Positions 1 to 64,000 of a stretch of 64,000 nucleotides of DNA are shown piece by piece. The position numbers and the translations under genes were made by a program. Under the pieces are notes generated by a model. The model had not been told where the DNA came from. It saw nothing but the letters and a program-made list of their open reading frames with translations, and searched no databases. Where the stretch lies: the NCBI GenBank assembly GCA_002305115.1, contig DBQF01000001.1, positions 437,767 through 501,766 on the forward strand, read 5' to 3'. Positions within the stretch are counted from its first letter, which is position 1, and every line of letters starts with the position of its first letter. The stretch comes from a candidate division WWE3 bacterium UBA1401. Its GTDB lineage: Bacteria > Patescibacteriota > WWE3 > UBA101185 > UBA10185.

Positions 1-1157
1 CACAGTATCACTACCTTGCTAAAGGAGCTGTAATGATCACTGCGTCACACAACCCTAAGGAGTACAATGGTTTCAAACTTGCACTGGGTTTCTCAGATAC
101 GCTCATTACTGACGAGCTTCAGTGGCTTAAGGCAATTGCTCAATCTGAAGATTTTAGTTGTTACCAGGAGTCTGGTTCTTTAGTAACCGAGGATATTTTT
201 CCCTTATACAAGACAGATATTCTTTCCAAGGTATATAATAAAAAGAGTCTTAAAATAGTTGTCGATGCGTGTAATGGTACTGCTGGCAAATTTCTACCAG
301 ACCTTTTAAGAACCGCAGGACATACTGTAATAGAACAAAATTGTAATCTTGATGGTAACTTTCCACTTGGTGATCCTGACCCCACCGTACAAAGTGTTTT
401 AAATAGACTAGGTAATAGTGTAGTTGCAGAGAATGCTGACATTGGATTCGCATTTGACTGTGACGGAGATAGATTAGGTATTGTCGATGAAACTGGTAAG
501 CCTATCTGGAACGATAACCTCATATCAATATTTGCACTAGATATCTTAGATTATTTACCTGGAAGTAGCATAGTTTTTAATACTTTGTGTTCTAAACAAG
601 TCTCTGATGTAATTAGTTTCTCGGGTGGTAAGCCTGTCATGTGGATGACAGGACATTCATTCATAAAAGCGAAAGTAAAAGAACTTCGGGCGCCTTTTGG
701 TGGCGAATTATCTGGCCACTTCTTTTTTATGGATAATTTTTACGGTCACGACGATGGGGCGTTTGCCTCCCTTCGTCTGTTATCCTATCTGGAAAGACAT
801 GAAGAGACACTTTCCCCGGTTCTAGCCAGTCTACCTTTTTATTTTTCCAGTCCCCAAATTAAGCTTGGCTGTTCTGATGATATTAAGTTTTCACTAATTT
901 CCAGTGAAATTACCGCAGATATAAAGCAACTTTTCGGATCAGATGCAAAGTATATTGATATTGACGGTATACGTGCGGATCTTGATGATAGAATGGCAAT
1001 TATAAGAGCTTCTCAAAATGGCCCTTACATTACAGTTAAGTTCGAAGCAAAGACAACACAAGCCTACGAGGAATTGAAGAACTCACTCAATGCTATTTTA
1101 AGAAAGTACGATAACATAGACTATACTTCAGGTGGCAATGTTGAAGCCTTGGCATAG
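1..1157 (+). CDS. Phosphomannomutase/phosphoglucomutase (alpha-D-phosphohexomutase), 5'-truncated by window edge
   Basis: Reading frame is open back to nt 3. Catalytic-serine loop ITASHNP, metal loop FDCDGDRLG and sugar loop GELSGHFF are present. Confidence 0.85.
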   Translation, partial: QYHYLAKGAVMITASHNPKEYNGFKLALGFSDTLITDELQWLKAIAQSEDFSCYQESGSLVTEDIFPLYKTDILSKVYNKKSLKIVVDACNGTAGKFLPDLLRTAGHTVIEQNCNLDGNFPLGDPDPTVQSVLNRLGNSVVAENADIGFAFDCDGDRLGIVDETGKPIWNDNLISIFALDILDYLPGSSIVFNTLCSKQVSDVISFSGGKPVMWMTGHSFIKAKVKELRAPFGGELSGHFFFMDNFYGHDDGAFASLRLLSYLERHEETLSPVLASLPFYFSSPQIKLGCSDDIKFSLISSEITADIKQLFGSDAKYIDIDGIRADLDDRMAIIRASQNGPYITVKFEAKTTQAYEELKNSLNAILRKYDNIDYTSGGNVEALA

Positions 1158-1174
1158 ACCTACCTGGTTAGTTT

Positions 1175-2494
1175 TTACCTAATCACGTAAGCTGCGTAAT
1201 CTTGCCCTAACGGAGTTTCTAGCTTTTCTACTTCTTCTGGAGCTAGGTGTTCAAAATATTCTCTAAAGCCGCGCATAGAATTGCCGTGACAAGAAACTGC
1301 CACATTAATATTTTCCTCTTTCATGCGCTTTACAATATCTTCGCAAAAAGAGGCAACACGCTTGCAGACCATGCCAATACTTTCACCATTAGGTGGTACT
1401 TCCGAGTAACCTCTCCTGATTTTTTGCAACTTTTCCGGGTCTTCCATCTGAATTTCCATTTTACTTTTACCCTGATAGTCTCCATAGGATCTTTCCTTGA
1501 TGCGTTCATCTGTCTCTATTGGTAGGTCTTTTGCTGTAGGGTTTTTTGATACAGCAATCTTCATAGTATCTACAGCTCTGATTTGGGGTGATGAAATCAG
1601 CACATCAAGTTTCTTGTCTTTAAGTTTTTCTGCTAATACCTCTGCCTGCTGCTTGCCAGTTTCTGTTATAGGCGAATCGCGCCAGCCGCTGAAAATATAG
1701 TTAGCGTTATCTTCTGTTTGCCCGTGTCTAAAAATATACAGCGTGGGTAACTCATCAGATTCTTCTTTAGGAAGTTCTGACACTTCTTTGTAATTTAATA
1801 AATCTTTTGCTTCTTTAGCCTTATCATCTTTTGAGAAATTTGCCATATCGAAAATATTTCCTTTCTGCCTTTTTTTCCATAAAATAAATAATCCCACACC
1901 AAGTGCTCCAAGAAATAAAATTTTACCAACAGTTTCCATACTTTCAATACCGCTGGCTACGTCTTCCGATGCACTTAGGCCCGTATAGCCCAAGTACAAG
2001 AAAAACAAGTTGCGAACAATATTTCCTGTAAAAGTTGCTACTACAAATGTTCTAAAATTTAGCTTGATAAGTCCTGTTACTGCAGAAATAGGTGAGCTAG
2101 GAACTAAAGGTATAGACCTTAAGGCAAAGAGTGTAACGAAATCCTTTTTTGATTTATTAAACATTTTGCCCAGTTTTTCTATGTCTGTGTGTTTAATCCC
2201 GAAAAATTTCCCAAACTTACCTACAATCAAATCTTCTGTTTTATCTGCCAGCACATATACTAAAATTCCACCTAGCAACTTTGCTGTAGCTCCTATTAGC
2301 GCCACTACGAAAATGTAGGGTAATGCTCTATTTTGGGCGGCAGTTATTGAACCAGCTAATGAAAGCACGAAGGGTGATGGAATAGGTGCAAATACCTCTT
2401 CGATAAAGGAACCAATAAATGTAAACCATTCTAAAGAGACGTTGGCGGCTAATGCCTCAATATAACCTAGAACTGTACTGACAATATTTTCCAT
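1175..2494 (-). CDS. Fusion protein: DedA-family membrane domain (N-term) plus histidine phosphatase/PGAM-like domain (C-term)
   Basis: N-terminal ~210 aa is multi-TM with a DedA-like pattern (FAPIPSPFVL, ALRSIPLVPSSPISAVTGL). C-terminal part has the RHG motif (LYIFRHGQTEDN) and a second His motif (SCHGNSMRG). It is a single uninterrupted ORF. Confidence 0.7.
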   Translation of the reverse strand: MENIVSTVLGYIEALAANVSLEWFTFIGSFIEEVFAPIPSPFVLSLAGSITAAQNRALPYIFVVALIGATAKLLGGILVYVLADKTEDLIVGKFGKFFGIKHTDIEKLGKMFNKSKKDFVTLFALRSIPLVPSSPISAVTGLIKLNFRTFVVATFTGNIVRNLFFLYLGYTGLSASEDVASGIESMETVGKILFLGALGVGLFILWKKRQKGNIFDMANFSKDDKAKEAKDLLNYKEVSELPKEESDELPTLYIFRHGQTEDNANYIFSGWRDSPITETGKQQAEVLAEKLKDKKLDVLISSPQIRAVDTMKIAVSKNPTAKDLPIETDERIKERSYGDYQGKSKMEIQMEDPEKLQKIRRGYSEVPPNGESIGMVCKRVASFCEDIVKRMKEENINVAVSCHGNSMRGFREYFEHLAPEEVEKLETPLGQDYAAYVIR

Positions 2495-2535
2495 ACTAGT
2501 AAGGGTACCCTATATTTACTTAATAGTAAATTAGC

Positions 2536-3168
2536 TTATACGTACCTTCTGATTACTCCAGTCACTTTACCCTGGATTTTAAGGTCTCTTTTACTGTTAA
2601 CGTAGATGGGTTCCATTTCATCATTTGCAGGCTGCAATCTGATTCTGCCGTCCTTTTCTTTATAGAAAGATTTTAGGGTGGCAAAACCGTTATCTAGCAG
2701 TGCTACTACAATATCACCATTTTCAGCGGTGTCTTGCTGTTGAATTACTACGTAATCTCCGTTAAAAATACCTTCATTTATCATGGAATCGCCTTTTACC
2801 TGTAATACATAGCATCTTTTTACTTTTGACACTAAGTCTGGGGATACTGTTACGGTTTCGGTAGGGTCTTCGTTAGCCTCGATTGGTTCACCTGCCGCAA
2901 TGTAGCCTACTAAGGGAAGTTCAATGCCATGCAGTGTGGAGCTTATGGCCTCATCCAGAATTTCTATACCTCTAATAGCGCCTTCATACTTTCTGATCAC
3001 TTGTTTTTTTACTAGTGCTTCCAAGTGCTCGTGAACTGTAGCCAGGGAAGATAAGTTCATAGCGTCTGCAATTTCCTGCAAGGTAGGGGAGAAGCCATTA
3101 ATTTGAATATATTGAGAAATAAAGTCTAGGATTTGTTTTTGCCTTTTATAAAGAGTTATAGGGCTCAT
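2536..3168 (-). CDS. lexA: LexA repressor (S24 peptidase)
   Basis: N-terminal winged HTH (TLQEIADAMNLSSLATVHEHLEAL), Ala-Gly cleavage site (YIAAGEP), catalytic Ser in KGDSM and Lys in LKIQGKV. SD-like AAAGGA lies upstream. Confidence 0.9.
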   Translation of the reverse strand: MSPITLYKRQKQILDFISQYIQINGFSPTLQEIADAMNLSSLATVHEHLEALVKKQVIRKYEGAIRGIEILDEAISSTLHGIELPLVGYIAAGEPIEANEDPTETVTVSPDLVSKVKRCYVLQVKGDSMINEGIFNGDYVVIQQQDTAENGDIVVALLDNGFATLKSFYKEKDGRIRLQPANDEMEPIYVNSKRDLKIQGKVTGVIRRYV

Positions 3169-3256
3169 TTGATCCTTTCAAAATTAAGTACTTTTGGGGT
3201 TTTTTCGTATGTCTTAATGGTACCGAAGAAGAGGCGAAAATGTCAAGGAAGTGTTT

Positions 3257-3823
3257 TTATAGTTTACACTTCAAATCATTATCTTCCGCGAATTGCTTAA
3301 GTGTATCTTTTAAAACAAAAGCATTTTCATAAGTGCTTATTCTGTCTAGCTTTATGCTATGAACATTAAGTTTTTCAGCGCTTTTATCAAATCTTTCATC
3401 GAAGATACTTAATCTTTTAGACGTTTCTGTAGTATTTTCCATCATAGCGTGTGTAAATTTGTGAAAGTCATTGTCTAGTTGGTCAAGCCTGTTATCTAAT
3501 TTATCTATATTAACCTCAATTTGGTTAACTTTGGCTTCGAGACTATCTACCTTGATTTCGAGCTGGTCTACTTTAGATTCAAGCCTGTCTACCTTGATTT
3601 CCAGCTGGTTTACTTTATTTTCCAAGTTAGTCAGTCTGGTTTTAATTTCTTCAATATCCTTTCTAATAGGTGTCAGTGCACTATCTACTACCTCAGTAAC
3701 TACTGCTCTTATTTGTTCAAGAGTTAAATCATTTTGCATCAAATTTACTATACTAACTCTGGCATAATCTGCAACCGGGCAGGGGACTTGTTGTGATAAT
3801 TCAGACAAAAATTTTGTTATCAA
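3257..3823 (-). CDS. Hypothetical coiled-coil protein with eight consecutive heptads, first gene of the lexA operon
   Basis: ORF with a TTG start at 3823. An alternative ATG at 3739 lies 8 nt after a TATAGT box (3753..3748). Heptads read LTNLENK VNQLEIK VDRLESK VDQLEIK VDSLEAK VNQIEVN IDKLDNR LDQLDND. I recognise no family. Confidence 0.5.
   Translation of the reverse strand: MITKFLSELSQQVPCPVADYARVSIVNLMQNDLTLEQIRAVVTEVVDSALTPIRKDIEEIKTRLTNLENKVNQLEIKVDRLESKVDQLEIKVDSLEAKVNQIEVNIDKLDNRLDQLDNDFHKFTHAMMENTTETSKRLSIFDERFDKSAEKLNVHSIKLDRISTYENAFVLKDTLKQFAEDNDLKCKL
3467..3634. repeat. 21-bp periodic tandem repeat encoding the heptad array; near-identical 42-bp duplication at 3546..3587 and 3588..3629
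   Basis: tctaccttgatttcgagctggtctactttagattcaagcctg is followed directly by tctaccttgatttccagctggtttactttattttccaagtta. Confidence 0.8.
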
Positions 3824-3931
3824 TGCAGTAAAATTCCATGACTGTTTTTGGCTGGTATCGCAATTTTAAATTCCTGAAGGCTATGACTATAAGAAATCAC
3901 TAAAATGTATCCAAACAAAACCCAAACACTG

Positions 3932-3940
3932 TGCTACAAT
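3932..3940 (+). promoter_or_regulatory. Extended -10 box TGCTACAAT, 6 nt before the uvrB ATG (leaderless geometry)
   Basis: TACAAT at 3935..3940, ATG at 3947, and no SD in the 6-nt gap. Confidence 0.6.
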
Positions 3941-3946
3941 AGACAA

Positions 3947-6010
3947 ATGTTTAGGCTCCATGCTAACTACAACCCAACAGGAGATCAGCCAAAGGCTATC
4001 CAATCTCTTACTCAAGGTTTGCGAGAGGGCAAAAAGCACCAAACACTTTTGGGTGTTACAGGTAGTGGCAAAACTTTTTCAGTAGCTAACGTTATCGCAA
4101 ATATAAATAAATCCACCTTAATTATATCGCACAATAAAACTTTGGCAGCCCAATTATTCCAAGAATTTAGAGATTATTTTCCTGAAAATGCTGTTGAATA
4201 CTTTGTAAGTTACTATGACTACTATCAGCCTGAGAGCTACTTGCCTTCCACAGATACTTATATTGAAAAAGACGCAGATATAAATGAACAAATAGATAAG
4301 CTTAGGCTTGCGGCTACAACTTCTCTTATGACAAGAAAAGACGTTATTGTTGTAGCTTCGGTGTCTTGCATTTACAACCTGGGTTCACCAGCAGAGTACT
4401 CGAAAGTGGCGCTAGAACTTAGAAGTGGTATGAAGATCAGAAAAGCTGATGTATTAAAAAGACTAACTCAGCTCTACTATGACAGATCCGAAATGGATTT
4501 TAAACGTGGTACTTACAGAGTAAGAGGTGATGTGGTTGACATATTTCCGGCATATCAAGACATGGCAGTGAGGCTTGAGTTGTTTGATGACAAACTTGTT
4601 TCTATAACCTACTTTGATCCCTTAACAGGTGACTCTATTGATAGAAGTATGTTACCTACAGAAAGGCGTGGCAGCCATACCAAATCTGTAACACAGGATC
4701 CTGAAGATTACGTTGAGCATATTGCAAAAGAAGGCAACTTTGCACTTATTTACCCTGCTAAACACTATGTTACTGCTGAAGAAAGCAGAGAGGGCGCCCT
4801 AACTCAAATTAAGCATGATCTAGAACTTAGACTTGGTGAATTACGTGCTTTAGGTAAGAACCTGGAGGCATATAGACTAGAGCAGCGCACTAACTATGAT
4901 CTGGAAATGATGCAGGAGATTGGTTACTGTAAAGGTATCGAGAACTATTCGCGCTATTTTGATGGCAGAGGCCCTGGAGATGCCCCATACAGCTTAATGG
5001 ACTTTTTTCCAAAAGATTACCTGTTAGTGATAGATGAATCTCATATTACAATTCCCCAGATTAGAGGCATGTATAACGGAGATCAGGCGCGCAAAACAAC
5101 TTTGATTGACTATGGTTTTAGATTACCTTCAGCTAGAGACAATAGACCACTTAATTTTGAAGAATTTCTAAAAAAGACTAACCAGATTATATACACCAGT
5201 GCTACTCCGGGTGATTGGGAGCTTGGCATGTCTGAAACTAACATTTATGAGCAACTAATTCGCCCAACCGGTATTGTTGACCCAAAAATCACCGTATTAC
5301 CTACAGAGGGTCAGGTAAATGATTTGCTTGAGCGAATACAAGAGCGCGTGGCAAGAGGAGAAAGAGTTCTGGTTACCACTCTTACGAAAAGAATGGCAGA
5401 AGAGCTTGCTTCCTTTCTAGTGGAAAAAGGCATAAAGGTAACTTATTTGCACTCCGATATCGATACTCTAGAAAGAACTACAATTCTTGATGACTTACGT
5501 AAGGGAAACTACGACGTACTTGTAGGTATTAACTTGCTAAGAGAAGGATTGGATCTGCCTGAGGTTTCCCTGGTGGCTATTCTGGATGCAGATAAGGAAG
5601 GTTTTTTAAGGTCTGATAAGTCTTTAATTCAGACTATGGGAAGAGCCGCCCGACATATTCTTGGGGAAGTAGTTATGTATGCGGACCATATCACTGATTC
5701 TATGAAACGTGCTATGGATGAAGTGGAAAGACGAAGAGAATATCAGATGCAATACAACCTTGAACATAACATTGTTCCTGTAGGTATAACTAAGCCAATA
5801 AGAGAGAAACTTATTGATGAAGAGCTTGAGGAAGCCCTAAAGCCGCGTGGTAAGTCTATAGATATTGACTATGGCCAACTTCCGCCAGATGAGTTGGCTG
5901 AAGAGATTAAAAAGCTAGAACAGCTTATGCTTTATGAGGCAGAAGTCTTGAATTTTGAGGAAGCGGCAAAAATAAGAGACTTAATTAAAGATCTTAAGAA
6001 GTTTCTATAA
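3947..6010 (+). CDS. uvrB: Excinuclease ABC subunit B
   Basis: [19 protein letters not shown]-terminus, Walker A GVTGSGKT, helicase motifs (DESH, TSATP), and a C-terminal UVR motif ([11 protein letters not shown]). The ORF track starts at 3905, but the conserved N-terminus and the -10 box favour 3947. Confidence 0.95.
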
Positions 6011-6069
6011 ATTTTTGAAAAATCATTGTAATGTTTCTACTTTTTTGATACATTTCCCGCATCGGACAT

Positions 6070-8202
6070 ATGAGGGAAATTTTAGAAAAAGGACAGCAGT
6101 TTATATTCCGCATTCTAAGTATTTCCTTTAGTTTCAACAAGAAAGTTGGCTACTCTTTGATTTCCATTTTTGTTTTTTTCCAGGATGCTGCAAACAAGAT
6201 TAGAACACTGCGTATTGTAAAATTCTCGCCGGGTTTACCTTCCCTCAAAACTGTAAAAATCTTTGTTTTCGGGTTTATAGCTTCACTTGTTTTCGTTTTT
6301 GTTCCTTATCAGTTAATTACTTGGTTGAAAAATCTGCCTAATCCTGCGCTTATTAAGGCAAGTCAGCAATATCAACCAACCCAAATTCTGGATCGAAAAG
6401 GCAGACTACTTTACGAAATTTACATCGACAAAGAGTACAAACCGGTTAAGCTTGAGCAAATTCCTAGAGATGTTATTGCTTCAACAATAGCCATTGAAGA
6501 TGACAAATTCTTTTCACATCCTGGATTTAGGCTAGACTCCATAATCAGAGCTGCTAAATCAATATTTTTTGAAAACAGGCTGGAAGGCGGATCCACAATT
6601 ACTCAACAGCTTGTAAAGAATGTACTGCTTACGCCTGAACGCACTATATCAAGAAAACTGAAAGAGTTAGTATTAGCAGTTTGGATTGAAGCTAAATATT
6701 CTAAAGAAGAAATTTTGGAATTGTATCTTAATAACATTCCTTACGGTGGTTCGGCCTGGGGAGTTGAAGTAGCTTCTCAGAAGTTTTTTGGCAAACACGT
6801 TTCGGAATTAAACCTCGCAGAGGCAAGTTTGCTCGCGGGTTTACCAAAAGCTCCTACAATATATTCACCCCTAAATGGTAATTTGGATATGGCTAAAGTA
6901 CGGCAACGTTTGGTACTAGACAAAATGGTTGAAATGAACTACATCTCTGAGGAAGAAGCTACAGTTGCTTTTAACCAGCCTTTACACTTTGTGACACAAG
7001 CTGAGTATATTAGAGCACCTCATTTTGTTACCTATGTCAGGAATTATCTTGAACAAACTTATGGCCCTAGGTATACAAACTTTGGCGGATTAGTCGTCAC
7101 CACAAGCCTGGATCTCGATTTGCAGGAGCAGGTCCAAACTATTGTAAGTAGGGAGGTGGCAAGAAGTGATTATCTGAATATAACAAATGGTGCAGCAGTT
7201 GTTTTGGATTCAAAAACCGGGGAGATTTTAGCTTATGTTGGGTCTGTTGATTATTTTAAAGAAGGTTGGGGCGCTTTTGATGTTATTACCGCATTTAGGC
7301 AGCCTGGTTCATCTATCAAACCTTTAACTTATGCGTCGGCTTTCAAGAGTGGACTTACTCCGATTTCAGTAATTGATGATTCCCCTGTAGCTTACCCAGA
7401 TGAGTCTGGTGTGTATAAGCCTGTAAACTATGATGGCAGATTCCACGGTAGAGTAACCTTAAGGCAAGCCTTGGCAAATTCATATAATATTCCTGCAGTA
7501 AAACTTGTACACAAATTAGGCGCCGATAATGTTGCTACTTTAGGTAGGGATCTGGGTCTGCAAGGCTGGGAAGTTGATGGTAATTATGGTCTTGCTATAA
7601 CTTTGGGCGGCAGGGAAGTAAGGTTGCTGGACTTAGCCAATGTTTATGCTACCTTAGCTAGAGGCGGAAAATATACCAGTGTTACCCCAATTGTTTCGAT
7701 TACAGATGCTAAGGGGTATGAGATATACACAAAGCATATTGTAGAAAGGCAGATAATTGATACGGGAGTTGCCTATATGCTTACACACATTCTGTCTGAC
7801 AATGCAGCAAGGAGTGCTGCTTTTGGGCCAAATAGTATGCTTAATATTCCTGGTTATCAAGTGGCAGTTAAAACCGGAACTTCTGATTTGAAAAAGGATA
7901 ACTGGACATTTGGCTATACGCCCAGTTATACAGTAGGTGTTTGGGTGGGTAATAACGATAACACACCTATGAATGAATACCTGGCTTCCGGGTTAAGTGG
8001 TGCTGCCCCGATTTGGAATCAGATTATGGTGAACTTGCTGGAAGGAACGACTGCAGAAAATTTTGAGGTGCCTAGTGACGTTATTGTATTTAAAGATGAA
8101 AAATGCAATATGACGGAAGTTTTTTTAAGAGGCTCAAAGATACCTAGTAGATTGTGTGCTGAGCCAAAGAAAGAAGACAAGAAAGACAAGGACGACGATT
8201 AA
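6070..8202 (+). CDS. Class A penicillin-binding protein (PBP1A-type transglycosylase/transpeptidase)
   Basis: GT51 motifs EDDKFFSHPG and GGSTITQQL. Transpeptidase motifs SSIKP (SxxK), SYN (SxN) and KTGT. N-terminal TM segment. Confidence 0.9.
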   Translation: MREILEKGQQFIFRILSISFSFNKKVGYSLISIFVFFQDAANKIRTLRIVKFSPGLPSLKTVKIFVFGFIASLVFVFVPYQLITWLKNLPNPALIKASQQYQPTQILDRKGRLLYEIYIDKEYKPVKLEQIPRDVIASTIAIEDDKFFSHPGFRLDSIIRAAKSIFFENRLEGGSTITQQLVKNVLLTPERTISRKLKELVLAVWIEAKYSKEEILELYLNNIPYGGSAWGVEVASQKFFGKHVSELNLAEASLLAGLPKAPTIYSPLNGNLDMAKVRQRLVLDKMVEMNYISEEEATVAFNQPLHFVTQAEYIRAPHFVTYVRNYLEQTYGPRYTNFGGLVVTTSLDLDLQEQVQTIVSREVARSDYLNITNGAAVVLDSKTGEILAYVGSVDYFKEGWGAFDVITAFRQPGSSIKPLTYASAFKSGLTPISVIDDSPVAYPDESGVYKPVNYDGRFHGRVTLRQALANSYNIPAVKLVHKLGADNVATLGRDLGLQGWEVDGNYGLAITLGGREVRLLDLANVYATLARGGKYTSVTPIVSITDAKGYEIYTKHIVERQIIDTGVAYMLTHILSDNAARSAAFGPNSMLNIPGYQVAVKTGTSDLKKDNWTFGYTPSYTVGVWVGNNDNTPMNEYLASGLSGAAPIWNQIMVNLLEGTTAENFEVPSDVIVFKDEKCNMTEVFLRGSKIPSRLCAEPKKEDKKDKDDD

Positions 8203-8229
8203 CTTCTTAACAAACCCAAACAAATCCCG

Positions 8230-8235
8230 TATAAT
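8230..8235 (+). promoter_or_regulatory. -10 box TATAAT, 8 nt before the uvrA ATG
   Basis: TATAAT at 8230..8235, ATG at 8244, no SD in between. Confidence 0.55.
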
Positions 8236-8243
8236 CCTAATTT

Positions 8244-11180
8244 ATGGTTAGCGATAACAAAAAAATTGTTATAAAGGGTGCTCGTCAGCATAATTTGAAA
8301 AACATAGATCTAGAAATTCCCAAGGACAAGTTAGTTGTATTTACGGGTGTGTCTGGCTCGGGAAAATCCTCTTTAGCTATGGATACAGTCTATGCCGAAG
8401 GTCAGCGTAGGTATGTAGAAAGCCTTTCGTCTTACGCCAGGCAATTCCTTGGAGTTATGGATAAACCAGATGTAGACAGTATAGAAGGTTTGTCTCCTGC
8501 TATTGCCATTGGTCAGAAAACTACTTCACGCAATCCCAGGTCAACTGTTGGTACGGTTACTGAGGTATACGACTTTCTAAGGCTATTATTTGCCCGCGCG
8601 GGACATCCGCACTGTCCTGAATGTGGCAGGGAAATCAGCAGGCAAAGCTCTGAACAGATTGTCCGACATATTTTTGATATAGCTTCCGCAGAAAAAGAAT
8701 TCTCGACCGGCAGGGGTGTTAGATTTATGCTGTTATCACCGGTTATAAGAGATAGAAAAGGTGAATATTCCACTTTGTTTCAGAACCTGAAAAAGCAAGG
8801 TATCATTCGCTCACGAATTGATGGTCACATCAGAAGCCTAGATGCGGATTTTGAACTTATTAAGACCAATAAGCACACCATTGAAGCCTTAGTAAGCAGG
8901 CATGTGTTAACTAAAGATAGATTAAAGGACAGGGAGAAAGAATTAAGAAGCGAAATCTTTCAGTCTGTTGAAACCGCGCTTGGGTTGAGCAGTGGCAATG
9001 TAGTAATGACTATAGTAAAAGATAACGATTTTGATTTTACCTCTGACCCCAAAGAGTTCGAAGATCATCTGTTTTCCGAAAATTTTGCTTGCCCAGTATG
9101 TAATGTATCTTTACCGGATATTGAGCCTAGAAACTTTTCATTTAATTCCCCTCAAGGTGCTTGTCCTAAGTGTGATGGCTTGGGAACGCAACTAGTTATA
9201 GATGAAAAGCTACTATACAACCCTAAGCTTTCTATCAGAGAAGGTGGCATTTTTCCTTGGTCAAGTCTGTTTGAGCGTTATACCTGGACTTCCCGCGTGT
9301 TGCAAGCTGTTTCAATTGAGTATGGTTTCTCACTTGATGATCCTATTTCTGCAATACCAAAGGAAGTCTTTAAAATTGTGCTATTTGGTGCGCCAAGGGA
9401 AAAAAAGTTCAAAGTGACCTTTAGGAAAGAAGGTAGAGAAAACACTTACTGGGCGACATATGAGGGTGTAATTCCCAACTTATTAAGGCGCCACAAAGAA
9501 ACCAAGTCAGATTTTATTCGTAACGATATAGAAAAGTATATGGTGAGGGAAACGTGCCCTTTATGTAAAGGTTCCAGACTAAAAAAAGAATCTCTATCTG
9601 TTGTTATTGAAGGTAAAAATATTTGGGATGTTACTAGCTTATCTATAGAAGATCTAAATGTATGGTTAGGTAGGCTGGGCAGTAAATTCCCGTCACGGGA
9701 GAGTGCTATTGCTCAGCCGATTCTCAAGGAAATTGGTTATAGAGTTAAATTTTTGCTGGATGTTGGGCTTAGCTACTTATCTTTAGAGCGTGCCGCGTCT
9801 GATTTATCTGGTGGTGAAGCCCAGCGAATCAGGCTTGCTTCGCAAATTGGCTCTGGTTTATCCGGAGTGTTATACGTGCTGGATGAGCCCTCAATAGGTC
9901 TTCATCAGAGAGATCAGAAAAAACTTATTAATACTCTTAAGCACCTTCGAGACTTAGGTAATACTGTTTTAGTAGTTGAACACGATAAAGACACCATGCT
10001 GGAAAGTGACTATATTTTTGATTTTGGTCCTGGCGCAGGAGACAAGGGGGGCACGGTAATAGCCGAAGGAACTCCCCAAGAAATTATGTCAGCCAAAAAT
10101 TCACTTACCGGGAAATACCTAAGTGGTGCTAAAGTAGTTGGCAACGTGGAATTGGCTAATGTTACTGACAGAAAACCTGATAAAGACAATTATGTGGTTT
10201 TAAAAGGTGCTTCGGGTAGAAATCTGAAAAATATTGATATCCAAATACCTTTGGGCAAGTTTGTGTGTGTCACGGGTGTGTCTGGTTCCGGTAAATCCTC
10301 ACTTATCATGGATACATTGTATTCAGGTTTACGTCAGTACTTTGGAATGAAGCTTGAAGAGCGCCCATTGCCTTTTAAGGAACTTACCGGTCTGGAAGCA
10401 GTTTCTAAAGTTATAGCAATTGACCAGTCTCCTATTGGCAGAACCCCAAAATCTAATCCTGCTACTTATACAAAAGCATTCGATTATATTAGAGAGCTGT
10501 TTTCCAAAACAGAAGAGGCCAGGATTCGTGGCTATAACCCCGGAAGATTCAGTTTTAATGTAAAAGGCGGTAGATGTGAGGCTTGTGGTGGTGAAGGCCA
10601 GATTAAAATCGAGATGCAATTTATGCCGGATGTTTATGTGAATTGCGAAGTATGTGAAGGGAAAAGATACAACCGCGAGGCTCTGGAAATCTACTACAAA
10701 GGTAAGAACATCGCCGATGTACTAGATATGACGGTGGAAGAAGCGCTGGATTTTTTCGAAAATATACCCCCTATAAAAAGAAAACTTCAAACTTTGCATG
10801 ATGTTGGTTTGTCTTATATAAGGTTGGGTCAGCCAGCTCCTACGTTATCAGGTGGCGAAGCACAAAGAATAAAGCTTGCGCTGGAGTTATCAAAGAAAGT
10901 TAATAGCGGCACTCTTTATATACTAGATGAGCCCACTACAGGGCTGCACTTTGCTGATCTAGAGAGGCTTATTGCTATTATCAAACGGCTAAGCTCTAAA
11001 GGTAACACAGTTTTAGTTGTGGAGCATAATCTGGATGTTATTGCCAATGCAGACTGGGTTATTGATTTAGGCCCCGAAGGTGGTGACAAGGGCGGTGAAG
11101 TAGTCTTTTCCGGTCCCTTACAGGATCTGTTCCAGAATAATTCTTCGTATACTGCTGATGCCTTGCGTGATCGTAAATAG
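8244..11180 (+). CDS. uvrA: Excinuclease ABC subunit A
   Basis: Two ABC modules (GVSGSGKSS twice, LSGGEAQR twice) and zinc-finger CxxC pairs. Confidence 0.97.
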
Positions 11181-11182
11181 CT

Positions 11183-12895
11183 TTATTCGATAATAGAGTA
11201 GTCCAGTGATTTACTTTTTCCCGTATAGTCTTCAAAAGAAATTGTTGCGCCCTCCTCTAGGACAATACGCACTTTATCAAATGGAAATAGTATTTTACCA
11301 CTGTTGTTAAAGTCTTTTATTATCAGCCCACTGTCATTGTAGGCTGTATAGTACTTTTTGCTTGTGATAAGTTCCAATAGCCTGGTTAGAATGCTTTTAC
11401 TGTGTTGTAGTTGTATGTGTTCTTTGAATAATTCATTAGTGTTTTGGGAGAAATCTATTTCCACTTGTTTATCTTCTTCGTCGAGTTTATAGGCGCCCGC
11501 GGGGTAGGGGTATTCGGACTCACTGCCTCTTATAACGAAAACTACATGATTTGTGTCTAATTTTGTGAAGTAATCAATCCCTGAAGTATCCCCCCATGTG
11601 GGGTCAACCATTACCCACCCGAAGTTTGGGTCATAGTACTCAGGCCATGAATGTAATAAATCTTTAGTATCAAATTCTACCTCCAGACTGGTGACCCCTT
11701 CTGTTTTGTTAAAGGCATAACCGTTAAGCTCCCGCGATGGAATACCCATTGCTCTAGTTAGGGCTATAAATAGATCTGTAAATTCCATACAAGCCCATGG
11801 TCCTTCTTCGGTTAAGGCTTTCAATGCTCCATGTCTTTGAACATATTCTGCTTGCTCGATAGACTGGTCATACTCCAAAGTATTTATAACAAAGTTGTAC
11901 ACACTTTGAGCGTTTTGGGATACTGTTTTTTTTGGATCAAACAACTCATTGGCTTTCTGCTTAACTTGTTCAGCTTCAGCTTCCCAGAATGGTTGGGCGT
12001 GTAAATAGTTCTTTCTTACAGACAGAGGCAGCTCATGCATCTTACCTCCAAACTCAGGTTGAATTTGTTTACCTAATACTTTAGCGGCTCCAACAACTTC
12101 AATTAGCAGGTCCTTACCTGCCGGAACTTTGTATTCAGCCATAGTATTTCCGTCTGCATCTATGTATAAGTTTCTAGGAGTAGGGTTCATTTGCACAAGC
12201 TTAACTTGCTGTATGTAAGGTATATTTGGTGGCAGCGCGATTTCTTGAACAGCGGCAAACCAGTTTTCATTGTTCAGATGATACTTTAGTTTGAAGTTTA
12301 TGAGTTGGTATTTGCCAAAAGCGGCAGTTATACCTGTGTTATTTACCAATTCTTTGTTGTAAGTGAAGGTTGTGGTTAAGTTGTCTTCGTACTGTTCAAG
12401 GGGCTTAGGTGATACGAAAATTAATGGTCCAAAGGTTTTTGGTACGTGTATGCTTACCTGGTAAGTGTCTATAGTCTCAAGCCCTGATACTTGCGGCAGG
12501 TTGATGTTCCAGACTTCTCCAACTTTAGTTGCTATATCTTTAGTTTTGTAGCTTAGATAAATCTGGCTTTTCTTACCTTTACCTACAACTCTATCTAGTA
12601 GTTCTGCTTTGATGTGTGTGACGTCGTCTTCTTTGCTAAGTTCAATAGTTAGTGGCCCTCTGGTGTCTGTGCCGGTAACGTCGTAGATTTCCATTTGTTT
12701 AATAGAATTTGAGTAAGTTGTTGCCAGGATGTCATTTTCTTTGTTTTCAATAGTGATTTCTTGTTCTACGTGGGTTTCACCGGTAGGGAATATGGTGTAG
12801 CTAACCAGGTACGACGTTTTAAATTGTTCTATGGCGCTTACCTGTTTTGGCATGATTAGGGCAATAAGTGCTAATATAAGTAGTAGTTTTTTCAT
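11183..12895 (-). CDS. Secreted transglutaminase-like domain protein
   Basis: Signal peptide MKKLLLILALIALIMPKQVSA. Transglutaminase-core Cys/His/Asp context (PWACMEFTDLF, HSWPEYY, VMVDPTWGD). Confidence 0.7.
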   Translation of the reverse strand: MKKLLLILALIALIMPKQVSAIEQFKTSYLVSYTIFPTGETHVEQEITIENKENDILATTYSNSIKQMEIYDVTGTDTRGPLTIELSKEDDVTHIKAELLDRVVGKGKKSQIYLSYKTKDIATKVGEVWNINLPQVSGLETIDTYQVSIHVPKTFGPLIFVSPKPLEQYEDNLTTTFTYNKELVNNTGITAAFGKYQLINFKLKYHLNNENWFAAVQEIALPPNIPYIQQVKLVQMNPTPRNLYIDADGNTMAEYKVPAGKDLLIEVVGAAKVLGKQIQPEFGGKMHELPLSVRKNYLHAQPFWEAEAEQVKQKANELFDPKKTVSQNAQSVYNFVINTLEYDQSIEQAEYVQRHGALKALTEEGPWACMEFTDLFIALTRAMGIPSRELNGYAFNKTEGVTSLEVEFDTKDLLHSWPEYYDPNFGWVMVDPTWGDTSGIDYFTKLDTNHVVFVIRGSESEYPYPAGAYKLDEEDKQVEIDFSQNTNELFKEHIQLQHSKSILTRLLELITSKKYYTAYNDSGLIIKDFNNSGKILFPFDKVRIVLEEGATISFEDYTGKSKSLDYSIIE

Positions 12896-13020
12896 GCTAC
12901 CAAGATGTTACTAGGTTTTAGGTTATTTATCAAAGGTGCTTAAGGTCTTGCAGTTTTTACCTCCCTGGATTTTTCCTGGGGAGCATATTTTATGTATTTG
13001 CTCGATCAGAGGCTTACTAC

Positions 13021-14367
13021 ATGTCTAAAGAGGAATTAAAAGCGAAAATTAAGAGTTTTCCGCAACGACCTGGAGTATATCAATTCAGAAACTCAAGAGG
13101 TCAGATAATTTATGTTGGAAAGGCCAAAGACCTTAAGAGTCGTGTGGGTTCTTATTTCAATGCTTCCATAGATCCCTCAAGTAAAACCGCTGCGCTTGTT
13201 GCCAGAATTAACGACGTCTCATATATAGAAGTTCAATCCGAAATCGAAGCACTTATATTAGAGGCAGATTTAATCAAAAAATATAAACCTAAGTACAACA
13301 TAGTTCTAAAAGATGACAAATCAAGCCTATATGTAGTAATCCGAGCCGAACCCGTCAATTCTGCTAGCACTAAGAAGGTCAAAGTGCCAAAAGTCCAGAC
13401 AGCGCGTAAGACCGATCTGAAAAGGTCTGATATAGTTTTTGGGCCTTATCTAAGTGCCGGTTCTGCCAGGTATATGCTCAGAGCTGTAAGAAGAGCTTTT
13501 CCCTATAGAGATTGTAGTACGCAAAAATATAGCAGTCATCAAAGACTAAACAGACCATGTCTGTATGGCGACCTTAACTTATGTTCCGCGCCATGTACTG
13601 GTAAAATTTCAGTTGCGGATTATAAGAAGGAGCTTAAGCGATTGGAAAAATTTTTACGGGGTAACAGCGATAAACTTATAAAATCTCTAAACTCGCAAAT
13701 GACAAAAGCTTCTCACAAACAGGAATTTGAGTTGGCGGCAAAACTTAGAGATATCATTAAAAGGCTTGAGTTCCTAAAAAGTAGTTTCAGGCGGCCAGAG
13801 GAATATGTAGAAAACCCTTATCTTACAGATGATATTGCAAATAGAGCTTTAGAATCATTAGTAGCTGAATTGCCCATACTTAGCGAGCTTCCCTCTAGAA
13901 TTGAATGTTACGACATTTCTAATATTTCAGGAAAAGAAGCCACAGGTTCTATGGTGGTTGCTGTAGATGGCAAACTGGAAAAATCTGATTACAGGAAGTT
14001 TAAGATTAAAAGCAAAGAGGAGCCAGACGATGTTTCTATGCTGCGTGAAGTACTTGAGCGCCGCTTAACGAGAGTTACAAATGGCAGTTGGCCTGTGCCT
14101 GATCTTATTGTGCTAGATGGAGGTAAGGGTCAGTTATCTGCCGTTTTGTCTGTATTAGAAGAAAAGAATGTGGTGATTCCAGTTGTGGGCCTGGCGAAAA
14201 AAGAAGAAATAATTATTTATTATGATAACAGCACGAACAGCTACACAGAACTTAAGTTGCCTGCTGATGCTGAAGGGTTAAAGTTGCTAATACGGCTTAG
14301 AGATGAAGCTCACAGATTTGCCCAGAGTTACCACCATAAACTTCGGCTGAAGCAACTAAACAGATGA
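13021..14367 (+). CDS. uvrC: Excinuclease ABC subunit C, short form lacking the C-terminal (HhH)2 domain
   Basis: GIY-YIG (GVYQFRNSRGQIIYVGKAKDLKSRV), four-Cys cluster (C-x17-C-x7-C-x3-C), UVR motif (ELAAKLRDIIKRLEFL), and endonuclease domain (IECYDISN, DGGKGQL, EAHRFA). The protein ends 14 aa after EAHRFA. Confidence 0.9.
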   Translation: MSKEELKAKIKSFPQRPGVYQFRNSRGQIIYVGKAKDLKSRVGSYFNASIDPSSKTAALVARINDVSYIEVQSEIEALILEADLIKKYKPKYNIVLKDDKSSLYVVIRAEPVNSASTKKVKVPKVQTARKTDLKRSDIVFGPYLSAGSARYMLRAVRRAFPYRDCSTQKYSSHQRLNRPCLYGDLNLCSAPCTGKISVADYKKELKRLEKFLRGNSDKLIKSLNSQMTKASHKQEFELAAKLRDIIKRLEFLKSSFRRPEEYVENPYLTDDIANRALESLVAELPILSELPSRIECYDISNISGKEATGSMVVAVDGKLEKSDYRKFKIKSKEEPDDVSMLREVLERRLTRVTNGSWPVPDLIVLDGGKGQLSAVLSVLEEKNVVIPVVGLAKKEEIIIYYDNSTNSYTELKLPADAEGLKLLIRLRDEAHRFAQSYHHKLRLKQLNR

Positions 14368-14389
14368 TAGTATAATAAATGAGCATTTT

Positions 14390-14803
14390 ATGAAAAATAT
14401 AATCAGATCCTTTGTTTTTTCATACATAGCGCTTTATTTTACGCAACTCTATATTGGTGCTATAACCTTTGGTGGTGACCCCATAAGAAGTACTGCTATT
14501 CTTGTCACCGGCTTAGCGCTACTTAACATTTTGATTATTCCTGCATTGAGCATCTTAGGCATCAAAGCTAAGGGGCTGACTTTTCCGGCTGTTCACTTTG
14601 TTTTAACAGCGCTACTTCTTTATTTTGTAGCACCTGCTATCCCGGGGTTAACTATTACAGGCACATACTTACCAAGTTTGCATATTTTAGGGTTTATGCT
14701 ACCATCAAAACACCTTGATAAGACCGGAAGTCTTGTCTTTTCTGCCTTATTAACCAGTTTAGTGTATGGTTTTTTAACTTGGCTTAGTGCCAAAAAGAAA
14801 TAA
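14390..14803 (+). CDS. Small 4-TM membrane protein (possibly DUF360/holin-family-IV-like)
   Basis: 137-aa hydrophobic ORF. Its TAATG stop/start overlaps the next gene. The family call is by loose pattern resemblance only. Confidence 0.45.
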   Translation: MKNIIRSFVFSYIALYFTQLYIGAITFGGDPIRSTAILVTGLALLNILIIPALSILGIKAKGLTFPAVHFVLTALLLYFVAPAIPGLTITGTYLPSLHILGFMLPSKHLDKTGSLVFSALLTSLVYGFLTWLSAKKK

Positions 14804-15021
14804 TGTCGGAAATTGTAAAGATTGCACAGATAGTATTGTCATTACTAATGATAGTGCTTGTAATGGTACAGAATAAAGGTAAAGGGCTTTCCAGTACTTT
14901 TGGTGGTATTAGTGGCACTTATACTACACGTCGGGGGTTGGAAAAGAGTATCTTTATGGCTACAATTGTTGTTAGTACGCTTTTAGTAATTAATTCGCTG
15001 CTGATAATCTACTTTAGTTAA
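14803..15021 (+). CDS. secG: Preprotein translocase subunit SecG
   Basis: 72 aa with two TM helices and the SecG-like loop MVQNKGKGLSSTFGG. Confidence 0.7.
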   Translation: MSEIVKIAQIVLSLLMIVLVMVQNKGKGLSSTFGGISGTYTTRRGLEKSIFMATIVVSTLLVINSLLIIYFS

Positions 15022-15024
15022 ATT

Positions 15025-16347
15025 ATGGTTACTGTTAATATCGTAGGGGGTAATCCCTTATTAGGTAATGTGCGTGTTTCTGGTGCAAAAAACTCTGTTC
15101 TAAAACTTATACCCGCAGCCATGTTTAGTAATGATAACGTTACTATTGAGAACGTTCCCAGAATAGGCAATGTTTTATCTGATTTAGAAATAATTAAAGC
15201 TATTGGCGGTTACGTTGAGTGGGTTGGTCCCAATAGATTAGTTCTAAATGGTTCTGGGTTGAATACTTACGAGATTCCTTATGATTTGGGGTCTAAGTAT
15301 CGTACAGCTTCTTTATTGGCTGCTCCTCTCATCTATCGATTCGGAAAAGCATTAATACCCAAACCGGGTGGCTGTAGAATAGGTTATAGGCCAATAAATA
15401 GATGGATTGAAACCTGGAAGCTGATGGGTATTGAGGTTGACGAAGACGATACGTATGTTAGATTGGAAGCTCATGAACTGCATGGTGCCGATGTTTCTTT
15501 TAAGATATCTACTCATTCTGGTACCGATAACGCAATCCTATCGGCTATCGCGGCTTCGGGTGAAACTATTATTTCTAATGCCGCTGAGGAAAGTGAAGTG
15601 GATGATCTGATTGCGTTTTGTAATGTTATTGGTGCTTATGTTGAGCGCATTGCTCCCAGGAAAATTAAGATAGTTGGAACTAATGTATTTGGGGGAGGTA
15701 ATTTCACTGTTCAGGGAGATAAAATTGAAGCAGCTACTTTTGCTGTAGCAGCTATCATGACACATGGCAATATTACTATTCAGGGAGTAGATAAAGTTAA
15801 TTTAACCTCTTTTATTAATGTGCTGACAAAGATGGGTTGTTCCTATGAGTTTGTTGGTGATGAGATGCGTGTGTGGGCCAACAATACTGCGTTGAATCCG
15901 GTTAATGTTACAACGGCGCCGGCGCCTGGGTTTCTGACAGATTGGCAGCCTTTGGTGACTTTGCTTTGTACTAAATCCTCTGGCGATAGTTTGTTACATG
16001 ATACTGTTTATACAGACAGGTTTGGTTATATTAAGGACTTAAATAGGATGGGAGCTAAGATTGAATTGTACAGGCCTTCCGAACTCGGTATTACACCGGT
16101 TATTAGTGATGATGCTTATGACGTTGTAAAGTTGGGTGAGCCTTATACTGTTGCGAAGGTAGAGGGACCTACAAAGCTTAGAGGAGTCAAAATGAATATT
16201 CCGGATTTGCGTGCTGGCGCTACACTTATTTTGGCTGCTTTGACTGCAGAGGGTAGAAGTGAGATTAGTGGATATGAGAATGTTTCCAGGGGGTATGAGA
16301 ACTTTATAGAAAAGCTTTCCGCTCTTGGGGCGGATATTTCACTATAA
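15025..16347 (+). CDS. murA: UDP-N-acetylglucosamine 1-carboxyvinyltransferase
   Basis: VSGAKNSVLKL N-terminus and active-site Cys loop KPGGCRIGYRPIN. Length is 440 aa. Confidence 0.95.
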   Translation: MVTVNIVGGNPLLGNVRVSGAKNSVLKLIPAAMFSNDNVTIENVPRIGNVLSDLEIIKAIGGYVEWVGPNRLVLNGSGLNTYEIPYDLGSKYRTASLLAAPLIYRFGKALIPKPGGCRIGYRPINRWIETWKLMGIEVDEDDTYVRLEAHELHGADVSFKISTHSGTDNAILSAIAASGETIISNAAEESEVDDLIAFCNVIGAYVERIAPRKIKIVGTNVFGGGNFTVQGDKIEAATFAVAAIMTHGNITIQGVDKVNLTSFINVLTKMGCSYEFVGDEMRVWANNTALNPVNVTTAPAPGFLTDWQPLVTLLCTKSSGDSLLHDTVYTDRFGYIKDLNRMGAKIELYRPSELGITPVISDDAYDVVKLGEPYTVAKVEGPTKLRGVKMNIPDLRAGATLILAALTAEGRSEISGYENVSRGYENFIEKLSALGADISL

Positions 16348-16367
16348 CTAGTAGTTGAGCAACAAAG

Positions 16368-16376
16368 TGTTATACT
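16368..16376 (+). promoter_or_regulatory. Extended -10 box TGTTATACT, 9 nt before the mraY ATG
   Basis: TATACT at 16371..16376, ATG at 16386. Confidence 0.5.
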
Positions 16377-16385
16377 AAGTGCAGT

Positions 16386-17447
16386 ATGCTGACCAGATTG
16401 CTTCAGCTTTTTTTAACAACATCAATAACCTTTCTCCTATATCCAATCTGGATCAGATTCGTATACAAATACCAGATGGGTGAGGAAATTAGGCCTGATG
16501 GTCCCGAATCTCACCTAAAGAAAAAAGGTACCCCTACTATGGGTGGTTTGGTCTTTATTTTAACTGTTTCTCTAGTCAACTTTTTATTTAACCGCTATCG
16601 TATCCAAACGCTTTTTCCTATTTTTATTGCATCTCTTGCCGCTTTCTTTGGCTTAACCGAGGACTTTACTAAAGTTTTTAAGAATTCATTATTTAACACT
16701 TTTTTTGCTTCACGCAAACAGTCTACGGGCAACACCGCACCTAAGAAAGACCCCTTAGGCTGGTTTGTTGAATTCTGGCGCATTGTAGGTAGTGATACCT
16801 CTAGAGGTCTACAAACTTATCAAAAGTTTTTGTTCCAGGCTGGAATTGCGGGGTTTGTTTCTTATTGGACCTACTTTAAACTAGGATGGGACTATATTTG
16901 GTTTCCTCTTATAGGTAATGTGCACATAGGCTTTGTATACCCCATATTTGTGTTTTTCTTGTTTATAGTTGTGCTGAATGCTGTAGCTTTTACCGATGGA
17001 CTTGACGGCTTAGCTGGCGGCTTATCCCTTTTTGCCTTTGCCGCCTATTGGGTGATCTCGGCAGTTTTGGGCTATAACGCACTTTCAACTTTTTGTGCCA
17101 TTTTTATTGGTGCGCTTATTCCTTTTTTGTACTTTAATGTTTATCCGGCTAGGATATTTATGGGCAATGTTGGTTCGCATGTCTTGGGCGCGACACTTGC
17201 CGTTCTGGGTGTTGTGCTGCATAGGGAAGTAGCTTTGTTAGCAATTCTTGCGGTGTTTTTGCTTGACGGTATATCCAGCCCGCTGCAGCAGCTTTCTGTA
17301 AAACTTACCGGCAAAAGGCTTTTTAGGATGGCTCCTATTCATCATCACTTTGAGCTTTTGGGTTGGCCAGAAACAAAGGTAACTTTCAGGTTTTGGATAT
17401 TTGGCGTATTTTTTGCCTTTGTAGGAATTTTCATAGCACTTCTTTAA
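16386..17447 (+). CDS. mraY: Phospho-N-acetylmuramoyl-pentapeptide transferase
   Basis: KKGTPTMGG, NAVAFTDGLDGLAGG and PIHHHFE motifs. Polytopic membrane protein. Confidence 0.95.
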   Translation: MLTRLLQLFLTTSITFLLYPIWIRFVYKYQMGEEIRPDGPESHLKKKGTPTMGGLVFILTVSLVNFLFNRYRIQTLFPIFIASLAAFFGLTEDFTKVFKNSLFNTFFASRKQSTGNTAPKKDPLGWFVEFWRIVGSDTSRGLQTYQKFLFQAGIAGFVSYWTYFKLGWDYIWFPLIGNVHIGFVYPIFVFFLFIVVLNAVAFTDGLDGLAGGLSLFAFAAYWVISAVLGYNALSTFCAIFIGALIPFLYFNVYPARIFMGNVGSHVLGATLAVLGVVLHREVALLAILAVFLLDGISSPLQQLSVKLTGKRLFRMAPIHHHFELLGWPETKVTFRFWIFGVFFAFVGIFIALL

Positions 17448-18646
17448 TGCCCAAAAGAAGAACATTGAATAGTACAAGACTTTTGCGTGCCGATACTTCC
17501 TTGCTTGTTGTGATTGCTGTTATGGTATTTTTTGGACTGGTGATGATTTACGATGCTACGGTTTTTTATGCTCATACAAGTTTCGGAACAGCTTATAAGT
17601 TTGTGTTACTGCACGTAGTATGGTTACTTATTGGATTAGGCGGGTTTTTCTTTTTTTATAACTATAATTACAAAAATTTTGCTAAGTTGTCATACACACT
17701 GTTTTTAATTTCTCTTGTCTTTCTTGGAATTCTATCTGTTTTTGGATTTTTGAAGGTTGTGGGAGTACTCAAGTGCAACACGAATACTTTGTTTGTGCCT
17801 TGTGTTAATGGAGCGTACAGGTGGTTTTATGTTAACCCACCGCCCTTGCCCAGTATACCTTTTTTAGGTGTATTGGGGTTTCAGCCGGGAGAGCTAGCTA
17901 AGTTTTCCTTTATATTATATTTGGCTGTTCAGATATCAAAGGCTATGCGCGATCCCGGCCGAAATGCTTTTACGATCTATATAGTTACAGCATTGTTTGT
18001 GTCTGGCTTGATAATTTTGCAGCCGAATATGTCTACCGCGGCACTTATTTTTTTGATTGGGAGTGTTATGTATCTGGCCTCCGGTTCCAGCCTGGTGCCG
18101 CTTTTTATTACAGCCCCAATAATGACTCTTATCGGAGGTATAGCAGTACTTGTGTCTCCATATAGAAAGGCCAGGCTGCTTACCCTGTTGGGGTTTGGAG
18201 ACGGCACAGAGTTGTCTATAGGATATCACATGCAGCAGATTCTAATTGCACTTGGGTCGGGCGGATTGTTTGGAGTTGGATTTGGGCAGTCTCGGCAAAA
18301 GTATCAGTATTTGCCCGAAGTAGCAGCCGATTCGATTTTTGCCATTATTGGTGAAGAGCTTGGGTTTCTTGGAACTGTGGCTGTTGTGCTTTTGTTTTGT
18401 TTTTTTGTATATAAAGGGTTTGAAGTGGCGAAGAATGCACCCGATTTGTTGGGAAGGCTTTTAGCCTCGGGGATTACTGCATGGATTGGGTTGCAGTTTT
18501 TTATTAATGTGGCGGCTATGACGAAGCTTATTCCACTTACGGGTATGCCAATCCCGCTTATTTCTTATGGCGGCTCCGCCACTGTTTTTGCCTTAATGGG
18601 CTTGGGGATTTTGGTGAATATTAGTAAATACAGCCACCTGAAGTGA
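17447..18646 (+). CDS. ftsW: SEDS-family peptidoglycan polymerase, FtsW type (by dcw context)
   Basis: The ATG at 17447 overlaps the mraY stop (TAATG). The track ORF at 17363 is an upstream extension. SEDS C-terminal pattern LIPLTGMPIPLISYGGS. Confidence 0.85.
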   Translation: MPKRRTLNSTRLLRADTSLLVVIAVMVFFGLVMIYDATVFYAHTSFGTAYKFVLLHVVWLLIGLGGFFFFYNYNYKNFAKLSYTLFLISLVFLGILSVFGFLKVVGVLKCNTNTLFVPCVNGAYRWFYVNPPPLPSIPFLGVLGFQPGELAKFSFILYLAVQISKAMRDPGRNAFTIYIVTALFVSGLIILQPNMSTAALIFLIGSVMYLASGSSLVPLFITAPIMTLIGGIAVLVSPYRKARLLTLLGFGDGTELSIGYHMQQILIALGSGGLFGVGFGQSRQKYQYLPEVAADSIFAIIGEELGFLGTVAVVLLFCFFVYKGFEVAKNAPDLLGRLLASGITAWIGLQFFINVAAMTKLIPLTGMPIPLISYGGSATVFALMGLGILVNISKYSHLK

Positions 18647-18711
18647 TTTTCCAGCCAAACTTTGATATATTACCTATAGTGGTCAACGTAGCCTAACAAA
18701 GGAGGCAACAA

Positions 18712-18894
18712 ATGTCTTTGCTTGACTTATTGAGGGCTGCCGGTGAGCTTTTCACAGGAGGGCACGCTGTGGATGACAATGGCGAGCCATTGGTGAAGAA
18801 GTACAAGGAGGCGTCGTCAGAAGCTCCGCAGAAAGAGGAGCCTACAAAAGGCCCCTCGTCGGAGAAGCTGGTGCAGAAAGGCCAAGGGCGCTAA
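18712..18894 (+). CDS. Small hypothetical protein (60 aa), apparently GC-richer than its neighbours
   Basis: Strong SD AAAGGAGG lies 6 nt before the ATG. I recognise no family. It sits between ftsW and murD. Confidence 0.45.
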   Translation: MSLLDLLRAAGELFTGGHAVDDNGEPLVKKYKEASSEAPQKEEPTKGPSSEKLVQKGQGR

Positions 18895-18905
18895 TGCGGT
18901 GTGTC

Positions 18906-18969
18906 TGGGTTCTGGGTGTCAGTCAGAGAGGCCGCGGGCTTTTAAGGCTCTAAAAACACCCAGAACCCG
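18906..18969 (+). other. Long stem-loop (12 perfect bp plus 1 G-U, 38-nt loop) between the small ORF and the murD promoter
   Basis: GGGTTCTGGGTG (18907..18918) pairs with CACCCAGAACCC (18957..18968). No U-tract follows. Confidence 0.7.
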
Positions 18970-18984
18970 AACTTTCTAATAAGT

Positions 18985-18990
18985 TATAAT
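18985..18990 (+). promoter_or_regulatory. -10 box TATAAT, 6 nt before the murD ATG (leaderless geometry)
   Basis: TATAAT at 18985..18990, ATG at 18997. Confidence 0.6.
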
Positions 18991-18996
18991 ATTCCT

Positions 18997-20319
18997 ATGG
19001 ATTTTCAAAACAAAAAAATTCTTGTACAGGGTTTGAGTATTAGTAATCTGCCGGTTATCCAGTATCTGGCAGACAAACATCTGGCGAAACTCACTGTTAC
19101 AGACCTTAAACCTCAGGAAGAATTGCAAGACTTATACTCCCAGGCAAAAGAAGCCTATCCGGAGGCAAGCTTTGTTTTAGGCAGTCACAACGAAAAAGAC
19201 TTTTTAGAGGCAGATATGATCATCAAAAACCCAAGTATTCCAAATACAGTTCCCATTATTCAGCAAGCTCTTTCCAAAGGCGTTTCTGTAGAGTCTGATG
19301 TCACTTTATTCTTTAAACTATGCCCCTCCAAAAACATCATTGGTGTAACCGGAACAAAAGGTAAAACCACTACCGCTGTTTTTTTAGGAAAAGTGTTAGA
19401 AGATCAAGGCCTCGATGTAGTTCTCGCCGGAAATATGGGTATTCCCGCCATGGGGGAACTGGCAAAAGTTACTCCAGTCACCTGGGTGGTGCTAGAACTT
19501 TCAAGCTTTATGCTAGATAGCATGGCTTTACAACAACTAAGCCCCCACATTGCAATATATACTAACATTTTTCCCGATCATCTTAACAAGTATGCCAGTT
19601 TTGAGGACTACATAACTTCCAAAGCTACTATGTACAAATATCAGGCTGCTAGAGACATTTTAGTTTTGAATAAAGATGACGCGAATTTGAAAGAATTCTC
19701 AATTGATGCTCAACCCAAAGTTTTGTGGTATTCAGAACACGACATCCCAACCGATGTCAAATTGCATTTTACGAGCGGCCACTACAAGAAGAATATTGCT
19801 GCTTCCTTTGTGTTAGCCAAAGAACTTGGGTTAGATATTGTCAAGGTTAAAGCTACTGCAGAGGCCTTTACCGGTGTTCCCTATAGAATGCAGAACTTAG
19901 GCGTTATCAAGGGAATTGAATTTATAAACAATACTGCCGCTACTACACCTATTGCTTTCCTGGCTGATATTCCTGAAATTGCTTCTCAAAGAAAGCCTAT
20001 CTACTTACTAGGCGGGGGCGCAGATAAGAAGCTAGACTATGAAGAAATGGCAAGCCTTATCAATACAACCCCGGAGTTAGTTAAGTTAGCCTTGTTCAAA
20101 GGGGCTGCTACAGACAAGTTAATACCTCTAATTAACCAAGCTAAGATCCTGGGTGTTTATGACAGCATGTCTTCTGCCTTTGCTGCGGTAATTAATGCGG
20201 CAAAAGAAGGTAGCATTGTAGCTTTGAGCCCCGGGTGTGCTAGTTTTGGTGTGTTTAATAACGAATTTGATAGAGGTGATCAATTTAATACGGAAGTGGA
20301 GAAATTTAAGAATGTCTAA
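18997..20319 (+). CDS. murD: UDP-N-acetylmuramoylalanine--D-glutamate ligase
   Basis: Mur ligase P-loop GVTGTKGKTTT, and position after ftsW as in dcw clusters. Length 440 aa. Confidence 0.85.
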   Translation: MDFQNKKILVQGLSISNLPVIQYLADKHLAKLTVTDLKPQEELQDLYSQAKEAYPEASFVLGSHNEKDFLEADMIIKNPSIPNTVPIIQQALSKGVSVESDVTLFFKLCPSKNIIGVTGTKGKTTTAVFLGKVLEDQGLDVVLAGNMGIPAMGELAKVTPVTWVVLELSSFMLDSMALQQLSPHIAIYTNIFPDHLNKYASFEDYITSKATMYKYQAARDILVLNKDDANLKEFSIDAQPKVLWYSEHDIPTDVKLHFTSGHYKKNIAASFVLAKELGLDIVKVKATAEAFTGVPYRMQNLGVIKGIEFINNTAATTPIAFLADIPEIASQRKPIYLLGGGADKKLDYEEMASLINTTPELVKLALFKGAATDKLIPLINQAKILGVYDSMSSAFAAVINAAKEGSIVALSPGCASFGVFNNEFDRGDQFNTEVEKFKNV

Positions 20320-21892
20320 AAATGTTGTCTGTGTAGGTATTGGCGGTGGCGCCTTATACTATATTGCCAAGTACTTCTTATTTCTTGGTGCTTCTATTAG
20401 AGGGTTTGATATTTCCAAGACGGAAAAAACCATTGAACTTGAAACCTTGGGTGCTGAGATAACCTACCATAACCCAGAGGAACCTTTGAGAAACATTGAT
20501 TTACTAATCTATTCGAATGCGCTTCCTAATAAATTAATAGCCCAATTAACAGATCAGTACCCCAATACAATATCTGTTGATGAATTTTACGAGGACTTAC
20601 TGACCAAATATGAGGCCGACGAGCTTACGGCTGCACAAGTTGAGGCTATTAAGCAGGCAAATGTGGCACCCCTTTATGAATTGGATACTAGCAAGGTGAC
20701 CTTAATAGGTGTAACCGGTACCGATGGAAAAACAACTACTACAGAAATGCTTTACAGCATTCTAACTGCCGCGGGTTTTAAAGTTGGGTTAGTTAACACT
20801 ATCAAAGCAAAAATTGGGGAAGACGAAATTGATACTGGGTTTCATGTAACCACACCGTCTGCTCAAGAAAATGCCAAATTGCTAAAAAAGATGCTGGATG
20901 TGGGCTGTACACACATAATTTTAGAGTGTACCTCTCAAGGCCTAAAAACTGGCAGACTTGCCGGGTTAAAGTTTGACTTTGCTGTTTATACTAATATCAC
21001 CGCAGAACACTTGGATTTTCATAAAACCCTGGAAAATTTGATTGAGGCAAAGTCTTTCCTAATTAAAAAACACTTAAAGCCCACCGGATGGGCAATATTA
21101 AACGCAGATAATGCCAATATTTTTACCAATTTAGCTGGACAATTCCAAAACGAGTTGTTTTATTCTACAGTTTCCCAAGACGGGAAATTCATCACTGCCG
21201 CAAACATTCAAGAAACCGGCACTTCACTAGAGTTTGATTTAGTAGAAGCGGGCAGTACTGTTGGCAGTATAACCATTCCAATGATTGGGCTTTATAACGT
21301 TAGTAACGCCTTAGCGGCTATAAGTGTTGGTCTTAAGCTTGGCGTAGCGGTGCCTGTTATAGCCGATGGTTTAGCTAAGTTACCCGTTGTAACAGGGCGA
21401 ACACAGGTGATACAGCGAGAGCCTTTTTATGTACTAGTTGATTTTGCGCACACACCAAATGGATTAGCTAACGTACTTAACTCCGTAAGGCACTTAGTAA
21501 AACAAACTGGTAAGTTAATTGTAGTTTTCGGCTGTGCAGGCAAAAGAGATCCATCCAAAAGATTTCCCATGGGAGAAACTGCTGGGAAATTAGCAGACAT
21601 TACAATTCTCACGGCGGAAGACCCCCGATCCGAATCTCTCACACAGATAAATAGTGAAATTGAAACTGGATGGAAAGCTACGGCTACTGCAAATAAGCAG
21701 CTAATTAGGTTTGATGATGATTCTCACGATGTACAAGTTCGCCGAGATGCTATTAAAATAGCTTTAGAATTAGCAAAACCCGGAGATGTGGTTATTATGT
21801 GTGGCAAAGCACACGAAAAAAGCCTGTGTTTTGGTAATACGGAATATCCCTGGAATGATATTGACGAAACTAAGAAGCTATTAGGTCTGTAG
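20312..21892 (+). CDS. murE: UDP-N-acetylmuramoyl-L-alanyl-D-glutamate--diamino acid ligase (MurE-type)
   Basis: ATG at 20312 overlaps the murD end by 8 nt. Motifs GVTGTDGKTTTT, NITAEHLDFH...AK, DFAHTPNGL, GCAGKRDPSKR and ILTAEDPRSE. N-terminal GIGGGALYYIAKY resembles MurC/MurD N-domains. Confidence 0.8.
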   Translation: MSKNVVCVGIGGGALYYIAKYFLFLGASIRGFDISKTEKTIELETLGAEITYHNPEEPLRNIDLLIYSNALPNKLIAQLTDQYPNTISVDEFYEDLLTKYEADELTAAQVEAIKQANVAPLYELDTSKVTLIGVTGTDGKTTTTEMLYSILTAAGFKVGLVNTIKAKIGEDEIDTGFHVTTPSAQENAKLLKKMLDVGCTHIILECTSQGLKTGRLAGLKFDFAVYTNITAEHLDFHKTLENLIEAKSFLIKKHLKPTGWAILNADNANIFTNLAGQFQNELFYSTVSQDGKFITAANIQETGTSLEFDLVEAGSTVGSITIPMIGLYNVSNALAAISVGLKLGVAVPVIADGLAKLPVVTGRTQVIQREPFYVLVDFAHTPNGLANVLNSVRHLVKQTGKLIVVFGCAGKRDPSKRFPMGETAGKLADITILTAEDPRSESLTQINSEIETGWKATATANKQLIRFDDDSHDVQVRRDAIKIALELAKPGDVVIMCGKAHEKSLCFGNTEYPWNDIDETKKLLGL

Positions 21893-23237
21893 CTATTTTA
21901 TGTAAATCCCCCGCGCTAGCCAAAACAAACACTAAATTTTGGTGCGTTTTGTCTATGTTCATAATTTTAGTTTCTGTGTTAGCTATAGTGCCTGTGTAAC
22001 TCACTGTTTTACCGGGGTTTTGCGCGGCTAAGTAATTAGCAAAGGCTTCGGAAGTAATAAGCTTTTTATAATCTTCCGGTTCTCTTACTGGGGCAAAAAT
22101 GTCTGTAATCCACAGGGTGTCTATTTTCTCAATGGCTTTGGCAAAAGCTTCTTTGAAAGTGTAGCTTCTTTCCACACTATGTGGTTGCCATACTAATATA
22201 ATCTGTTTGTCAGGGTGTGCCTCTCCTGCTGCCTCAATAACTGCCCGCAATTTGTCTGGGTTGTGGGCATAGTCTTTATAGACTAGGTTGCCGTTGGCAG
22301 TTTTTCCTGCCAGCTCAAAGCGTTTGGTTAAGCCGGGAAAGCTTTGTAACGCTTCTACAGCCTGTACTTTATCAATTTTTAATGTTCTAGCTACGGTATA
22401 TGCTCTTAAGGCGTTTTCTTTGTTGTGCTTTCCCGGAAGTGTTAGCTTTATGTCTGTTAGTTCATCTCTGAACTGATTGATATCAGTAATGTTAGTTTGA
22501 TTAGTAAGCTGATCTAAAATTTGCTTTTCAACTTGTTGCTCTGTGTCTATTACGATAGTATTTGTTGTGTTGTCTAAAAATTCCGCAAACGCAGAATTGT
22601 AGCTTTCTTGAGTAGGGTAAAAATCTGTGTGATCAAGCGCCATACTTGTTACAACGCTGATATAGGGTTTAGGTGCCCTTTGCAAAAACTGCTTTTTGTA
22701 TTCACATGCCTCTAATACTAAATACTTGCTTTTTGGGTTAACGTAAGCGTTTGTATTTAGCTCAAAAATTTTGTCTTCCCCATCACCCAGAATAAAGTTT
22801 GGTGTTTCACAGGTCTTGTGTAACAGCCACACTATGAAAGCAGTAGTTGTACTCTTACCGTGAGTGCCTACAACAGCTATGGTTTTTAAATTCTTACTGA
22901 TCAGCCCTGTAAGTTGCGCAATGGTTATGGCAGGCAGTTTAAACTTTTCTGTTTGTTCGCACTCAGGATTACCGGGAATAGGGCCATTTGGAAAGACAAC
23001 CAAATCTAGATCTTTATGAATATAGTCTGCACTGTGGTTTCCTGGAAATAATACTCCCTGGCCAAGCCAGTATTGTGCCGCATCTGTATTTTGTTTCAAT
23101 TCGGAAGCAGTTATATGTTTACCCATGTCGTATAGGATTTTCGCACAAAAATTCCCAAAAGCTGACCCTATACCAATGATGTGTATATTATTTAGGCTTG
23201 CAAGATCTAGGTTTAGGGCTTGACTGTCGGATAACAT
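21870..23237 (-). CDS. murC: UDP-N-acetylmuramate--L-alanine ligase (MurC-type)
   Basis: IHIIGIGSAFGN N-domain, VVGTHGKSTTT P-loop and DYAHNPDKL. Convergent with murE, overlapping its 3' end by 23 nt. Confidence 0.75.
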   Translation of the reverse strand: MLSDSQALNLDLASLNNIHIIGIGSAFGNFCAKILYDMGKHITASELKQNTDAAQYWLGQGVLFPGNHSADYIHKDLDLVVFPNGPIPGNPECEQTEKFKLPAITIAQLTGLISKNLKTIAVVGTHGKSTTTAFIVWLLHKTCETPNFILGDGEDKIFELNTNAYVNPKSKYLVLEACEYKKQFLQRAPKPYISVVTSMALDHTDFYPTQESYNSAFAEFLDNTTNTIVIDTEQQVEKQILDQLTNQTNITDINQFRDELTDIKLTLPGKHNKENALRAYTVARTLKIDKVQAVEALQSFPGLTKRFELAGKTANGNLVYKDYAHNPDKLRAVIEAAGEAHPDKQIILVWQPHSVERSYTFKEAFAKAIEKIDTLWITDIFAPVREPEDYKKLITSEAFANYLAAQNPGKTVSYTGTIANTETKIMNIDKTHQNLVFVLASAGDLHKIATDLIAS

Positions 23238-23239
23238 GT

Positions 23240-24472
23240 TTATTTCCAGCGGGCATCCTGCCTGACCAGCAATTCCTCGGCTTGTTCTGGGTTAGCCAGT
23301 AATTTTTTAGTTATCTTTTCCATGCGCGCGCCTTGAGAGCCTTTAATTAAAATTACATCGCTTTCAGCAAACTCAAACCGTGCGGGATCAAACACTTCCG
23401 AATTATTTACGTGGGCTTTGGTTATAGCTGCATTGTCGTAAATAATTTTGCCTAAAGTGCCTACCGCGATAAGTTGATCTATCTTAAGTTCATCAAGAGC
23501 TTTTGCAATTTCTTCATGTCCCTGTTTTTCAAATTGGCCGAGTTCGAGCATATCTCCCAGAATTGCAATTTTCCTTTTACCGGGATATTCAGCCAATACT
23601 TTTAGGGCAGCCTTAGTGGATGCTGGGCTGGCATTGTAGGAGTCATCAATCAAGACTGTGTTATTAATGCCCTCCAGAACGGATAATCTGCCTTTAGGTA
23701 GTGTCAAATCTTGAGAAGCTTTTTCAATAGCCTGTTTTTTCATGCCAAGCAAGGAAGCCGCCCCAAAGCAGGCCATCAGGTTAGAAATATTGTGTTCACC
23801 AAGTACTTTGATTTGCGTTAAGTCATAGTTTTTCGGATTAAATTCTGCTTCGTGGCTTAGTCCGAACCACTTTATTGTTCTGTTAGAGGTTTGGCCGTAG
23901 TTTCTTAGGTAGTTATTGTCATAATTTAATAATGCGATGCCACCTGTCTTCATGCCTTTTACTATTTCGGTTTTTGCGCTGAGAATATTTTCGACACTAC
24001 CTAATTTTTCAGCGTGAGTTTCGTTTATTGTGGTGATAATGGATATATCTGGCGGGAAGAGAGAAGTAGTCTTTGTTAATTCGCCCGCGGCATCCATGCC
24101 CATTTCGGCTACGAAGACTTCGCAGTCTTGCTGCATAGAATTAATTACGTTTACTGACAAACCTAGTTTGGTGTTAAGATCCCCTTTGCAAATGATAAAT
24201 GTTTTGGAAAGTATCTGGGTTAGGAAGTTTGTGGTGGTGGTTTTGCCAGAAGAACCCGTGACGCCGATTATTTTTGGATTAATTGTTTTTAGTTTATGTG
24301 CTGCCAATGCGTATAACTCTTCCTCTTCAATAACGCCTATGGCACCATTTTGCAAAGCTTGGTCTATGAATGTGTGACCATCAAATTTTTCGCCTACTAT
24401 GGGTGCAAAATAGTCACCTGGTTTCACAAGTCTCGCGTCCAGGCAGACTTTGATGTTTAGGTCTTTTCCCAT
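23240..24472 (-). CDS. murF: UDP-N-acetylmuramoyl-tripeptide--D-alanyl-D-alanine ligase
   Basis: GVTGSSGKTTT and DDSYNASP motifs. Start placed at the ATG 24472 (MGKDLNIK...), which lies 6 nt after a TATAAT box. The track start at 24487 is a TTG inside that box. Confidence 0.85.
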   Translation of the reverse strand: MGKDLNIKVCLDARLVKPGDYFAPIVGEKFDGHTFIDQALQNGAIGVIEEEELYALAAHKLKTINPKIIGVTGSSGKTTTTNFLTQILSKTFIICKGDLNTKLGLSVNVINSMQQDCEVFVAEMGMDAAGELTKTTSLFPPDISIITTINETHAEKLGSVENILSAKTEIVKGMKTGGIALLNYDNNYLRNYGQTSNRTIKWFGLSHEAEFNPKNYDLTQIKVLGEHNISNLMACFGAASLLGMKKQAIEKASQDLTLPKGRLSVLEGINNTVLIDDSYNASPASTKAALKVLAEYPGKRKIAILGDMLELGQFEKQGHEEIAKALDELKIDQLIAVGTLGKIIYDNAAITKAHVNNSEVFDPARFEFAESDVILIKGSQGARMEKITKKLLANPEQAEELLVRQDARWK

Positions 24473-24478
24473 ACGCCC

Positions 24479-24484
24479 ATTATA
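24479..24484 (-). promoter_or_regulatory. -10 box TATAAT (minus strand), 6 nt before the murF ATG
   Basis: The minus strand reads TTGTATAAT-GGGCGT-ATG. Confidence 0.55.
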
Positions 24485-24520
24485 CAACTAAATTATTTAT
24501 GAAGGCTGGCGTAAAAATAG

Positions 24521-24526
24521 TATAAT
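24521..24526 (+). promoter_or_regulatory. -10 box TATAAT, 6 nt before the murG ATG; back-to-back with the murF box
   Basis: TATAAT at 24521..24526, ATG at 24533. Confidence 0.6.
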
Positions 24527-24532
24527 CTGCAC

Positions 24533-25621
24533 ATGCGTGTGGTAATTACCGGCGGGCACCATAGCTCCGCACTACCTGTCATTTCAGAACTTCAAGCTCT
24601 TCATCCGGATCTTGAAATATATTGGTTAGGTCACAAATACTCAATGCGTGGCAACAAGAACCCCACCTTAGAATATCAGGAAATAACTGCTATGGGCATT
24701 TCGTTTTATGAGCTTAAAGCAGGTAAATTCTACAAGACCTACAATATAGGACGCTTACTAAAAATACCCTATGGTTTTTTTCAGGCTTTTTACTATTTGA
24801 TTAAGCTAAAACCGGATGTGATTCTGTCCTTTGGTGGTTATTTAGCAGTGCCTGTAGTGCTGGCTGGTTGGGTTTTAAGAATACCCGCGGTTACTCACGA
24901 GCAAACCGTTGTTGCAGGTTATGCTAATAAACTGATAGCCCGGTTTGCGAAAAGGATTTTTGTTTCCTGGGATGATTCGTGCAAATTTTTTCCCAAAAGC
25001 AAAGTTTTTTATACCGGGTTGCCTTTAAGATCTGCTTTGTTTGAAGTACGAAGCAACGAATTTGATATAAACCCCGCTTTGCCAACTATTTATATTACTG
25101 CAGGCAAAACTGGCTCACACAGTATCAATATGGTGGTTAAGGAAATTCAGCACAAACTTTTGGAAATTTGTAACGTTATTCATCAATGTGGCGATCATTC
25201 CCAGTTTAATGACTATGAACTCCTCACGAAAAATCTCGCGGGAAAAACTTTTCCCGGCAAGCTTTTTGTGAGGAAATTCGTTTACGAAGATAATATTGGC
25301 GAAGTCTTTGCTAAAGCTTCCGTTTTTGTATCCCGCTCGGGGGCTCATACTACAAAAGAAATATTGACGTTCAAGAAAAAGGCGGTACTAATACCAATTC
25401 CTTGGGTTTCTCACAATGAGCAGTATGAAAACGCTAAAGTAGCTGTAAAGGAAGGCCTGGCAGTAATTGTTGATGAACCCAATCTGACACCTAGTTTGCT
25501 ACTTGAAGCCATTAGGGAAAGGCTTGCAGCAAAAACTGGTTATGATCAACAACCTGAATTTTCCAATGAGCCTGCTTATCTTATTGCTAAAGACACACTT
25601 GCCTATGCGAAGAAGGGTTAG
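24533..25621 (+). CDS. murG: Undecaprenyldiphospho-muramoylpentapeptide beta-N-acetylglucosaminyltransferase
   Basis: MRVVITGGHHSS N-terminus and GT28 fold pattern (HEQT, SRSGAHTTKE). dcw context. Confidence 0.9.
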   Translation: MRVVITGGHHSSALPVISELQALHPDLEIYWLGHKYSMRGNKNPTLEYQEITAMGISFYELKAGKFYKTYNIGRLLKIPYGFFQAFYYLIKLKPDVILSFGGYLAVPVVLAGWVLRIPAVTHEQTVVAGYANKLIARFAKRIFVSWDDSCKFFPKSKVFYTGLPLRSALFEVRSNEFDINPALPTIYITAGKTGSHSINMVVKEIQHKLLEICNVIHQCGDHSQFNDYELLTKNLAGKTFPGKLFVRKFVYEDNIGEVFAKASVFVSRSGAHTTKEILTFKKKAVLIPIPWVSHNEQYENAKVAVKEGLAVIVDEPNLTPSLLLEAIRERLAAKTGYDQQPEFSNEPAYLIAKDTLAYAKKG

Positions 25622-26363
25622 AAGAGTTGTTACCAGAAGGATGGCTATTCGTCTAGCTAGATCTGCAAAGTATGTGGCCACTATTGCGGGAGCTCTGATG
25701 ATTGTTGTAACTGTAGGCTATTTGTTATTCTGGTCCAGCTATTTCAAAATAACTACACTTGAGATTAGGGGTGCAAAAAATTTTGTAAACCCTACTGATT
25801 TGCGTACAATGGCTGAAAACTTATGTTTGGCTAAAAACATATTTGGCTATAATTCCGGTAAACTGTCAGAGGTTTTAATGGAAAATTTTAAAGGTGCCAG
25901 TGCTATATCCGTAAAGAAGAAATTTCCTGGTACAATCATAGTGAATGTTACGGAGCGTCATCCGCTTGCATTGATAGTAAACACCAATAAACACGATTAT
26001 TATCTGGTAGATAACGAGGGCTATGTGCTTGGTGTCGCAGATCGGCAGACAACTAACCTTCCGGAAATTACTTATGATGGTACTATCAAGGTTGGCGAAT
26101 TCATAAATTCAGATTTGATACCCGTTTATCTTAGCCTTGTAGCCGCGATAGATACATATAAAGTGGATGTTAGCAGCATGAGCTTCTTTCCCAGGTACAC
26201 TCAGGTGTTTTTGAGAAAAGGAACAGAGGTTTTAATAGGTAATGACAAAAGCAAGACGGAGGCTTTAGGTATAGTGAAAAGCCTACTTAAGCAGTTGGAT
26301 GTAGAAGGGAGAAAAGCTAACCGAATTGATTTACGATATGATAAAGTAATAGTATCATTTTGA
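25605..26363 (+). CDS. ftsQ: Cell division protein FtsQ (POTRA domain)
   Basis: Basic N-terminus, one TM, then a POTRA-like ITTLEIRGAKNF. Start chosen at ATG 25605, which overlaps the murG end; the track ORF at 25503 runs inside murG. Confidence 0.7.
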   Translation: MRRRVRRVVTRRMAIRLARSAKYVATIAGALMIVVTVGYLLFWSSYFKITTLEIRGAKNFVNPTDLRTMAENLCLAKNIFGYNSGKLSEVLMENFKGASAISVKKKFPGTIIVNVTERHPLALIVNTNKHDYYLVDNEGYVLGVADRQTTNLPEITYDGTIKVGEFINSDLIPVYLSLVAAIDTYKVDVSSMSFFPRYTQVFLRKGTEVLIGNDKSKTEALGIVKSLLKQLDVEGRKANRIDLRYDKVIVSF

Positions 26364-26373
26364 TACTGTCCTT

Positions 26374-27621
26374 ATGGCTAGAGAAAAAATTATAACAGCA
26401 ATAGATGCAGGATCTACAAAGGTTAGTACAGTTGTAGCAGCAGTCTACGACAATAAAATCTCAATTATTGGTGTTTCAGGTAAAGTGCCCTCCAAGGGCA
26501 TCAATAAAGGTTCCGTTGTTGATATAGATAGCGCTGTTGAGTCTATTTCTAATTCGCTGGAACGTGCTGAACGTATGGCAGGTGTCTCAATATCCTCAGC
26601 TTTTGTTACGGTTAACGGTAGCCATATAGAATCCCAGAATTCTCACGGGGTTGTCGCTGTGAATCCTCAAAGTTCTGAAATAACCCCGGAAGATGTGATT
26701 CGTGTTACCGAAGCTGCTCAGGCGGTATCTTTTCCATCTTCCCGTGAAATAATCCATGTAATACCTAGAGACTTTATTGTAGATACAACAGATGGCATCA
26801 AAGATCCTGTAGGCATGGCTGGTGTAAGGCTGGAAGTTGAGACAAATATTATTCACGGTGCTGCTACGGCAATGAAAAATTTAATTAAGTGTGTTGAGCA
26901 GGTAGGTGTTGACGTAGATGATTTAGTTTATACAGGAATTGCTTCTGCCGAATCTGTGTTGACAGATACCGAGAAAGAGTTAGGTACCATTCTTATAGAC
27001 GTAGGTGGTGGTACAACTTCTGTTATTGCTTTTTTAGATGGTAGCCCTATTTATTCCACTGTATTTGCTATTGGAGCCAAGCACATAACAAGTGACTTAG
27101 CTATTGGGCTTAGGACTAGGTTGGAAGATGCCGAAAAAATCAAGCTAAAGTTAAGTAGTGAAAGTATGTTTGCTCAAAACAACGAGGCAAAGGACGAGTT
27201 GTTTGATGTTTCGGAATTTAATCTGGACTCCGAATCATTACCTAAGAGATTTCTAAATGAAATTGTAGATGCGCGTACCAAAGAAATTTTTAACATGATT
27301 GCGCTGGAACTTAATAAAAATAACCTTATTGGTAAGTTGCCCGCGGGGGCTGTGATTACCGGAGGAGGTGCTTTAACTTGCGGTATAGAACGAGTGGCCA
27401 AGGGTATTTTGAAAATGCCGGTCAGAATTGGCAGACCTACGGGCGTAACGGGCCTTATCGATGAAATACAAGGTCCTGAGTTTGCCGCCACTGTGGGCAC
27501 AATTCTGTATGGTGCCAGTATGATGAAGAGTAATGAAGTATTGTCATTTAACAAAACTCACGGTAAGATTGGAAACGGTTTTACCAAACTCATAGAAAAA
27601 CTTAAATCATTCCTGCCCTGA
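26374..27621 (+). CDS. ftsA: Cell division protein FtsA
   Basis: Actin-like ATPase motifs (AIDAGSTKV, IDVGGGTTS) and a C-terminal amphipathic tail. Sits between ftsQ and ftsZ. Confidence 0.9.
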   Translation: MAREKIITAIDAGSTKVSTVVAAVYDNKISIIGVSGKVPSKGINKGSVVDIDSAVESISNSLERAERMAGVSISSAFVTVNGSHIESQNSHGVVAVNPQSSEITPEDVIRVTEAAQAVSFPSSREIIHVIPRDFIVDTTDGIKDPVGMAGVRLEVETNIIHGAATAMKNLIKCVEQVGVDVDDLVYTGIASAESVLTDTEKELGTILIDVGGGTTSVIAFLDGSPIYSTVFAIGAKHITSDLAIGLRTRLEDAEKIKLKLSSESMFAQNNEAKDELFDVSEFNLDSESLPKRFLNEIVDARTKEIFNMIALELNKNNLIGKLPAGAVITGGGALTCGIERVAKGILKMPVRIGRPTGVTGLIDEIQGPEFAATVGTILYGASMMKSNEVLSFNKTHGKIGNGFTKLIEKLKSFLP

Positions 27622-27639
27622 AAGAAACATACAAAGAAT

Positions 27640-28740
27640 ATGGAGTTAAAGCCAGAAATTGAACGGTTCGCTAAAATTAGAGTTGTAGGTATAGGAGGGG
27701 CGGGATGTAACGTAATAAACACCATGATTGAATCCCAGCAGATCCAGGGTGTTGAATTTATTGCAGTAAATACAGATGCCCAAGCACTTTCCATTAACAA
27801 GGCATTCATCAAGATACCTATTGGTCAGGAAATTACTAACGGTTTAGGTGCCGGATCAGACCCCGACATAGGTGAACGCGCAGCTGAAGAAACTGTGGAG
27901 CTTATCAAAAGCAATCTGGAAAGTTCCGATATGGTTTTTATAACAGCCGGCATGGGTGGCGGAACAGGCACAGGCGCCTCTCCGGTTATTGCTAGAACTG
28001 CGCGTGAACTTGGCGCTCTTACAATTGGTGTTGTTACTAAGCCCTTTAATTTTGAGGGTGCCCAACGTATGAAGAATGCCCAAAGAGGCATCGACGCGTT
28101 AAGAAGCGAAGTAGACGCGCTCATAACTATTCCTAACCAGAAACTTCTGGATATTTCCGATGAGCAAACCACTATTATGGACGCCTTTAGACTTTCGGAT
28201 AGCATCTTAAACCAGGGTGTTCAAGGTATTTCAGATCTAATCGTGATGCCGGGGCTTATTAACGTTGACTTTGCTGATGTCAGATCTATCATGAAGGATG
28301 CAGGTTCCGCTCTAATGGGTATTGGTATTGGCACAGGTGAAAATAGAGCAGAAGATGCTGCCAAAGCTGCAATTTCTTCTCCATTACTGGAAGTGTCGAT
28401 AGAGGGTGCTACCGGTATCTTGTTCAATGTCATTGGCGGTACGAATTTAACTATGCGGGAAGTTGATAAGGCGGCAAATATTATTAGTGAATCTGCCAGC
28501 GCTGATGCAAACATTATTTTTGGTACCACAATTGATGAAAGTTTAACCGATCAAATCAAAATTACTGTCATTGCTACAGGGTTTGATTCAGGTTTGAAAT
28601 CTCAGTATGGCATTCCTATTGGAACAGAAAGGAAAACTCAGCCTACACCACCTACTGAAGAACCGCAAGAGCCTTGGAACGATGATTCCGATGACTCCGG
28701 CAGCCAATATGACATCCCCGCATTTTTGAGAGGCCGCTAA
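27640..28740 (+). CDS. ftsZ: Cell division protein FtsZ
   Basis: Tubulin signature GGGTGTGASPV, NTDAQAL, and C-terminal peptide DIPAFLRGR. Confidence 0.97.
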   Translation: MELKPEIERFAKIRVVGIGGAGCNVINTMIESQQIQGVEFIAVNTDAQALSINKAFIKIPIGQEITNGLGAGSDPDIGERAAEETVELIKSNLESSDMVFITAGMGGGTGTGASPVIARTARELGALTIGVVTKPFNFEGAQRMKNAQRGIDALRSEVDALITIPNQKLLDISDEQTTIMDAFRLSDSILNQGVQGISDLIVMPGLINVDFADVRSIMKDAGSALMGIGIGTGENRAEDAAKAAISSPLLEVSIEGATGILFNVIGGTNLTMREVDKAANIISESASADANIIFGTTIDESLTDQIKITVIATGFDSGLKSQYGIPIGTERKTQPTPPTEEPQEPWNDDSDDSGSQYDIPAFLRGR

Positions 28741-28744
28741 ATTT

Positions 28745-28753
28745 TGGTATCAT
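28745..28753 (+). promoter_or_regulatory. Extended -10 box TGGTATCAT, 6 nt before the ATG at 28760
   Basis: TATCAT at 28748..28753, ATG at 28760. Confidence 0.5.
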
Positions 28754-28759
28754 AAATAT

Positions 28760-30106
28760 ATGAATGACCTGCTCGTTTCCTTAAGCGACAATGTATTAAA
28801 ACTCACATACTGGAGTATAGATGGCTTTGGAGGTTTTTCTAGGGAATTACCCACTGATATTGTAGAGAATTCTACCATTGTAGATATTGAGAAGTTCACG
28901 GAAATATTCTCGGCGACTCTGACAGAGTTCCTGCCAAAGAAAGCCAAAAGAGACAGCCTTAACTTTCTGGTTGATCCCCAGGATGTGGAAGTATTCTTTA
29001 TATCGGTGAATAAAAACGATGGTACTGTTGATGACCAGATTATTGCTGCTGCAAGAGAAAAACTAGGAGATTCCGGAGGTCTTGAGGCTCTATACTTCAG
29101 CTACAAGAAGATAGCGCCCTTTACATATCAGTTTGTTGGTATTAATCAGCACAAGCTTGAGAATTACTTGCAGGTTGCTAACAGTTTAGGCATTCCGCTA
29201 AAAAGCATTACACCTTGGGTTTTACTGCTGCCTAAGCTTGTTAACAACAGTCAGCCAAGTATATTTGTATCCAAAAATGATAATGGTAAGCAAGTTGTGG
29301 CTTTGTCGGACTTAAATGGTATATACTTTACCAAGGTCTTCACTCATGAACAGACCGATGAAGAGCTTACCGAACTGGTCAAAAATATCTCTTTGTATAA
29401 GCGTACTGTTCCTATTGACAAGATTTATACCGTTAACTATGGCAGTTTCTCGCTGGATCCAAAGTACGAAGTTTTACCCCTGAAAGTTCCTGGCAATGAT
29501 ACCGAAGAATTTAATGGCTATGAAACCCACTTGCTATTTCATAACGTAATAGAGAGTAGTCCTCAGATATTATTGAGTTGTGTTAATCTACTCAATCTTT
29601 TACCGGTGCCGGCTACTGTTAAAAGATCTGTGCCAGCGCTAAAAGCTGTCGCTTTTGTACTTCCATTAGTGCTTCTAATAGGTACTGGCTTGTTTTTGAA
29701 ACAGCGCGTCGATTTGGGGGGTTCTTCTGCTGAACCTGCGCAAAGCCCGGAAGTTCTGAGTGAAGTTACCGAAACGTTACCAGCTACAATTACTGAAACC
29801 GAACCTGCGGAAGTAGTGGAGCTTAATAAAGAAGAACTCAAGGTACGCGTGGAAAATGCCACCAACATTCCAGGCCTAGCTGCGAGAACACGTGATTTTC
29901 TGGTTCAGCTTGGATATAGTGTTGTTGGCATAGGGGATTCTATTGAAAACGGTAGAGAAACTACATTAGTTAAAGTAAAAGACAGCAAAATAGACTATAA
30001 AGAAGTGTTATTGGATGATTTGGATGAGGAATATATGGTGGAAGTAGAAGGTGGTTTAGCTGAGTCCTCTGAATTTGATGTACTGATTACTGCCGGTGAA
30101 AAATGA
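28760..30106 (+). CDS. Bitopic membrane protein: cytoplasmic N-domain (PilM/FtsA-like by loose resemblance), one TM, extracytoplasmic LytR_C-like C-domain
   Basis: TM AVAFVLPLVLLIGTGLFL. C-terminal VRVENATNIPGLAARTRDFLVQLGYSVVGIGDS matches the LytR C-terminal domain pattern. Lies 20 nt after ftsZ. Confidence 0.55.
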   Translation: MNDLLVSLSDNVLKLTYWSIDGFGGFSRELPTDIVENSTIVDIEKFTEIFSATLTEFLPKKAKRDSLNFLVDPQDVEVFFISVNKNDGTVDDQIIAAAREKLGDSGGLEALYFSYKKIAPFTYQFVGINQHKLENYLQVANSLGIPLKSITPWVLLLPKLVNNSQPSIFVSKNDNGKQVVALSDLNGIYFTKVFTHEQTDEELTELVKNISLYKRTVPIDKIYTVNYGSFSLDPKYEVLPLKVPGNDTEEFNGYETHLLFHNVIESSPQILLSCVNLLNLLPVPATVKRSVPALKAVAFVLPLVLLIGTGLFLKQRVDLGGSSAEPAQSPEVLSEVTETLPATITETEPAEVVELNKEELKVRVENATNIPGLAARTRDFLVQLGYSVVGIGDSIENGRETTLVKVKDSKIDYKEVLLDDLDEEYMVEVEGGLAESSEFDVLITAGEK

Positions 30107-30408
30107 ACTCATTTGTCTGCAAAAATTGTGGCCGCACAGTTTCGTTAATTGCTCCCGGAACTAAAAACAGAAATCACTGTCCGTTTTGTCTATATTCTGT
30201 CCATGTAGACGAAGCTAAAGGTGATAGAAAAAGCCCTTGTGGAGGGCTTATGGTGCCAATAGGTAGATTCTACAAGCCTGATGGTGAAGAGGTAATAGTG
30301 CACAGGTGTGGCAAATGCGGGTTTGTAAGGTGGAATAGGGTTGCAGGTGATGATAGTTTTGATTTAGTAGCAAAACTTCCGGTTGTTGATAAAAAAGACT
30401 ATTTATAG
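30103..30408 (+). CDS. RNHCP-domain zinc-ribbon protein
   Basis: CKNCG...KNRNHCPFCLYSVHVD...CGKCG. An ATGA stop/start overlap with the preceding gene is present. Confidence 0.7.
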   Translation: MNSFVCKNCGRTVSLIAPGTKNRNHCPFCLYSVHVDEAKGDRKSPCGGLMVPIGRFYKPDGEEVIVHRCGKCGFVRWNRVAGDDSFDLVAKLPVVDKKDYL

Positions 30409-30425
30409 TAACATCTCCTTTGTTT

Positions 30426-30866
30426 ATGGCTTATGCAATCATAGCCCTTGGGGGCAAACAATTTAAAGTGCAAGAGGGTGACACTTTTAAGCTGGAGCGT
30501 CAGTCCGAGCTAAAACCCGAAGTACTTCTATATGTTGATGAGGATGGTACTATAGTAGGCCAGCCTGTGATAGAGGATATTTCTGTAAAGGCTACAGTAA
30601 TTTCAGAAGAGCGTGATTCAAAAGTACGTGTTGCCAGATTTAGAGCCAAATCCAGGTATTCTAAAGTAAAGGGTCACAGACAGCCAATAAGCATCATCAA
30701 AATTGAATCTATAGACAAGAAGGGTAAACAGAAAGCAGTTGAGGCTAAGAAGGATGAATCTAAAAAAGAAACTGTAAAGGCTACAGGGAAAAAAGTTGTT
30801 GCGGCCAGAACTAAAAAGGCATCAGCTGCAAAAAAAGTAGCAAGTTCAAAGGCTAAGGAGAAATAA
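30426..30866 (+). CDS. rplU: 50S ribosomal protein L21 with Lys/Ala-rich C-terminal extension
   Basis: MAYAIIALGGKQFKV start. The tail is KKGKQKAVEAKKDESKKETVKATGKKVVAARTKKASAAKKVASSKAKEK. The track start at 30420 is a TTG two codons upstream. Confidence 0.9.
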   Translation: MAYAIIALGGKQFKVQEGDTFKLERQSELKPEVLLYVDEDGTIVGQPVIEDISVKATVISEERDSKVRVARFRAKSRYSKVKGHRQPISIIKIESIDKKGKQKAVEAKKDESKKETVKATGKKVVAARTKKASAAKKVASSKAKEK

Positions 30867-30869
30867 ACC

Positions 30870-31130
30870 ATGGCTCATACAAAACAAGGTGGTACAAGGG
30901 CAGGACAAGGTTCTAACGTAGCAGGTAAAAGGCTTGGTGTTAAAGTTTCTGGTGGTTCTGTTGTTAAACCCGGGCAAATTATTGTAAGGCAACGCGGCAG
31001 AACTTTTATGGCAGGTAACAACGTTGATATGGGTAAAGACTTTACGATATTTGCTAAAGTGGCTGGTATAGTAGAATTTATTAATAAGACTAGGTCTAAA
31101 AAGCAGATTAATGTTGTTCCGCTAAAGTAA
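30870..31130 (+). CDS. rpmA: 50S ribosomal protein L27
   Basis: [26 protein letters not shown]-terminus, 86 aa. Confidence 0.95.
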
Positions 31131-31673
31131 TCCTCCATTTTTTACAAGTCTAAAATTTGTCAGTGGGTAATATACCATAAAGGCTCGGCCGATAATGTTT
31201 TCTGCCGGAACAGCACCCCATTCTCTTGAATCTATGCTATTGCTTCTGTTATCACCCAGTAGAACATAGCTGTTTTCAGGGATCTGATAAGTTGTATCTT
31301 CCTTTATTACTCTTTTGCCTCTCGTTTGATTTTGTTCATGTACATAAGGTTCTTCTAGTGGTTTTCCATCCAGCAAGACTTTACCCTGCGAGATTATGAT
31401 GGTTTCTTTTGGCATACCTACAACCCTTTTAATGACAAGTTTTTTAGGATATTCAGGGTGTTCAAAAATCACTATATCTCCTCTTTGAATTGGTCTAAAG
31501 TTTAGGGAGATTTTTTCTGCAACTAGTTGTTCTTTGTCGTGAAAGTTGGGTAGCATGGAGTTGCCACTTACGATCATAAGTTCGCCTAAGAAGGTATTGA
31601 CTACAAAGAATATTGCGCTGCCGATGAGTAGTACTTCAAGTGAGTCTTTTAAGAATTTCAGGAGTGGTTTCAT
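31122..31673 (-). CDS. lepB: Signal peptidase I
   Basis: Catalytic Ser box GNSMLPNF, Lys box [11 protein letters not shown], and [11 protein letters not shown]. Confidence 0.9.
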
Positions 31674-31682
31674 TGTTGGTTT

Positions 31683-31691
31683 ATTGTAGCA
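31683..31691 (-). promoter_or_regulatory. Extended -10 box TGCTACAAT (minus strand), 9 nt before the lepB ATG
   Basis: Same GTGCTACAAT string as at uvrB. Confidence 0.5.
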
Positions 31692-31702
31692 CGGTGGAAG
31701 TA

Positions 31703-31772
31703 AAACCTGGCCGTGCCATTCGTAGCAGGTGATAGAGCTTTTTGTCCTACTTCATCCGCCTGCGGCGGATGG
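31703..31772 (-). repeat. tRNA-linked structured repeat, copy C (shortened variant)
   Basis: Contains the exact 20-mer catccgcctgcggcggatgg (31753..31772). The far end ctggccgtgccattcgtagc is homologous to copies A and B. Confidence 0.65.
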
Positions 31773-31778
31773 TGGGCG

Positions 31779-31807
31779 CGCTTAGCGAGCCTCCCCCACG
31801 CTAAGCG
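31779..31807 (-). other. 9-bp hairpin abutting the CCA of tRNA-Val
   Basis: cgcttagcg (31779..31787) pairs with cgctaagcg (31799..31807), with an 11-nt loop. Confidence 0.7.
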
Positions 31808-31884
31808 TGGTGGGTCTATCTGGATTCGAACCAGAGGCCTCTGCAATGTGAATGCAGCGCTCTAACCAGCTGAGCTATAGACCC
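31808..31884 (-). tRNA. tRNA-Val (anticodon CAC), CCA encoded
   Basis: Minus strand reads GGGTCTATAGCTCAGCTGGTTAGAGCGCTGCATTCACATTGCAGAGGCCTCTGGTTCGAATCCAGATAGACCCACCA. The cloverleaf folds by hand. Confidence 0.9.
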
Positions 31885-32002
31885 GTAGACGGTATGATAA
31901 TACCAAACTTTAGAACGTTTATGTATTCTTACAATTTGCATACATGTATTTGTGTGGGTAAAATATATTCCGATCACGCTCCTAGACCTACAGGAGGTGG
32001 AA

Positions 32003-32296
32003 ATGCAGAATAGGGACGTAGTAGAGTGTGTTGTTGACGGTGAGAAGACCATTGTGCTCGTGGCTTTGGTCGGACCCGATGGGTTTTCTGGATGGATGTA
32101 TGACCCAATTAATGGGGTCAAGTTTGTAAATGTGGGGCTGAGTCCAGCACCCACCCATATAGATCAAGTTGATTATCCAGTACCCGCGGGAAGTGCCTCA
32201 AAAACGCTGAAAGAGAAAATGCGTACTAACGTTATACGTTATGCGCGGCTTCGTGGTTTGATTGAAGACGTTACAGCTCAAGAAGAGGCGGTGTAG
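32003..32296 (+). CDS. Small hypothetical protein (97 aa), apparently GC-richer than its neighbours
   Basis: SD AGGAGGTG precedes the ATG at 32003; the track ORF at 31952 is an upstream extension. I recognise no family. Confidence 0.4.
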   Translation: MQNRDVVECVVDGEKTIVLVALVGPDGFSGWMYDPINGVKFVNVGLSPAPTHIDQVDYPVPAGSASKTLKEKMRTNVIRYARLRGLIEDVTAQEEAV

Positions 32297-32390
32297 AAGG
32301 TAGGGGAGCGGATCGCGCTGGGTGTAGACAGACGGACTAATGGAGTAGACCCCCAAAGTCTCCGACCCGATGTCTGCATCCAGCTCCTTT

Positions 32391-33602
32391 CTAATCATTA
32401 AACTCCTCTTCCAACAAATCCCAAAGATCCAAATACCCTCCATCATATCCAAGCGCCCAAATACCAACTCCTCCCAGCCCATACTCCTTAACAAGCCTAT
32501 ACTTCAGCCTCAAAGACTCCTTATTATCAAAATACACCTGCCTTAAAGACCCCGTCTCCGAACTTACATATGAAAAGTACGGCGTCTGCCCAAGCTCATC
32601 CCAGCCAATACGTGGCTTTAACGAAATAACACTATCCATAATATCCGCATACCTCTGAGACTGCGAATAGCCAATAAAGTCATTGCCTTCAATTCTCTCA
32701 GCATAACCCTCGCTAGTTGTAACCACCCAGTTATTTCCATAGTAAGGTACTCCCATGAGTAATTTATTTGGAGGCACATACGCCAAATAATCCGTAAGCA
32801 TTGTCTTAATATCATAATCAGAGTGAACACCTTTGCCGTTTATGGGTGCTACGGGTCCGGCATTTTCTGAATTTGGTTGATGGAAGTCATATGCCATAAT
32901 AAAGATGCCGTCTGCTGCCTTAGCCAACCCTTCCACATCTGAGATTCTTGGTTTGATTAACGAATCAGCAAATGCTGCTACGACAACGAATGACTCGCCA
33001 AATTCTTTATCCAACTCTGCGTTCAGAAACCTAACAAATTCCGTGTATTTTTTCTCTTGACCGTCTTCTACCAATTCTACGTACTCAAAATTAACGTTCA
33101 CATGGGTGATATTTTTTGCTTTTAGCTCTACCTTTAGATTTGTAGCCAGTGTTTGCCAACACGACCTGCAGCTTAAGAATCTATCCGAAATTGCGTCCTC
33201 GTGTGAAATTATTGTTAGTGCCATTCTTACCCCGTGTCTATTGGCGGAGTTTATAAGTTTGGTAAGATCCTCATTCCGTTTCCATGCCTGGTATCCAGGT
33301 TCTAGTGATCCATCTTCCTCAAGTGTTTTAAAATTTCCATCACTTTGAATTTTCAGACCAAAGTATGCAATGTCTGTTAGCTTATCGAATTGTACATATT
33401 TGGCACTGGCTAAACTCCAGTAAGGTAGGTAGCCATATACAATTTTAGATGGATGTCCCGTCTGCTTGTTGTATCTATAGGCACTAAATGATTTACCTAA
33501 CGGTGATATATGCTTATAAGAGGTGTGGCAGGTCAGTTGCCAAACCAATAGTACCAAAACTAAACATACAGGTGCCAGTATTAGGGCAGCTTTTTTGGTC
33601 AT
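32391..33602 (-). CDS. Glycoside hydrolase family 18-like protein (membrane-anchored), variant catalytic motif
   Basis: GH18 pattern (FIMAYDFH, MGVPYYGNNW). The DxDxE box reads NVNFE. Start placed at the ATG 33602, 6 nt after TAGAAT; the track start at 33608 abuts the box. Confidence 0.7.
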   Translation of the reverse strand: MTKKAALILAPVCLVLVLLVWQLTCHTSYKHISPLGKSFSAYRYNKQTGHPSKIVYGYLPYWSLASAKYVQFDKLTDIAYFGLKIQSDGNFKTLEEDGSLEPGYQAWKRNEDLTKLINSANRHGVRMALTIISHEDAISDRFLSCRSCWQTLATNLKVELKAKNITHVNVNFEYVELVEDGQEKKYTEFVRFLNAELDKEFGESFVVVAAFADSLIKPRISDVEGLAKAADGIFIMAYDFHQPNSENAGPVAPINGKGVHSDYDIKTMLTDYLAYVPPNKLLMGVPYYGNNWVVTTSEGYAERIEGNDFIGYSQSQRYADIMDSVISLKPRIGWDELGQTPYFSYVSSETGSLRQVYFDNKESLRLKYRLVKEYGLGGVGIWALGYDGGYLDLWDLLEEEFND

Positions 33603-33608
33603 GTACAT

Positions 33609-33614
33609 ATTCTA
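33609..33614 (-). promoter_or_regulatory. -10 box TAGAAT (minus strand) for the GH18-like gene
   Basis: The minus strand reads CTGTAGAAT-ATGTAC-ATG. Confidence 0.45.
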
Positions 33615-33641
33615 CAGTATTCGGTTTTAACTTTATGTAGG

Positions 33642-33650
33642 TGATAAAAT
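33642..33650 (+). promoter_or_regulatory. Extended -10 box TGATAAAAT, 8 nt before the ATG at 33659
   Basis: Divergent partner of the GH18-like promoter. Confidence 0.5.
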
Positions 33651-33658
33651 AGCTGTGC

Positions 33659-34864
33659 ATGATTTTTAAGAAGAGACCACCTACACGAAAAGTTCTTTTT
33701 ATTTTTGTCACACTGTTTTTATTGCTGCTTGGTTCCTTGGTTTCGTGGCATTTGTTTTTAGATGAATCTGCAGACACCATAACTGTTTATGATCATCCGC
33801 CCAGCTCGGAAGATATTGTTCTAGATACCAGTAAACACTGCAGAATGGGGGATGAAATTGAGTATGTTTATTATGAACAAGTATCTATGGAGCAGAAGCA
33901 AAACAACAAGTTTGGTCTCTATATCTATGCCGAGCAAAAAGAGTTTTTTGAGCTGGCTCAGAACTTGGTTAATTCCAATGGTGGAGACTGGGGTTATGTA
34001 TTAATTCCATACAATGTTAAAGATTATGACAGAGATAAATGGGAAGGTGTTTTTACCCGTCTTCATAACAAACACCTGATTCCAATAATCCAGTTATGGG
34101 ATGTTGATCCTGAAGATTATAAAGTACAAACGCAAAGAGCCGCCAGATTCTTAAATAGCTTTATGTGGCCTATAGAACAGCGCTATGTAAGTGTTTATAA
34201 TGAAACAAATGATGCTAAGTTTTGGCGGGGTAGAGTAGCTCCGGCCGAGTATGCTCGGGTTTTGGATTATACTATAGCTGAATTTAAGGCTCAGAACGAC
34301 AATTTCTTTATGCTAAACGGAGCATTTAACGTTAGTGCGCCTTCTAATGTTTCCCACATGGATGCTTTTGATTATATGTATCAGATGAATAAAGAAGTTC
34401 CAGGAATTTTTTCTAAACTGGATGGTTGGGCTTCTCATCCTTATCCACAGCCAAATTTCTCTGGCAGTCCCTATGACACAGGTAGATGGAGTATACGCGC
34501 CTATGAAGATGAGATTGCTTATCTAAAAGATACTCTGGGGGTTACAAAAGATCTTCCGGTTTTTATTACTGAGACTGGCTGGGCTCATGCCGAGGGTGAG
34601 ACATTTAATGCTAGTTTTTTAGGTTTGGTAGATGTGTCACGTAATCTTGAAATTGCTTTTAGAGAAGTATGGCTAAAAGATGATAGAGTAAAGGCTGTAA
34701 TACCTTTTACTATTTGGTATGAACCACCTTTTGATCATTTTGCTTGGGTTAACAGAGATGGTGTTCCATATGACCATTACAATGTTGTTAAGGAATTACA
34801 TAAAATTGCGGGTACACCTAACAAAATGGTGAGTACTAAGGTTAGGAATTTGGTATGCGAATAG
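33659..34864 (+). CDS. Membrane-anchored putative glycoside hydrolase (TIM-barrel type)
   Basis: N-terminal TM. The VFITETGWAH motif resembles the nucleophile strand of clan GH-A enzymes. Family not identified. Confidence 0.45.
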   Translation: MIFKKRPPTRKVLFIFVTLFLLLLGSLVSWHLFLDESADTITVYDHPPSSEDIVLDTSKHCRMGDEIEYVYYEQVSMEQKQNNKFGLYIYAEQKEFFELAQNLVNSNGGDWGYVLIPYNVKDYDRDKWEGVFTRLHNKHLIPIIQLWDVDPEDYKVQTQRAARFLNSFMWPIEQRYVSVYNETNDAKFWRGRVAPAEYARVLDYTIAEFKAQNDNFFMLNGAFNVSAPSNVSHMDAFDYMYQMNKEVPGIFSKLDGWASHPYPQPNFSGSPYDTGRWSIRAYEDEIAYLKDTLGVTKDLPVFITETGWAHAEGETFNASFLGLVDVSRNLEIAFREVWLKDDRVKAVIPFTIWYEPPFDHFAWVNRDGVPYDHYNVVKELHKIAGTPNKMVSTKVRNLVCE

Positions 34865-36135
34865 CTATTTCGAGCACTAGAAGGATAGTTGCGCTAAATA
34901 CTGTATATCAATTGGCTGGGAAGTTCTTTAGCACTGTTATCACTATAATAGTAACGGTTATTGTAACCAGAGCCTATGGCAGGGATGCGTATGGGCAGTT
35001 TACGTTAATGCAGTCTTATCCCGCACTTTTTTTCATTATCGTAGATTTTGGGTTAAACGCTATTGCAGTTAAGGAAATTGCCAAAGACGAAACTAGAACA
35101 CAAAAGGTTTTTAATTCGGTTCTTGTTATGCGACTTTTATTCTCAGCATTACTTGTTTTGGTTTTAGGTTTAATCCTAATTTTTTTTCCATACAGCCCCC
35201 AACTTAAGTTTGGTATCATACTAAGCTTATTTTTAATTATTACGCAGGCTTTGTATGCCACAGCAAATATTGTGTTTCAGGCACAGCTTAAGTATAACTT
35301 TTCCACTTTAAGCTATGTGCTTGGGTCACTTTGCATATTAGTTTTGGTTGTGCTGTTTACTGCCCTAGGTGCAAGTGTTGTATTAATTAGCTTCAGTTAT
35401 GTGTTGGGTGGACTTGTGGTATTTCTCATCAACTTGCGGTTGTTGGCCAAGCTTGGTGTAGAAATAACTTTTGGTTTTGATAAAGCATTAGCTAAGCTGT
35501 TAGTTATTCAGGCGCTACCTTTAGGGTTGATGTTTGTTTTTAGCCAGGTGAATTTTAAATCAGATACTATTTTGCTTTCTTTACTGCATATGCCTTCTAG
35601 CTATGGTCTTTCAAATACTGAAAGTGTCGCCATATATTCATTGCCCTATAAGGTTTTTGAGGTGTGTTTGGTAATACCTACTTTCTTTATGAATGCTGTA
35701 TATCCGCTTTTTGTTAAGCGCGTGTTAGTAAGTAAAGCTACACTATTGGCAATTTTTAAAAAATCTTTGGTTATACTAGCTGCCTTGGGTAGTTTTGCCG
35801 GATGTGTTGGCTTTTTTGCTGCCCCCTTATTGATAAAACTGTTAGGTGGTAGTGATTTTACTCAATCAGTTCTAGTTTTACGTATTTTATTTATTGGTTT
35901 GTTACTTTTCTTCCTATCACAGCCCGTATCATGGCTCATAGTGACTCTAGAGAAGCAATGGTTTCTTCCTATTGTTTACTGTGTTAGTGCAGCTTTTAAT
36001 GTTAGTGCTAACCTTGTTCTTATTCCCAGGTATTCATTTTATGCTGCTTCGGCTATTACTGTTGGTTCGGAGCTTCTGGTGTTAGTGTTATTAGTGTTTT
36101 ATGCCCGGAAAGCTGTAGCAAGCTATGGTGCTTAA
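34855..36135 (+). CDS. Polysaccharide/oligosaccharide flippase (Wzx/MOP-superfamily-like)
   Basis: 426 aa with roughly 12-14 TM segments. Overlaps both neighbours in a glycan-gene context. Confidence 0.65.
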   Translation: MRIAISSTRRIVALNTVYQLAGKFFSTVITIIVTVIVTRAYGRDAYGQFTLMQSYPALFFIIVDFGLNAIAVKEIAKDETRTQKVFNSVLVMRLLFSALLVLVLGLILIFFPYSPQLKFGIILSLFLIITQALYATANIVFQAQLKYNFSTLSYVLGSLCILVLVVLFTALGASVVLISFSYVLGGLVVFLINLRLLAKLGVEITFGFDKALAKLLVIQALPLGLMFVFSQVNFKSDTILLSLLHMPSSYGLSNTESVAIYSLPYKVFEVCLVIPTFFMNAVYPLFVKRVLVSKATLLAIFKKSLVILAALGSFAGCVGFFAAPLLIKLLGGSDFTQSVLVLRILFIGLLLFFLSQPVSWLIVTLEKQWFLPIVYCVSAAFNVSANLVLIPRYSFYAASAITVGSELLVLVLLVFYARKAVASYGA

Positions 36136-37288
36136 ATTTTTATTGGTATCTCTCTTTTGCACCTTCTCGTTAGGTCAATTTAGTGCGGTAATTAGAGTAG
36201 GGGAGGGCAAACTCTACCTTTATGACTTGTTAGCAACTTTTCTAGGACTTAGTGGGCTTGTTTACTTTCTAGTTTGTAAAAAAGCCTTTAAAATACCAAA
36301 GCCTGCGGTGCCATTTCTAGTTTTTGTACTTGTGGGCTTGGTTTCTATGTTTCGTCCTTTGGTGCTTTATTCCGAGCTGCAAGTGGCAACGTCGTTATTC
36401 TACTTGGTGCGGTTCACCACGTATCTACTTAGTGCGCTTGTTGTATACAACCTGGTTATACATAGGCTTCTTAACAGGGAAGCTTTTTGCAGCCTTTTGA
36501 TATACTCCGCTCTGGTTGTTGCTATTGTAGGATTCGTTCAGCTAGTTCTTTTACCGGATCTAGGCATCTTAGATACAGCCTTGGGATGGGATCCTCATAA
36601 GAACAGATTAGTATCTACATTTTTCGACCCCAATTTTGCCGGAGGCTATCTGGTGCTTGCATTTAGTTACTTATGCTTTGTTAAACAGGGAAAACACAGG
36701 TTTGTATATGGAACAATTCTTTTTGCAGCCATAGTTATGACTTTTTCCAGGAGTACATGGGGCATGTTGGCATTAGCGTCGTTAATCTATGGTGTAGTTA
36801 AGGATAAGAAAGTTTTGTTTGTTGCCCTTTTGTTGGCATTTTTAGCTTACTTTGCCGTACCTAGAGTTCAAACTCGTTTAGCGGGTATTACAGATCCTAC
36901 AGATTCAGCAAGATTTAGACTTATTTCTTGGAACAACACATTAACCATAGCAAAAGATCATCTACTGCTAGGTACAGGGTTTAATACGTTTAGGTATATT
37001 CAAAAGGACTATGGGTTTATTGCCCCGGGAACTTTAGGTGGTCATGAAGGTGCCGGTTCCGATTCCAGTTTGCTTTTTGTCTTGGCTACGACTGGAATTG
37101 TTGGTTTTACAATTTTTGTAGCGGGCATTAGCTACCCGATTGTTGTTGGCCTTAGAAAGCACAATTATACTTTGGTGTTTGTAGTGGTGCCCCTACTTGC
37201 ACATTCACAGTTTGTGAATTCCCTATTTTATCCGCCGCTTATGTTTATTTGGTTATGTGTTGTAATGTTTGCTGGAACAGTTAGTTAG
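36125..37288 (+). CDS. O-antigen ligase/polymerase-like membrane protein (Wzy_C-like)
   Basis: Polytopic. Central loop with TFSRSTWGMLALASL and a long periplasmic loop typical of the O-antigen ligase family. Confidence 0.6.
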   Translation: MVLKFLLVSLFCTFSLGQFSAVIRVGEGKLYLYDLLATFLGLSGLVYFLVCKKAFKIPKPAVPFLVFVLVGLVSMFRPLVLYSELQVATSLFYLVRFTTYLLSALVVYNLVIHRLLNREAFCSLLIYSALVVAIVGFVQLVLLPDLGILDTALGWDPHKNRLVSTFFDPNFAGGYLVLAFSYLCFVKQGKHRFVYGTILFAAIVMTFSRSTWGMLALASLIYGVVKDKKVLFVALLLAFLAYFAVPRVQTRLAGITDPTDSARFRLISWNNTLTIAKDHLLLGTGFNTFRYIQKDYGFIAPGTLGGHEGAGSDSSLLFVLATTGIVGFTIFVAGISYPIVVGLRKHNYTLVFVVVPLLAHSQFVNSLFYPPLMFIWLCVVMFAGTVS

Positions 37289-38006
37289 ATTTTTGTTGAT
37301 AAGTTACTTTAATGGTTTCTTCTGAACTATTTCCTGCCAAGTCTGTTGCTTCAATTTTTATTTCTACACTACCTTCATCTACACCTAGTAGAATCTCAAA
37401 ACTGTAGTCTGGCTTTAGGATGGCCAATCTTTCGTTGACTCTAACCTCTGCCTTTTCATTAACCTTTCCTGTAACTGTGATTCTTTTATTCAAGTTTCTA
37501 ACTGTATCACCTGGTTTAGGACTAATAATCTCAATTTCTGGCGAATCTTTATCTACGCGAATTTCCAGAGTTTGTGATTTTGGGCTTTCCATATTTCCGT
37601 TACCTACTGCTTTGGCAAAAATAGTGTTTTTTCCGTCAATCAGCTCAACATCAGGGAAAGTAAACTTGCCTTCAATATCTGTTATTACCGATGTAACTTC
37701 CGGGCCGTTTACATAAAGTTTTATTTTAGTTGTGGGTTCAGCCAGGCCTTCCAAAGTGATAGTTTTGTCATTTGTAGCTTCAGGAGCATTTACAAACAGG
37801 GGTGCGGGCACTGCTACTGCAGAATTTGGGTCTTCATTCCTGTGAACAGATACTAACCCGAACAGACCCCCTATTTTTGGTGCGTATTTAATTACGGCAA
37901 TGGTGAAGAAGGAAACTAAAAAAATGATCAAAAAGACCAAAAAGAATAATTTCTTAGATAATTCTTCCTCTTGTTTTACAGAAGCTCTGTAGTTCTTTTT
38001 TGCCAC
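37281..38006 (-). CDS. Membrane-anchored protein with Ig-like beta-sandwich repeats
   Basis: N-terminal TM, then two roughly 80-aa segments of beta-rich sequence (TITLEGLAEPTTKIKLYVNG, ITVTGKVNEKAEVRVNE). Confidence 0.5.
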   Translation of the reverse strand: MAKKNYRASVKQEEELSKKLFFLVFLIIFLVSFFTIAVIKYAPKIGGLFGLVSVHRNEDPNSAVAVPAPLFVNAPEATNDKTITLEGLAEPTTKIKLYVNGPEVTSVITDIEGKFTFPDVELIDGKNTIFAKAVGNGNMESPKSQTLEIRVDKDSPEIEIISPKPGDTVRNLNKRITVTGKVNEKAEVRVNERLAILKPDYSFEILLGVDEGSVEIKIEATDLAGNSSEETIKVTYQQKSN

Positions 38007-38018
38007 ACCTATATTTTA

Positions 38019-38921
38019 CTAGATAATGCAATCTTTGATAAATTTCCTAAGTTCCGGTGCCAGGTCTTCTCTTTGCATGGCAAATTTGAGAGTTGTCTTA
38101 AGGTACCTTAAGGGGTCTCCCGTAGTTAGCCATTCGCCTTCAATAGGCTGGCCTATTACACTTTTTCCCTCTTGCGCCAGACTGTTCAGGATGTCTATGA
38201 CCCAAAGCTCATCATCTTTACCGGTAGGGGATTCAATGGCCTTCTTGATGACGTCGTAGGAAAAAACAAATCTGCCAAACTGCGCCATGTTGGAAGGTGC
38301 CTGGTCTGCTGGCAGTTTTTCGTATCCTGCCTCTATTTCATGCGGATGTTGTGGATTTTCTTTATATTTTACTGTTCCAAACTTATCTACCTCTTCATAT
38401 GGCACTTCTTGTACGCCCAAAACAGCTGTAGGGCTTTCTTTCTCATACACTTCTATAAGCTGTCTTGTAACGGGTTTTTCGGAAATTGTAAGGTCGTCCC
38501 CAAACATGTAGACAAACGATTCATTGTTATCAATTACTTCTTTGGCTGCCAAAAGTGGTGTGGCGTTACCGTATGGCAAGTGATTCCTCTGCCTAATGTA
38601 AATGAAGTTAGCCATTTTTGGAATGTTCCTGACTAGTTCAAGCCTGTCTGTTTTGCCTGCTTCCTCTAATGCTGTTTCAAGTTCCGATCTGTTATCAAAA
38701 TAGTCTTCCATGATGTGATTACCTACACGAGTTACTAATACAATATCTGTAATGCCTGAGGCTACAGCTTCTTCTACCAGGTAGTGGATTATAGGTTTGT
38801 CTATGATTGGAAGCATTTCTTTAGGCTGGTTTTTTGTAGCAGGAAGGAATCTTGTACCCAGTCCTGCAGCTGCAATAACAGCTTTGGTAATCTTTGTATG
38901 GTTTTTGTGCTGTATAAACAT
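38019..38921 (-). CDS. galU: UTP--glucose-1-phosphate uridylyltransferase
   Basis: KAVIAAAGLGTRFLPATKNQPKEMLPIIDKP N-terminal signature. Confidence 0.9.
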   Translation of the reverse strand: MFIQHKNHTKITKAVIAAAGLGTRFLPATKNQPKEMLPIIDKPIIHYLVEEAVASGITDIVLVTRVGNHIMEDYFDNRSELETALEEAGKTDRLELVRNIPKMANFIYIRQRNHLPYGNATPLLAAKEVIDNNESFVYMFGDDLTISEKPVTRQLIEVYEKESPTAVLGVQEVPYEEVDKFGTVKYKENPQHPHEIEAGYEKLPADQAPSNMAQFGRFVFSYDVIKKAIESPTGKDDELWVIDILNSLAQEGKSVIGQPIEGEWLTTGDPLRYLKTTLKFAMQREDLAPELRKFIKDCII

Positions 38922-38929
38922 AGGTCTTT

Positions 38930-38938
38930 ATTTTACCA
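38930..38938 (-). promoter_or_regulatory. Extended -10 box TGGTAAAAT (minus strand), 8 nt before the galU ATG
   Basis: The minus strand reads TGGTAAAAT-AAAGACCT-ATG. Confidence 0.5.
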
Positions 38939-39094
38939 GATTTTGTTTGATCTTTCCTTTAGTTACAGCAAATGCGAAGTTTTTACGAATATATGTATAT
39001 AGGTGGTATATTGGATTGTGATGATAAAGGTGTAGGTTGTGTGTAAATTTGCTAGCTGCTTGCCACGCTTGCCTGCTAGTACGCAGGCGGATGG

Positions 39095-39169
39095 TGGAGC
39101 CGATGGGGGGATTTGAACCCTCGACCCATCCCTTACGAAGGGATTGCTCTACCACTGAGCTACATCGGC
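39095..39169 (-). tRNA. tRNA-Thr (anticodon CGT), CCA encoded
   Basis: Minus strand reads GCCGATGTAGCTCAGTGGTAGAGCAATCCCTTCGTAAGGGATGGGTCGAGGGTTCAAATCCCCCCATCGGCTCCA. There is one A-C mismatch in the T stem. Confidence 0.85.
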
Positions 39170-39191
39170 ATGACTTATTGTAGATTATAGC

Positions 39192-39815
39192 TTATTTTTT
39201 GCGATTGTAGAAATAAAAAATGCCAAAAAATGTGGCAAATCCAAACAGATACCCACCGATCACATCTGTTAGCCAATGTGCCCCTAGTGATATACGGGAT
39301 ATGCCCACTAGCGCAATTAAGCCGACTGAAAAGATACCCATAACATCTTGTAAACCAGGATATTTTGCCCATATGGCTTTACGTAAGGAATATATTGTTC
39401 CGAAAAAAACAGTATAGCCAAAAACATGACTTGATGGGTAACAGTATGTTCTTGGTAAAACTGCATAAAACAGCTTTCTAATTTCATTCGGGTTGGGGCA
39501 GGGAACTTGAAATAGTTGCTTCAGGAGTGACGGTATAACTAAAGTGAGTGTAGCTATTATCAGAGTTAATGCCAGATGCTTTTTGTTTTGTCTAGCCAAA
39601 TAAAATGCTAAAGCAATACCGATTAGTGGTAGATAATAGCTTATTTGTGAAACAAGGCAGTTAAGCTGGATGATTGTATGTGTTTGTCCTTGCTGGATGA
39701 GTATGCTTGTTTGGTAGTTTAGATAAACAATCTGCGGGTTCTTTGCGAGGATGCCAATTATTATGCCGGTTATTGTTAGGACAAGCCCTAATCTTAAGAG
39801 TTTTGATTTAGGCAT
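39192..39815 (-). CDS. PAP2-family phosphatase (lipid phosphate/undecaprenyl-diphosphate phosphatase type)
   Basis: Motifs YPSSHVFGY and SRISLGAHWLTDVIGG. Polytopic. Confidence 0.8.
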   Translation of the reverse strand: MPKSKLLRLGLVLTITGIIIGILAKNPQIVYLNYQTSILIQQGQTHTIIQLNCLVSQISYYLPLIGIALAFYLARQNKKHLALTLIIATLTLVIPSLLKQLFQVPCPNPNEIRKLFYAVLPRTYCYPSSHVFGYTVFFGTIYSLRKAIWAKYPGLQDVMGIFSVGLIALVGISRISLGAHWLTDVIGGYLFGFATFFGIFYFYNRKK

Positions 39816-40281
39816 CTATTAGTTGGTTAATTTGGTAAAACAGGTCTGTGTTGTTTGTGTAGTGAATAGTAACCAGTCCAGCTATTTGGGCGGCTTCAAT
39901 AAATGCTTGTGAATCATCGATAAATAGGGTTTCTTCTGGTTTGATATTTAGCAAAGTTGTGAGTTTTGTGTAGGCCGACGGGTCTTTTTTAGATATGCCT
40001 AGCTCTGCTGCAGAAAAAATTTTTTTGAAGACGGGTTGTATAAAGGGTAGCAGTTCCGGAGCTTCTTGGATGTAGCCGCTTGTGAAGATGTATAAGTCTA
40101 GTTTTGATTTAAGTGAGGTATAAAAGTCCAGTATTTCGATATTGATCTGGAAGTAGTCTAGTGGGTTGTAGTCTGGTGCGTGGCGTAGTTGTTGGTGTAG
40201 TTCGTTAAGCCCACTTTTGTATTCAGGGTTTTTTGGAAAGAGTATTACGTTTGAAAAATCACTGATTAGTGTTTTGGTCAT
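39808..40281 (-). CDS. HAD-superfamily hydrolase
   Basis: N-terminal SDFSNVI (motif I variant), and FIDDSQAFIEAAQIAGL (motif IV region). Confidence 0.65.
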   Translation of the reverse strand: MTKTLISDFSNVILFPKNPEYKSGLNELHQQLRHAPDYNPLDYFQINIEILDFYTSLKSKLDLYIFTSGYIQEAPELLPFIQPVFKKIFSAAELGISKKDPSAYTKLTTLLNIKPEETLFIDDSQAFIEAAQIAGLVTIHYTNNTDLFYQINQLIDA

Positions 40282-40323
40282 ATCTTAAGTTTTCTAGTCT
40301 ACAGTAGATTTAACGTAGGCGGA

Positions 40324-40399
40324 TGGAGCGGGTGACGGGTTTCGAACCCGCGACCTCTTCCTTGGGAAGGAAGCGCTCTACCAACTGAACTACACCCGC
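40324..40399 (-). tRNA. tRNA-Gly (anticodon CCC), CCA encoded
   Basis: Minus strand reads GCGGGTGTAGTTCAGTTGGTAGAGCGCTTCCTTCCCAAGGAAGAGGTCGCGGGTTCGAAACCCGTCACCCGCTCCA. Confidence 0.9.
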
Positions 40400-40489
40400 A
40401 TAACAAAATTATACAACACCACCTCCCCACCTTAGCTTCGGCCTCAGTGGGGTGTGATTAAACTTCCAAGTGATTTTATTGCCTGCAAC

Positions 40490-40972
40490 TTACGGGATAA
40501 TTAACGTCTGTCCTGCGTAGATCAATGCTTGTTGGCCGGAGGGTAGGTAGCCAATGTTTGCTGCATTTGCCTCAAGTATCTTTGTCCATTCTGCGCCACT
40601 CCCATAGGCTGCTTCGGCTATTTCCCAAAGAGTATCTCCCGACTTAACACTATATTCACCAGTGCTAATTTGTCCTTGCTCATAGTTTGTTGCGCTCCAC
40701 TCGGTTGCTTCAGCAGGTTCTTGGCTTGGTTGTGCCTCTTCCATTACTGTCTCTGTTTCCTCTGTTTGTTCTCCTTCTGTTTCTTGTTCTTCCCCTCTCT
40801 CGGTATTTGATGATATGGTTTCGCCGTTGGTTTCATTTTGGTTGTTGTCTATACCTGTGTTGTTATTCCTATTGAAGTAGTTATATGTTGCGAAGAGCAG
40901 TGCAAGGATAAATAGTCCGCCTACAATGAATGCTTGGATATCTTTTTTAGTTTGATTCGGATCCGTTGCCAT
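40490..40972 (-). CDS. Membrane-anchored LysM-domain protein
   Basis: N-terminal TM, an acidic E/T/Q-rich linker, and a C-terminal LysM (YSVKSGDTLWEIAEAAYG...YAGQTLIIP). SD AGGGGGTG. Confidence 0.75.
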   Translation of the reverse strand: MATDPNQTKKDIQAFIVGGLFILALLFATYNYFNRNNNTGIDNNQNETNGETISSNTERGEEQETEGEQTEETETVMEEAQPSQEPAEATEWSATNYEQGQISTGEYSVKSGDTLWEIAEAAYGSGAEWTKILEANAANIGYLPSGQQALIYAGQTLIIP

Positions 40973-41022
40973 TCACACCCCCTTTTTTGGTTTTAATTTT
41001 TTAAAGTTTCTGCGGGCAATGC

Positions 41023-41138
41023 TGGCTGTGCCATCCAAAGCGTTAACAGTAAAAGGTTATGTTAACTTCAGACAGGTCCTTCTTCGCTACGCCCTACCTG
41101 CCGGCAGGCAGGTACGAAGGACATCCGCCTGCGGCGGA
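41023..41138 (-). repeat. tRNA-linked structured repeat, copy A (longest; carries a 22-nt extra palindromic hairpin 41093..41114)
   Basis: Aligns with copy B over its whole length (see findings). Its 20-mer catccgcctgcggcggatgg (41122..41141) overlaps the tRNA-Asp CCA. Confidence 0.75.
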
Positions 41139-41215
41139 TGGCGGGACCGACGGGTCTCGAACCCGCGACCTCTTCCGTGACAGGGAAGCGCTCTAACCAA
41201 CTGAGCTACGGCCCC
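41139..41215 (-). tRNA. tRNA-Asp (anticodon GTC), CCA encoded
   Basis: Minus strand reads GGGGCCGTAGCTCAGTTGGTTAGAGCGCTTCCCTGTCACGGAAGAGGTCGCGGGTTCGAGACCCGTCGGTCCCGCCA. Confidence 0.9.
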
Positions 41216-41502
41216 ATTTGATGCATGAAACAAACAATCTTTACACACGTAAAGGCTGTGGTTTTTCTTTGGCTTATAGTAGCAAAATGGCATTGGAAGT
41301 CAATATTGTGTTTGAGGGTGTAAGGATGGGGTGGAAGTCTCTTGCCGGCAGGCGGTAGAAACGCATCTATGAGATTCTTTACCAGCTATAGTTTCCACCC
41401 CACCATTGTTAATCCCCCCTTTCTCTCACCACTAGCAATCTTGTGGCAATCAATATAGTTTATTAAGTTTTGTGTGTCAAATGGGACTAGATTTATGGGT
41501 GG

Positions 41503-41567
41503 AAAAAAAGGTGGGGGAGTGCAGGCCGCAAAATTTTTCGAAGTGGCGCAGGCTTGCGAACTCCCCC
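41503..41567 (-). terminator. Terminator-like element: 8-bp G/C stem with long loop, followed by U7 on the minus strand
   Basis: The minus strand reads GGGGGAGT-(39 nt)-ACTCCCCC-ACC-TTTTTTT. It lies just downstream of an SD plus 4-codon mini-ORF (41588..41574). Confidence 0.45.
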
Positions 41568-41650
41568 GTGATTCTACCCAATGTCCATGCTGTCTCCTTT
41601 CTAATCATATAGACAAGGGGCACACCCAAAATTATTATACTGTTTTAACG

Positions 41651-41659
41651 TGTTAAAAT
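41651..41659 (+). promoter_or_regulatory. Extended -10 box TGTTAAAAT, 7 nt before the polX GTG
   Basis: Same GTGTTAAAATAC string as upstream of rlmN. Confidence 0.5.
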
Positions 41660-41666
41660 ACACACA

Positions 41667-43418
41667 GTGCCGAAAAGACTATCTAACCAAGAAATCGCGC
41701 AAATCCTCAAAGAACATGTAGCCGCCATGGAAGTAAAAGGCTACAGCTTCTTTCGCATCAGAGCTTATCAAACCGCCATCTCTGCCATCGAAAACCTTAC
41801 CATGAGCGTTTATGACCTCTGGGAAAAAGACCGGTTAAGCGAAATTCCCGGAGTAGGCGAAAGCTTGGAACAACACCTTACCTCATTATTTGAAAAAGGC
41901 TCTTACCCCGAAGCAGAACTTGCCAAACGTGATCTTCCGGAAGGTATGTTTGCCCTAATTGGCATTAGAGGCATTGGTGCTAAACGAGCCTACAAACTAG
42001 CCGAAGCATTTGATTTGCAAGACAGAGCTTCTGCTCTTGAAACAGTTAAACAGGCTGCACAAGATAAAAAAATTCAGGCTTTAGAAGGTTTTGGGGAAAA
42101 AATAGAGACGCAAATTTTAGAAGCTATTTCCGAACTTAAAAAGACTAAAAATGAGCGTAAACGTATGTTGCTATTTCAGGCCGAAGAGATTGCCCAAAGA
42201 ATCATAACTTATTTGGAAAAGCCCTCTTATATTCAAAAAGCAGAGGCTTTGGGCTCGTTAAAAAGGCGTGAGGATACAGTAGGTGATCTAGACATTGCTG
42301 TAGCTACATCTGAACCCGATAAAGCACTCAGACATTTTCTAGACTTTCCTGAAATTGCTGAAATAGTAGCAGAAGGTGAAAAAAAAGTTTCGGTCAATCT
42401 TACTAATGGAACGCAAGTAGATATTCGCGTAGTAGAACCTAATCAGTATGGTTCTATGGTGCAGTACTTTACAGGTTCCAAACAACACAACATTGTTTTG
42501 CGCACTTATGCTTTAGAGAAAGGTTATTCACTGTCTGAATATGGTATAAAAGACAATGGTACTTTGCACGAGTTTGCTACAGAAAAAGAATTTTATAATT
42601 TCTTGGGGTTAGAGCATATTCCCCCACAAATTAGGCAGGGTAAAAATGAAGTTACGCTTGCAGCCCGCCATGAACTGCCGGTCTTAGTAGACTATTCGGA
42701 TATCAAAGGTGATTTACACGTGCATACTATTGCTTCATCGGATGCGGTAAATACCCTAAGTGAAATGGTTAAAGCGGGTATTGATTTAGGTTATGAATAT
42801 ATTGGTATTGCTGATCATGCCCCAAGCGTACAAACTCGATCTTATGAAGAAGTAGCCCAGTTGATTGCTAAGCAAAGGGCTGCTATTGACGAGCTTAATG
42901 CCGCTCAGACCAACATAAAAGTACTATTTGGCTATGAGGTTAACATTTTGGCAGATGCCAACTTGTCTTTACCCATAGAATTTTTAGAACAACTTGATTA
43001 TGTAGTGGCAGGTATTCATACAGCGTTTGACCAGAGCAGAGAAGAAATTACTCATAGACTGGTGGCTGCTATTCGTAATCCGTTTGTAACAATTATTTCT
43101 CATCCAACTGGCAGATTGCTTAATGAACGGGAGGGCATTGACGCTGACTGGCACTTGGTGTTTGAGGAAGCTGCCAAGCATAATAAGATACTGGAACTCA
43201 ATGCTTATCCTGTACGTCTTGATTTACCGGCAGATTTGGCTAATGAAGCAAAAAATATGGGTGTTAAGCTTATTATTGATACCGATGCGCATGAGCTTAG
43301 CCAGCTGTATTTAATGCCCTACGGGGTAGATTTGGCTAAACGCGCCTGGTGTACTAAAGACGATATTGTCAATACGCAAGGGTGGAAAGATTTTGAAACC
43401 ACTGTGCTTAATAGGTAA
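41667..43418 (+). CDS. polX: Family X DNA polymerase with C-terminal PHP domain (PolX)
   Basis: HhH/8-kDa-like N-terminus, nucleotidyltransferase GDLDIAV, and PHP motifs (GDLHVHT, ADHAP, IISHP, DTDAH). GTG start. Confidence 0.85.
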   Translation: MPKRLSNQEIAQILKEHVAAMEVKGYSFFRIRAYQTAISAIENLTMSVYDLWEKDRLSEIPGVGESLEQHLTSLFEKGSYPEAELAKRDLPEGMFALIGIRGIGAKRAYKLAEAFDLQDRASALETVKQAAQDKKIQALEGFGEKIETQILEAISELKKTKNERKRMLLFQAEEIAQRIITYLEKPSYIQKAEALGSLKRREDTVGDLDIAVATSEPDKALRHFLDFPEIAEIVAEGEKKVSVNLTNGTQVDIRVVEPNQYGSMVQYFTGSKQHNIVLRTYALEKGYSLSEYGIKDNGTLHEFATEKEFYNFLGLEHIPPQIRQGKNEVTLAARHELPVLVDYSDIKGDLHVHTIASSDAVNTLSEMVKAGIDLGYEYIGIADHAPSVQTRSYEEVAQLIAKQRAAIDELNAAQTNIKVLFGYEVNILADANLSLPIEFLEQLDYVVAGIHTAFDQSREEITHRLVAAIRNPFVTIISHPTGRLLNEREGIDADWHLVFEEAAKHNKILELNAYPVRLDLPADLANEAKNMGVKLIIDTDAHELSQLYLMPYGVDLAKRAWCTKDDIVNTQGWKDFETTVLNR

Positions 43419-43476
43419 GTTGCGAGTTTAGCGTTTTAAGTTATACTTTAGATAGTTAATTTATGGAGGTTTTATT

Positions 43477-44031
43477 ATGGAAATTGGTCTGTTAGTTTTA
43501 TTTGGCTTAATTTTAGTTGTAGGTATTTTTTTTGTTAGTCTTTATAACAGTTTATCTAGGTTGCTGGTACGTATTCAAGAAGCATGGAGTGCAATAGATG
43601 TGCAATTGAAGCGAAGAGTGGATCTTATTCCCAATCTTGTAGAGACAGTGAAGGGTTATGCAGCGCATGAAAAGGAAGTGTTTGAAAATGTTACCAAGGC
43701 TAGGGCAGCCCTAATGAGTGCGGATACTGTGAAGCAGGCTGAAGAGGCTGATACCCAGCTTACGGGGGCGTTGAAGTCTTTGTTTGCTGTGGCAGAGGCG
43801 TATCCGGAGCTTAAAGCGCAGGAAGGGTTTGTGAATTTGCAGAAAGAGTTAAGTGACACGGAAGATAAAGTGGCGTATGCAAGGCAATTTTATAATTCTG
43901 TGGTTCGTGATTATAATTCTAGGGTTGTGGTGTTTCCGAGTAATGTTGTGGCTGGGATGTTTGGGTTTAGTAAGAAGGAGTTTTTCGAGGCTTCTGACGA
44001 AGACCGCAAGGCTGTGGAAGTTAAATTCTAG
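43477..44031 (+). CDS. lemA: LemA-family protein
   Basis: N-terminal TM, then [33 protein letters not shown] and YPELKA. SD GGAGG. Confidence 0.9.
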
Positions 44032-44068
44032 CCTAAAAGGGTACAAAGTTTAGTGAAACTCTGCACCC
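44031..44068 (-). terminator. Hairpin (13 bp, 2 mismatches) plus U-tract terminating the minus-strand gene 44079..44420
   Basis: GGGTACAAAGTTT (44039..44051) pairs with AAACTCTGCACCC (44056..44068). On the minus strand it is followed by TTTTAGG. Confidence 0.55.
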
Positions 44069-44078
44069 TGGGTGGTTA

Positions 44079-44420
44079 TCAACCTAACCGGTTCCCGACT
44101 CCTCCCGTGAAACCGTACTTATCTCTATTAGTTTCCTCGCCTATAGGCCCTTGTCTGGTAAGTGCATAACTGGTTTGCATATAGCCCTTGATTTCTTCCT
44201 CTAGAACCTTAGCCTCGTCTGGGGTCAGGATGAGCTCAAAGTCGTAATACTTTGTGTGGGTGACCTCGTTGTTGTACTGGTGCTTTTCAGTGCCACCCAT
44301 TCTATTAGCTGCAGCCAGCATTTTTCTTAGTGCTGGTCTTCCTAACCAATTGTCCTTGGCGGTAATTCTGAGGAACCAGTTGTATTGCGTTTCCTCTGGA
44401 TACTGCGCTTTTTTGGGCAC
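44079..44420 (-). CDS. Hypothetical protein (113 aa)
   Basis: GTG start preceded by AAAGGAAA; a terminator lies downstream. I recognise no family. Confidence 0.5.
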   Translation of the reverse strand: MPKKAQYPEETQYNWFLRITAKDNWLGRPALRKMLAAANRMGGTEKHQYNNEVTHTKYYDFELILTPDEAKVLEEEIKGYMQTSYALTRQGPIGEETNRDKYGFTGGVGNRLG

Positions 44421-44671
44421 GTTGATTTCCTTTCTTGTTAATTGTGATGCGTTTGGCCGCTATAGGATGATAGGGATTTTATCACTGCTCCTAATTGTGT
44501 CAAGAGGGTTTTGATATAATCGCATTGGTGGTGTTTGTGTGCCGCACAAACTCTAGAATAACCAAATTTCGTTGTAGGCACTAATTGATCGTGTGGCAGC
44601 TTTAGGAAATGGGGTGGGAGTTCAGGAACCATTTGTCTTGATTTTTGGTTTCTGGCTCCCACCCAATTGTT

Positions 44672-44709
44672 AATGGAAAGAAAAGAGGTGTGAGGGGAAA
44701 CACCTCTTT
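44672..44709 (-). terminator. Rho-independent terminator (10-bp stem, 8-nt loop, U-rich tail) for the minus-strand small ORF
   Basis: The minus strand reads AAAGAGGTGT-TTCCCCTC-ACACCTCTTT-TCTTTCC. Confidence 0.7.
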
Positions 44710-44714
44710 GTTAC

Positions 44715-44879
44715 TCATCTCTTGTCTTCATCCTTGCCTTTTTCTTGTTTTTGCTCTTCTTCCAGAGGTTCGGGCTTGTATGGGAGGAAATGAGGACATC
44801 CTTCCCCCGCGCACTTTTCATCCACTCGATATCCCTCAAGACATATTCCATTAGGTATTGAACTAGGTACTGAACCCAT
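44715..44879 (-). CDS. Small hypothetical Cys-containing, acidic-tailed protein (54 aa)
   Basis: ATG at 44879 (MGSVPSSIPNGICLEGYRVDEKCAGEGCPHF...) with purine-rich GAGGGGAGAAAGG upstream and a clean terminator 6 nt after the stop. The track ORF extends to 44939 from a TTG. Confidence 0.4.
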   Translation of the reverse strand: MGSVPSSIPNGICLEGYRVDEKCAGEGCPHFLPYKPEPLEEEQKQEKGKDEDKR

Positions 44880-44926
44880 TCTTCTTGCCTTTCTCCCCTC
44901 ACTTTCGTGGATTATAAATGTGTTTC

Positions 44927-44935
44927 TGCTAAAAT
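44927..44935 (+). promoter_or_regulatory. Extended -10 box TGCTAAAAT, 6 nt before the htpX ATG (leaderless geometry)
   Basis: TAAAAT at 44930..44935, ATG at 44942. Confidence 0.6.
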
Positions 44936-44941
44936 ACAACC

Positions 44942-45820
44942 ATGGCTACGATATATACACACATCGATGATAACAAACGCGACAGCACCCTGCTCATCGC
45001 AATCTTCATCTCCTTTATTGCACTAATCGGCTGGTTTCTAGGCGAATACTTTGCAGATGGCAGCGGCCTTGCTTTTTTGGGCTTTGCACTAATCTTTTCC
45101 GGCATTTCCACATATATAAGCTACTACAATTCAGACAAAATCATACTTGCCGTTTCCAAAGCCCATCCAGTTACAAGAGAAGAAAATCCATACCTTTACA
45201 ACATTATTGAAAACCTGTCTATTGGTTCTGGTCTTCCTATGCCTAAAGTCTATATGATAGAAGACTCCGCAATGAATGCCTTTGCTACCGGCAGAGACCC
45301 TGAGCATTCAATTATTTGTTTCACCCGGGGTATAGTAGACAGGCTAGACAAGCTGGAGCTGGAAGGTGTTGCTGCCCATGAACTTTCTCATATAGGTAAC
45401 TATGACATCAGGTTATTATCTCTTGTAAGCGTGTTAGTAGGGTCTATAACCCTAGTTTCAGACTTTTTCTTAAGAGGCTATTTTAGAGGGCGTCGTAGAC
45501 GAGATTCTTCTTCTGGGATTATATTTGTAGTTGGTATAATCTTTATCATTCTAAGCCCAATAATTGCTGCTTTGATAAAACTAGCTTTAAGTAGACACCG
45601 AGAGTATTTAGCAGACTCTACTGCGGCACTACTTACGCGCTATCCAGATGGCTTAGCCAATGCCTTAAGGAAGTTAGCAGCAGACAAAGAAGTTTTAGAA
45701 GCAGCAAATGGCGCGACTGCGCATTTGTATATAGTTAATCCGTTTAAGGGCGGGTTTAAAAATTTATTTGAAACCCATCCGCCGATAGAAGAACGTATTA
45801 AGAGATTAGTGGAAATGTAA
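44942..45820 (+). CDS. htpX: M48-family zinc metalloprotease HtpX
   Basis: HELSHIGNYD (HExxH), four TM segments, and a C-terminal THPPIEERI. Confidence 0.9.
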   Translation: MATIYTHIDDNKRDSTLLIAIFISFIALIGWFLGEYFADGSGLAFLGFALIFSGISTYISYYNSDKIILAVSKAHPVTREENPYLYNIIENLSIGSGLPMPKVYMIEDSAMNAFATGRDPEHSIICFTRGIVDRLDKLELEGVAAHELSHIGNYDIRLLSLVSVLVGSITLVSDFFLRGYFRGRRRRDSSSGIIFVVGIIFIILSPIIAALIKLALSRHREYLADSTAALLTRYPDGLANALRKLAADKEVLEAANGATAHLYIVNPFKGGFKNLFETHPPIEERIKRLVEM

Positions 45821-45823
45821 GTT

Positions 45824-46117
45824 ATGGCAATAACAAAAGATCAAGTACAACATATAGCAAAACTGGTAAAACTTAACCTTCCTGCAAAAGAGCTGGAAAA
45901 GTATGCGCTTTTGTTTTCGGATACACTAGACTACATCCAAATGCTCACAGAGATCGATACAGCACAAGTTGCGCCGACTTATCAGGTAACCGGGCTGAGT
46001 GCTATTTTTATGCAAGACGATGAAAGCCGAAATATGTTAACTCAAGAAGAAGCATTGAGCAACGCTGCTAAAATTGTAGATGGCAAAATTGCCACGGAAG
46101 CGGTTTTTGAAAGATAA
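45824..46117 (+). CDS. gatC: Asp/Glu-tRNA amidotransferase subunit C
   Basis: 97 aa with ITKDQVQHIAKLVKLNL and the position before gatA. Confidence 0.85.
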   Translation: MAITKDQVQHIAKLVKLNLPAKELEKYALLFSDTLDYIQMLTEIDTAQVAPTYQVTGLSAIFMQDDESRNMLTQEEALSNAAKIVDGKIATEAVFER

Positions 46118-46118
46118 C

Positions 46119-47561
46119 ATGCCAAAACTTAATGAGCTTAATTTATCTGAAGCATTAGAACAACTAAGAAGCGAACAAATCACTAGCCTCGATCTGGTAC
46201 AGGCTTGTTTTGCGCAAATTCGTAAAACTGACCCTGAACTTCAGGTATTTATCACACTTGTGGAAGAGCAGGCGCTTGAACAGGCTAGAACTGCTGATAA
46301 GCTTATTCACCAAGAAGGTGAGGCCGCGTTTATAAAGCAACCACTGCTTGGTGTTCCTTATGCCTGCAAAGATAATTTCTGTACCAAAGGCATCCAAACA
46401 ACTGCCAGTTCTAACATCTTGCGTGACTTTATCCCGCCCTATGAATCTACAGTTACAGCTAAGCTTAAAGAAGCGGGCGCTATTCTGCTTGGTAAAACCA
46501 ATATGGATTCTTTTGCGCATGGCTCATCTACAGAAACATCTGATTTCTTCACAACTAAAAATCCGTGGGACACCTCCCGAGTACCTGGCGGCTCCTCGGG
46601 TGGTTCAGCAGCGGCTGTGGTCTCGCATATGTGTATATTTGCTATTGGAAGTGAAACCGGCGGTAGTATACGAGGCCCCGCATCCTGGTGTGGGTTAACT
46701 GGCCTTAAGCCTTCGTATGGTAGGGTAAGCAGATATGGGCTTATTGCTATGGCCTCTTCTACCGATAGCCCGGGTCCTATTACTAAGAGTGCTGCAGATG
46801 CGGCAATTATTTTACAAGTGTTAGCAGGAAAAGACCCTTTTGATGCCACAACTTTAAATGCTCAAGTTGATGATTATTTCGATAATATAATGCAATTTGC
46901 TATTAAGGGTTTGAAAATCGGTAAGCCTAAGTCTTATTTTGGGCTAGATTTGCAGCCAGGGCTGCGTGCCGTTTTAGACGAGGCGGTTGTTCACTTTGAA
47001 AAACTGGGAGCTGAGATAGTAGAAGTGGATTTAATGGATCCTAAGTACTCCATTGCTGTATATACTATTTTACAGCGGTCGGAAGTATCTTCTAACCTCG
47101 CCAGGTTTGACGGTATTCGCTATGGTCACTCCAGAGACGCTTTTAATTTCGAAAATAAAAAACGCATGATGCTTGGCGCATATGCCCTAAGTTCGGGCTA
47201 TTACGATCAGTACTATTCCAAAGCTCAAAAGGTTCGCACGCTTATTGTGGAAGACTTTGAAAGAGCTTTTCAAAAAGTTGATGTTCTGATTGGCCCTACT
47301 ATGCCATGTGTGGCATTAAAAATAGGCGAAAGTGCCAATTCTCCTATGTTTGGGGAAATGATGGATGTGTTAACAGAGCCTAGTACCATTGCTGGGCTTA
47401 CAGGAATAACATTCCCGTGCGGTTATGTAGATAGCTTGCCGGTTGGTATGCAAGTTATTGGACCAGCTCTTTCCGAAAGTACAGTTCTTGGTGTAGTTAA
47501 TACTTATCAGAATGCTACTAACTATCACAAAAAATTTCCTAATTTGGAGAGTCTAACATGA
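46119..47561 (+). CDS. gatA: Asp/Glu-tRNA amidotransferase subunit A
   Basis: Amidase signature GGSSGGSAAAV...GSETGGSIRGPA. Start at ATG 46119, just after the gatC stop; the track start at 46080 lies inside gatC. Confidence 0.95.
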   Translation: MPKLNELNLSEALEQLRSEQITSLDLVQACFAQIRKTDPELQVFITLVEEQALEQARTADKLIHQEGEAAFIKQPLLGVPYACKDNFCTKGIQTTASSNILRDFIPPYESTVTAKLKEAGAILLGKTNMDSFAHGSSTETSDFFTTKNPWDTSRVPGGSSGGSAAAVVSHMCIFAIGSETGGSIRGPASWCGLTGLKPSYGRVSRYGLIAMASSTDSPGPITKSAADAAIILQVLAGKDPFDATTLNAQVDDYFDNIMQFAIKGLKIGKPKSYFGLDLQPGLRAVLDEAVVHFEKLGAEIVEVDLMDPKYSIAVYTILQRSEVSSNLARFDGIRYGHSRDAFNFENKKRMMLGAYALSSGYYDQYYSKAQKVRTLIVEDFERAFQKVDVLIGPTMPCVALKIGESANSPMFGEMMDVLTEPSTIAGLTGITFPCGYVDSLPVGMQVIGPALSESTVLGVVNTYQNATNYHKKFPNLESLT

Positions 47562-47941
47562 ATTTATTACAATTGTTGTTTGGTAAAAAAGGCTTTAAGA
47601 GACTAGATACTGTGTCTGTAGATAAAATAACCTCGGATTGGCAATCAGTACAAACCCTGATGCAAGGCAAATCCCCCAGCCATCTGAAACAAGCATTGAT
47701 TTCTGCTGATAGATGTTTAGATCATGCTTTAAAAAGTGTAGTTGCTGGTGAGACCATGGGCGAACGGCTTAAAAATGCAAATACAAAATTTGATAGGAAC
47801 CTTTACGATAAAATTTGGAAAGCACACAAAATAAGAAATTCATTAGTGCATGAAGCCGGCTATGAACCTCCTTATTTCATGATTAACGATGCCGTAGAAA
47901 CTTTTAGAAAGGCCTTAGGGGTTTTGGGAATTAAGCTATGA
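47558..47941 (+). CDS. Hypothetical 127-aa protein with HEPN-like RNxxxH motif, inserted between gatA and gatB
   Basis: ATGA overlaps at both ends (47558..47561 and 47938..47941), with SD GGAGAG. All-helical-looking sequence with WKAHKIRNSLVHEAG. Confidence 0.6.
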   Translation: MNLLQLLFGKKGFKRLDTVSVDKITSDWQSVQTLMQGKSPSHLKQALISADRCLDHALKSVVAGETMGERLKNANTKFDRNLYDKIWKAHKIRNSLVHEAGYEPPYFMINDAVETFRKALGVLGIKL

Positions 47942-49242
47942 GCAACTACAGATTAGTACTTGGCCTGGAAATACATTTTCATGTAAAAACAACACGCAAG
48001 ATGTTCTGCGGGTGTTCTGCTGATATTTATGAAGCAGATCCTAATACACATACCTGTCCCACTTGTTTAGGTCTGCCGGGAGCTTTGCCCGTGCCCAATC
48101 TAGAAGCTATTAAGAAAGTTCAGTTGTTAGGGCTGGCTTTGAACTGCGAACTTAATAAAACTTCGCTTTTTGACAGAAAACACTATTTCTATCCCGATTT
48201 ACCTAAAGGCTATCAAATTAGCCAATATAAGTACCCTTTATGTAAAGAAGGCTTTTTGGAATTAGCTTCAGGCAAAAAAATTGAGATTGATCGTATCCAT
48301 ATGGAAGAGGATACAGCGAAGTCTTTCCACGAAGGGCAGTATACACTATTAGATTTTAATAAGTCTGGTATGCCGCTTGGTGAACTGGTGACTAAGCCAG
48401 TGATCACTTCTACCGATGAGGCTGTGGAATTTTCCAAAAAGATGCAGGAGCTTATAAAACTGTTGGGAGTTGGGGATGCCGACATGGAAAAAGGTCAGTT
48501 GCGATTGGAAGCAAATATTTCGTTGCGAACACCGGAGATGGAAGAACAGAGAAGGCTTCCGGATTATAAAGTTGAAATAAAAAACATTAATTCGTTTAAA
48601 TTTATGGAAAATGCTGTTACTGCTGAAATGATTAGACAGCAGGAGTTGTTGGAAAAAGGGGAAAGAGTAGTTCAGGAAAATCGTGGGTATGATGAGGCCA
48701 CCAAGACTACTGTACCGCAAAGAGAAAAAGAAGAAGCACACGACTACCGCTATTTTCCGGAACCAGACATACCTCCTATGTTGTTTTCGGAAGAATATGT
48801 TACAGAGCTTAAAAAGCAGATCCCGGAATTGCCTGAGCAGATTGAACGGAGATTGGTGCGAACATACTCATTGACCTCAAAGCAGGCTACTTTCTTTGCC
48901 CACGCCTCAAATGTTGATTTGTTACATAAGCTGGAATCGTTTATTGAAGCTAACATAGACCCGCAAGAAGCAGCAAAAAACCTTATTAACAGGCCTGAGA
49001 CCAGAGAGCTTTCAGCTAATGAGTTTTCCCAAAAGCTTAAAGCCCAGGAAGCTAGAATAACTGATGAAAGTGTTCTCACTCCGTATGTACAAGAGGTTAT
49101 TGATGAGTATGGTGAAGTTGTTGTGGATTACCGTAACGGGAAAGAAAACTCAATTGAATTCTTAGTAGGTATGGTCATGAGAAAAACAAAAGGTAAAGCT
49201 GACGCTGAAGTCTCCAGAAAACTGTTGAAGAGCATGCTATGA
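47938..49242 (+). CDS. gatB: Asp/Glu-tRNA amidotransferase subunit B
   Basis: LGLEIHFHV, CPTCLGLPGALP, and C-terminal YqeY-like FLVGMVMRKTKGKAD. Confidence 0.95.
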   Translation: MSNYRLVLGLEIHFHVKTTRKMFCGCSADIYEADPNTHTCPTCLGLPGALPVPNLEAIKKVQLLGLALNCELNKTSLFDRKHYFYPDLPKGYQISQYKYPLCKEGFLELASGKKIEIDRIHMEEDTAKSFHEGQYTLLDFNKSGMPLGELVTKPVITSTDEAVEFSKKMQELIKLLGVGDADMEKGQLRLEANISLRTPEMEEQRRLPDYKVEIKNINSFKFMENAVTAEMIRQQELLEKGERVVQENRGYDEATKTTVPQREKEEAHDYRYFPEPDIPPMLFSEEYVTELKKQIPELPEQIERRLVRTYSLTSKQATFFAHASNVDLLHKLESFIEANIDPQEAAKNLINRPETRELSANEFSQKLKAQEARITDESVLTPYVQEVIDEYGEVVVDYRNGKENSIEFLVGMVMRKTKGKADAEVSRKLLKSML

Positions 49243-49249
49243 TAGTTTC

Positions 49250-51079
49250 GTGCCCGAATTAAACTTTTCAGTAGACAAACCTGAATATACTTACATAACT
49301 ACTCCTGATGAGGCTAATAGAGCATTAGAGGAGTTGGAAAAAGAGCCTATTTTAGGAGTAGACGTTGAGTCTACCGGAACAGAACCTTATACAGAAAAGT
49401 TGCTGCTAGTGCAGGTTGGCAGCGAGACTAAATCATATATCTTTGATGCTAGAAAACTGGACCTGAAAGACCTTCCGAGGTTTAAAGCACTGTTAGAAAA
49501 CCCCAAGACTATAAAATTAACACATAACGGCAAATTTGATTATAAGATGATTAAAGCCCAGACAGGCGTAGCTATGGATAATCTCTATGATTCTATGCTT
49601 GCAGAGGGTATTTTGACTGCTGGTTTAGGGAGCGGTCTGTATTCGTTAAAAGGATTGGTAAAACAATATTTAGACTTGACTCTTAAAAAAGATGTTCGGG
49701 AAACATTTGAGGGTTATACTGGCAAGGTTACCGAGGAACAGCTTATATATTCCGCACTCGACACGCTTGTTTTGTTTCCGGTATTTCGCGAACAATTTAG
49801 AAAACTGCAAAAAGAGAATCTTACCAATGTGGCTAAGCTCGAATTTGCCACAACCAGAGTAGTTGGTGATATGGAGCTTAAGGGTGTTTACGTTGATATA
49901 GAAAAGTGGCGCGAAATTATTGATGGTTTGGGCAAGAAGAGGGATGAGTTTGCCAAGCAATTTCAGGATGTAGTGCGCCCTTTCTATGATAATGGCAATC
50001 AGACTGACCTGTTTGGAGATCCTGTGGATGCTATTAATATGAATTCCCCTTCCCAGCTACTTGATCTATTTAATAATAGGCTTGGGATAGAAATTTCATC
50101 CACCGGAGCGTCTGTTCTGGAAAAAATCAATCATCCAGTAGCAAAAGTACTAAGCCAGTATAGAGGTTATGAGAAACTAATTTCTGCATTTGGGGAAAAG
50201 CTATTGTCTCAAATAAATTCGGTTACGCACAGATTACACCCGGATTTTATGCAGTTGGGAGCTGCAACCGGGAGATTCTCGTGTAAAAACCCTAATTTAC
50301 AGCAAATTCCCAGAAATTCCGAAGAAGCCCCATTCAGAGAATGTTTTAACCCCGCACCGGGCTACAAATTAGTTACAGCAGACTATTCATCGTTTGAAAT
50401 GCGTATATTGGCGGATCTTTCGGGTGATGCGAATATGATCAAAGCTTTGACAGAAGGTTTGGATATTCATTCCTATACGGCATCTCTTATGTTTGATAAA
50501 CCCTATTCTAGTGATTTTAAAAAGCTGTACCCAGATCTTAGACAGATAGCAAAACCCATAGGGTTCGGACTTATGTATGGTATGGGCCCCATGGGATTAT
50601 CTGGTCAAATAGGTACCACTCCTGATCAGGCTGAAGACTATATTGAGAAGTACTTTAAGAGTTACCCAAGCGTGCGGGATTTTTTAGATAAAATGGCTAG
50701 AGATGCTGTACGGCAAGGTTGGAGTTCCACACCTGGTGGTAGAAAGCGTTGGTATAACAAGCCCAGCAAAACAGACCCCGAGTACAGGAAAAAGATGTCT
50801 AATATTGAGCGCCAAGCTAAAAATCATCCTATTCAGGGGACTAATGCTGATGCTGTTAAGTACGCATTAGTGTTTTTGAGTAATAGACTTAAGAAAGAAG
50901 GGGTTGATGGTGCTATTACGCATACGGTACACGATGAAATTGTTTGTGAGATAAGGGAAGATCAGGCTGAGGACTGGGCACATATTCAATCTCAGGAGAT
51001 GGTGAGGGCAGGGGAGTTATTTATTAAGAAGGTGCCAGTGATTTCTGAGCCGTTTGTGGGGGATGTGTGGGAGCACTAA
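49250..51079 (+). CDS. polA: DNA polymerase I, Klenow-like (3'-5' exonuclease plus polymerase domains, no 5' nuclease domain)
   Basis: Exo I ILGVDVESTG, motif A ADYSSFEMRILA, motif B RQIAKPIGFGLMYGMG, and motif C HTVHDEIV. 609 aa. GTG start, so the start is uncertain. Confidence 0.9.
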   Translation: MPELNFSVDKPEYTYITTPDEANRALEELEKEPILGVDVESTGTEPYTEKLLLVQVGSETKSYIFDARKLDLKDLPRFKALLENPKTIKLTHNGKFDYKMIKAQTGVAMDNLYDSMLAEGILTAGLGSGLYSLKGLVKQYLDLTLKKDVRETFEGYTGKVTEEQLIYSALDTLVLFPVFREQFRKLQKENLTNVAKLEFATTRVVGDMELKGVYVDIEKWREIIDGLGKKRDEFAKQFQDVVRPFYDNGNQTDLFGDPVDAINMNSPSQLLDLFNNRLGIEISSTGASVLEKINHPVAKVLSQYRGYEKLISAFGEKLLSQINSVTHRLHPDFMQLGAATGRFSCKNPNLQQIPRNSEEAPFRECFNPAPGYKLVTADYSSFEMRILADLSGDANMIKALTEGLDIHSYTASLMFDKPYSSDFKKLYPDLRQIAKPIGFGLMYGMGPMGLSGQIGTTPDQAEDYIEKYFKSYPSVRDFLDKMARDAVRQGWSSTPGGRKRWYNKPSKTDPEYRKKMSNIERQAKNHPIQGTNADAVKYALVFLSNRLKKEGVDGAITHTVHDEIVCEIREDQAEDWAHIQSQEMVRAGELFIKKVPVISEPFVGDVWEH

Positions 51080-51099
51080 GAAAGCCTCGCCCCCTAAAT

Positions 51100-51131
51100 C
51101 CCCCTCTCCATGGGCATTCATGGAGAGGGGG
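51100..51131 (+). other. Perfect 13-bp G/C-rich hairpin 21 nt after the polA stop, followed by G-runs instead of a U-tract
   Basis: CCCCCTCTCCATG-GGCATT-CATGGAGAGGGGG, then ACAGGGGGTAGGGGGGTATAGGAGGAGAGG. Confidence 0.75.
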
Positions 51132-51272
51132 ACAGGGGGTAGGGGGGTATAGGAGGAGAGGTGTTAATTGCTTCTTTTGTTTTAACAACAATGAATTACC
51201 TTCACTTGTTTTAAAATTCCTTTTAGGAAGGCCAGAAAACATTATCAGATAAATTGCATGAGTGCTAGAAAG

Positions 51273-51281
51273 TGTTAGAAT
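51273..51281 (+). promoter_or_regulatory. Extended -10 box TGTTAGAAT, 7 nt before the clpC-like ATG (leaderless geometry)
   Basis: TAGAAT at 51276..51281, ATG at 51289. Confidence 0.6.
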
Positions 51282-51288
51282 ACAAACC

Positions 51289-53367
51289 ATGGTTATATGT
51301 CATAGGTGTGGTCAAAGACCTGCCGTAATAACAACAAATCAAATAATTAATGGCCGAAGTGTCTATATGCACTTGTGTGAAGTTTGCTATCGGGAGTTGC
51401 AAAAGGAGGCGTCTTCAACATCTGTACTGGATAAATTTGGTAGAGACTTAACACAACTTGCGCGTGACGATAAACTAGACCCTGTTATCGGCCGAAAAGA
51501 TGAAATAGATAGAGTAATTCACATCCTTTCACGAAGAACCAAGAACAACCCGGTTCTTATTGGTGATCCCGGAGTTGGTAAAACTGCTATTGCGGAAGGA
51601 CTTGCCCAAAAAATTGTAGCTGGCCAGGTACCGGAACCCCTTAGAGGTAAAAGGGTATTTGCGCTAGATTTAACTTCTGTTGTTGCTGGAACTACTCACA
51701 GAGGTATGTTTGAGAAAAGGCTCAAAGATATTATAGATGAAGTTGTAAAAGCACAAGGACAAATCATTCTGTTTGTTGATGAGTTACATACTGTAGTAGG
51801 CGCTGGTGCTGCTGAAGGCTCTATTGATGCTGCAAACATCTTAAAGCCTTCTTTAGCTAGAGGAGAACTTCAGATGGTTGGTGCTACAACTGTTGATGAA
51901 TACAGGCAGCACATAGAAAAAGATGCAGCGCTTGAGCGAAGATTCCAGCCGATTATGGTAGAAGAGCCTTCTATTGATGAAACTATCGAGATTATCAAGG
52001 GGTTACGTGAGCGTTATGAAAAACATCACCAGGTGAAAATTACTGATGAAGCTATTGTAGCTGCCGCGAAACTCTCTGATAGATACATCAGCGAACGCTT
52101 CCTCCCCGATAAGGCTATTGACTTGATTGATGAAGCCTGTGCTTTAGTAAGGCTTTCTCAAGTTAAAGAGCCGGTGAACCTAGCTCAAGTTGAGGAGAAG
52201 CTTATAGTTGAAAAAGCTAAGCTTAGAGAAAATCCTAACAACGAAGCTATCAAGAAAGAAATTGATAAGTTGGAGAAGGTAAAGCAGGAATTGGTTGATA
52301 TTTGGACTAAAACTAAGTTGGAAGAAATTCCTGATGTGACGGAGGAAGCTATTGTGAAAGTAGTTTCCAAGGCTCGGGGCATTCCCTTGAACAAGCTGAG
52401 TGTAGAGGAAAAAGACAGACTGTTGAATATGGAGACCATGATTCACCAAAGAATTATTGGCCAGCAACGTGCAGTAGGTGTGGTTTCTGAAGCTATTCGT
52501 AGGGCGCGTGCTGGGCTAAAAGATCCAAAAAGGCCAATAGGCGCTTTCCTGTTCCTAGGGCCTACCGGAGTTGGTAAAACCGAGCTTTCGAAGGCTTTGG
52601 CTGAAGTGCTGTACGGGGATGAGGATATGATTGTTAGGCTAGACATGAGCGAATATATGGAAAAGCACTCGGTAAGTAAAATGCTCGGTGCCCCTCCTGG
52701 TTATATTGGTTATGAGCGAGGTGGTAACCTTACAGAAATTGTAAGAAAGAAGCCGTTTTCGATAATTCTGCTGGATGAGGTTGAAAAGGCTCATCCAGAG
52801 GTTTTTAACACTCTGCTTCAGATCATGGAAGATGGCAGGCTTACCGATAGCAAAGGCAGAACAGTAGATTTCAAGAACACTATCATAATCATGACCTCTA
52901 ATGTAGGTTCTGAATTATTGCGCCGCGCTGATATTGGGTTTGGTGCAAGTTTGCCAAAAACATCTGATGATAGCAAAATGGCCTTTGAGAATAGGGTAAA
53001 GGGGGTTCTTAAAGACACATTCAAGCCGGAGTTCTTGAATAGAATTGATGAAATTGTGATATTCCAGACTCTTACAAGAGAAGAAGTCAGGCACATTGTA
53101 GACAAACTACTCGTGAAAACTCAAGAAAGACTTATGGAGCAGCAGATTTCTTTGTTAGTTGATAAGAAGGCAAAGGAATATTTGCTTGAACACGGCTTTA
53201 GTGAAGAGTATGGTGCAAGGCCGTTAAGAAGGCTAATTCAAAAGGAAATCGAAAATGTGCTGTCTTCAAAGCTTATTTCAGGTGAAGTGCAAAATGGTGA
53301 TACTGTAAAGATTACCAGTTCCAGAGGCGCACTGAAGCTCAAGATTGAAAGTCCTGCGAAAGTATAA
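51289..53367 (+). CDS. clpC: ClpC-type double-AAA+ chaperone with N-terminal McsA-like zinc ribbon instead of the Clp N-domain
   Basis: [13 protein letters not shown]...HLCEVCY, then [23 protein letters not shown]. Two Walker A boxes ([16 protein letters not shown]), a short M-domain, and the ClpP-loop IGF. Start moved from 51262 to 51289. Confidence 0.88.
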
Positions 53368-53411
53368 GAATTGAAATTTTCGCAAATATCTGATAATCTC
53401 TTGGAGTTGCT

Positions 53412-53777
53412 ATGGCTGATCAAATGGAGAAAACACAAGAAAATACAACTGAGGCGGTAAAAGAGCTTCCAAGATTCAATGTGGGTGACACTATTGTAGT
53501 GAATTACCGTATTGTTGAAGGTGATAATGTTCGTGTACAACCATTTGAAGGTATTGTAATCTCCAAGAGAGGTTCAGATAACTCTAAAACCTTTACTGTT
53601 AGAAAGATTGGTGCTGATGGTATTGGTGTTGAGCGTATTTTCCCATTGTTTTCTCCTAATATTGAAAGTATTGATGTAACAAAGCAAGGGCGTGTCCGCA
53701 GAGCAAAGCTTTATTACTTAAGGGGCAAAAAGGGTAGAGCCGCAACCCGTATTAAGGAAGCCCCCGCCAAGGCTTAG
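53412..53777 (+). CDS. rplS: 50S ribosomal protein L19
   Basis: [33 protein letters not shown]...[15 protein letters not shown]. Confidence 0.9.
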
Positions 53778-54040
53778 GCCTTCATAGTAAATCTTGGCTT
53801 ATTAATTCCGTCTTTTTCTATTATTTCAGACCATGCGCTAGTAGTTCTTATCCAAGGTCCTCCTATGGGGGTATTTATACTTTCATATATTACACACGGT
53901 TCTAATGTTGCTTCCAAAATACCGATAGATATAACTTTGTAAAGGCCGCCCCTGTAGTGTTGCCAAGTACTACCTATGGGAATTTGTTTCTTTGTCTGTT
54001 CAATAACGGAATTTATCTCTTCTGCAGATGATTTAGGCAT
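53774..54040 (-). CDS. DUF1653-like small protein
   Basis: [29 protein letters not shown] matches the DUF1653 pattern from memory. Confidence 0.6.
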
Positions 54041-54049
54041 ATCAAAAGT

Positions 54050-55087
54050 TTAACACTCTTTGGCGGCGAGTTGGCCACAGGCTCCCTCTATATTTATTCC
54101 AAAATCTTGTCTTATAGTATTTTGTATGTGTCTAATGTCTAGTATTTCTTTAAACTTACGTAACTTTTCCTCAGAAACTTGCCTAGACTCTTTACCCGTT
54201 GGGTGATACCTAATTAAATTAACATGATACAAATATGCCTTGTTTCCCCTTTTCCTAATGAGTGTGGCTAAAGCTCTAGCATGATCTTCAGAATCATTAA
54301 TTCCGCCAAGCAGTGTATAGGCTACAAACACTTTCCTATTGGTAACCTGCACATGGTTGTCTAGTGCGTGGAAAACCTGATTAATTGAGTATTGCTTAGT
54401 TATGGGCATAAGTTCTTCCCGTTGCTCATTAAACGGGGTGTGTAGTGAAATGGCTAAATTAACTTGTGGAAACTCCTTTGTTAGTCTTTCAATTCCCGGA
54501 ACTATACCTACAGTAGATATGCTCAGTCTTCTAGGGCTTAGCCCGATCATAGTTTCGTATGTGAAGATATTCAAAGCTTCCCATAAATTTGGGTTAGCAA
54601 ACGGTTCACCCATGCCGCTAAAAAATATAGTCTCAATATCCTCACCGTTTTGCCTAAAATAAAGGTACTGATCCACAATCTCATCCTCGGTTAGGTTTTT
54701 CCTAAAGCCCAAAGCGCCTGTAGCACAAAAGGCACAGCCCATGGCACATCCGCTTTGTGAAGAAATGCACAGCGCGTTGTGCTTATATGGTCTTTGTTTA
54801 TTGGGAAGAAACGTCATTCTTACGGCTTCGATTTTTTCCCCGTCTCTGGTTTCAAAAAGCATTTTTTGTGCTTGAGTATCTTGACTTTGGGTAATAGGCT
54901 TGAGAGTAAGTACCAGGCCTAGGTTTATTTCCAGCTGCTGTCTTAAGTTTTTTGGAAGATTGGAAATTTCGGAATAGCTTTTTATGTTTTCCTTGTAGAT
55001 GGCCTGGAATATCTGATTTTGCCTGTAGTTAGGTAGCTTATTTTGTAGGATTATTTCCGAGATGATTTTGTTTCTGGTTTGATGCAT
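54050..55087 (-). CDS. rlmN: 23S rRNA/tRNA adenine-C2 methyltransferase RlmN (radical SAM)
   Basis: Radical-SAM CAMGCAFCATG, SGMGEPFANP, and C-terminal GACGQL. Confidence 0.9.
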   Translation of the reverse strand: MHQTRNKIISEIILQNKLPNYRQNQIFQAIYKENIKSYSEISNLPKNLRQQLEINLGLVLTLKPITQSQDTQAQKMLFETRDGEKIEAVRMTFLPNKQRPYKHNALCISSQSGCAMGCAFCATGALGFRKNLTEDEIVDQYLYFRQNGEDIETIFFSGMGEPFANPNLWEALNIFTYETMIGLSPRRLSISTVGIVPGIERLTKEFPQVNLAISLHTPFNEQREELMPITKQYSINQVFHALDNHVQVTNRKVFVAYTLLGGINDSEDHARALATLIRKRGNKAYLYHVNLIRYHPTGKESRQVSEEKLRKFKEILDIRHIQNTIRQDFGINIEGACGQLAAKEC

Positions 55088-55096
55088 AACGGTAGT

Positions 55097-55105
55097 ATTT
55101 TAACA
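55097..55105 (-). promoter_or_regulatory. Extended -10 box TGTTAAAAT (minus strand), 9 nt before the rlmN ATG
   Basis: The minus strand reads GTGTTAAAATAC-TACCGTT-ATG. Confidence 0.5.
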
Positions 55106-55139
55106 CTTCCGGTTTTCTTAACCCTTCCTTACACCAATC

Positions 55140-55148
55140 TGCTAAGCT
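55140..55148 (+). promoter_or_regulatory. Extended -10-like box TGCTAAGCT, 6 nt before the sod ATG
   Basis: TAAGCT at 55143..55148, ATG at 55155. Confidence 0.4.
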
Positions 55149-55154
55149 TAAAGC

Positions 55155-55784
55155 ATGAACTTACAAACTACCAATTATCAATTATCTTCATTACCTTACC
55201 AACTTTCCTCCCTAGAGCCCTTTATTTCGGAAAAATTACTCACGTTGCACTATCAAAAGCATCACCAGAGTTATGTAGACAATGCAAATAAGCTTTTGGA
55301 GCAACTGGCAGCTGCCAGACAGGCAGGAGAGGCAGTTAATTATCGTGACACTTATCAGGCGCTTACGTTTAATGTAGGTGGCGTTGTTTTGCATGATCTT
55401 TTTTGGAACAGTATGAGCCCTGCAGAAGAAGATCACGCTTTAGACGTGTCCTTCAAAGAAGCCTTGGAGCAGGAGTTTGGCAGTATAGATAGATTCAAGG
55501 ATGAATTTACTCAAACTGCACTTGCTGTTCAAGGGTCTGCGTGGGTGGTATTGGCGCTTTGTAAGCAAACTAAGCGGTTGATGCTTATGCAGGTGAAGGA
55601 TCATAGTTTGTATGTGTATCCGGGGTGTGAGTTGTTGATGGCTCTAGATATGTGGGAGCACGCGTTTTATTTAGATTATCAAACAGACAAGAAGGGGTAT
55701 GTTGAGAGGTTTTGGAGTTATGTGAATTGGAACGGTATTGGGGAGAGGTTTGAGAAAGTGAGTGCTAAAGAAGCGCAGGGGTAA
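55155..55784 (+). CDS. sodA: Fe/Mn-family superoxide dismutase
   Basis: LPYQLSSLEPFIS...LHYQKHHQSYV and DMWEHAFYLDYQ. Metal specificity cannot be called from sequence by eye. Confidence 0.88.
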   Translation: MNLQTTNYQLSSLPYQLSSLEPFISEKLLTLHYQKHHQSYVDNANKLLEQLAAARQAGEAVNYRDTYQALTFNVGGVVLHDLFWNSMSPAEEDHALDVSFKEALEQEFGSIDRFKDEFTQTALAVQGSAWVVLALCKQTKRLMLMQVKDHSLYVYPGCELLMALDMWEHAFYLDYQTDKKGYVERFWSYVNWNGIGERFEKVSAKEAQG

Positions 55785-55824
55785 ACGGTAATGTTTACTC
55801 CTGTGTAGCACAAGGGCCCCCAGA

Positions 55825-56010
55825 TCAGTCGTCCGATTCTACGTCGACATACAGGAGACATTCAGGTAGCTTCGGGTCAATGTACTTTAGTACTACCTGT
55901 CTGTATTCTCCCAGGGGTTCGACAAAAACATAATCGCCGGTGGATATCTGGATAGGGGATTCAAACGTTGCAATTTCCTCCCCGTTGTCATCGAAAATCT
56001 TATATTTCAT
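55825..56010 (-). CDS. Small acidic hypothetical protein (61 aa)
   Basis: Strong SD GAGGAG lies 4 nt before the ATG, with TATAGAAT upstream. I recognise no family. Confidence 0.5.
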   Translation of the reverse strand: MKYKIFDDNGEEIATFESPIQISTGDYVFVEPLGEYRQVVLKYIDPKLPECLLYVDVESDD

Positions 56011-56102
56011 CCGTCTCCTCTGTGTTTTATTCTATACTCAGCTGGTATCCCTTGCGCTCTCCACTATTATATCTTGTAGTAGTAACCTTGCAAGTTTTCA
56101 GA

Positions 56103-56119
56103 GAAAGGTCAGACCTTTC
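56103..56119. repeat. Perfect palindrome GAAAGGTC-A-GACCTTTC
   Basis: Shares the core AAAGGTCnGACC with the two direct repeats at 56180 and 57132. Confidence 0.8.
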
Positions 56120-56179
56120 AAATGCAAAATGTCTTTGTAACAAACTTCTCATAACTATAAGACTGAAAACTGAGGACAT

Positions 56180-56202
56180 AAAGGTCTGACCCTGCGTTTG
56201 GT
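56180..56202 (+). repeat. Direct repeat copy 1 (23 nt exact): aaaggtctgaccctgcgtttggt
   Basis: Identical to 57132..57154. Looser similarity extends about 12 nt upstream (tgagg.a.ataaa). Confidence 0.85.
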
Positions 56203-56297
56203 GAAACGCAAATTTGCATGCTGTGTAAGTATTTGATATAAACTAGTCTGTACTGGAAGTATATATACACCGCATATGTAGAGTAAGGAGGGATATT

Positions 56298-56411
56298 ATG
56301 TTTCCCCCGCGTTGTGAAGAGAGGTGCCCAGTTTGTGGCGGTCAGTGTTATAAGTATCTCGGACATAAGGGTCTGCATGAATGTGCAAACTGTCGCCACG
56401 TATGGAAGTAG
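56298..56411 (+). CDS. Small zinc-ribbon protein (37 aa), not in the ORF track
   Basis: The SD AAGGAGG precedes the ATG by 6 nt. Sequence is MFPPRCEERCPVCGGQCYKYLGHKGLHECANCRHVWK, with CxxxCxxCxxxC and CxxC spacing. A strong terminator follows 13 nt downstream. Confidence 0.55.
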   Translation: MFPPRCEERCPVCGGQCYKYLGHKGLHECANCRHVWK

Positions 56412-56424
56412 GTGTTGTTCTAGT

Positions 56425-56481
56425 ATATCCCTCGTATAGCGTATAGGATTGATCTAATCGCTATACGAGGGATATTTTTTA
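56425..56481 (+). terminator. Rho-independent terminator: 17-bp perfect stem, 17-nt loop, T6
   Basis: ATATCCCTCGTATAGCG (56425..56441) pairs with CGCTATACGAGGGATAT (56459..56475), followed by TTTTTT. Confidence 0.85.
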
Positions 56482-56514
56482 TCGAGGTTTATTGACTGGT
56501 GTAATATAAGTAGC

Positions 56515-57141
56515 ATGTGTGCACCTGTTACTCATTTACTTCTGGCTCAGCAAATTAGAAGGAAATATTTTGCTGACTCGCTCGCATTGCCTTACTATTC
56601 AGGTACTTTATTTCCTGATATTAGACATTATGTAGGTCTTGGAAAATCTATCACTCATGATCTTAACAAAAAGATTTCTTCTCTAATATCAATGTCGGAC
56701 TGGTATAAAGGTTTTTGGGTACACTCGATTGTGGATCAAGTTCATCAAACATATATGGTTCCCAAAGATCCAAGTTCTTTAAGCCCCAAACCTCGGTACA
56801 TGGCTTACGTGTTATTGGAAGACCAGGTATTTTATCCTGAGGCACATAACATAGTTGATAGCAATGCCTATAAGATCACGTATTTCACTGAAGAAGATGA
56901 TTTCGGCATCAGCGCACTTCAGTTAAGAGAATATAAAAGTTTTGTTACGGATTATCTTAGTGTGAGTCCGAATTATGCAAGGCAGATAAGATTCTTAAAG
57001 GAGACTGTTCCCGAGGTTTCAGCTCCTGGTTATATAGAGGCAATGGAAGAGTATTTTAATGGGATTAATAACGAGAAAGTAGTAAATGACATATATAGTT
57101 TAAGAACAAATTTTTTAAGTGAGGTAGATAAAAAGGTCTGA
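56515..57141 (+). CDS. Putative metal-dependent hydrolase (zinc phospholipase C-like fold)
   Basis: N-terminal THLLLAQQI, GTLFPDIRH and KGFWVHSIVDQVH resemble the His/Asp pattern of the zinc-dependent phospholipase C family. The last codons lie inside direct repeat copy 2. Confidence 0.5.
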   Translation: MCAPVTHLLLAQQIRRKYFADSLALPYYSGTLFPDIRHYVGLGKSITHDLNKKISSLISMSDWYKGFWVHSIVDQVHQTYMVPKDPSSLSPKPRYMAYVLLEDQVFYPEAHNIVDSNAYKITYFTEEDDFGISALQLREYKSFVTDYLSVSPNYARQIRFLKETVPEVSAPGYIEAMEEYFNGINNEKVVNDIYSLRTNFLSEVDKKV

Positions 57142-57154
57142 CCCTGCGTTTGGT
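57132..57154 (+). repeat. Direct repeat copy 2 (23 nt exact)
   Basis: aaaggtctgaccctgcgtttggt. It overlaps the stop codon of the hydrolase-like ORF. Confidence 0.85.
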
Positions 57155-57187
57155 TGTAGGTACGGGAAGGAGTGATTAAGAACTGCG

Positions 57188-57283
57188 TGGCTGTGCCATC
57201 CGAAGCATTAACAGTAACAGTTTGTGTTAACATCAGACAAGTCCTTCTTCGCTACGCTTCGAAGGACATCCGCCTGCGGCGGA
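57188..57283 (-). repeat. tRNA-linked structured repeat, copy B
   Basis: tggctgtgccatccgaagcattaacagtaacagtttgtgttaacatcagacaagtccttcttcgctacgcttcgaaggacatccgcctgcggcgga. Its 20-mer (57267..57286) runs into the tRNA-Lys CCA. Confidence 0.75.
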
Positions 57284-57358
57284 TGGTGAGGGCGGAGAGG
57301 ATCGAACTCTCGACACCCTGGTTAAAAGCCAGGTGCTCTACCACTGAGCTACGCCCCC
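57284..57358 (-). tRNA. tRNA-Lys (anticodon TTT), CCA encoded
   Basis: Minus strand reads GGGGGCGTAGCTCAGTGGTAGAGCACCTGGCTTTTAACCAGGGTGTCGAGAGTTCGATCCTCTCCGCCCTCACCA. Confidence 0.9.
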
Positions 57359-57512
57359 AAAATTAACTTACTGAGTTACGTTTACCCGCCGTAGCGATAG
57401 CATAGGCGGGCCCCCAAATTCCAGAAGTCCCATATAAATTGCCCGAAAAAGGCTACGGAGTGCATTATACCCCAGTTTTATTTTTTGTGAATATTATTGT
57501 AAACTACAACCC

Positions 57513-58499
57513 ATGGATGCCCAAGGAGAAACAATAGATTCCCAAACACCACCAGCACAACAATTACCCCAAGAACCCATATCTACAGTTGCAGCTGTTC
57601 CGGAAGTTGCTGCTATTCCAGAGAAAAAGCAAGCCAAGCCCTTAATTTTCTTACTTGTTATCTTTTTTGTTTTTGGCTTCATCTTGCTCAGTATAATCCT
57701 AATAGCTTATGGCAAAATTGATGCTGTTCCAGAAAACTTGCAATCTATGGTGTCTGACACAGTTTTTAAATTGCCCATACTTCCCAAAAGCAGCAACTTT
57801 ATATTAGCTAAAGCGGCAGATACTTTGGGTACAGTTAAAAGTTATCACATATATCTAGTAGGCAAAGATGCAGAGCTTGGCGGTGACCCTATTATTGAAC
57901 TATATGGCGATGTTATTGCTGTTGAACCACGTAGCTCCCAATTCACAATGGTTTTTGGTGGTTTTCAGTATGAACTTATTAATGTAGGTACAGATCTGTA
58001 TACCAAAACTGTATCGGTAGATCCAATACGTGCATCTTCATATGAGCCTAAATTTATATTAAATAAGTGGATTCGTGCTTCTAACTCTACCAGCACTCTC
58101 ATAGATTTACCCATTCAGGGCTATATGGATTCCAATATCTTAAATGAGTCTGTTTTCGAAAACTTGTCACAAGTGGAAAGCGAAAACCCTGATACATACA
58201 AGTTCTATTCAGACACCCCCGCTACTTCAGCTCCAGGCGAAACAGCCCATCTTGTTGTTTGGCTTAACAAATCTACCTATTTGGTTGACAGGCTTGAATA
58301 TGCCATTGATCTATATGGTAAACAGGTAGCTCTTGATATAGCTTTTTCCAAATACAACGCTACTGTAGAAATAGCCTCTCCCGCGAAATTTTATACCGCG
58401 CAGGATTTAGCAGAATTACTTGTTGAGGATGCGGATATACCAGAAGAGATTGATGACTCTACTTCTGACGGCACCCCCTTTGGAAAAATGCTCCAGTAG
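57513..58499 (+). CDS. Membrane-anchored hypothetical protein (328 aa)
   Basis: Pro/Gln-rich N-terminus, one TM (LIFLLVIFFVFGFILLSIILIAY), then an extracytoplasmic domain of unknown family. A TAAACT box lies 7 nt before the ATG. Confidence 0.6.
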   Translation: MDAQGETIDSQTPPAQQLPQEPISTVAAVPEVAAIPEKKQAKPLIFLLVIFFVFGFILLSIILIAYGKIDAVPENLQSMVSDTVFKLPILPKSSNFILAKAADTLGTVKSYHIYLVGKDAELGGDPIIELYGDVIAVEPRSSQFTMVFGGFQYELINVGTDLYTKTVSVDPIRASSYEPKFILNKWIRASNSTSTLIDLPIQGYMDSNILNESVFENLSQVESENPDTYKFYSDTPATSAPGETAHLVVWLNKSTYLVDRLEYAIDLYGKQVALDIAFSKYNATVEIASPAKFYTAQDLAELLVEDADIPEEIDDSTSDGTPFGKMLQ

Positions 58500-58513
58500 T
58501 TTACACTTATCAT

Positions 58514-58642
58514 ATGACTAAATGGTACTTTTTACTTGCATTACTGGCTTTATTTTCAATCTTGGTTGTGGTAACTTTGGTTAAGCGTGCTCATCAGGCC
58601 GATATTTATTTTGGCAATCAGCACATTGATGAACAAATTTAA
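58514..58642 (+). CDS. Small single-TM protein (42 aa), not in the ORF track; overlaps the ileS start
   Basis: TACACT (58502..58507) lies 6 nt before the ATG. Sequence is MTKWYFLLALLALFSILVVVTLVKRAHQADIYFGNQHIDEQI. Its 3' end overlaps the ileS ATG (58629) by 14 nt in another frame. Confidence 0.4.
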   Translation: MTKWYFLLALLALFSILVVVTLVKRAHQADIYFGNQHIDEQI

Positions 58643-61433
58643 CCAAATAGAAAACAAATCAATACCACAGCTTGAAGATGATGTGAATTTATTTTGGAAA
58701 ACACATAATATCTTTGGAAAATCTGTAGAATCCAAGCCTAAAGATAACTTATATGTTTTTTATGATGGTCCCCCTTTTATTTCAGGGTTACCGCATTATG
58801 GTCATTTGTTGGGCTCTATAGCAAAAGACCTAATTCCCAGATACTGGACTATGCAAGGCAAGAGGGTGGAACGCGTATGGGGTTGGGATGCCCATGGTTT
58901 AACAGTTGAGAATAAAGTACAGAAAAAACTTGGTATTAAAAACAGAAAAGACATTGAGCAGTATGGCCTAGAGAAGTTTATTCAGGAATGCTATATCTAC
59001 ACTTCTGAGACTTCAGCCGAGTGGCAGTGGTATGTAGATAAAATTGCCAGATGGGTGGATATGGAGCACGCCTATCGAACAACAGATCAGGATTATATGG
59101 AATCTGTAATGTGGGTGTTTAGGCAACTTTATGATAAAGGCCTTATTTATGAAGGAGTTAGAACCTCGCTTTACTGTACTACCTGTGGCACTCCGGTTTC
59201 AAATTTTGAAGTTGCTATGGATAACTCTTACAGGGATGTTGAAGATCCCTCTATTGTAGTGGAGTTTCCTGTTACCTCAGAAGGTAAATTTAAGGGCACA
59301 CGTATCTTGGCTTGGACAACTACCCCTTGGACAGTTCCTTCTAACAGGGGTTTAGTGGTAGATCCTGAAGAACTCTATGTATTAGTAGAGGCGGATAATA
59401 AGCGATTTATTCTTGCCAAGAAAAGGCTGGAACTTTTGGGTTCTACTTACAATGTGGTAGAAGAATTCTCGGGGCAAGAATTGGTGGGGCTTGACTATGA
59501 ACCACCCTATAGTTTCTATGCCTCAAATGAGAAGGACTTCAAAGTATATGGTTACAAAGATATGGTTAGTATGGAAGAAGGTACGGGAATTGTGCATGCT
59601 GCTCCAGGTTTTGGCGAAATAGATACCGAGATGGGTAGAAAATATGGGTTGACTGTAATGCTTACTATAGATGATGAAGGCAAATTTATCCCGGGGAACG
59701 CAGGTGACAACCCTTTTACCGGTATGTTTTATATCGATGCGAATCCAGAGATTAGAAAAGATCTTAGTGGAAGAGGTTTGCTCTTTAAAGATGAGCGGAT
59801 TGTGCACAGATTTCCTTATCACGACAGATGTGACACTAACCTGATTCAGAAAGCCCAGAATTCCTGGTTTGTAGACATACAAAAACTCAAAAAGCAATTA
59901 CTGGCAAATAATGAGCCGATTAATTGGGTGCCCCCTCATATCAAGCAGGGTAGGTTTAAAAATGGTATAGAGCAAGCTCCCGACTGGTGTATCTCCAGGA
60001 CCCGTTTCTGGGCTACTCCTATGCCGATTTGGGAAGCGGAGGATGGCAGCAGAATTGCAGTTTCTTCCGTTAAAGAATTGGAAGAGTTATCAGGCCAGGA
60101 GGTAAAAGATTTACACAGACCTTACATAGACAATATTACCTTTGAAAAAGACGGCAAATTATATAAAAGAAGAGAGGAAGTACTAGACAGCTGGTTTGAG
60201 GCGGGATCCATGCCCTATGGCCAACTGCATTATCCGTTTGAACATGTGGAAAAATTCGAACAAAATTTTCCGGGTGACTATATTGTTGAATATGCTGCGC
60301 AAGTGCGTGCGTGGTTTTACGTTATGCATGTTTTGTCTACCGCTGTTTTTGACAAACCCTCATTTAAAAACGTAATCGTGACAGGCACGATTGCCGGTAG
60401 CGATGGTAGAAAAATGAGTAAAACTTATGGCAACTACACAGATCCTAGAGAGGTTCTAGAGACTATTGGAGGTGATGCTTTAAGACTGTACCTAATGAAC
60501 TCACCTTTAATGTATGCCGAGGGTGCTAATTTTGATTTGGATGAGTTGAAAACAAAATCGAGAAACGTACTAAACCCGCTACTTAATAGTTTAAAGTTTT
60601 TCTTAATTTATGCTGCTGAATATAATTGGGATTCTGCACAAGCTGTGGTTTCGGAGCATGTGTTGGATAAATGGATTACAGCCAGATTGCACGAAACTAT
60701 CAAGAGCTTTAAGGAAAACATTGAAAGCTACAACGTGCCACCTGCAGTAGCAGCAATAGAAACTTTTGTTGATGATTTATCCAGATGGTATGTTAGAAGA
60801 TCTAGAGATAGAATTGCCGGAGGCGATAATGAGGCATTATCCACTCTTTATGCAGCGTTATTGACTTTTGCTAAAGCCTCTGCACCAATAATTCCATTTA
60901 TGACGGAAACACTTTTCCAACATCTGTCTGATGAGTGTGAATCTGTGCATTTGTGTGACTATCCAGATTACGATCAGCAGGTAATCGAACAAAATGGCGT
61001 AATTATAAAGAATATGGCTGATGATAGAAACTTAGTTTCTGAAATATTGTCTCAAAGGACTAAAGCAGGTATCGCAGTACGTCAGCCTTTAGCCAAAGTA
61101 GAAACATCCCTTCCGTTTCATTATGAAGAGATTATTAAGGAGGAAACTAATATCAAGTATATCGTTAAATTGGAAATACCTGAAGCTATAGTTAATCTTG
61201 ACACTACAATTGATCATGCACTGGAAGTTGAGGGTGCCGCTAGGGAAATGATAAGAACCTTCCAGGGGTTGCGCAAGAAGCAAGGTTTGTCAGTAGGTGA
61301 TACAGTTACTGCTTATTATGAAGATTCCCATTTGACAGCAGAGGTAATTGCCAAGTTTGGTACTGATATTAGAGATAAAATAGGTGCTAAAACTTTGATA
61401 CCCTCAAGTAGTTATGCTATTAAAAAAGCTTAA
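58629..61433 (+). CDS. ileS: Isoleucine--tRNA ligase
   Basis: HIGH box PHYGHLLG, KMSKS box GRKMSKTYGN, and a CP1 editing region (TTTPWTVPSN). Start at ATG 58629 (MNKFNQIENK); the track start at 58587 is an upstream extension. Confidence 0.95.
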   Translation: MNKFNQIENKSIPQLEDDVNLFWKTHNIFGKSVESKPKDNLYVFYDGPPFISGLPHYGHLLGSIAKDLIPRYWTMQGKRVERVWGWDAHGLTVENKVQKKLGIKNRKDIEQYGLEKFIQECYIYTSETSAEWQWYVDKIARWVDMEHAYRTTDQDYMESVMWVFRQLYDKGLIYEGVRTSLYCTTCGTPVSNFEVAMDNSYRDVEDPSIVVEFPVTSEGKFKGTRILAWTTTPWTVPSNRGLVVDPEELYVLVEADNKRFILAKKRLELLGSTYNVVEEFSGQELVGLDYEPPYSFYASNEKDFKVYGYKDMVSMEEGTGIVHAAPGFGEIDTEMGRKYGLTVMLTIDDEGKFIPGNAGDNPFTGMFYIDANPEIRKDLSGRGLLFKDERIVHRFPYHDRCDTNLIQKAQNSWFVDIQKLKKQLLANNEPINWVPPHIKQGRFKNGIEQAPDWCISRTRFWATPMPIWEAEDGSRIAVSSVKELEELSGQEVKDLHRPYIDNITFEKDGKLYKRREEVLDSWFEAGSMPYGQLHYPFEHVEKFEQNFPGDYIVEYAAQVRAWFYVMHVLSTAVFDKPSFKNVIVTGTIAGSDGRKMSKTYGNYTDPREVLETIGGDALRLYLMNSPLMYAEGANFDLDELKTKSRNVLNPLLNSLKFFLIYAAEYNWDSAQAVVSEHVLDKWITARLHETIKSFKENIESYNVPPAVAAIETFVDDLSRWYVRRSRDRIAGGDNEALSTLYAALLTFAKASAPIIPFMTETLFQHLSDECESVHLCDYPDYDQQVIEQNGVIIKNMADDRNLVSEILSQRTKAGIAVRQPLAKVETSLPFHYEEIIKEETNIKYIVKLEIPEAIVNLDTTIDHALEVEGAAREMIRTFQGLRKKQGLSVGDTVTAYYEDSHLTAEVIAKFGTDIRDKIGAKTLIPSSSYAIKKA

Positions 61434-62487
61434 TCTTTCGCTTGTTATTTTGCCCATTTTGCTGTTTGCGCTGGGTTATATGTCTTTATTGTCTACCACG
61501 CCCGAGAGGGCTAAACAGCAATTTATGTATTTTTGTGTGGGATTTATTATATATCTTGGTCTTGCGGCTATAGATTTGCGTATTACTAAAATCGTGTGGC
61601 GGGCGCTTTTTTTTATTATTTTAGCCTTACTTCTGCTTACGATTTTTTTGGGAGAGGTTAGATCTGGTTCAGCCAGGTGGTTTGACTTAGGGTTTTTTGT
61701 TATACAGCCCTCTGAATTTGCAAAGTTTGCTTTGGTTGCGATGCTCGCTTCGGTTTTATCAGTAGAGACTTTTAAATTTACTCACGTTCCAAGTACTATT
61801 AAGCTTTTTGCCCTATTTTTAAGTTACATTGTTTTAGTTTTTTTGCAGCCGGACTTAGGTACCGCGATAATTTTGGGTGTATTGGCACTTGGGCTTTTAT
61901 TTTATGCCGGGTTTAGCAAGTGGTTCTATGTTGTAGGTTTTTTTATTGCCGGTGTACTGTCTACACCAGCCTGGAATTTGCTGGAAGATTACCAGAGGAA
62001 AAGAATTCTGGTTTTTTTAAACCCCAATCTGGATAAATTAGGTGCAGGTTACAACGTAAACCAATCTATTATTGCGGTTGGATCAGGCAGGTTTTGGGGG
62101 AAGGGTTTTGGATTTGGTTCTCAATCACATTTAAGGTTTTTGCCCGCATACTGGACGGATTTTATTTTTGCCTCTTTTGCAGAAGAGTGGGGATTTCTGG
62201 GAATAGCAGTGTTACTTATTTTGTTTGCCGCTTTGTGTCTTACTATCTTGTACGTAGTTTATAAAAGCGATGACCTGTTTTATAAACTGCTGAGTATGGG
62301 TGCATTTCTAGTGTTGTTTTTTCAGGCTGTTATCAATATAGGTATGAACCTTGGTGTAATGCCTGTAACTGGTATCCCGCTTCCGTTAATTTCATATGGA
62401 GGAAGTTCGATGATTACAACTATGGTTCTTTTAGGCTTTGCGCAAAGTGCCTGGGCGCACAAAAGGGGTTTGCTCCAATTCAAATAA
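61414..62487 (+). CDS. rodA: SEDS-family peptidoglycan polymerase, RodA type (second SEDS paralogue in the window)
   Basis: Polytopic. QPSEFAKF and MPVTGIPLPLISYGGSS. Overlaps the ileS end by 20 nt. Confidence 0.8.
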   Translation: MLLKKLNLSLVILPILLFALGYMSLLSTTPERAKQQFMYFCVGFIIYLGLAAIDLRITKIVWRALFFIILALLLLTIFLGEVRSGSARWFDLGFFVIQPSEFAKFALVAMLASVLSVETFKFTHVPSTIKLFALFLSYIVLVFLQPDLGTAIILGVLALGLLFYAGFSKWFYVVGFFIAGVLSTPAWNLLEDYQRKRILVFLNPNLDKLGAGYNVNQSIIAVGSGRFWGKGFGFGSQSHLRFLPAYWTDFIFASFAEEWGFLGIAVLLILFAALCLTILYVVYKSDDLFYKLLSMGAFLVLFFQAVINIGMNLGVMPVTGIPLPLISYGGSSMITTMVLLGFAQSAWAHKRGLLQFK

Positions 62488-62635
62488 CTGGATTTACATT
62501 TCTTCATGTGCTTTCATAGAAAGTACCTGCGCTTATGTAGGTTAAGCCATTTATATAGTTTGTTGCTGCATCTCGCTGATTGACAAGCTTTTGACAGGCA
62601 GTGGAAGATTGCCAATTTGTGAGAGCTTCCTGTCC

Positions 62636-64000
62636 ATGTTTGAAAAAATAAAAAAGAGAGATGGGCGTGTTGTTAAGTTTGATTCTGATCGTATTGTTAA
62701 TGCAATTTTAAAGGCAGGCGAGGCTACTGGCGAGTTTAAAGAAAAAACGGCACGTAGACTTGCGTTAAGAGTGCTGTCTTTAGCTCAGGAGACTATTAAG
62801 CGCAAGACTCCTAAAGTAGAAGAAATCCAAGATTTAGTTGAAGAAGTTTTACTTAGCTCCCGTTATAAAAAAACTGCTAAAGCCTTTATTATTTACAGGG
62901 ATCAACACAAGAAAATTAGGGAGATTACAAATTCCGCAGATATAAACCTTGTAGATCAGTACCTGGAACAGTTAGATTGGCAGGTCAAAGAAAACAGTAA
63001 TATGGCCTTTTCGCTGCAGGGGCTTAATAACTATATTTCTTCCGAAATCAGCAAAGTTTATTGGCTTAATAAAATTTACACTCCCGAAATAAAGAATGCG
63101 CACCTGGATGGTGACTTTCATTTGCATGACTTAAATATTCTTTCTGTGTATTGTGTAGGCTGGGATTTAGCCGATTTGTTGCGAGTTGGTTTTGGAGGTG
63201 TGTTTGGCAAAATTGAAAGTAGACCAGCCAAGCACTTTAGAGCAGCTTTAGGCCAGATTGTAAACTTTTTTTATACTTTACAAGGCGAGTCGGCCGGTGC
63301 CCAAGCTTTGTCTAACTTTGATACTTTGCTTGCACCCTTTATTAGGTACGACAAACTGGACTATAAAGAGGTAAAGCAGGCACTTCAGGAATTTTTGTAT
63401 AACATGAATGTTCCCACTAGAGTTGGCTTCCAGACCCCTTTCACCAATTTAACAATGGATTTAACTGTTCCCAGTACTTTAGCTGATGAACATATAATTG
63501 TAGGAGGCGAATATCAAAAAGATACCTACAAAGAATTCCAGCATGAAATGGATATTCTAAATAAGGCTTTTCTGGAGTTAATGCAAGAAGGTGATGCGAA
63601 AGGCCGTGTGTTTACCTTTCCAATACCTACCTATAACATTACTAAAGATTTTGATTGGACTAATCCATTGCTTGAACCCCTGTGGGAAATTACCGCGAAA
63701 TACGGTATTCCATACTTTAGTAATTTTGTTAATTCGGAAATGAGCCCGGAAGATGCGCGGTCGATGTGTTGCAGGCTTAGGCTTGACACTACCAAACTTG
63801 AAAGACGCGGTGGAGGACTTTTTGGTGCACATCCGTTAACCGGTTCTATTGGTGTTGTAACCGTAAATATGCCTAGAATTGGTTATACCTCAAAAAATGA
63901 GAAGCAATTTCTGGCCAAGCTTGGAACTGTTATGAATATAGCTAAGGACAGTTTGGAAATTAAGCGTAAAGTATTGGAAAATTACACAGAAAAAGGGCTT
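62636..64000 (+). CDS. nrdD: Anaerobic (class III) ribonucleoside-triphosphate reductase, 3'-truncated by window edge
   Basis: Not in the ORF track because it has no stop in the window. My own translation gives an N-terminal ATP-cone (MFEKIKKRDGRVVKFDSDRIVNAI), then SMCCRLRLD and GGGLFGAHPLTGSIGVVT, typical of NrdD. The frame is open to nt 64000. Confidence 0.9.
   Translation, partial: MFEKIKKRDGRVVKFDSDRIVNAILKAGEATGEFKEKTARRLALRVLSLAQETIKRKTPKVEEIQDLVEEVLLSSRYKKTAKAFIIYRDQHKKIREITNSADINLVDQYLEQLDWQVKENSNMAFSLQGLNNYISSEISKVYWLNKIYTPEIKNAHLDGDFHLHDLNILSVYCVGWDLADLLRVGFGGVFGKIESRPAKHFRAALGQIVNFFYTLQGESAGAQALSNFDTLLAPFIRYDKLDYKEVKQALQEFLYNMNVPTRVGFQTPFTNLTMDLTVPSTLADEHIIVGGEYQKDTYKEFQHEMDILNKAFLELMQEGDAKGRVFTFPIPTYNITKDFDWTNPLLEPLWEITAKYGIPYFSNFVNSEMSPEDARSMCCRLRLDTTKLERRGGGLFGAHPLTGSIGVVTVNMPRIGYTSKNEKQFLAKLGTVMNIAKDSLEIKRKVLENYTEKGL

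Follow-up and report, generated by a model that had tools for sequence, protein, structure and literature searches.

A hairpin-rich repeat in register with the CCA of tRNA genes in a WWE3-like Patescibacteria genome

Large free-living genomes and mitochondria are well known to harbour small palindromic repeats; to our knowledge, hardly any have been reported from the genomes of the candidate phyla radiation (CPR), which are extremely reduced and have little intergenic space. Repetitive extragenic palindromes (REP/BIME) of enterobacteria and pseudomonads are mobilised by RAYT transposases. Bacterial MITEs (Correia/NEMIS, RUP, ERIC/IRU and the Rickettsia palindromic elements) are ~100-150 bp long, are bounded by clear terminal inverted repeats and by defined target duplications (TA, for example), and have a cognate IS. 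Downstream of tRNAs, the 3'ETS-leuZ of E. coli, a tRNA 3' external transcribed spacer RNA, comes from a single locus and acts as an Hfq-bound sponge whose partners are known; it is co-transcribed with the tRNA and released by processing. Our literature search on tRNA-trailer repeats of CPR or Omnitrophota found nothing specific. PMC8811140 describes the mitochondrial GC clusters of yeasts as GC-rich palindromes in AT-rich compact genomes, which are transcribed, vary mostly in their loops, merge and shuffle, and have short terminal repeats; it cites Yin et al. 1981 for Neurospora mitochondria, whose tRNA genes are flanked by GC-rich PstI palindromes.

The element described here lies in a window (the whole stretch of 64,000 nucleotides that was analysed) of a WWE3-like Patescibacteria genome. 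Like REP/BIME, it consists of short, GC-rich, imperfect palindromes that are extragenic, follow transcription units and join up with further short motifs in mosaics of 100-150 nt whose sequence is genome-specific; by analogy, its RNA hairpins may also be transcribed and able to block exonucleases. Unlike in REP/BIME, the palindrome stands in a fixed register with the tRNA CCA and was found, in the 64-kb window, behind tRNAs only; it lacks a GTAG-type head tetranucleotide, no RAYT gene was seen among the window ORFs examined, and a second phylum has the very same palindrome. With the mitochondrial GC clusters, it shares GC-rich palindromes in an AT-rich compact genome, often beside tRNA genes and (here presumably) transcribed, substitutions that concentrate in loops, merging and nesting, and short direct repeats at the ends (CCA here; TAG or AG in the clusters); for both, roles as processing signals and recombination hot spots have been suggested. 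The genome here is, in contrast, bacterial, the sequences are unrelated, and mobility of the element is a proposal. Bacterial MITEs resemble the element in size, in being non-coding and intergenic, in forming variants by internal deletions or insertions and, by analogy, in probable RNA folding and co-transcription with neighbours; unlike theirs, its inverted similarity covers 8-10 of 12 nt and is sub-terminal, and CCA is the sole candidate duplication. The position right downstream of a tRNA is that of 3'ETS-leuZ, and co-transcription with the tRNA followed by release would be a further likeness; unlike the element, however, 3'ETS-leuZ is not a repeated palindromic module.

Copies and remnants behind five tRNA genes

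We confirmed that copies A and B (Table 1) align end to end, with the coordinates and sequences that a sequence-only reading of the window had given. The blastn alignment comprises 70 nt at 90% identity (E = 4e-19) and 27 nt at 100% (E = 4e-10), so that identity is 90-100% outside a single 20-nt indel, and it begins precisely at the CCA of two unrelated tRNAs. The indel is a perfect palindrome (8 bp with a 4-nt loop) found in A only, as had been reported. The apex of helix 2 in B, taken before to be 2 nt, is really a 13-nt GAAGCGUAGCGAA segment, and in A a 20-22-nt palindrome replaces 'AA'. Nor is the CCATCC/GGATGG pair terminal on the distal side, as had been thought: 8 more conserved nucleotides, CACAGCCA, come after.

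Table 1. Positions of the repeat copies, their parts and neighbouring genes in the 64-kb window
Feature	Position	Strand	Description
Copy A	41023..41141	-	119 nt; first 3 nt = CCA of tRNA-Asp; 144.7 bits with model R1
Parts of copy A			H1 41122-41140; H2 41076-41122 with nested palindrome 41095-41114; H3 41033-41073; tail hairpin 41024-41032
Nested palindrome	41095..41114		TACCTGCC-GGCA-GGCAGGTA; apex of H2; in A only
LysM gene	start 40972		50 nt beyond copy A
Copy B	57188..57286	-	99 nt; first 3 nt = CCA of tRNA-Lys; 116.4 bits with model R1
Parts of copy B			H1 57268-57284; H2 57241-57267; H3 57198-57238; tail hairpin 57189-57197
Copy C	31703..31772	-	shortened version; 24.1 bits, E = 0.001 with model R1
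Parts of copy C			head hairpin 31753-31771, identical; tail GAATGGCACGGCCA 31708-31721
Signal-peptidase gene (lepB)	start 31673		beyond copy C
Insert between tRNA-Val CCA and copy C	31773..31807	-	35 nt; 9-bp hairpin CGCTTAGCG-N11-CGCTAAGCG, then CGCCCA
tRNA-Asp(GTC)	41139..41215	-	CCA = first 3 nt of copy A
tRNA-Lys(TTT)	57284..57358	-	CCA = first 3 nt of copy B
tRNA-Val(CAC)	31808..31884	-	35 nt upstream of copy C
tRNA-Thr(CGT)	39095..39169	-	then head remnant
Head remnant of tRNA-Thr	39082..39094	-	CCATCCGCCTGCG = first 13 nt of head palindrome, inverted sense
tRNA-Gly(CCC)	40324..40399	-	then head remnant
Head remnant of tRNA-Gly	40314..40326	-	CCATCCGCCTACG, fused to CCA

The head hairpin CATCCGCC-GCA-GGCGGATG is present in A, B and C, as proposed before, and occurs exactly three times in the window (41122-41140, 57267-57285 and 31753-31771), against an expectation of 0. 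The tail GGATGGCACAGCCA is found in A and B, and in C with 2 mismatches; the interior 17-mer GCGTAGCGAAGAAGGAC belongs to A and B only. What is left of the interior of C is AAGTAGGAC and ~22 unrelated nucleotides, H2 and H3 being absent. The earlier description of C as keeping both ends around a shorter interior thus holds for head and tail; however, C is preceded by its own '...cgcccaCCA', behind another hairpin. Similarly, the claimed fusion to the tRNA CCA is true of A and B, which share their first three bases with it, but not of C, which lies 35 nt downstream of tRNA-Val. The 'CCCACCA' seen on both sides of this 35-nt insert arises because the insert hairpin is followed by CGCCCA.

The elements are GC-rich (52-56%, versus 40% for the window) and non-coding, as had been argued. 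Downstream (3') of copy B there is no gene on the same strand, and a convergent ORF ends at 57141. Neither blastn-short nor a covariance model built for the element (R1) and run with filters off found a copy in the 64-kb window besides A, B and C. The word family refers here to what the 64 kb contain: copies A and B in full, the short copy C and two stumps.

The stumps came to light through the 9-mer CCATCCGCC, which stands directly behind all five tRNAs of the window (6 matches versus 0.17 expected) and which the sequence-only reading had not noticed behind tRNA-Thr and tRNA-Gly. The tRNA-Thr remnant follows the tRNA's own CCA, giving CCACCATCCGCC and a doubled CCA (CCACCA); beyond it lies unrelated sequence with a GCCTGC-GTACTA-GCAGGC hairpin. 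The tRNA-Gly remnant is the inverted reading of a GTA-loop variant of the head hairpin known from Omnitrophota, and unrelated sequence again follows, with the start of a HAD gene at 40281. Each stump is 13 nt long and unable to form the head hairpin. The 64 kb contain eight perfect GC-rich hairpins, six of them in tRNA trailers. The head motif at 5/5 tRNAs, together with the head hairpin in another phylum (see below), points to a modular palindromic family rather than a single 100-nt unit.

A plainer explanation is that these are ordinary trailer or terminator hairpins, A and B having arisen by one segmental duplication or gene conversion, with no family behind them. Just 2-3 copies in the window, none more being detected by model R1, would suit it, as would the presence of the 20-mer head in many unrelated phyla, where it forms a generic terminator-like palindrome. 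We nevertheless regard it as quite improbable. The terminator scan returned no terminator-like site at any copy, no hairpin is followed by a U-tract (GTCCTTCG follows the head), and in one Omnitrophota contig (L018) the head hairpin cannot be a terminator because it is located between two tRNAs 40 nt apart. All of the 5/5 tRNAs have the 9-mer, three loci separated by 10-16 kb have head and tail in common, and identity sets in precisely at CCA, not within the tRNA or its flank; the palindrome nested in A and the stumps, which are truncated and inverted, indicate repeated events. A promoter or terminator role was rejected, as no consensus sites lie inside the elements; promoter-like sites were also absent between tRNA-Asp and LysM and between tRNA-Val and lepB.

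Predicted folding on the tRNA-sense strand

On the tRNA-sense strand, the element is predicted to form 4-5 hairpins, with modest fold z-scores of about -2 (-2.4/-2.2, versus -1.9/-1.4 for the antisense). For the precursor of tRNA-Lys with copy B, the predicted fold is a cloverleaf followed by four hairpins, and the MFE structure equals the centroid. The helices proposed earlier, GUUAACA/UGUUAAC included, survived inspection: 72/72 base-pair cells pair in both A and B. The view that stems are kept and loops vary also stood, with substitutions in 2/64 paired versus 5/33 unpaired columns (p = 0.04). Both stem substitutions are G-C/G-U changes. Pairing is better on the tRNA-sense strand; its G-U pairs would be A-C mismatches on the other strand. 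The covariation check did not bear out the reading, as the helices of A and B contain zero compensatory pairs.

Rfam 15 returned tRNAs only at the gathering score, and in permissive scans of both loci, the tRNAs apart, the sole match with E < 1 was a spurious one, antisense to the tRNA-Lys gene; the repeat thus corresponds to no known RNA family. We also discarded a degenerate tRNA or tRNA-like gene (no call there by ARAGORN or the Rfam tRNA model) and leader-trailer pairing (GGCGGA is absent from the four leaders of tRNA-Asp, -Lys, -Thr and -Gly).

These features bear on the possibility that the element is a selected RNA, its head hairpin sequestering CCA as a signal for the processing, protection or stability of the tRNA 3' end and its longer form being a functional structured trailer or a 3'-ETS-like sRNA released from the tRNA precursor. 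Strict orientation and register relative to the tRNA, G-U pairs that fit the tRNA-sense RNA only, conserved stems and the clean predicted fold all argue for it. In addition, two related loci carry, behind tRNA-Asp (L062) and tRNA-Gly (L072), unrelated hairpins that also start at CCA (p ~0.01-0.02 each), which hints at possible selection for a CCA-based hairpin as such; and the identical 20-mer stands at tRNA 3' ends in a second phylum, even between the two closely spaced tRNAs mentioned above. Taken together, these hairpins and the exact 20-mer in two phyla favour a functional RNA signal over selfish DNA. However, most tRNAs of close relatives lack the element, so it is not a core requirement; the Thr and Gly stumps cannot form a hairpin; H2 of A accommodates a 20-nt palindrome, and H2 and H3 are gone from C, which is unlike a constrained ncRNA; and the missing compensatory pairs, the modest z-scores and the lack of an Rfam match weigh on the same side. 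We hold this explanation to be unlikely. The structured RNA that the sequence-only reading had offered as one option is accordingly borne out in its hairpins and better tRNA-sense pairing, but not in covariation.

Distribution and the question of mobility

Four syntenic WWE3-like Patescibacteria loci, with PolX 59-61% identical and the same tRNA-Asp/Gly/Thr/Val neighbourhood, contain neither the 9-mer CCATCCGCC nor the element. The nearest relatives are distant (the next-best PolX identity is 65%), and their loci are not clean empty sites because they have trailers of similar length but unrelated sequence. The comparison of empty and filled sites proposed earlier thus yielded four syntenic relatives without the element but, at PolX identities of 65% or less and with unrelated spacers, no recent polymorphism. 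Model R1 gave only weak matches over 18 related loci, driven by the head hairpin.

We scanned 185,579 species genomes (596 Gb) and the JGI metagenomes with the 20-mer head. In Omnitrophota contigs (phylum checked), the 20-nt head hairpin is also fused to the 3' ends of tRNA-Arg, -Met, -Val and -Pro. Other hairpin modules come after it, differing between orthologous loci, and hairpin inserts there are flanked by short duplications of tRNA ends (8 and 21 nt); these trailers had no match in Rfam either. The 16-nt core CCTGCCTGCCGGCAGG of the nested palindrome of A also occurs in an Omnitrophota contig (L025, 1021-1040). The interior of A and B accompanied no head match in either collection, and no further full copy was found in the window, the 185,579 species genomes or the JGI metagenomes. 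Most public matches to the head were terminator-like palindromes or coding sequence in unrelated phyla, and were set aside as chance or irrelevant. A phage origin was dismissed, with 0 head matches in IMG/VR and interior and tail matches that were coding-sequence coincidences.

The head CCATCCGCCGCA resembles the inverted tail at 10/12 positions in B (CCATCCGAAGCA), 8/12 in A (CCATCCAAAGCG) and 9/12 in C (CCATTCGTAGCA). This similarity is not terminal because of the 8 conserved nucleotides that follow, and none of A, B and C has terminal inverted repeats of the MITE kind. CCA both precedes and ends all three copies, whose end is GCCA whatever the tRNA discriminator; with so constant an end, the CCA beside the copies may belong to the element itself and does not have to reflect a target duplication. 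The element matches no catalogued transposon. Genes for a transposase, an integrase or a reverse transcriptase were found neither near any copy nor among the window genes examined, and no RAYT (Y1 transposase) gene was found among the window ORFs examined; the head begins with CCAT, not GTAG. It is, as in REP/BIME, an extragenic palindrome of 8-9 bp with a 3-nt loop, and the modules H2, H3 and tail are combined differently in A, B and C. CCA as a fixed left neighbour and the GCCA end would suit an IS200/IS605-derived (PATE) element; ends of that type are argued against, since the left hairpin TCCGCC-GCA-GGCGGA is unrelated to the right-end GTTAACA.../TGGC-ACA-GCCA, and the window genes examined include no TnpA gene. 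An att site of an integrative element is argued against as well: the repeats are just 3-7 nt (CCA, CCCACCA), no integrase was found among the window genes examined and the neighbours are housekeeping genes in conserved synteny. A genomic island at tRNA-Lys was likewise discarded, its neighbours being RlmN-like, SOD, L19 and IleRS.

The copies could be insertions, specific to the tRNA CCA, of a genuine non-autonomous transposon such as a MITE or another element of the cut-and-paste or ssDNA type; it would be mobilised by a transposase elsewhere in the genome and perhaps exchanged between Patescibacteria and Omnitrophota. Near-identical copies at unrelated tRNA loci and relatives without the element are consistent with this. 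So are the direct CCA at both ends of A, B and C, a possible 3-bp target duplication, the CCACCA at tRNA-Thr, which resembles an excision footprint, a distal end that reads CCATCC(G/A)AAGC(A/G) on the + strand and matches the head at 8-10/12 nt, and the Omnitrophota tRNA ends with the same head and duplicated termini around hairpin inserts. Nevertheless, we think such a transposon rather improbable: the inverted similarity is short and imperfect with conserved sequence beyond, the GCCA end is constant across discriminators, the left and right hairpins are dissimilar, no mobility gene accompanies the copies or is among the window genes examined, and no viral contig holds a copy. Of the miniature mobile element suggested earlier, the near-identical, tRNA-CCA-anchored repeat stands, but the hallmarks of a MITE are weak, with an inverted similarity that is not terminal on one side, no clear duplication beyond 'CCA' and no transposase nearby.

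Patescibacteria and Omnitrophota are ultra-small-cell phyla. An undescribed class of element might home to the 3' CCA of many tRNA genes by reading the tRNA end, for example in an RNA- or ssDNA-level reaction, and have moved between the two with lineage-specific hairpin modules; alternatively, the head hairpin might be a shared signal for a novel tRNA 3'-end maturation route that cuts exactly after the base-paired CCA. We give this little credence.

A proposed module mosaic in tRNA trailers and its possible consequences

Our preferred reading, with a probability of roughly 45%, is that the element is no gene but a mosaic palindromic repeat of the REP/BIME or mitochondrial GC-cluster kind, anchored at the tRNA CCA and co-transcribed as a structured trailer. 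As far as the sequences go, apparent mosaic behaviour supports it: the palindrome nested in A, the interior lost from C, the tRNA-Val insert, the inverted stumps of tRNA-Thr and tRNA-Gly and the doubled CCA.

According to this mosaic reading, hairpin modules would have taken hold in the 3' trailers of this genome's tRNA genes. The first is the head palindrome CCATCCGCC-GCA-GGCGGATG(G), whose 5' arm begins with the tRNA's own CCA; H2, H3 and the GGATGGCACAGCCA tail come after it and, with the head, make up the 100-120-nt composite at tRNA-Asp and tRNA-Lys. At tRNA-Val the composite is shortened, and tRNA-Thr and tRNA-Gly have stumps of 13 nt. At the DNA level, the modules would move from one tRNA 3' end to another and be reshuffled, either by recombination or template switching on the common CCA and head palindrome, or through a trans-acting enzyme encoded elsewhere, much as REP/BIME units or mitochondrial GC clusters may do. 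Lying on the tRNA-sense strand, they would be transcribed within a pre-tRNA or a tRNA-mRNA co-transcript and fold into stable hairpins, the first of which would sequester the terminal C-A of CCA. With this C-A paired, an endonucleolytic cut at CCA would be needed to mature the tRNA. Such a cut would leave a hairpin at the extreme 5' end of the downstream LysM and signal-peptidase mRNAs. Hairpins at the 5' end of an RNA are known stabilisers.

For CPR and Omnitrophota MAGs, the element would matter even as a neutral repeat, as a cause of assembly breaks, of small ORFs called in error, such as that at 57030-57233, and of spurious 'novel ncRNA' predictions. Should it be mobile, a bacterial element, too, would be using the ends of tRNAs as safe places to land, in the manner of eukaryotic retroelements. 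A repeat in register with CCA, finally, bears on the maturation of tRNA 3' ends from tRNA-mRNA co-transcripts in CPR, as the last two bases of each tRNA in the window are predicted to be paired in the precursor.

The repeat and its register on tRNA CCA ends

The five tRNA genes of the window are all on the minus strand, and repeat sequences are quoted here in the tRNA-sense (minus-strand) orientation. We found that the repeat seen by the sequence-only reading near the genes for tRNA-Asp (copy A), tRNA-Lys (copy B) and tRNA-Val (copy C) is real and beyond chance. A and B are 100% identical over their initial 27 nt (blastn E = 4e-10) and 90% identical over their final 70 nt (blastn E = 4e-19); they differ in length at one point only, where 20 nt are missing from B: A has there a palindrome of 8 perfect base pairs and a 4-nt loop (41095-41114), and B reads 'AA'. 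Copy C, as had been claimed, keeps both ends: its 20-nt head (the first hairpin module, starting at the CCA in A and B) is identical to theirs, and its tail matches theirs at 12 of 14 positions. Head hairpin and tail each occur three times in the window, for expected counts of 0.00 and 0.24. The upstream edge of A and B is sharp, two differing tRNA acceptor ends preceding it, and on the downstream side their flanks are unrelated beyond ...CACAGCCA.

tRNA genes of the window and the repeat copies associated with them
Feature	Position	Strand	Remarks
tRNA-Val	31808-31884	minus	tRNA gene search; Rfam agrees
tRNA-Thr	39095-39169	minus	tRNA gene search; Rfam agrees
tRNA-Gly	40324-40399	minus	tRNA gene search; Rfam agrees
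tRNA-Asp	41139-41215	minus	tRNA gene search; Rfam agrees
tRNA-Lys	57284-57358	minus	tRNA gene search; Rfam agrees
Copy A	41023-41141	minus	119 nt; opens with the CCA of tRNA-Asp
Copy B	57188-57286	minus	99 nt; opens with the CCA of tRNA-Lys
Copy C	31703-31772	minus	head and tail kept; interior different and shorter

The sequence-only reading overlooked that the head motif, the 9-mer CCATCCGCC, stands behind all five tRNAs; these make up five of its six occurrences in the window (0.17 expected). For tRNA-Asp, tRNA-Lys and tRNA-Gly the CCA of the motif is that of the tRNA, while at tRNA-Thr the motif is placed after the tRNA's own CCA, giving CCACCATCCGCC. At tRNA-Val it comes after a separate 35-nt unit with a 9-bp hairpin; since this unit ends ...CGCCCA, CCCACCA stands on either side of it. 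The stumps behind tRNA-Thr and tRNA-Gly share just 13 nt with the head, CCATCCGCCTGCG and CCATCCGCCTACG; they equal the head palindrome read in the inverted direction, its loop being GCA or GTA, and both end one base into the second arm. We also noted that the 'CGCGCCCA-CCA' before copy C looks like the 3' terminus of a GGGCG-type tRNA-Val, for example that of the Omnitrophota locus L018.

CCA at both ends of the element, CCACCA at tRNA-Thr and the imperfect similarity of head and tail in the inverted sense are what a true MITE has in its favour, but its ends are not terminal inverted repeats, a target duplication could not be demonstrated and no transposase was found among the window genes examined, and we consider this form of the mobile element proposed by the sequence-only reading unlikely.

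Perfect GC-rich hairpins (7 bp or more, 60% GC or more) are rare in the 40%-GC window: there are eight, six of them within these tRNA trailers, and the elements themselves have 52-56% GC. As claimed earlier, the repeat is non-coding: the sole ORF across B (57030-57233) has an ATG that is missing in A. We could not detect any promoter-like or terminator-like consensus inside the elements, or a U-tract after any of their hairpins. The missing U-tracts, the presence of the motif at all five tRNAs and the multiple variant forms make a plain duplicated trailer or terminator improbable. Upstream of both tRNA-Asp and tRNA-Lys there are promoter-like sites. None was found between tRNA-Asp and the LysM gene, nor between tRNA-Val and the signal-peptidase gene, so A and C are probably part of tRNA-mRNA co-transcripts. 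B faces a convergent ORF on the opposite strand, and no gene follows it on its own strand.

A second small repeat and a separate hairpin were also seen in the window. The 28-nt repeat, GAYAWAAAGGTCTGACCCTGCGTTTGGT, is present at 56175-56202 and 57127-57154 (93% identical), each time at the end of a plus-strand ORF a short distance downstream of copy B, with a related palindrome, GAAAGGTCAGACCTTTC, nearby (about 56103-56119). The polA/clpB intergenic region holds a perfect 14-bp GC-rich hairpin (51099-51132; TCCCCCTCTCCATG-GGCATT-CATGGAGAGGGGGA), followed by a G-rich run and without a U-tract.

Folding on the tRNA strand

On the tRNA-sense strand copy B folded into four consecutive hairpins, in the minimum-energy and centroid structures alike, both alone and when joined to a correctly folded tRNA-Lys cloverleaf. 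H1 (7-8 bp) takes in the C-A of the CCA; H2 (GUCCUUC/GAAGGAC) closes a GAA/GAA internal loop and a GC-GUA-GC tip, at which A bears its extra nested palindrome; H3 has 6 + 7 bp and an 11-nt loop; and the tail is a UGGC-ACA-GCCA-type hairpin. Fold z-scores were modest (sense -2.4/-2.2, antisense -1.9/-1.4). On the A/B alignment 72 of 72 cells of the proposed pairs are paired, and several G-U pairs of H3 would be A-C mismatches on the opposite strand. The earlier claim that stems are conserved while loops vary held for the placement of the seven substitutions (two in 64 paired columns, five in 33 unpaired; one-sided Fisher p = 0.043), but the two sequences contain no compensatory change, only two one-sided G-C/G-U changes. 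Within the limits of an alignment of two sequences, too few for a real test of covariation, this points to an RNA that folds on the tRNA strand.

Related loci in WWE3 and Omnitrophota

PolX, encoded next to tRNA-Asp, has its best matches in 'candidate division WWE3' and other Patescibacteria; apart from one identical protein on record, the next-best match has just 65% identity. Four WWE3-like loci (L062, L071, L072 and L073) have the gene order of the window (GH18, polysaccharide genes, NTP-transferase, tRNA-Thr, tRNA-Gly, LysM, tRNA-Asp, PolX). CCATCCGCC and the element were absent from all four (L062 scanned; trailers of all four read). The comparison of empty and filled loci suggested earlier thus yielded syntenic loci lacking the element but not clean 'empty sites', because the relatives' trailers are of unrelated sequence and comparable length. 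Of the 13 tRNAs of these relatives, two are followed by CCA-starting hairpins of unrelated sequence, tRNA-Asp of L062 (CCAGATAG-AAAA-CTATCTGG) and tRNA-Gly of L072 (7 + 6 bp); tested against shuffles, p was about 0.01-0.02 in both cases.

Compared with these relatives, the interval between tRNA-Gly and tRNA-Thr (39170-40323) is a variable spot: the spacing is 12-48 nt in L071 and L073, L072 has about 370 nt, L062 has four small ORFs there, and the window has an HAD hydrolase and a PAP2 gene, with the left junction directly past the 13-nt head stump. In the GH18/signal-peptidase interval, tRNA-Val(CAC) of L073 (1288-1364) is opposite in strand to that of the window and differs in its acceptor stem, so in one of the lineages this locus was rearranged or replaced.

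Scans with the exact 20-mer head covered one genome per species (596 Gb) and JGI metagenomes. Most matches lay in unrelated phyla, as generic palindromes of terminator type or as chance matches in coding sequence, and were rejected as relatives; none in either collection contained the A/B interior. A coherent subset came from Omnitrophota, four being labelled as Omnitrophota MAGs; the assignment of L025 was confirmed via its LigA. Here the head hairpin is joined to the CCA of tRNA-Arg (L007), tRNA-Met and tRNA-Val (L018/L038, in L018 between two tRNAs just 40 nt apart) and tRNA-Pro (L036, L044), followed by further lineage-specific hairpin modules; L036 and L044, compared across their orthologous spacers from tRNA-Pro to tRNA-Arg, share an identical head but differ in the later modules. 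It also occurs away from tRNAs in L006 (3658-3720) and L010 (6612-6687), from one MAG, where 'aaaat' precedes it and another repeat family upstream of genes, CATTTGTCATTAACTT, lies 30-60 nt past it.

Hairpin inserts in Omnitrophota are bordered by duplicated tRNA ends. In L054 (14040-14320) 21 nt of the tRNA-Pro 3' end are duplicated beside the insert, and L025 (4550-5270) and L076 (4575-4945) hold several tRNA-Pro 3' fragments or partial copies. In L044 (2080-2230), but not in the orthologous L036, an insert with a hairpin lies upstream of tRNA-Arg and is flanked on both sides by the initial 8 nt of that tRNA, GCGCCTGT. In L025 the 16-nt core of the palindrome nested in A recurs between 16-nt direct repeats. 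We found no related sequence in viral contigs and no Rfam match for the Omnitrophota trailers. As further observations, L076 has a ~90-nt hairpin-rich insert within the T-loop of a partial tRNA-Pro copy, and the tRNA-Pro loci carry repeated stems, YCCGAG...CGAGGR, that would hold tandem G-A pairs.

A selected RNA signal or sRNA could explain why pairing is strand-specific, why substitutions fall mostly in loops, why relatives have CCA-anchored hairpins of unrelated sequence and why the head is identical across phyla. However, the relatives lack the element, the Thr and Gly stumps have no hairpin, large indels are tolerated and covariation is zero between the two sequences, which makes this explanation doubtful.

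Nature of the element and tRNA maturation

The original observation is thus confirmed, and extended by the motif behind all five tRNAs and by the head in a second phylum. What the sequence-only reading made of it is supported in part. The interpretation to which we give the largest share, a probability of about 0.45, is that the copies may represent a repeat family of mosaic palindromes, positioned on the CCA of tRNAs and carried into the transcript as a structured 3' trailer. It is suggested by the modularity of the element, with nested, deleted, inverted and truncated versions; by GC-rich palindromes in an AT-rich compact genome; by confinement to one lineage among syntenic relatives; by its strictly kept register with the tRNA CCA and its place on the tRNA-sense strand; and by the same head in Omnitrophota, in which gain and loss of small hairpin inserts at tRNA borders is demonstrable. 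Such a family would behave like REP/BIME units, or like mitochondrial GC clusters and the GC-rich palindromes described as flanking mitochondrial tRNA genes of Neurospora (PMC8811140).

In the tRNA precursor the terminal C-A is predicted to be paired in the head hairpin, and maturation would for this reason need an endonucleolytic cut at the CCA rather than exonucleolytic trimming. After such a cut, the mRNA downstream of A and C would start with a 5'-terminal hairpin. In bacteria generally, hairpins at this position are known stabilisers of mRNAs. The element is outside every catalogued family and is best described as a new, tRNA-CCA-anchored form of small palindromic intergenic repeat, a class already known.

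Follow-up and report, generated by a model that had tools for sequence, protein, structure and literature searches.

The attC sites of integron cassettes are imperfect palindromes of about 57 to 140 nt or more, which pair an R'' motif (RYYYAAC) with an R' motif (GTTRRRY) in a single-stranded hairpin. Islands that target tRNA genes carry direct repeats made of the target's 3' portion and have an integrase at one end. Sites of the Xer/dif type are 28 bp long, with two arms of ~11 bp around a central region of 6-8 bp. Mobile elements and repeats are believed to be scarce in genomes of the kind studied here. If the module described below was installed by recombination, a module that is framed by repeats and lacks its own recombinase would give a rare view of accessory-gene exchange in these genomes, and its palindrome would be a concrete site; should the palindromes serve as operators only, the observation would be an ordinary one.

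We analyzed a stretch of 64,000 nt (the window) from candidate division WWE3 bacterium UBA1401 (GCA_002305115.1, contig DBQF01000001.1, positions 437,767-501,766 of the forward strand). The genome is a 544-kb contig, 12% of which lies in the window, and its nearest relatives are Patescibacteria-like. We observed that an exact 23-mer, AAAGGTCTGACCCTGCGTTTGGT, occurs twice in these 64 kb and brackets two small ORFs close to a tRNA-Lys gene (Table 1). The repeats were reproduced in the Logan assembly of run SRR5321237 (locus L001), which is identical to window positions 51103-57284; this independent contig ruled out an assembly artefact as the source of the arrangement. Loci anchored on IleRS, searched in 185,579 species genomes, reached an IleRS identity of at most 61% and showed no synteny to the window. 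The best relative of the Sod protein of the window was 50% identical, and all window proteins remained singletons in clustering at 90% identity.

Table 1. Features of the repeat locus, in window coordinates.
Feature	Position	Strand	Remark
61-aa acidic ORF with GAGGAG Shine-Dalgarno	55825..56010	-	orphan
Promoter-like site TTGCAA-16-TATAAT (10/12), for 61-aa ORF	56066..56093	-	promoter scan
Site A, perfect 17-nt palindrome (8+1+8), GAAAGGTCAGACCTTTC	56103..56119	.	
Repeat copy 1	56170..56202, exact 23-mer 56180-56202	+	left extension imperfect from about 56170
Weak candidate promoter TTGCAT-17-TATAAA, for 37-aa ORF	56214..56242	+	found by eye; absent from scan calls
37-aa CxxC...CxxC zinc-ribbon-like ORF (four Cys), behind AAGGAGG	56298..56411	+	
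Intrinsic-terminator-like hairpin, 17-bp perfect stem and 3 further pairs, then T6 tail	56425..56483	+	
TAATAT, possible -10 box, leaderless arrangement	56502..56507	+	predicted; not called by scan
208-aa all-alpha metal-hydrolase-like protein	56515..57141	+	unnamed ~205-aa family
Repeat copy 2	57120..57154, exact 23-mer 57132-57154	+	holds last codons and TGA of 208-aa gene
tRNA-linked repeat, hairpin-rich, about 100 nt, after tRNA-Lys	57188..57294	-	
tRNA-Lys(UUU)	57284..57358	-	convergent with 208-aa gene
Strong promoter-like site of tRNA-Lys, aimed at cassette	57491-57464		predicted

A sequence-only reading of this DNA had already described the perfect 23-bp repeats, and both copies were found exactly at those positions. 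The search for further copies which it proposed was run within the 64 kb. We did not detect the 23-mer elsewhere in this range at up to 3 mismatches, and shuffled sequences expect none. Self-BLAST of the whole window gave only six repeat pairs, the 23-mer pair among them. The right edge of the repeat is sharp and the left edge decays. The upstream extension of similarity, also described before, is present in imperfect form (TGAGG..GA.A.AAA; 2 mismatches, plus a 3-nt indel that keeps the frame), and without gaps the two copies align over 28 nt at 93%. There were about 5 differences between the copies in the left 15 nt and 0 in the 23-mer; judged from the alignment, this is probably the pattern of a crossover core beside a diverged arm.

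The third version of the core, site A, proved to be fully palindromic, as had been claimed. The 12-mer AAAGGTCWGACC is common to site A and both repeat copies; within 64 kb it is restricted to the repeat locus, and allowing up to 2 mismatches gives matches at chance level. We found GGTCNGACC four times in the window (0.23 expected), three of them within the repeat locus. With the core of each copy, site A makes a perfect repeat of 12 bp that is both inverted and direct. Positions 56107-56118 and 57132-57143 are 100% complementary over 12 nt, and the sequence is palindromic, so that orientation is ambiguous. Between site A and the copy 1 core lies a spacer of 61 nt (centres 76 bp apart). The imperfect right half-site, GACCCTG, is the same in both copies, and their identity runs 11 nt past the palindrome on one side only. 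The palindrome arms are 1 nt apart, and sequence inspection found no second arm matching CTGCGTTTGGT. There is no target-site duplication, as the outer flanks (...CAGAGAAA and CTGCGTT...) differ.

The four elements previously listed between the repeats were all found in the sequence, the promoter role of TAATAT being a prediction that the scan did not list. The terminator-like hairpin, with its 17 perfect pairs and T6 tail at 56425-56475, folds at -35.2 kcal/mol (z -5.6). The ATG (56515) follows the TAATAT box after 7 nt, and a similar arrangement was seen at two loci with homologues of the 208-aa protein (L002 and L094).

The final codons of the 208-aa ORF, AAG GTC TGA, lie inside copy 2. The only close relative of the 208-aa protein is P0002 (55% identity), and the homology between them reaches ...SE(V/I)D(K/S)K. 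Because this homology runs into copy 2, copy 2 is the native 3' end of the hydrolase gene and copy 1 a derived copy of that end. This agrees with the earlier impression of a duplicated gene 3' end. The left flank of copy 1 reads in frame as a diverged pseudo-C-terminus (TEDIKV-stop), and copy 1 does give the stop of the ORF 55968-56189 (...TEDIKV*). Upstream of copy 1, past the repeat, neither tblastn, nor a six-frame profile HMM, nor blastn detected a hydrolase pseudogene, and a decayed tandem paralogue, of which these searches found no trace, was rejected.

The 208-aa protein belongs to an undescribed and unnamed family of ~205-aa proteins. The family is sizeable (420 clusters at 50% identity), has an all-alpha fold predicted with high confidence and invariant His/Asp, and is probably a distant relative of zinc-dependent phospholipase C (PF00882); the description of the ORF as zinc-hydrolase-like holds at the family level. 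The other two products fared differently in the homology check: the 61-aa ORF had no homologue but itself among 5.8 billion proteins, and the 37-aa ORF gave sub-threshold family matches only. The zinc-ribbon ORF is absent beside other homologues of the hydrolase and was ruled out as its conserved partner.

Neighbours were not conserved in 56 dereplicated loci of the family. In at least 16 of 80 metagenomic loci the homologue lies in an integron-type array, among co-directional unrelated ORFs separated by attC-type sites of 100-210 nt with ATAAC...GTTAT ends, and these sites show compensatory changes in 21 of 26 predicted pairs. L094 and L104 contain the same cassette with different neighbours. 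In L119 the homologue is the first cassette, beside a divergent XerA/integron-integrase-like recombinase. At L158/L160 there are unrelated 22-nt direct repeats at both stop codons and a XerC/D-like gene 4 nt away. Unrelated direct repeats also flank the homologues of L153 (86 nt at 79%, E 4e-15) and L136 (23 nt at 96%). The motif GGTCNGAC occurs twice, together with an inverted half-site, at the 3' end of the closest homologue (L002), and as CCAGGGTCGGACCCTGG at the homologue 3' end in L091-93, that is, at two independent loci against about 0.3 expected; only these carry it, and a family-wide conserved 3' palindrome was ruled out. We conclude that the family, whose homologues in this comparison are only 24-38% identical, behaves as mobile cassette cargo elsewhere. 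Whatever the repeats in the window mean, integron-type arrays of uncultured bacteria carry it repeatedly as cargo. Its behaviour elsewhere lends indirect support to reading the window module as a cassette.

Site-specific insertion linked to the tRNA, as had been suggested, was not borne out. The distances given from copy 2 are right (33 nt to the tRNA-linked repeat at 57188 and 130 nt to tRNA-Lys at 57284), and the 23-bp repeat, which lies that far away, is not derived from the tRNA. No tRNA fragments flank the 208-aa gene: no 11-mer of tRNA-Lys with 60 nt on either side recurs within 4 kb. The tRNA-linked repeat is found also after tRNA-Asp and partly after tRNA-Val, and it is a neighbour outside the cassette. 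tRNA genes abut seven family homologues; att sites made of tRNA fragments were ruled out, with none in the window or at six tRNA-adjacent homologues.

We tentatively favor, with somewhat less than even confidence, the reading that the 23-bp repeats are junctions of a ~950-bp module installed by recombination at a palindrome-containing site. The module would comprise the zinc-ribbon ORF with its terminator, followed by the phospholipase C-like metal hydrolase, as an accessory and self-contained unit put, or put back, between the 61-aa ORF and tRNA-Lys. Recombination would take place at a short site holding the palindrome AAAGGTCWGACC, which a protein would recognize. A circular or tandem intermediate may recombine at a site overlapping the hydrolase stop codon, as integron cassettes do, leaving the derived gene end, copy 1, at the other junction. 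The expected junctions would be CTGAGGACATAAAGGTCTGACCCTGCGTTTGGTTGTAGGTACGGG for the empty site and GAGGTAGATAAAAAGGTCTGACCCTGCGTTTGGTGAAACGCAAATTTGC for the circle or tandem form.

The recombinase would act in trans, from outside the window. The absence of a recombinase gene had been noted before and was confirmed for tyrosine recombinases by hmmsearch: among the stop-to-stop ORFs (>= 80 aa) of the 64-kb window, none was found at E <= 1e-3 with a model built from the L119/L158/L160 recombinases. The GC content of the module is unremarkable for the genome and the codon usage of the 208-aa gene is genome-typical (rank 40 of 45), which ruled out a foreign composition; because both are native, any acquisition would be old or from a close relative. 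A phage, plasmid or defence origin was likewise ruled out: PHROG and PADLOC searches gave 0 matches, viral contigs contained neither relatives nor matches to the 23-mer, and tblastn against plasmids and phages gave 0 matches. The module now looks resident and is possibly immobile. Further points count against recombination as the origin of the repeats. An old neutral repeat should not stay perfect, promoter-like and terminator signals are present within the module itself, and the 1-nt centre of the palindrome compares poorly with the 6-8-bp overlap of tyrosine-recombinase cores.

The palindrome could equally be the binding site of a regulator. This alternative had been raised before; it supposes that a dimeric regulator binds the palindromes at divergent promoters of the 61-aa and 37-aa ORFs, and we regard it as unlikely and yet a live rival. 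Binding at site A and at the copy 1 core would be cooperative and might involve looping, the copy 2 site would be a roadblock or insulator against convergent tRNA-Lys transcription, and the 23-bp identity would be a by-product of duplicating one operator. The perfect palindrome of site A has a size typical of operators, and the 12-mer shared by all three sites and confined to this locus within 64 kb speaks for the same. There are 10 nt between site A and the downstream -35 box of the predicted minus-strand promoter of the 61-aa ORF (match 10/12), 11 nt between copy 1 and the weak plus-strand candidate downstream of it, and 76 bp between the two centres. Further, the strong tRNA-Lys promoter faces the cassette with no canonical terminator between them, and two homologues also carry the GGTCNGAC motif at their 3' ends. 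However, the identity of copies 1 and 2 extends one-sidedly for 11 nt past the palindrome and into the pseudo-coding flank, neither of which an operator needs, and their common imperfect right half-site points to descent, not selection. There is no promoter beside the copy 2 site (site C), the plus-strand promoter is absent from the scan calls, and no regulator gene, HTH or other, adjoins the locus, the 61-aa product being an acidic orphan and the 37-aa product very small. The locus resembles TetR- or Xre-type paired operators in having a 17-bp palindrome and an imperfect copy, each just upstream of the -35 box of predicted divergent promoters, but differs from them in the lack of an adjoining regulator gene, the third copy at a gene 3' end and the identity that runs well past the palindrome.

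Slightly less probable, in our estimate, is that the repeats are a neutral by-product without present function. Copy 1 might then be the last ~35 nt of a lost tandem hydrolase paralogue, or a short ectopic duplication or gene-conversion tract produced by replication slippage, and the likeness of site A would be due to chance or an older duplication. Such an origin fits the presence of only two copies, a copy 1 resembling a diverged gene end in which the indel keeps the frame, the native codon usage, and a locus with neither recombination machinery nor recognizable site architecture; a perfect 8+1+8 palindrome is expected by chance about once per 64 kb (64000/4^8). On the other hand, no hydrolase pseudogene precedes copy 1. 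We estimate the probability of 0 differences in 23 nt beside about 5 in the adjacent 15 at about 1% under uniform decay, and that of site A sharing 12 of 12 nt with the repeats, 61 nt away, by chance at about 2e-4. The genome is otherwise almost free of repeats.

A broader proposal, which we consider improbable, is that recombination takes place at the AAAGGTCWGACC repeats in a minimal, undescribed system of cassette exchange, for which a Xer-like recombinase of the host would act in trans and the hydrolase family would be promiscuous cargo. The sites would be about 23-35 bp long and would not form hairpins, in an ultra-small Patescibacteria-like genome, and the hydrolase family would use different site types by lineage, attC arrays included.

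It is very improbable that the element works through RNA or structure, with site A and copy 1 forming one imperfect hairpin of ~85-100 nt that would terminate transcription in both directions, or insulate the tRNA-Lys unit from the 61-aa ORF, and with the 23-mer, upstream of the 37-aa ORF and at the 3' end of the hydrolase mRNA, as a common target of an antisense RNA or RNase: the two sites do pair over 12+5 bp (single-strand fold -14 kcal/mol, z about -2.7, both strands), the minus-strand stem is followed by TTTCTCT and tRNA-Lys read-through would be antisense to copy 2, but copy 2 alone has no fold (-1.9 kcal/mol for its region, no better than shuffles), site A is untranscribed with promoters as predicted, and no relatives carry the element that could show covariation. 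A known RNA family at the locus was ruled out, the tRNA being the sole Rfam match.

Returning to installation by recombination, we compared the locus with the known mobile systems. The module resembles an IS element or MITE in its palindromic 12-nt terminal inverted repeats (56107-56118/57132-57143), but this identity was ruled out, as it has no target-site duplication and no further copies in 64 kb. Nor does the repeat look REP/BIME-like, a possibility raised by the sequence-only reading, since within 64 kb, or 12% of the genome, the 12-mer is found in this locus only and is not dispersed. With att-flanked tRNA islets the locus shares perfect direct repeats of att-core length around accessory genes near a tRNA, one of which restores a gene's 3' end. 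It differs from them in that the repeat lies outside the tRNA, the restored 3' end is that of the cargo gene and not of a chromosomal target, and there is neither an integrase nor a compositional signature. Xer modules (pdif, IMEX) are similar: their cargo has short sites at its ends and brings no recombinase, host recombinases move it in trans, and a XerC/D-like gene abuts the homologue in L158/L160. However, our repeat does not have the 11-6-11 dif-like architecture, its palindrome centre being 1 nt, and pdif sites are inverted whereas the window repeats are direct.

The integron cassette is the remaining comparison. The repeat in the window is 23-35 nt long, does not fold into an imperfect hairpin and has no RYYYAAC/GTTRRRY pair, GTTTGGT being off consensus with no ACCAAAC partner. 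An nhmmer model of 17 attC sites from the homologue arrays gave 0 matches in the window, and an attC-like site at copy 2 was ruled out on the lack of fold, core motifs and nhmmer match. In integrons an integrase (IntI) and attI head the array; no integron integrase was found within 64 kb, and the module, with two ORFs, has promoter-like and terminator signals of its own. The repeat has no attC, dif/pdif or IS-end architecture. Like an integron cassette, nevertheless, the locus is a small self-contained module with a repeated site overlapping the stop codon of its ORF and no recombinase inside, and in other metagenomic lineages attC arrays hold members of its family as bona fide cassettes.

The 23-mer AAAGGTCTGACCCTGCGTTTGGT was found as two exact copies, copy 1 and copy 2, as the sequence-only reading had described, and no third site was detected elsewhere in the window with 3 mismatches allowed. 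Comparison of the whole 64 kb with itself yielded six repeat pairs in all (one paralogous gene segment, three tRNA-related pairs, a terminator hairpin and the 23-mer). Since there were only six, we consider the 23-mer repeat unusual for this genome. The similarity described to the left of it was present but imperfect (TGAGG..GA.A.AAA, 2 mismatches and a 3-nt in-frame indel), and on the right side it ended abruptly. The four elements said to lie between the copies, namely the SD-led 37-aa ORF, a stem with a T-tail, TAATAT and the 208-aa ORF, were all observed. The third version of the core, palindrome A (site A), is a perfect 8+1+8 palindrome, as claimed, and shares the 12-mer AAAGGTCWGACC with both repeat copies. 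GGTCNGACC was counted 4 times in the window, against 0.23 expected, and three of the four lie in the repeat locus. The Logan assembly of run SRR5321237 was identical to the window across 51103-57284, therefore the arrangement does not depend on a single assembler.

Features of the repeat locus and of related loci
Feature	Sequence	Position	Strand	Remark
sod	window	55155-55784	+	
61-aa acidic ORF	window	55825-56010	-	good SD
Promoter match of 61-aa ORF	window	56093-56066	-	10/12, promoter scan
Palindrome A	window	56103-56119		10 nt beyond -35 of 61-aa ORF promoter match
Copy 1	window	56180-56202		61 nt past palindrome A
Weak candidate promoter TTGCAT-17-TATAAA	window	56214-56242	+	by eye; absent from scan calls
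37-aa four-Cys ORF	window			preceded by AAGGAGG
Terminator-like hairpin with T-tail	window			between 37-aa and 208-aa ORFs; -35 kcal/mol, z -5.6
Region of TAATAT, candidate -10, and ATG	window	56502-56517		TAATAT 7 nt ahead of 208-aa ORF ATG
208-aa ORF	window	56515-57141	+	three final codons inside copy 2
Copy 2	window	57132-57154		
About 100-nt element 3' of tRNA-Lys	window	57188-57294	-	33 nt past copy 2
Promoter-like site of tRNA-Lys, TTCACA-16-TATAAT	window	57491-57464	-	11/12; about 100 nt upstream of tRNA-Lys
Region of TATAAA, -10-like	L002	2232-2250		
Region of GATAAT, -10-like	L094	5985-6003		
Compact integron-like locus	L119	5029-7400		lepA on one side, murJ on the other

All window proteins tested were singletons at 90% identity. 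The closest relatives of IleRS came from Patescibacteria-type MAGs (61% and 57% identity) in which upstream synteny was absent, and the top Sod relative was 50% identical. Among 5.8 billion proteins, one word-sharing homolog of the 208-aa protein was found (P0002, encoded in locus L002; 55% identity). Its C-terminus, ...FFSEIDSKGYY-stop, aligns with ...FLSEVDKKV-stop of the 208-aa protein; therefore the coding sequence that enters copy 2 is ancestral, and the gene end in copy 1 is the derived one. This bears out the suggestion that a gene 3' end had been duplicated. Copy 1 reads ...TEDIKV-stop, one codon shorter than the copy 2 end, and the two copies differ only outside the 23-mer. Upstream of copy 1, nothing else resembling a hydrolase pseudogene was detected.

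The 208-aa protein had no match of its own in Pfam, NCBIfam, PHROG or PADLOC. An exhaustive profile search gave 420 clusters (50% identity) of proteins of about 205 aa, with the motifs MAAPITH, GTxFPDIRY, TH and HSxVD and the invariant residues H7, H48, H70 and D74. PF00882 (zinc-dependent phospholipase C) was reached by 13 of 54 family members (best E 4.9e-6). The AlphaFold model, obtained with the family alignment as input, was all-alpha (pLDDT 95.8), and Foldseek found no match for it in the PDB. Because of the motifs, the PF00882 matches and the all-alpha model, the earlier label "zinc-hydrolase-like" is reasonable at the superfamily level. The proteins are a candidate new family near PF00882, unnamed and lacking a Pfam model of its own. 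In three members a -10-like hexamer lies 6-8 nt ahead of the ATG with no Shine-Dalgarno sequence, which suggests that family genes may be expressed leaderless. Zinc-ribbon matches of the 37-aa ORF were all sub-threshold, and this ORF did not recur beside other hydrolase homologs. The 61-aa product was an orphan in the homolog search. The segments TTTCCTCCCCGTTGTCA (55974-55990) and TTTCCCCCGCGTTGTGA (56301-56317) match at 15 of 17 positions, and both encode FPPRC at an N-terminus, of a spurious 73-aa ORF and of the 37-aa ORF, respectively. This likeness is probably due to chance.

Predicted transcription of tRNA-Lys runs toward the 208-aa gene, and no canonical terminator was found between the tRNA-linked element and that gene. 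The hairpin-rich element of about 100 nt lies directly 3' of both tRNA-Lys and tRNA-Asp (41023-41149). Its two copies are 90% identical over 70 nt, more than the tRNAs themselves. The tRNA-Asp copy holds an extra 22-nt palindrome, and the first hairpin, CATCCGCCGCAGGCGGATG, is also found 3' of tRNA-Val (31753-31780). The element is possibly a module for terminating tRNA transcripts or processing their 3' ends.

We compared 80 metagenomic loci with homologs 24-38% identical to the 208-aa protein and found no conserved neighbour gene. In 16 of them (among these L094 (1-11624), L104, L085, L088, L097, L099-L101, L103, L106, L111, L114 and L119-L121) the homolog lies within an array of co-directional ORFs that are unrelated to one another. 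Behind every ORF comes a structured element of 100-210 nt with the pattern ATAAC...ACCCAAATTT...AACGTTATnTGAAAT, ending in GTTAT, and compensatory changes were observed in 21 of 26 predicted pairs of the stems. L094 holds 13 such attC-type sites and L104 holds 10, and one hydrolase cassette has different neighbours in the two. The compact L119 locus begins with a divergent 273-aa tyrosine recombinase and the hydrolase as first cassette. After these come one attC-type site and a HicAB-like cassette with a partial site behind it. The recombinase passed the NF040815 (XerA/integron integrase) cut-off of 220 with 234.6 bits and stayed under the TIGR02249 cut-off. The arrays of the 16 loci are integron-type.

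Seven homologs adjoin tRNA genes of varied identity. Direct repeats, unrelated to the 23-mer repeat, flank the homolog in L153 (86 nt, 79% identity, E 4e-15; 5894-5979 and 6689-6774), in L136 (23 nt at 96%) and in L158/L160. For the L153 repeat, which differs in sequence from that of the window, L129 has a third copy (748-851), located after the homolog. In L160 (4730-4751 and 5350-5371), and likewise in L158, an A-rich 22-nt repeat (82%) spans the stop codons of an upstream 884-aa gene and of the homolog; a convergent gene for an XerC/D-like 315-aa recombinase ends 4 nt downstream. Given the composition, this 22-nt match could be chance. The flanking repeat of L122 looks like a shared promoter, so flanking repeats need not mean recombination. 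Two independent homolog loci, compared with an expectation of about 0.3, carry GGTCNGAC no more than 60 nt from the stop codon. L002 (2885-2935) has ATGGTCAGA twice in direct orientation and an inverted half-site TCTGACAT just past the stop, while L091 (5656-5672), like L092 and L093, has the perfect palindrome CCAGGGTCGGACCCTGG inside the final codons. Though post hoc, this observation is suggestive.

Two things have to be explained: a palindromic 12-mer present in three copies within 1.05 kb, and a longer, identical, polar repeat that duplicates the 3' end of a gene. A recombination origin of the repeats is the best single explanation, held tentatively and on indirect evidence, because the polar repeat duplicates a gene end and the family behaves like cassettes. 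The direct signs expected of such an origin, namely a recombinase, a recognisable site architecture, an empty site and a compositional signal, are all missing. That the palindromes are operators is somewhat doubtful, yet the placement of two of them just outside divergent promoter candidates speaks for it. Neutral duplication is unlikely. Palindrome A pairs with copy 1 as an extended, imperfect inverted repeat (56103-56202; 12+5 bp, 61-nt interior) that sits exactly between the minus-strand promoter match and the weak plus-strand candidate. As a single strand it folds at -14 kcal/mol (z about -2.7). A role at the RNA or structural level appears very improbable. These readings are not mutually exclusive; for example, an insertion could have duplicated a segment bearing an operator or a terminator arm.

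We compared the locus with known kinds of element. Integration directed by the tRNA is not supported: the repeat does not consist of tRNA sequence, and the module has no flanking tRNA fragments. Copy 2 lacks the traits of an attC site: it has no fold, no R''/R' pair and no match to the attC model built from the homolog arrays. Inverted ends of 12 bp are present, as in an IS or MITE, yet there is no target duplication and there are no other copies in the window. The repeat architecture is wrong for dif/pdif, and in the 12% of the genome that was visible the motif is restricted to the repeat locus, which argues against a REP element. Neither GC content nor codon usage departs from that of the genome (codon rank 40/45 for the 208-aa gene), which speaks against foreign DNA. 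No phage or plasmid relatives were detected, and no tyrosine recombinase was found in the window, in agreement with the sequence-only reading. The locus falls outside integron cassettes, tRNA islands, IS/MITEs and Xer modules. In a literature search on integrons and attC in Patescibacteria/CPR, no title or abstract addressed integrons in these bacteria. The integron-type arrays carrying the unnamed hydrolase family may be a side finding worth separate study: their attC-like sites are unusually long and three-helix, and their recombinase is short and XerA/IntI-like.
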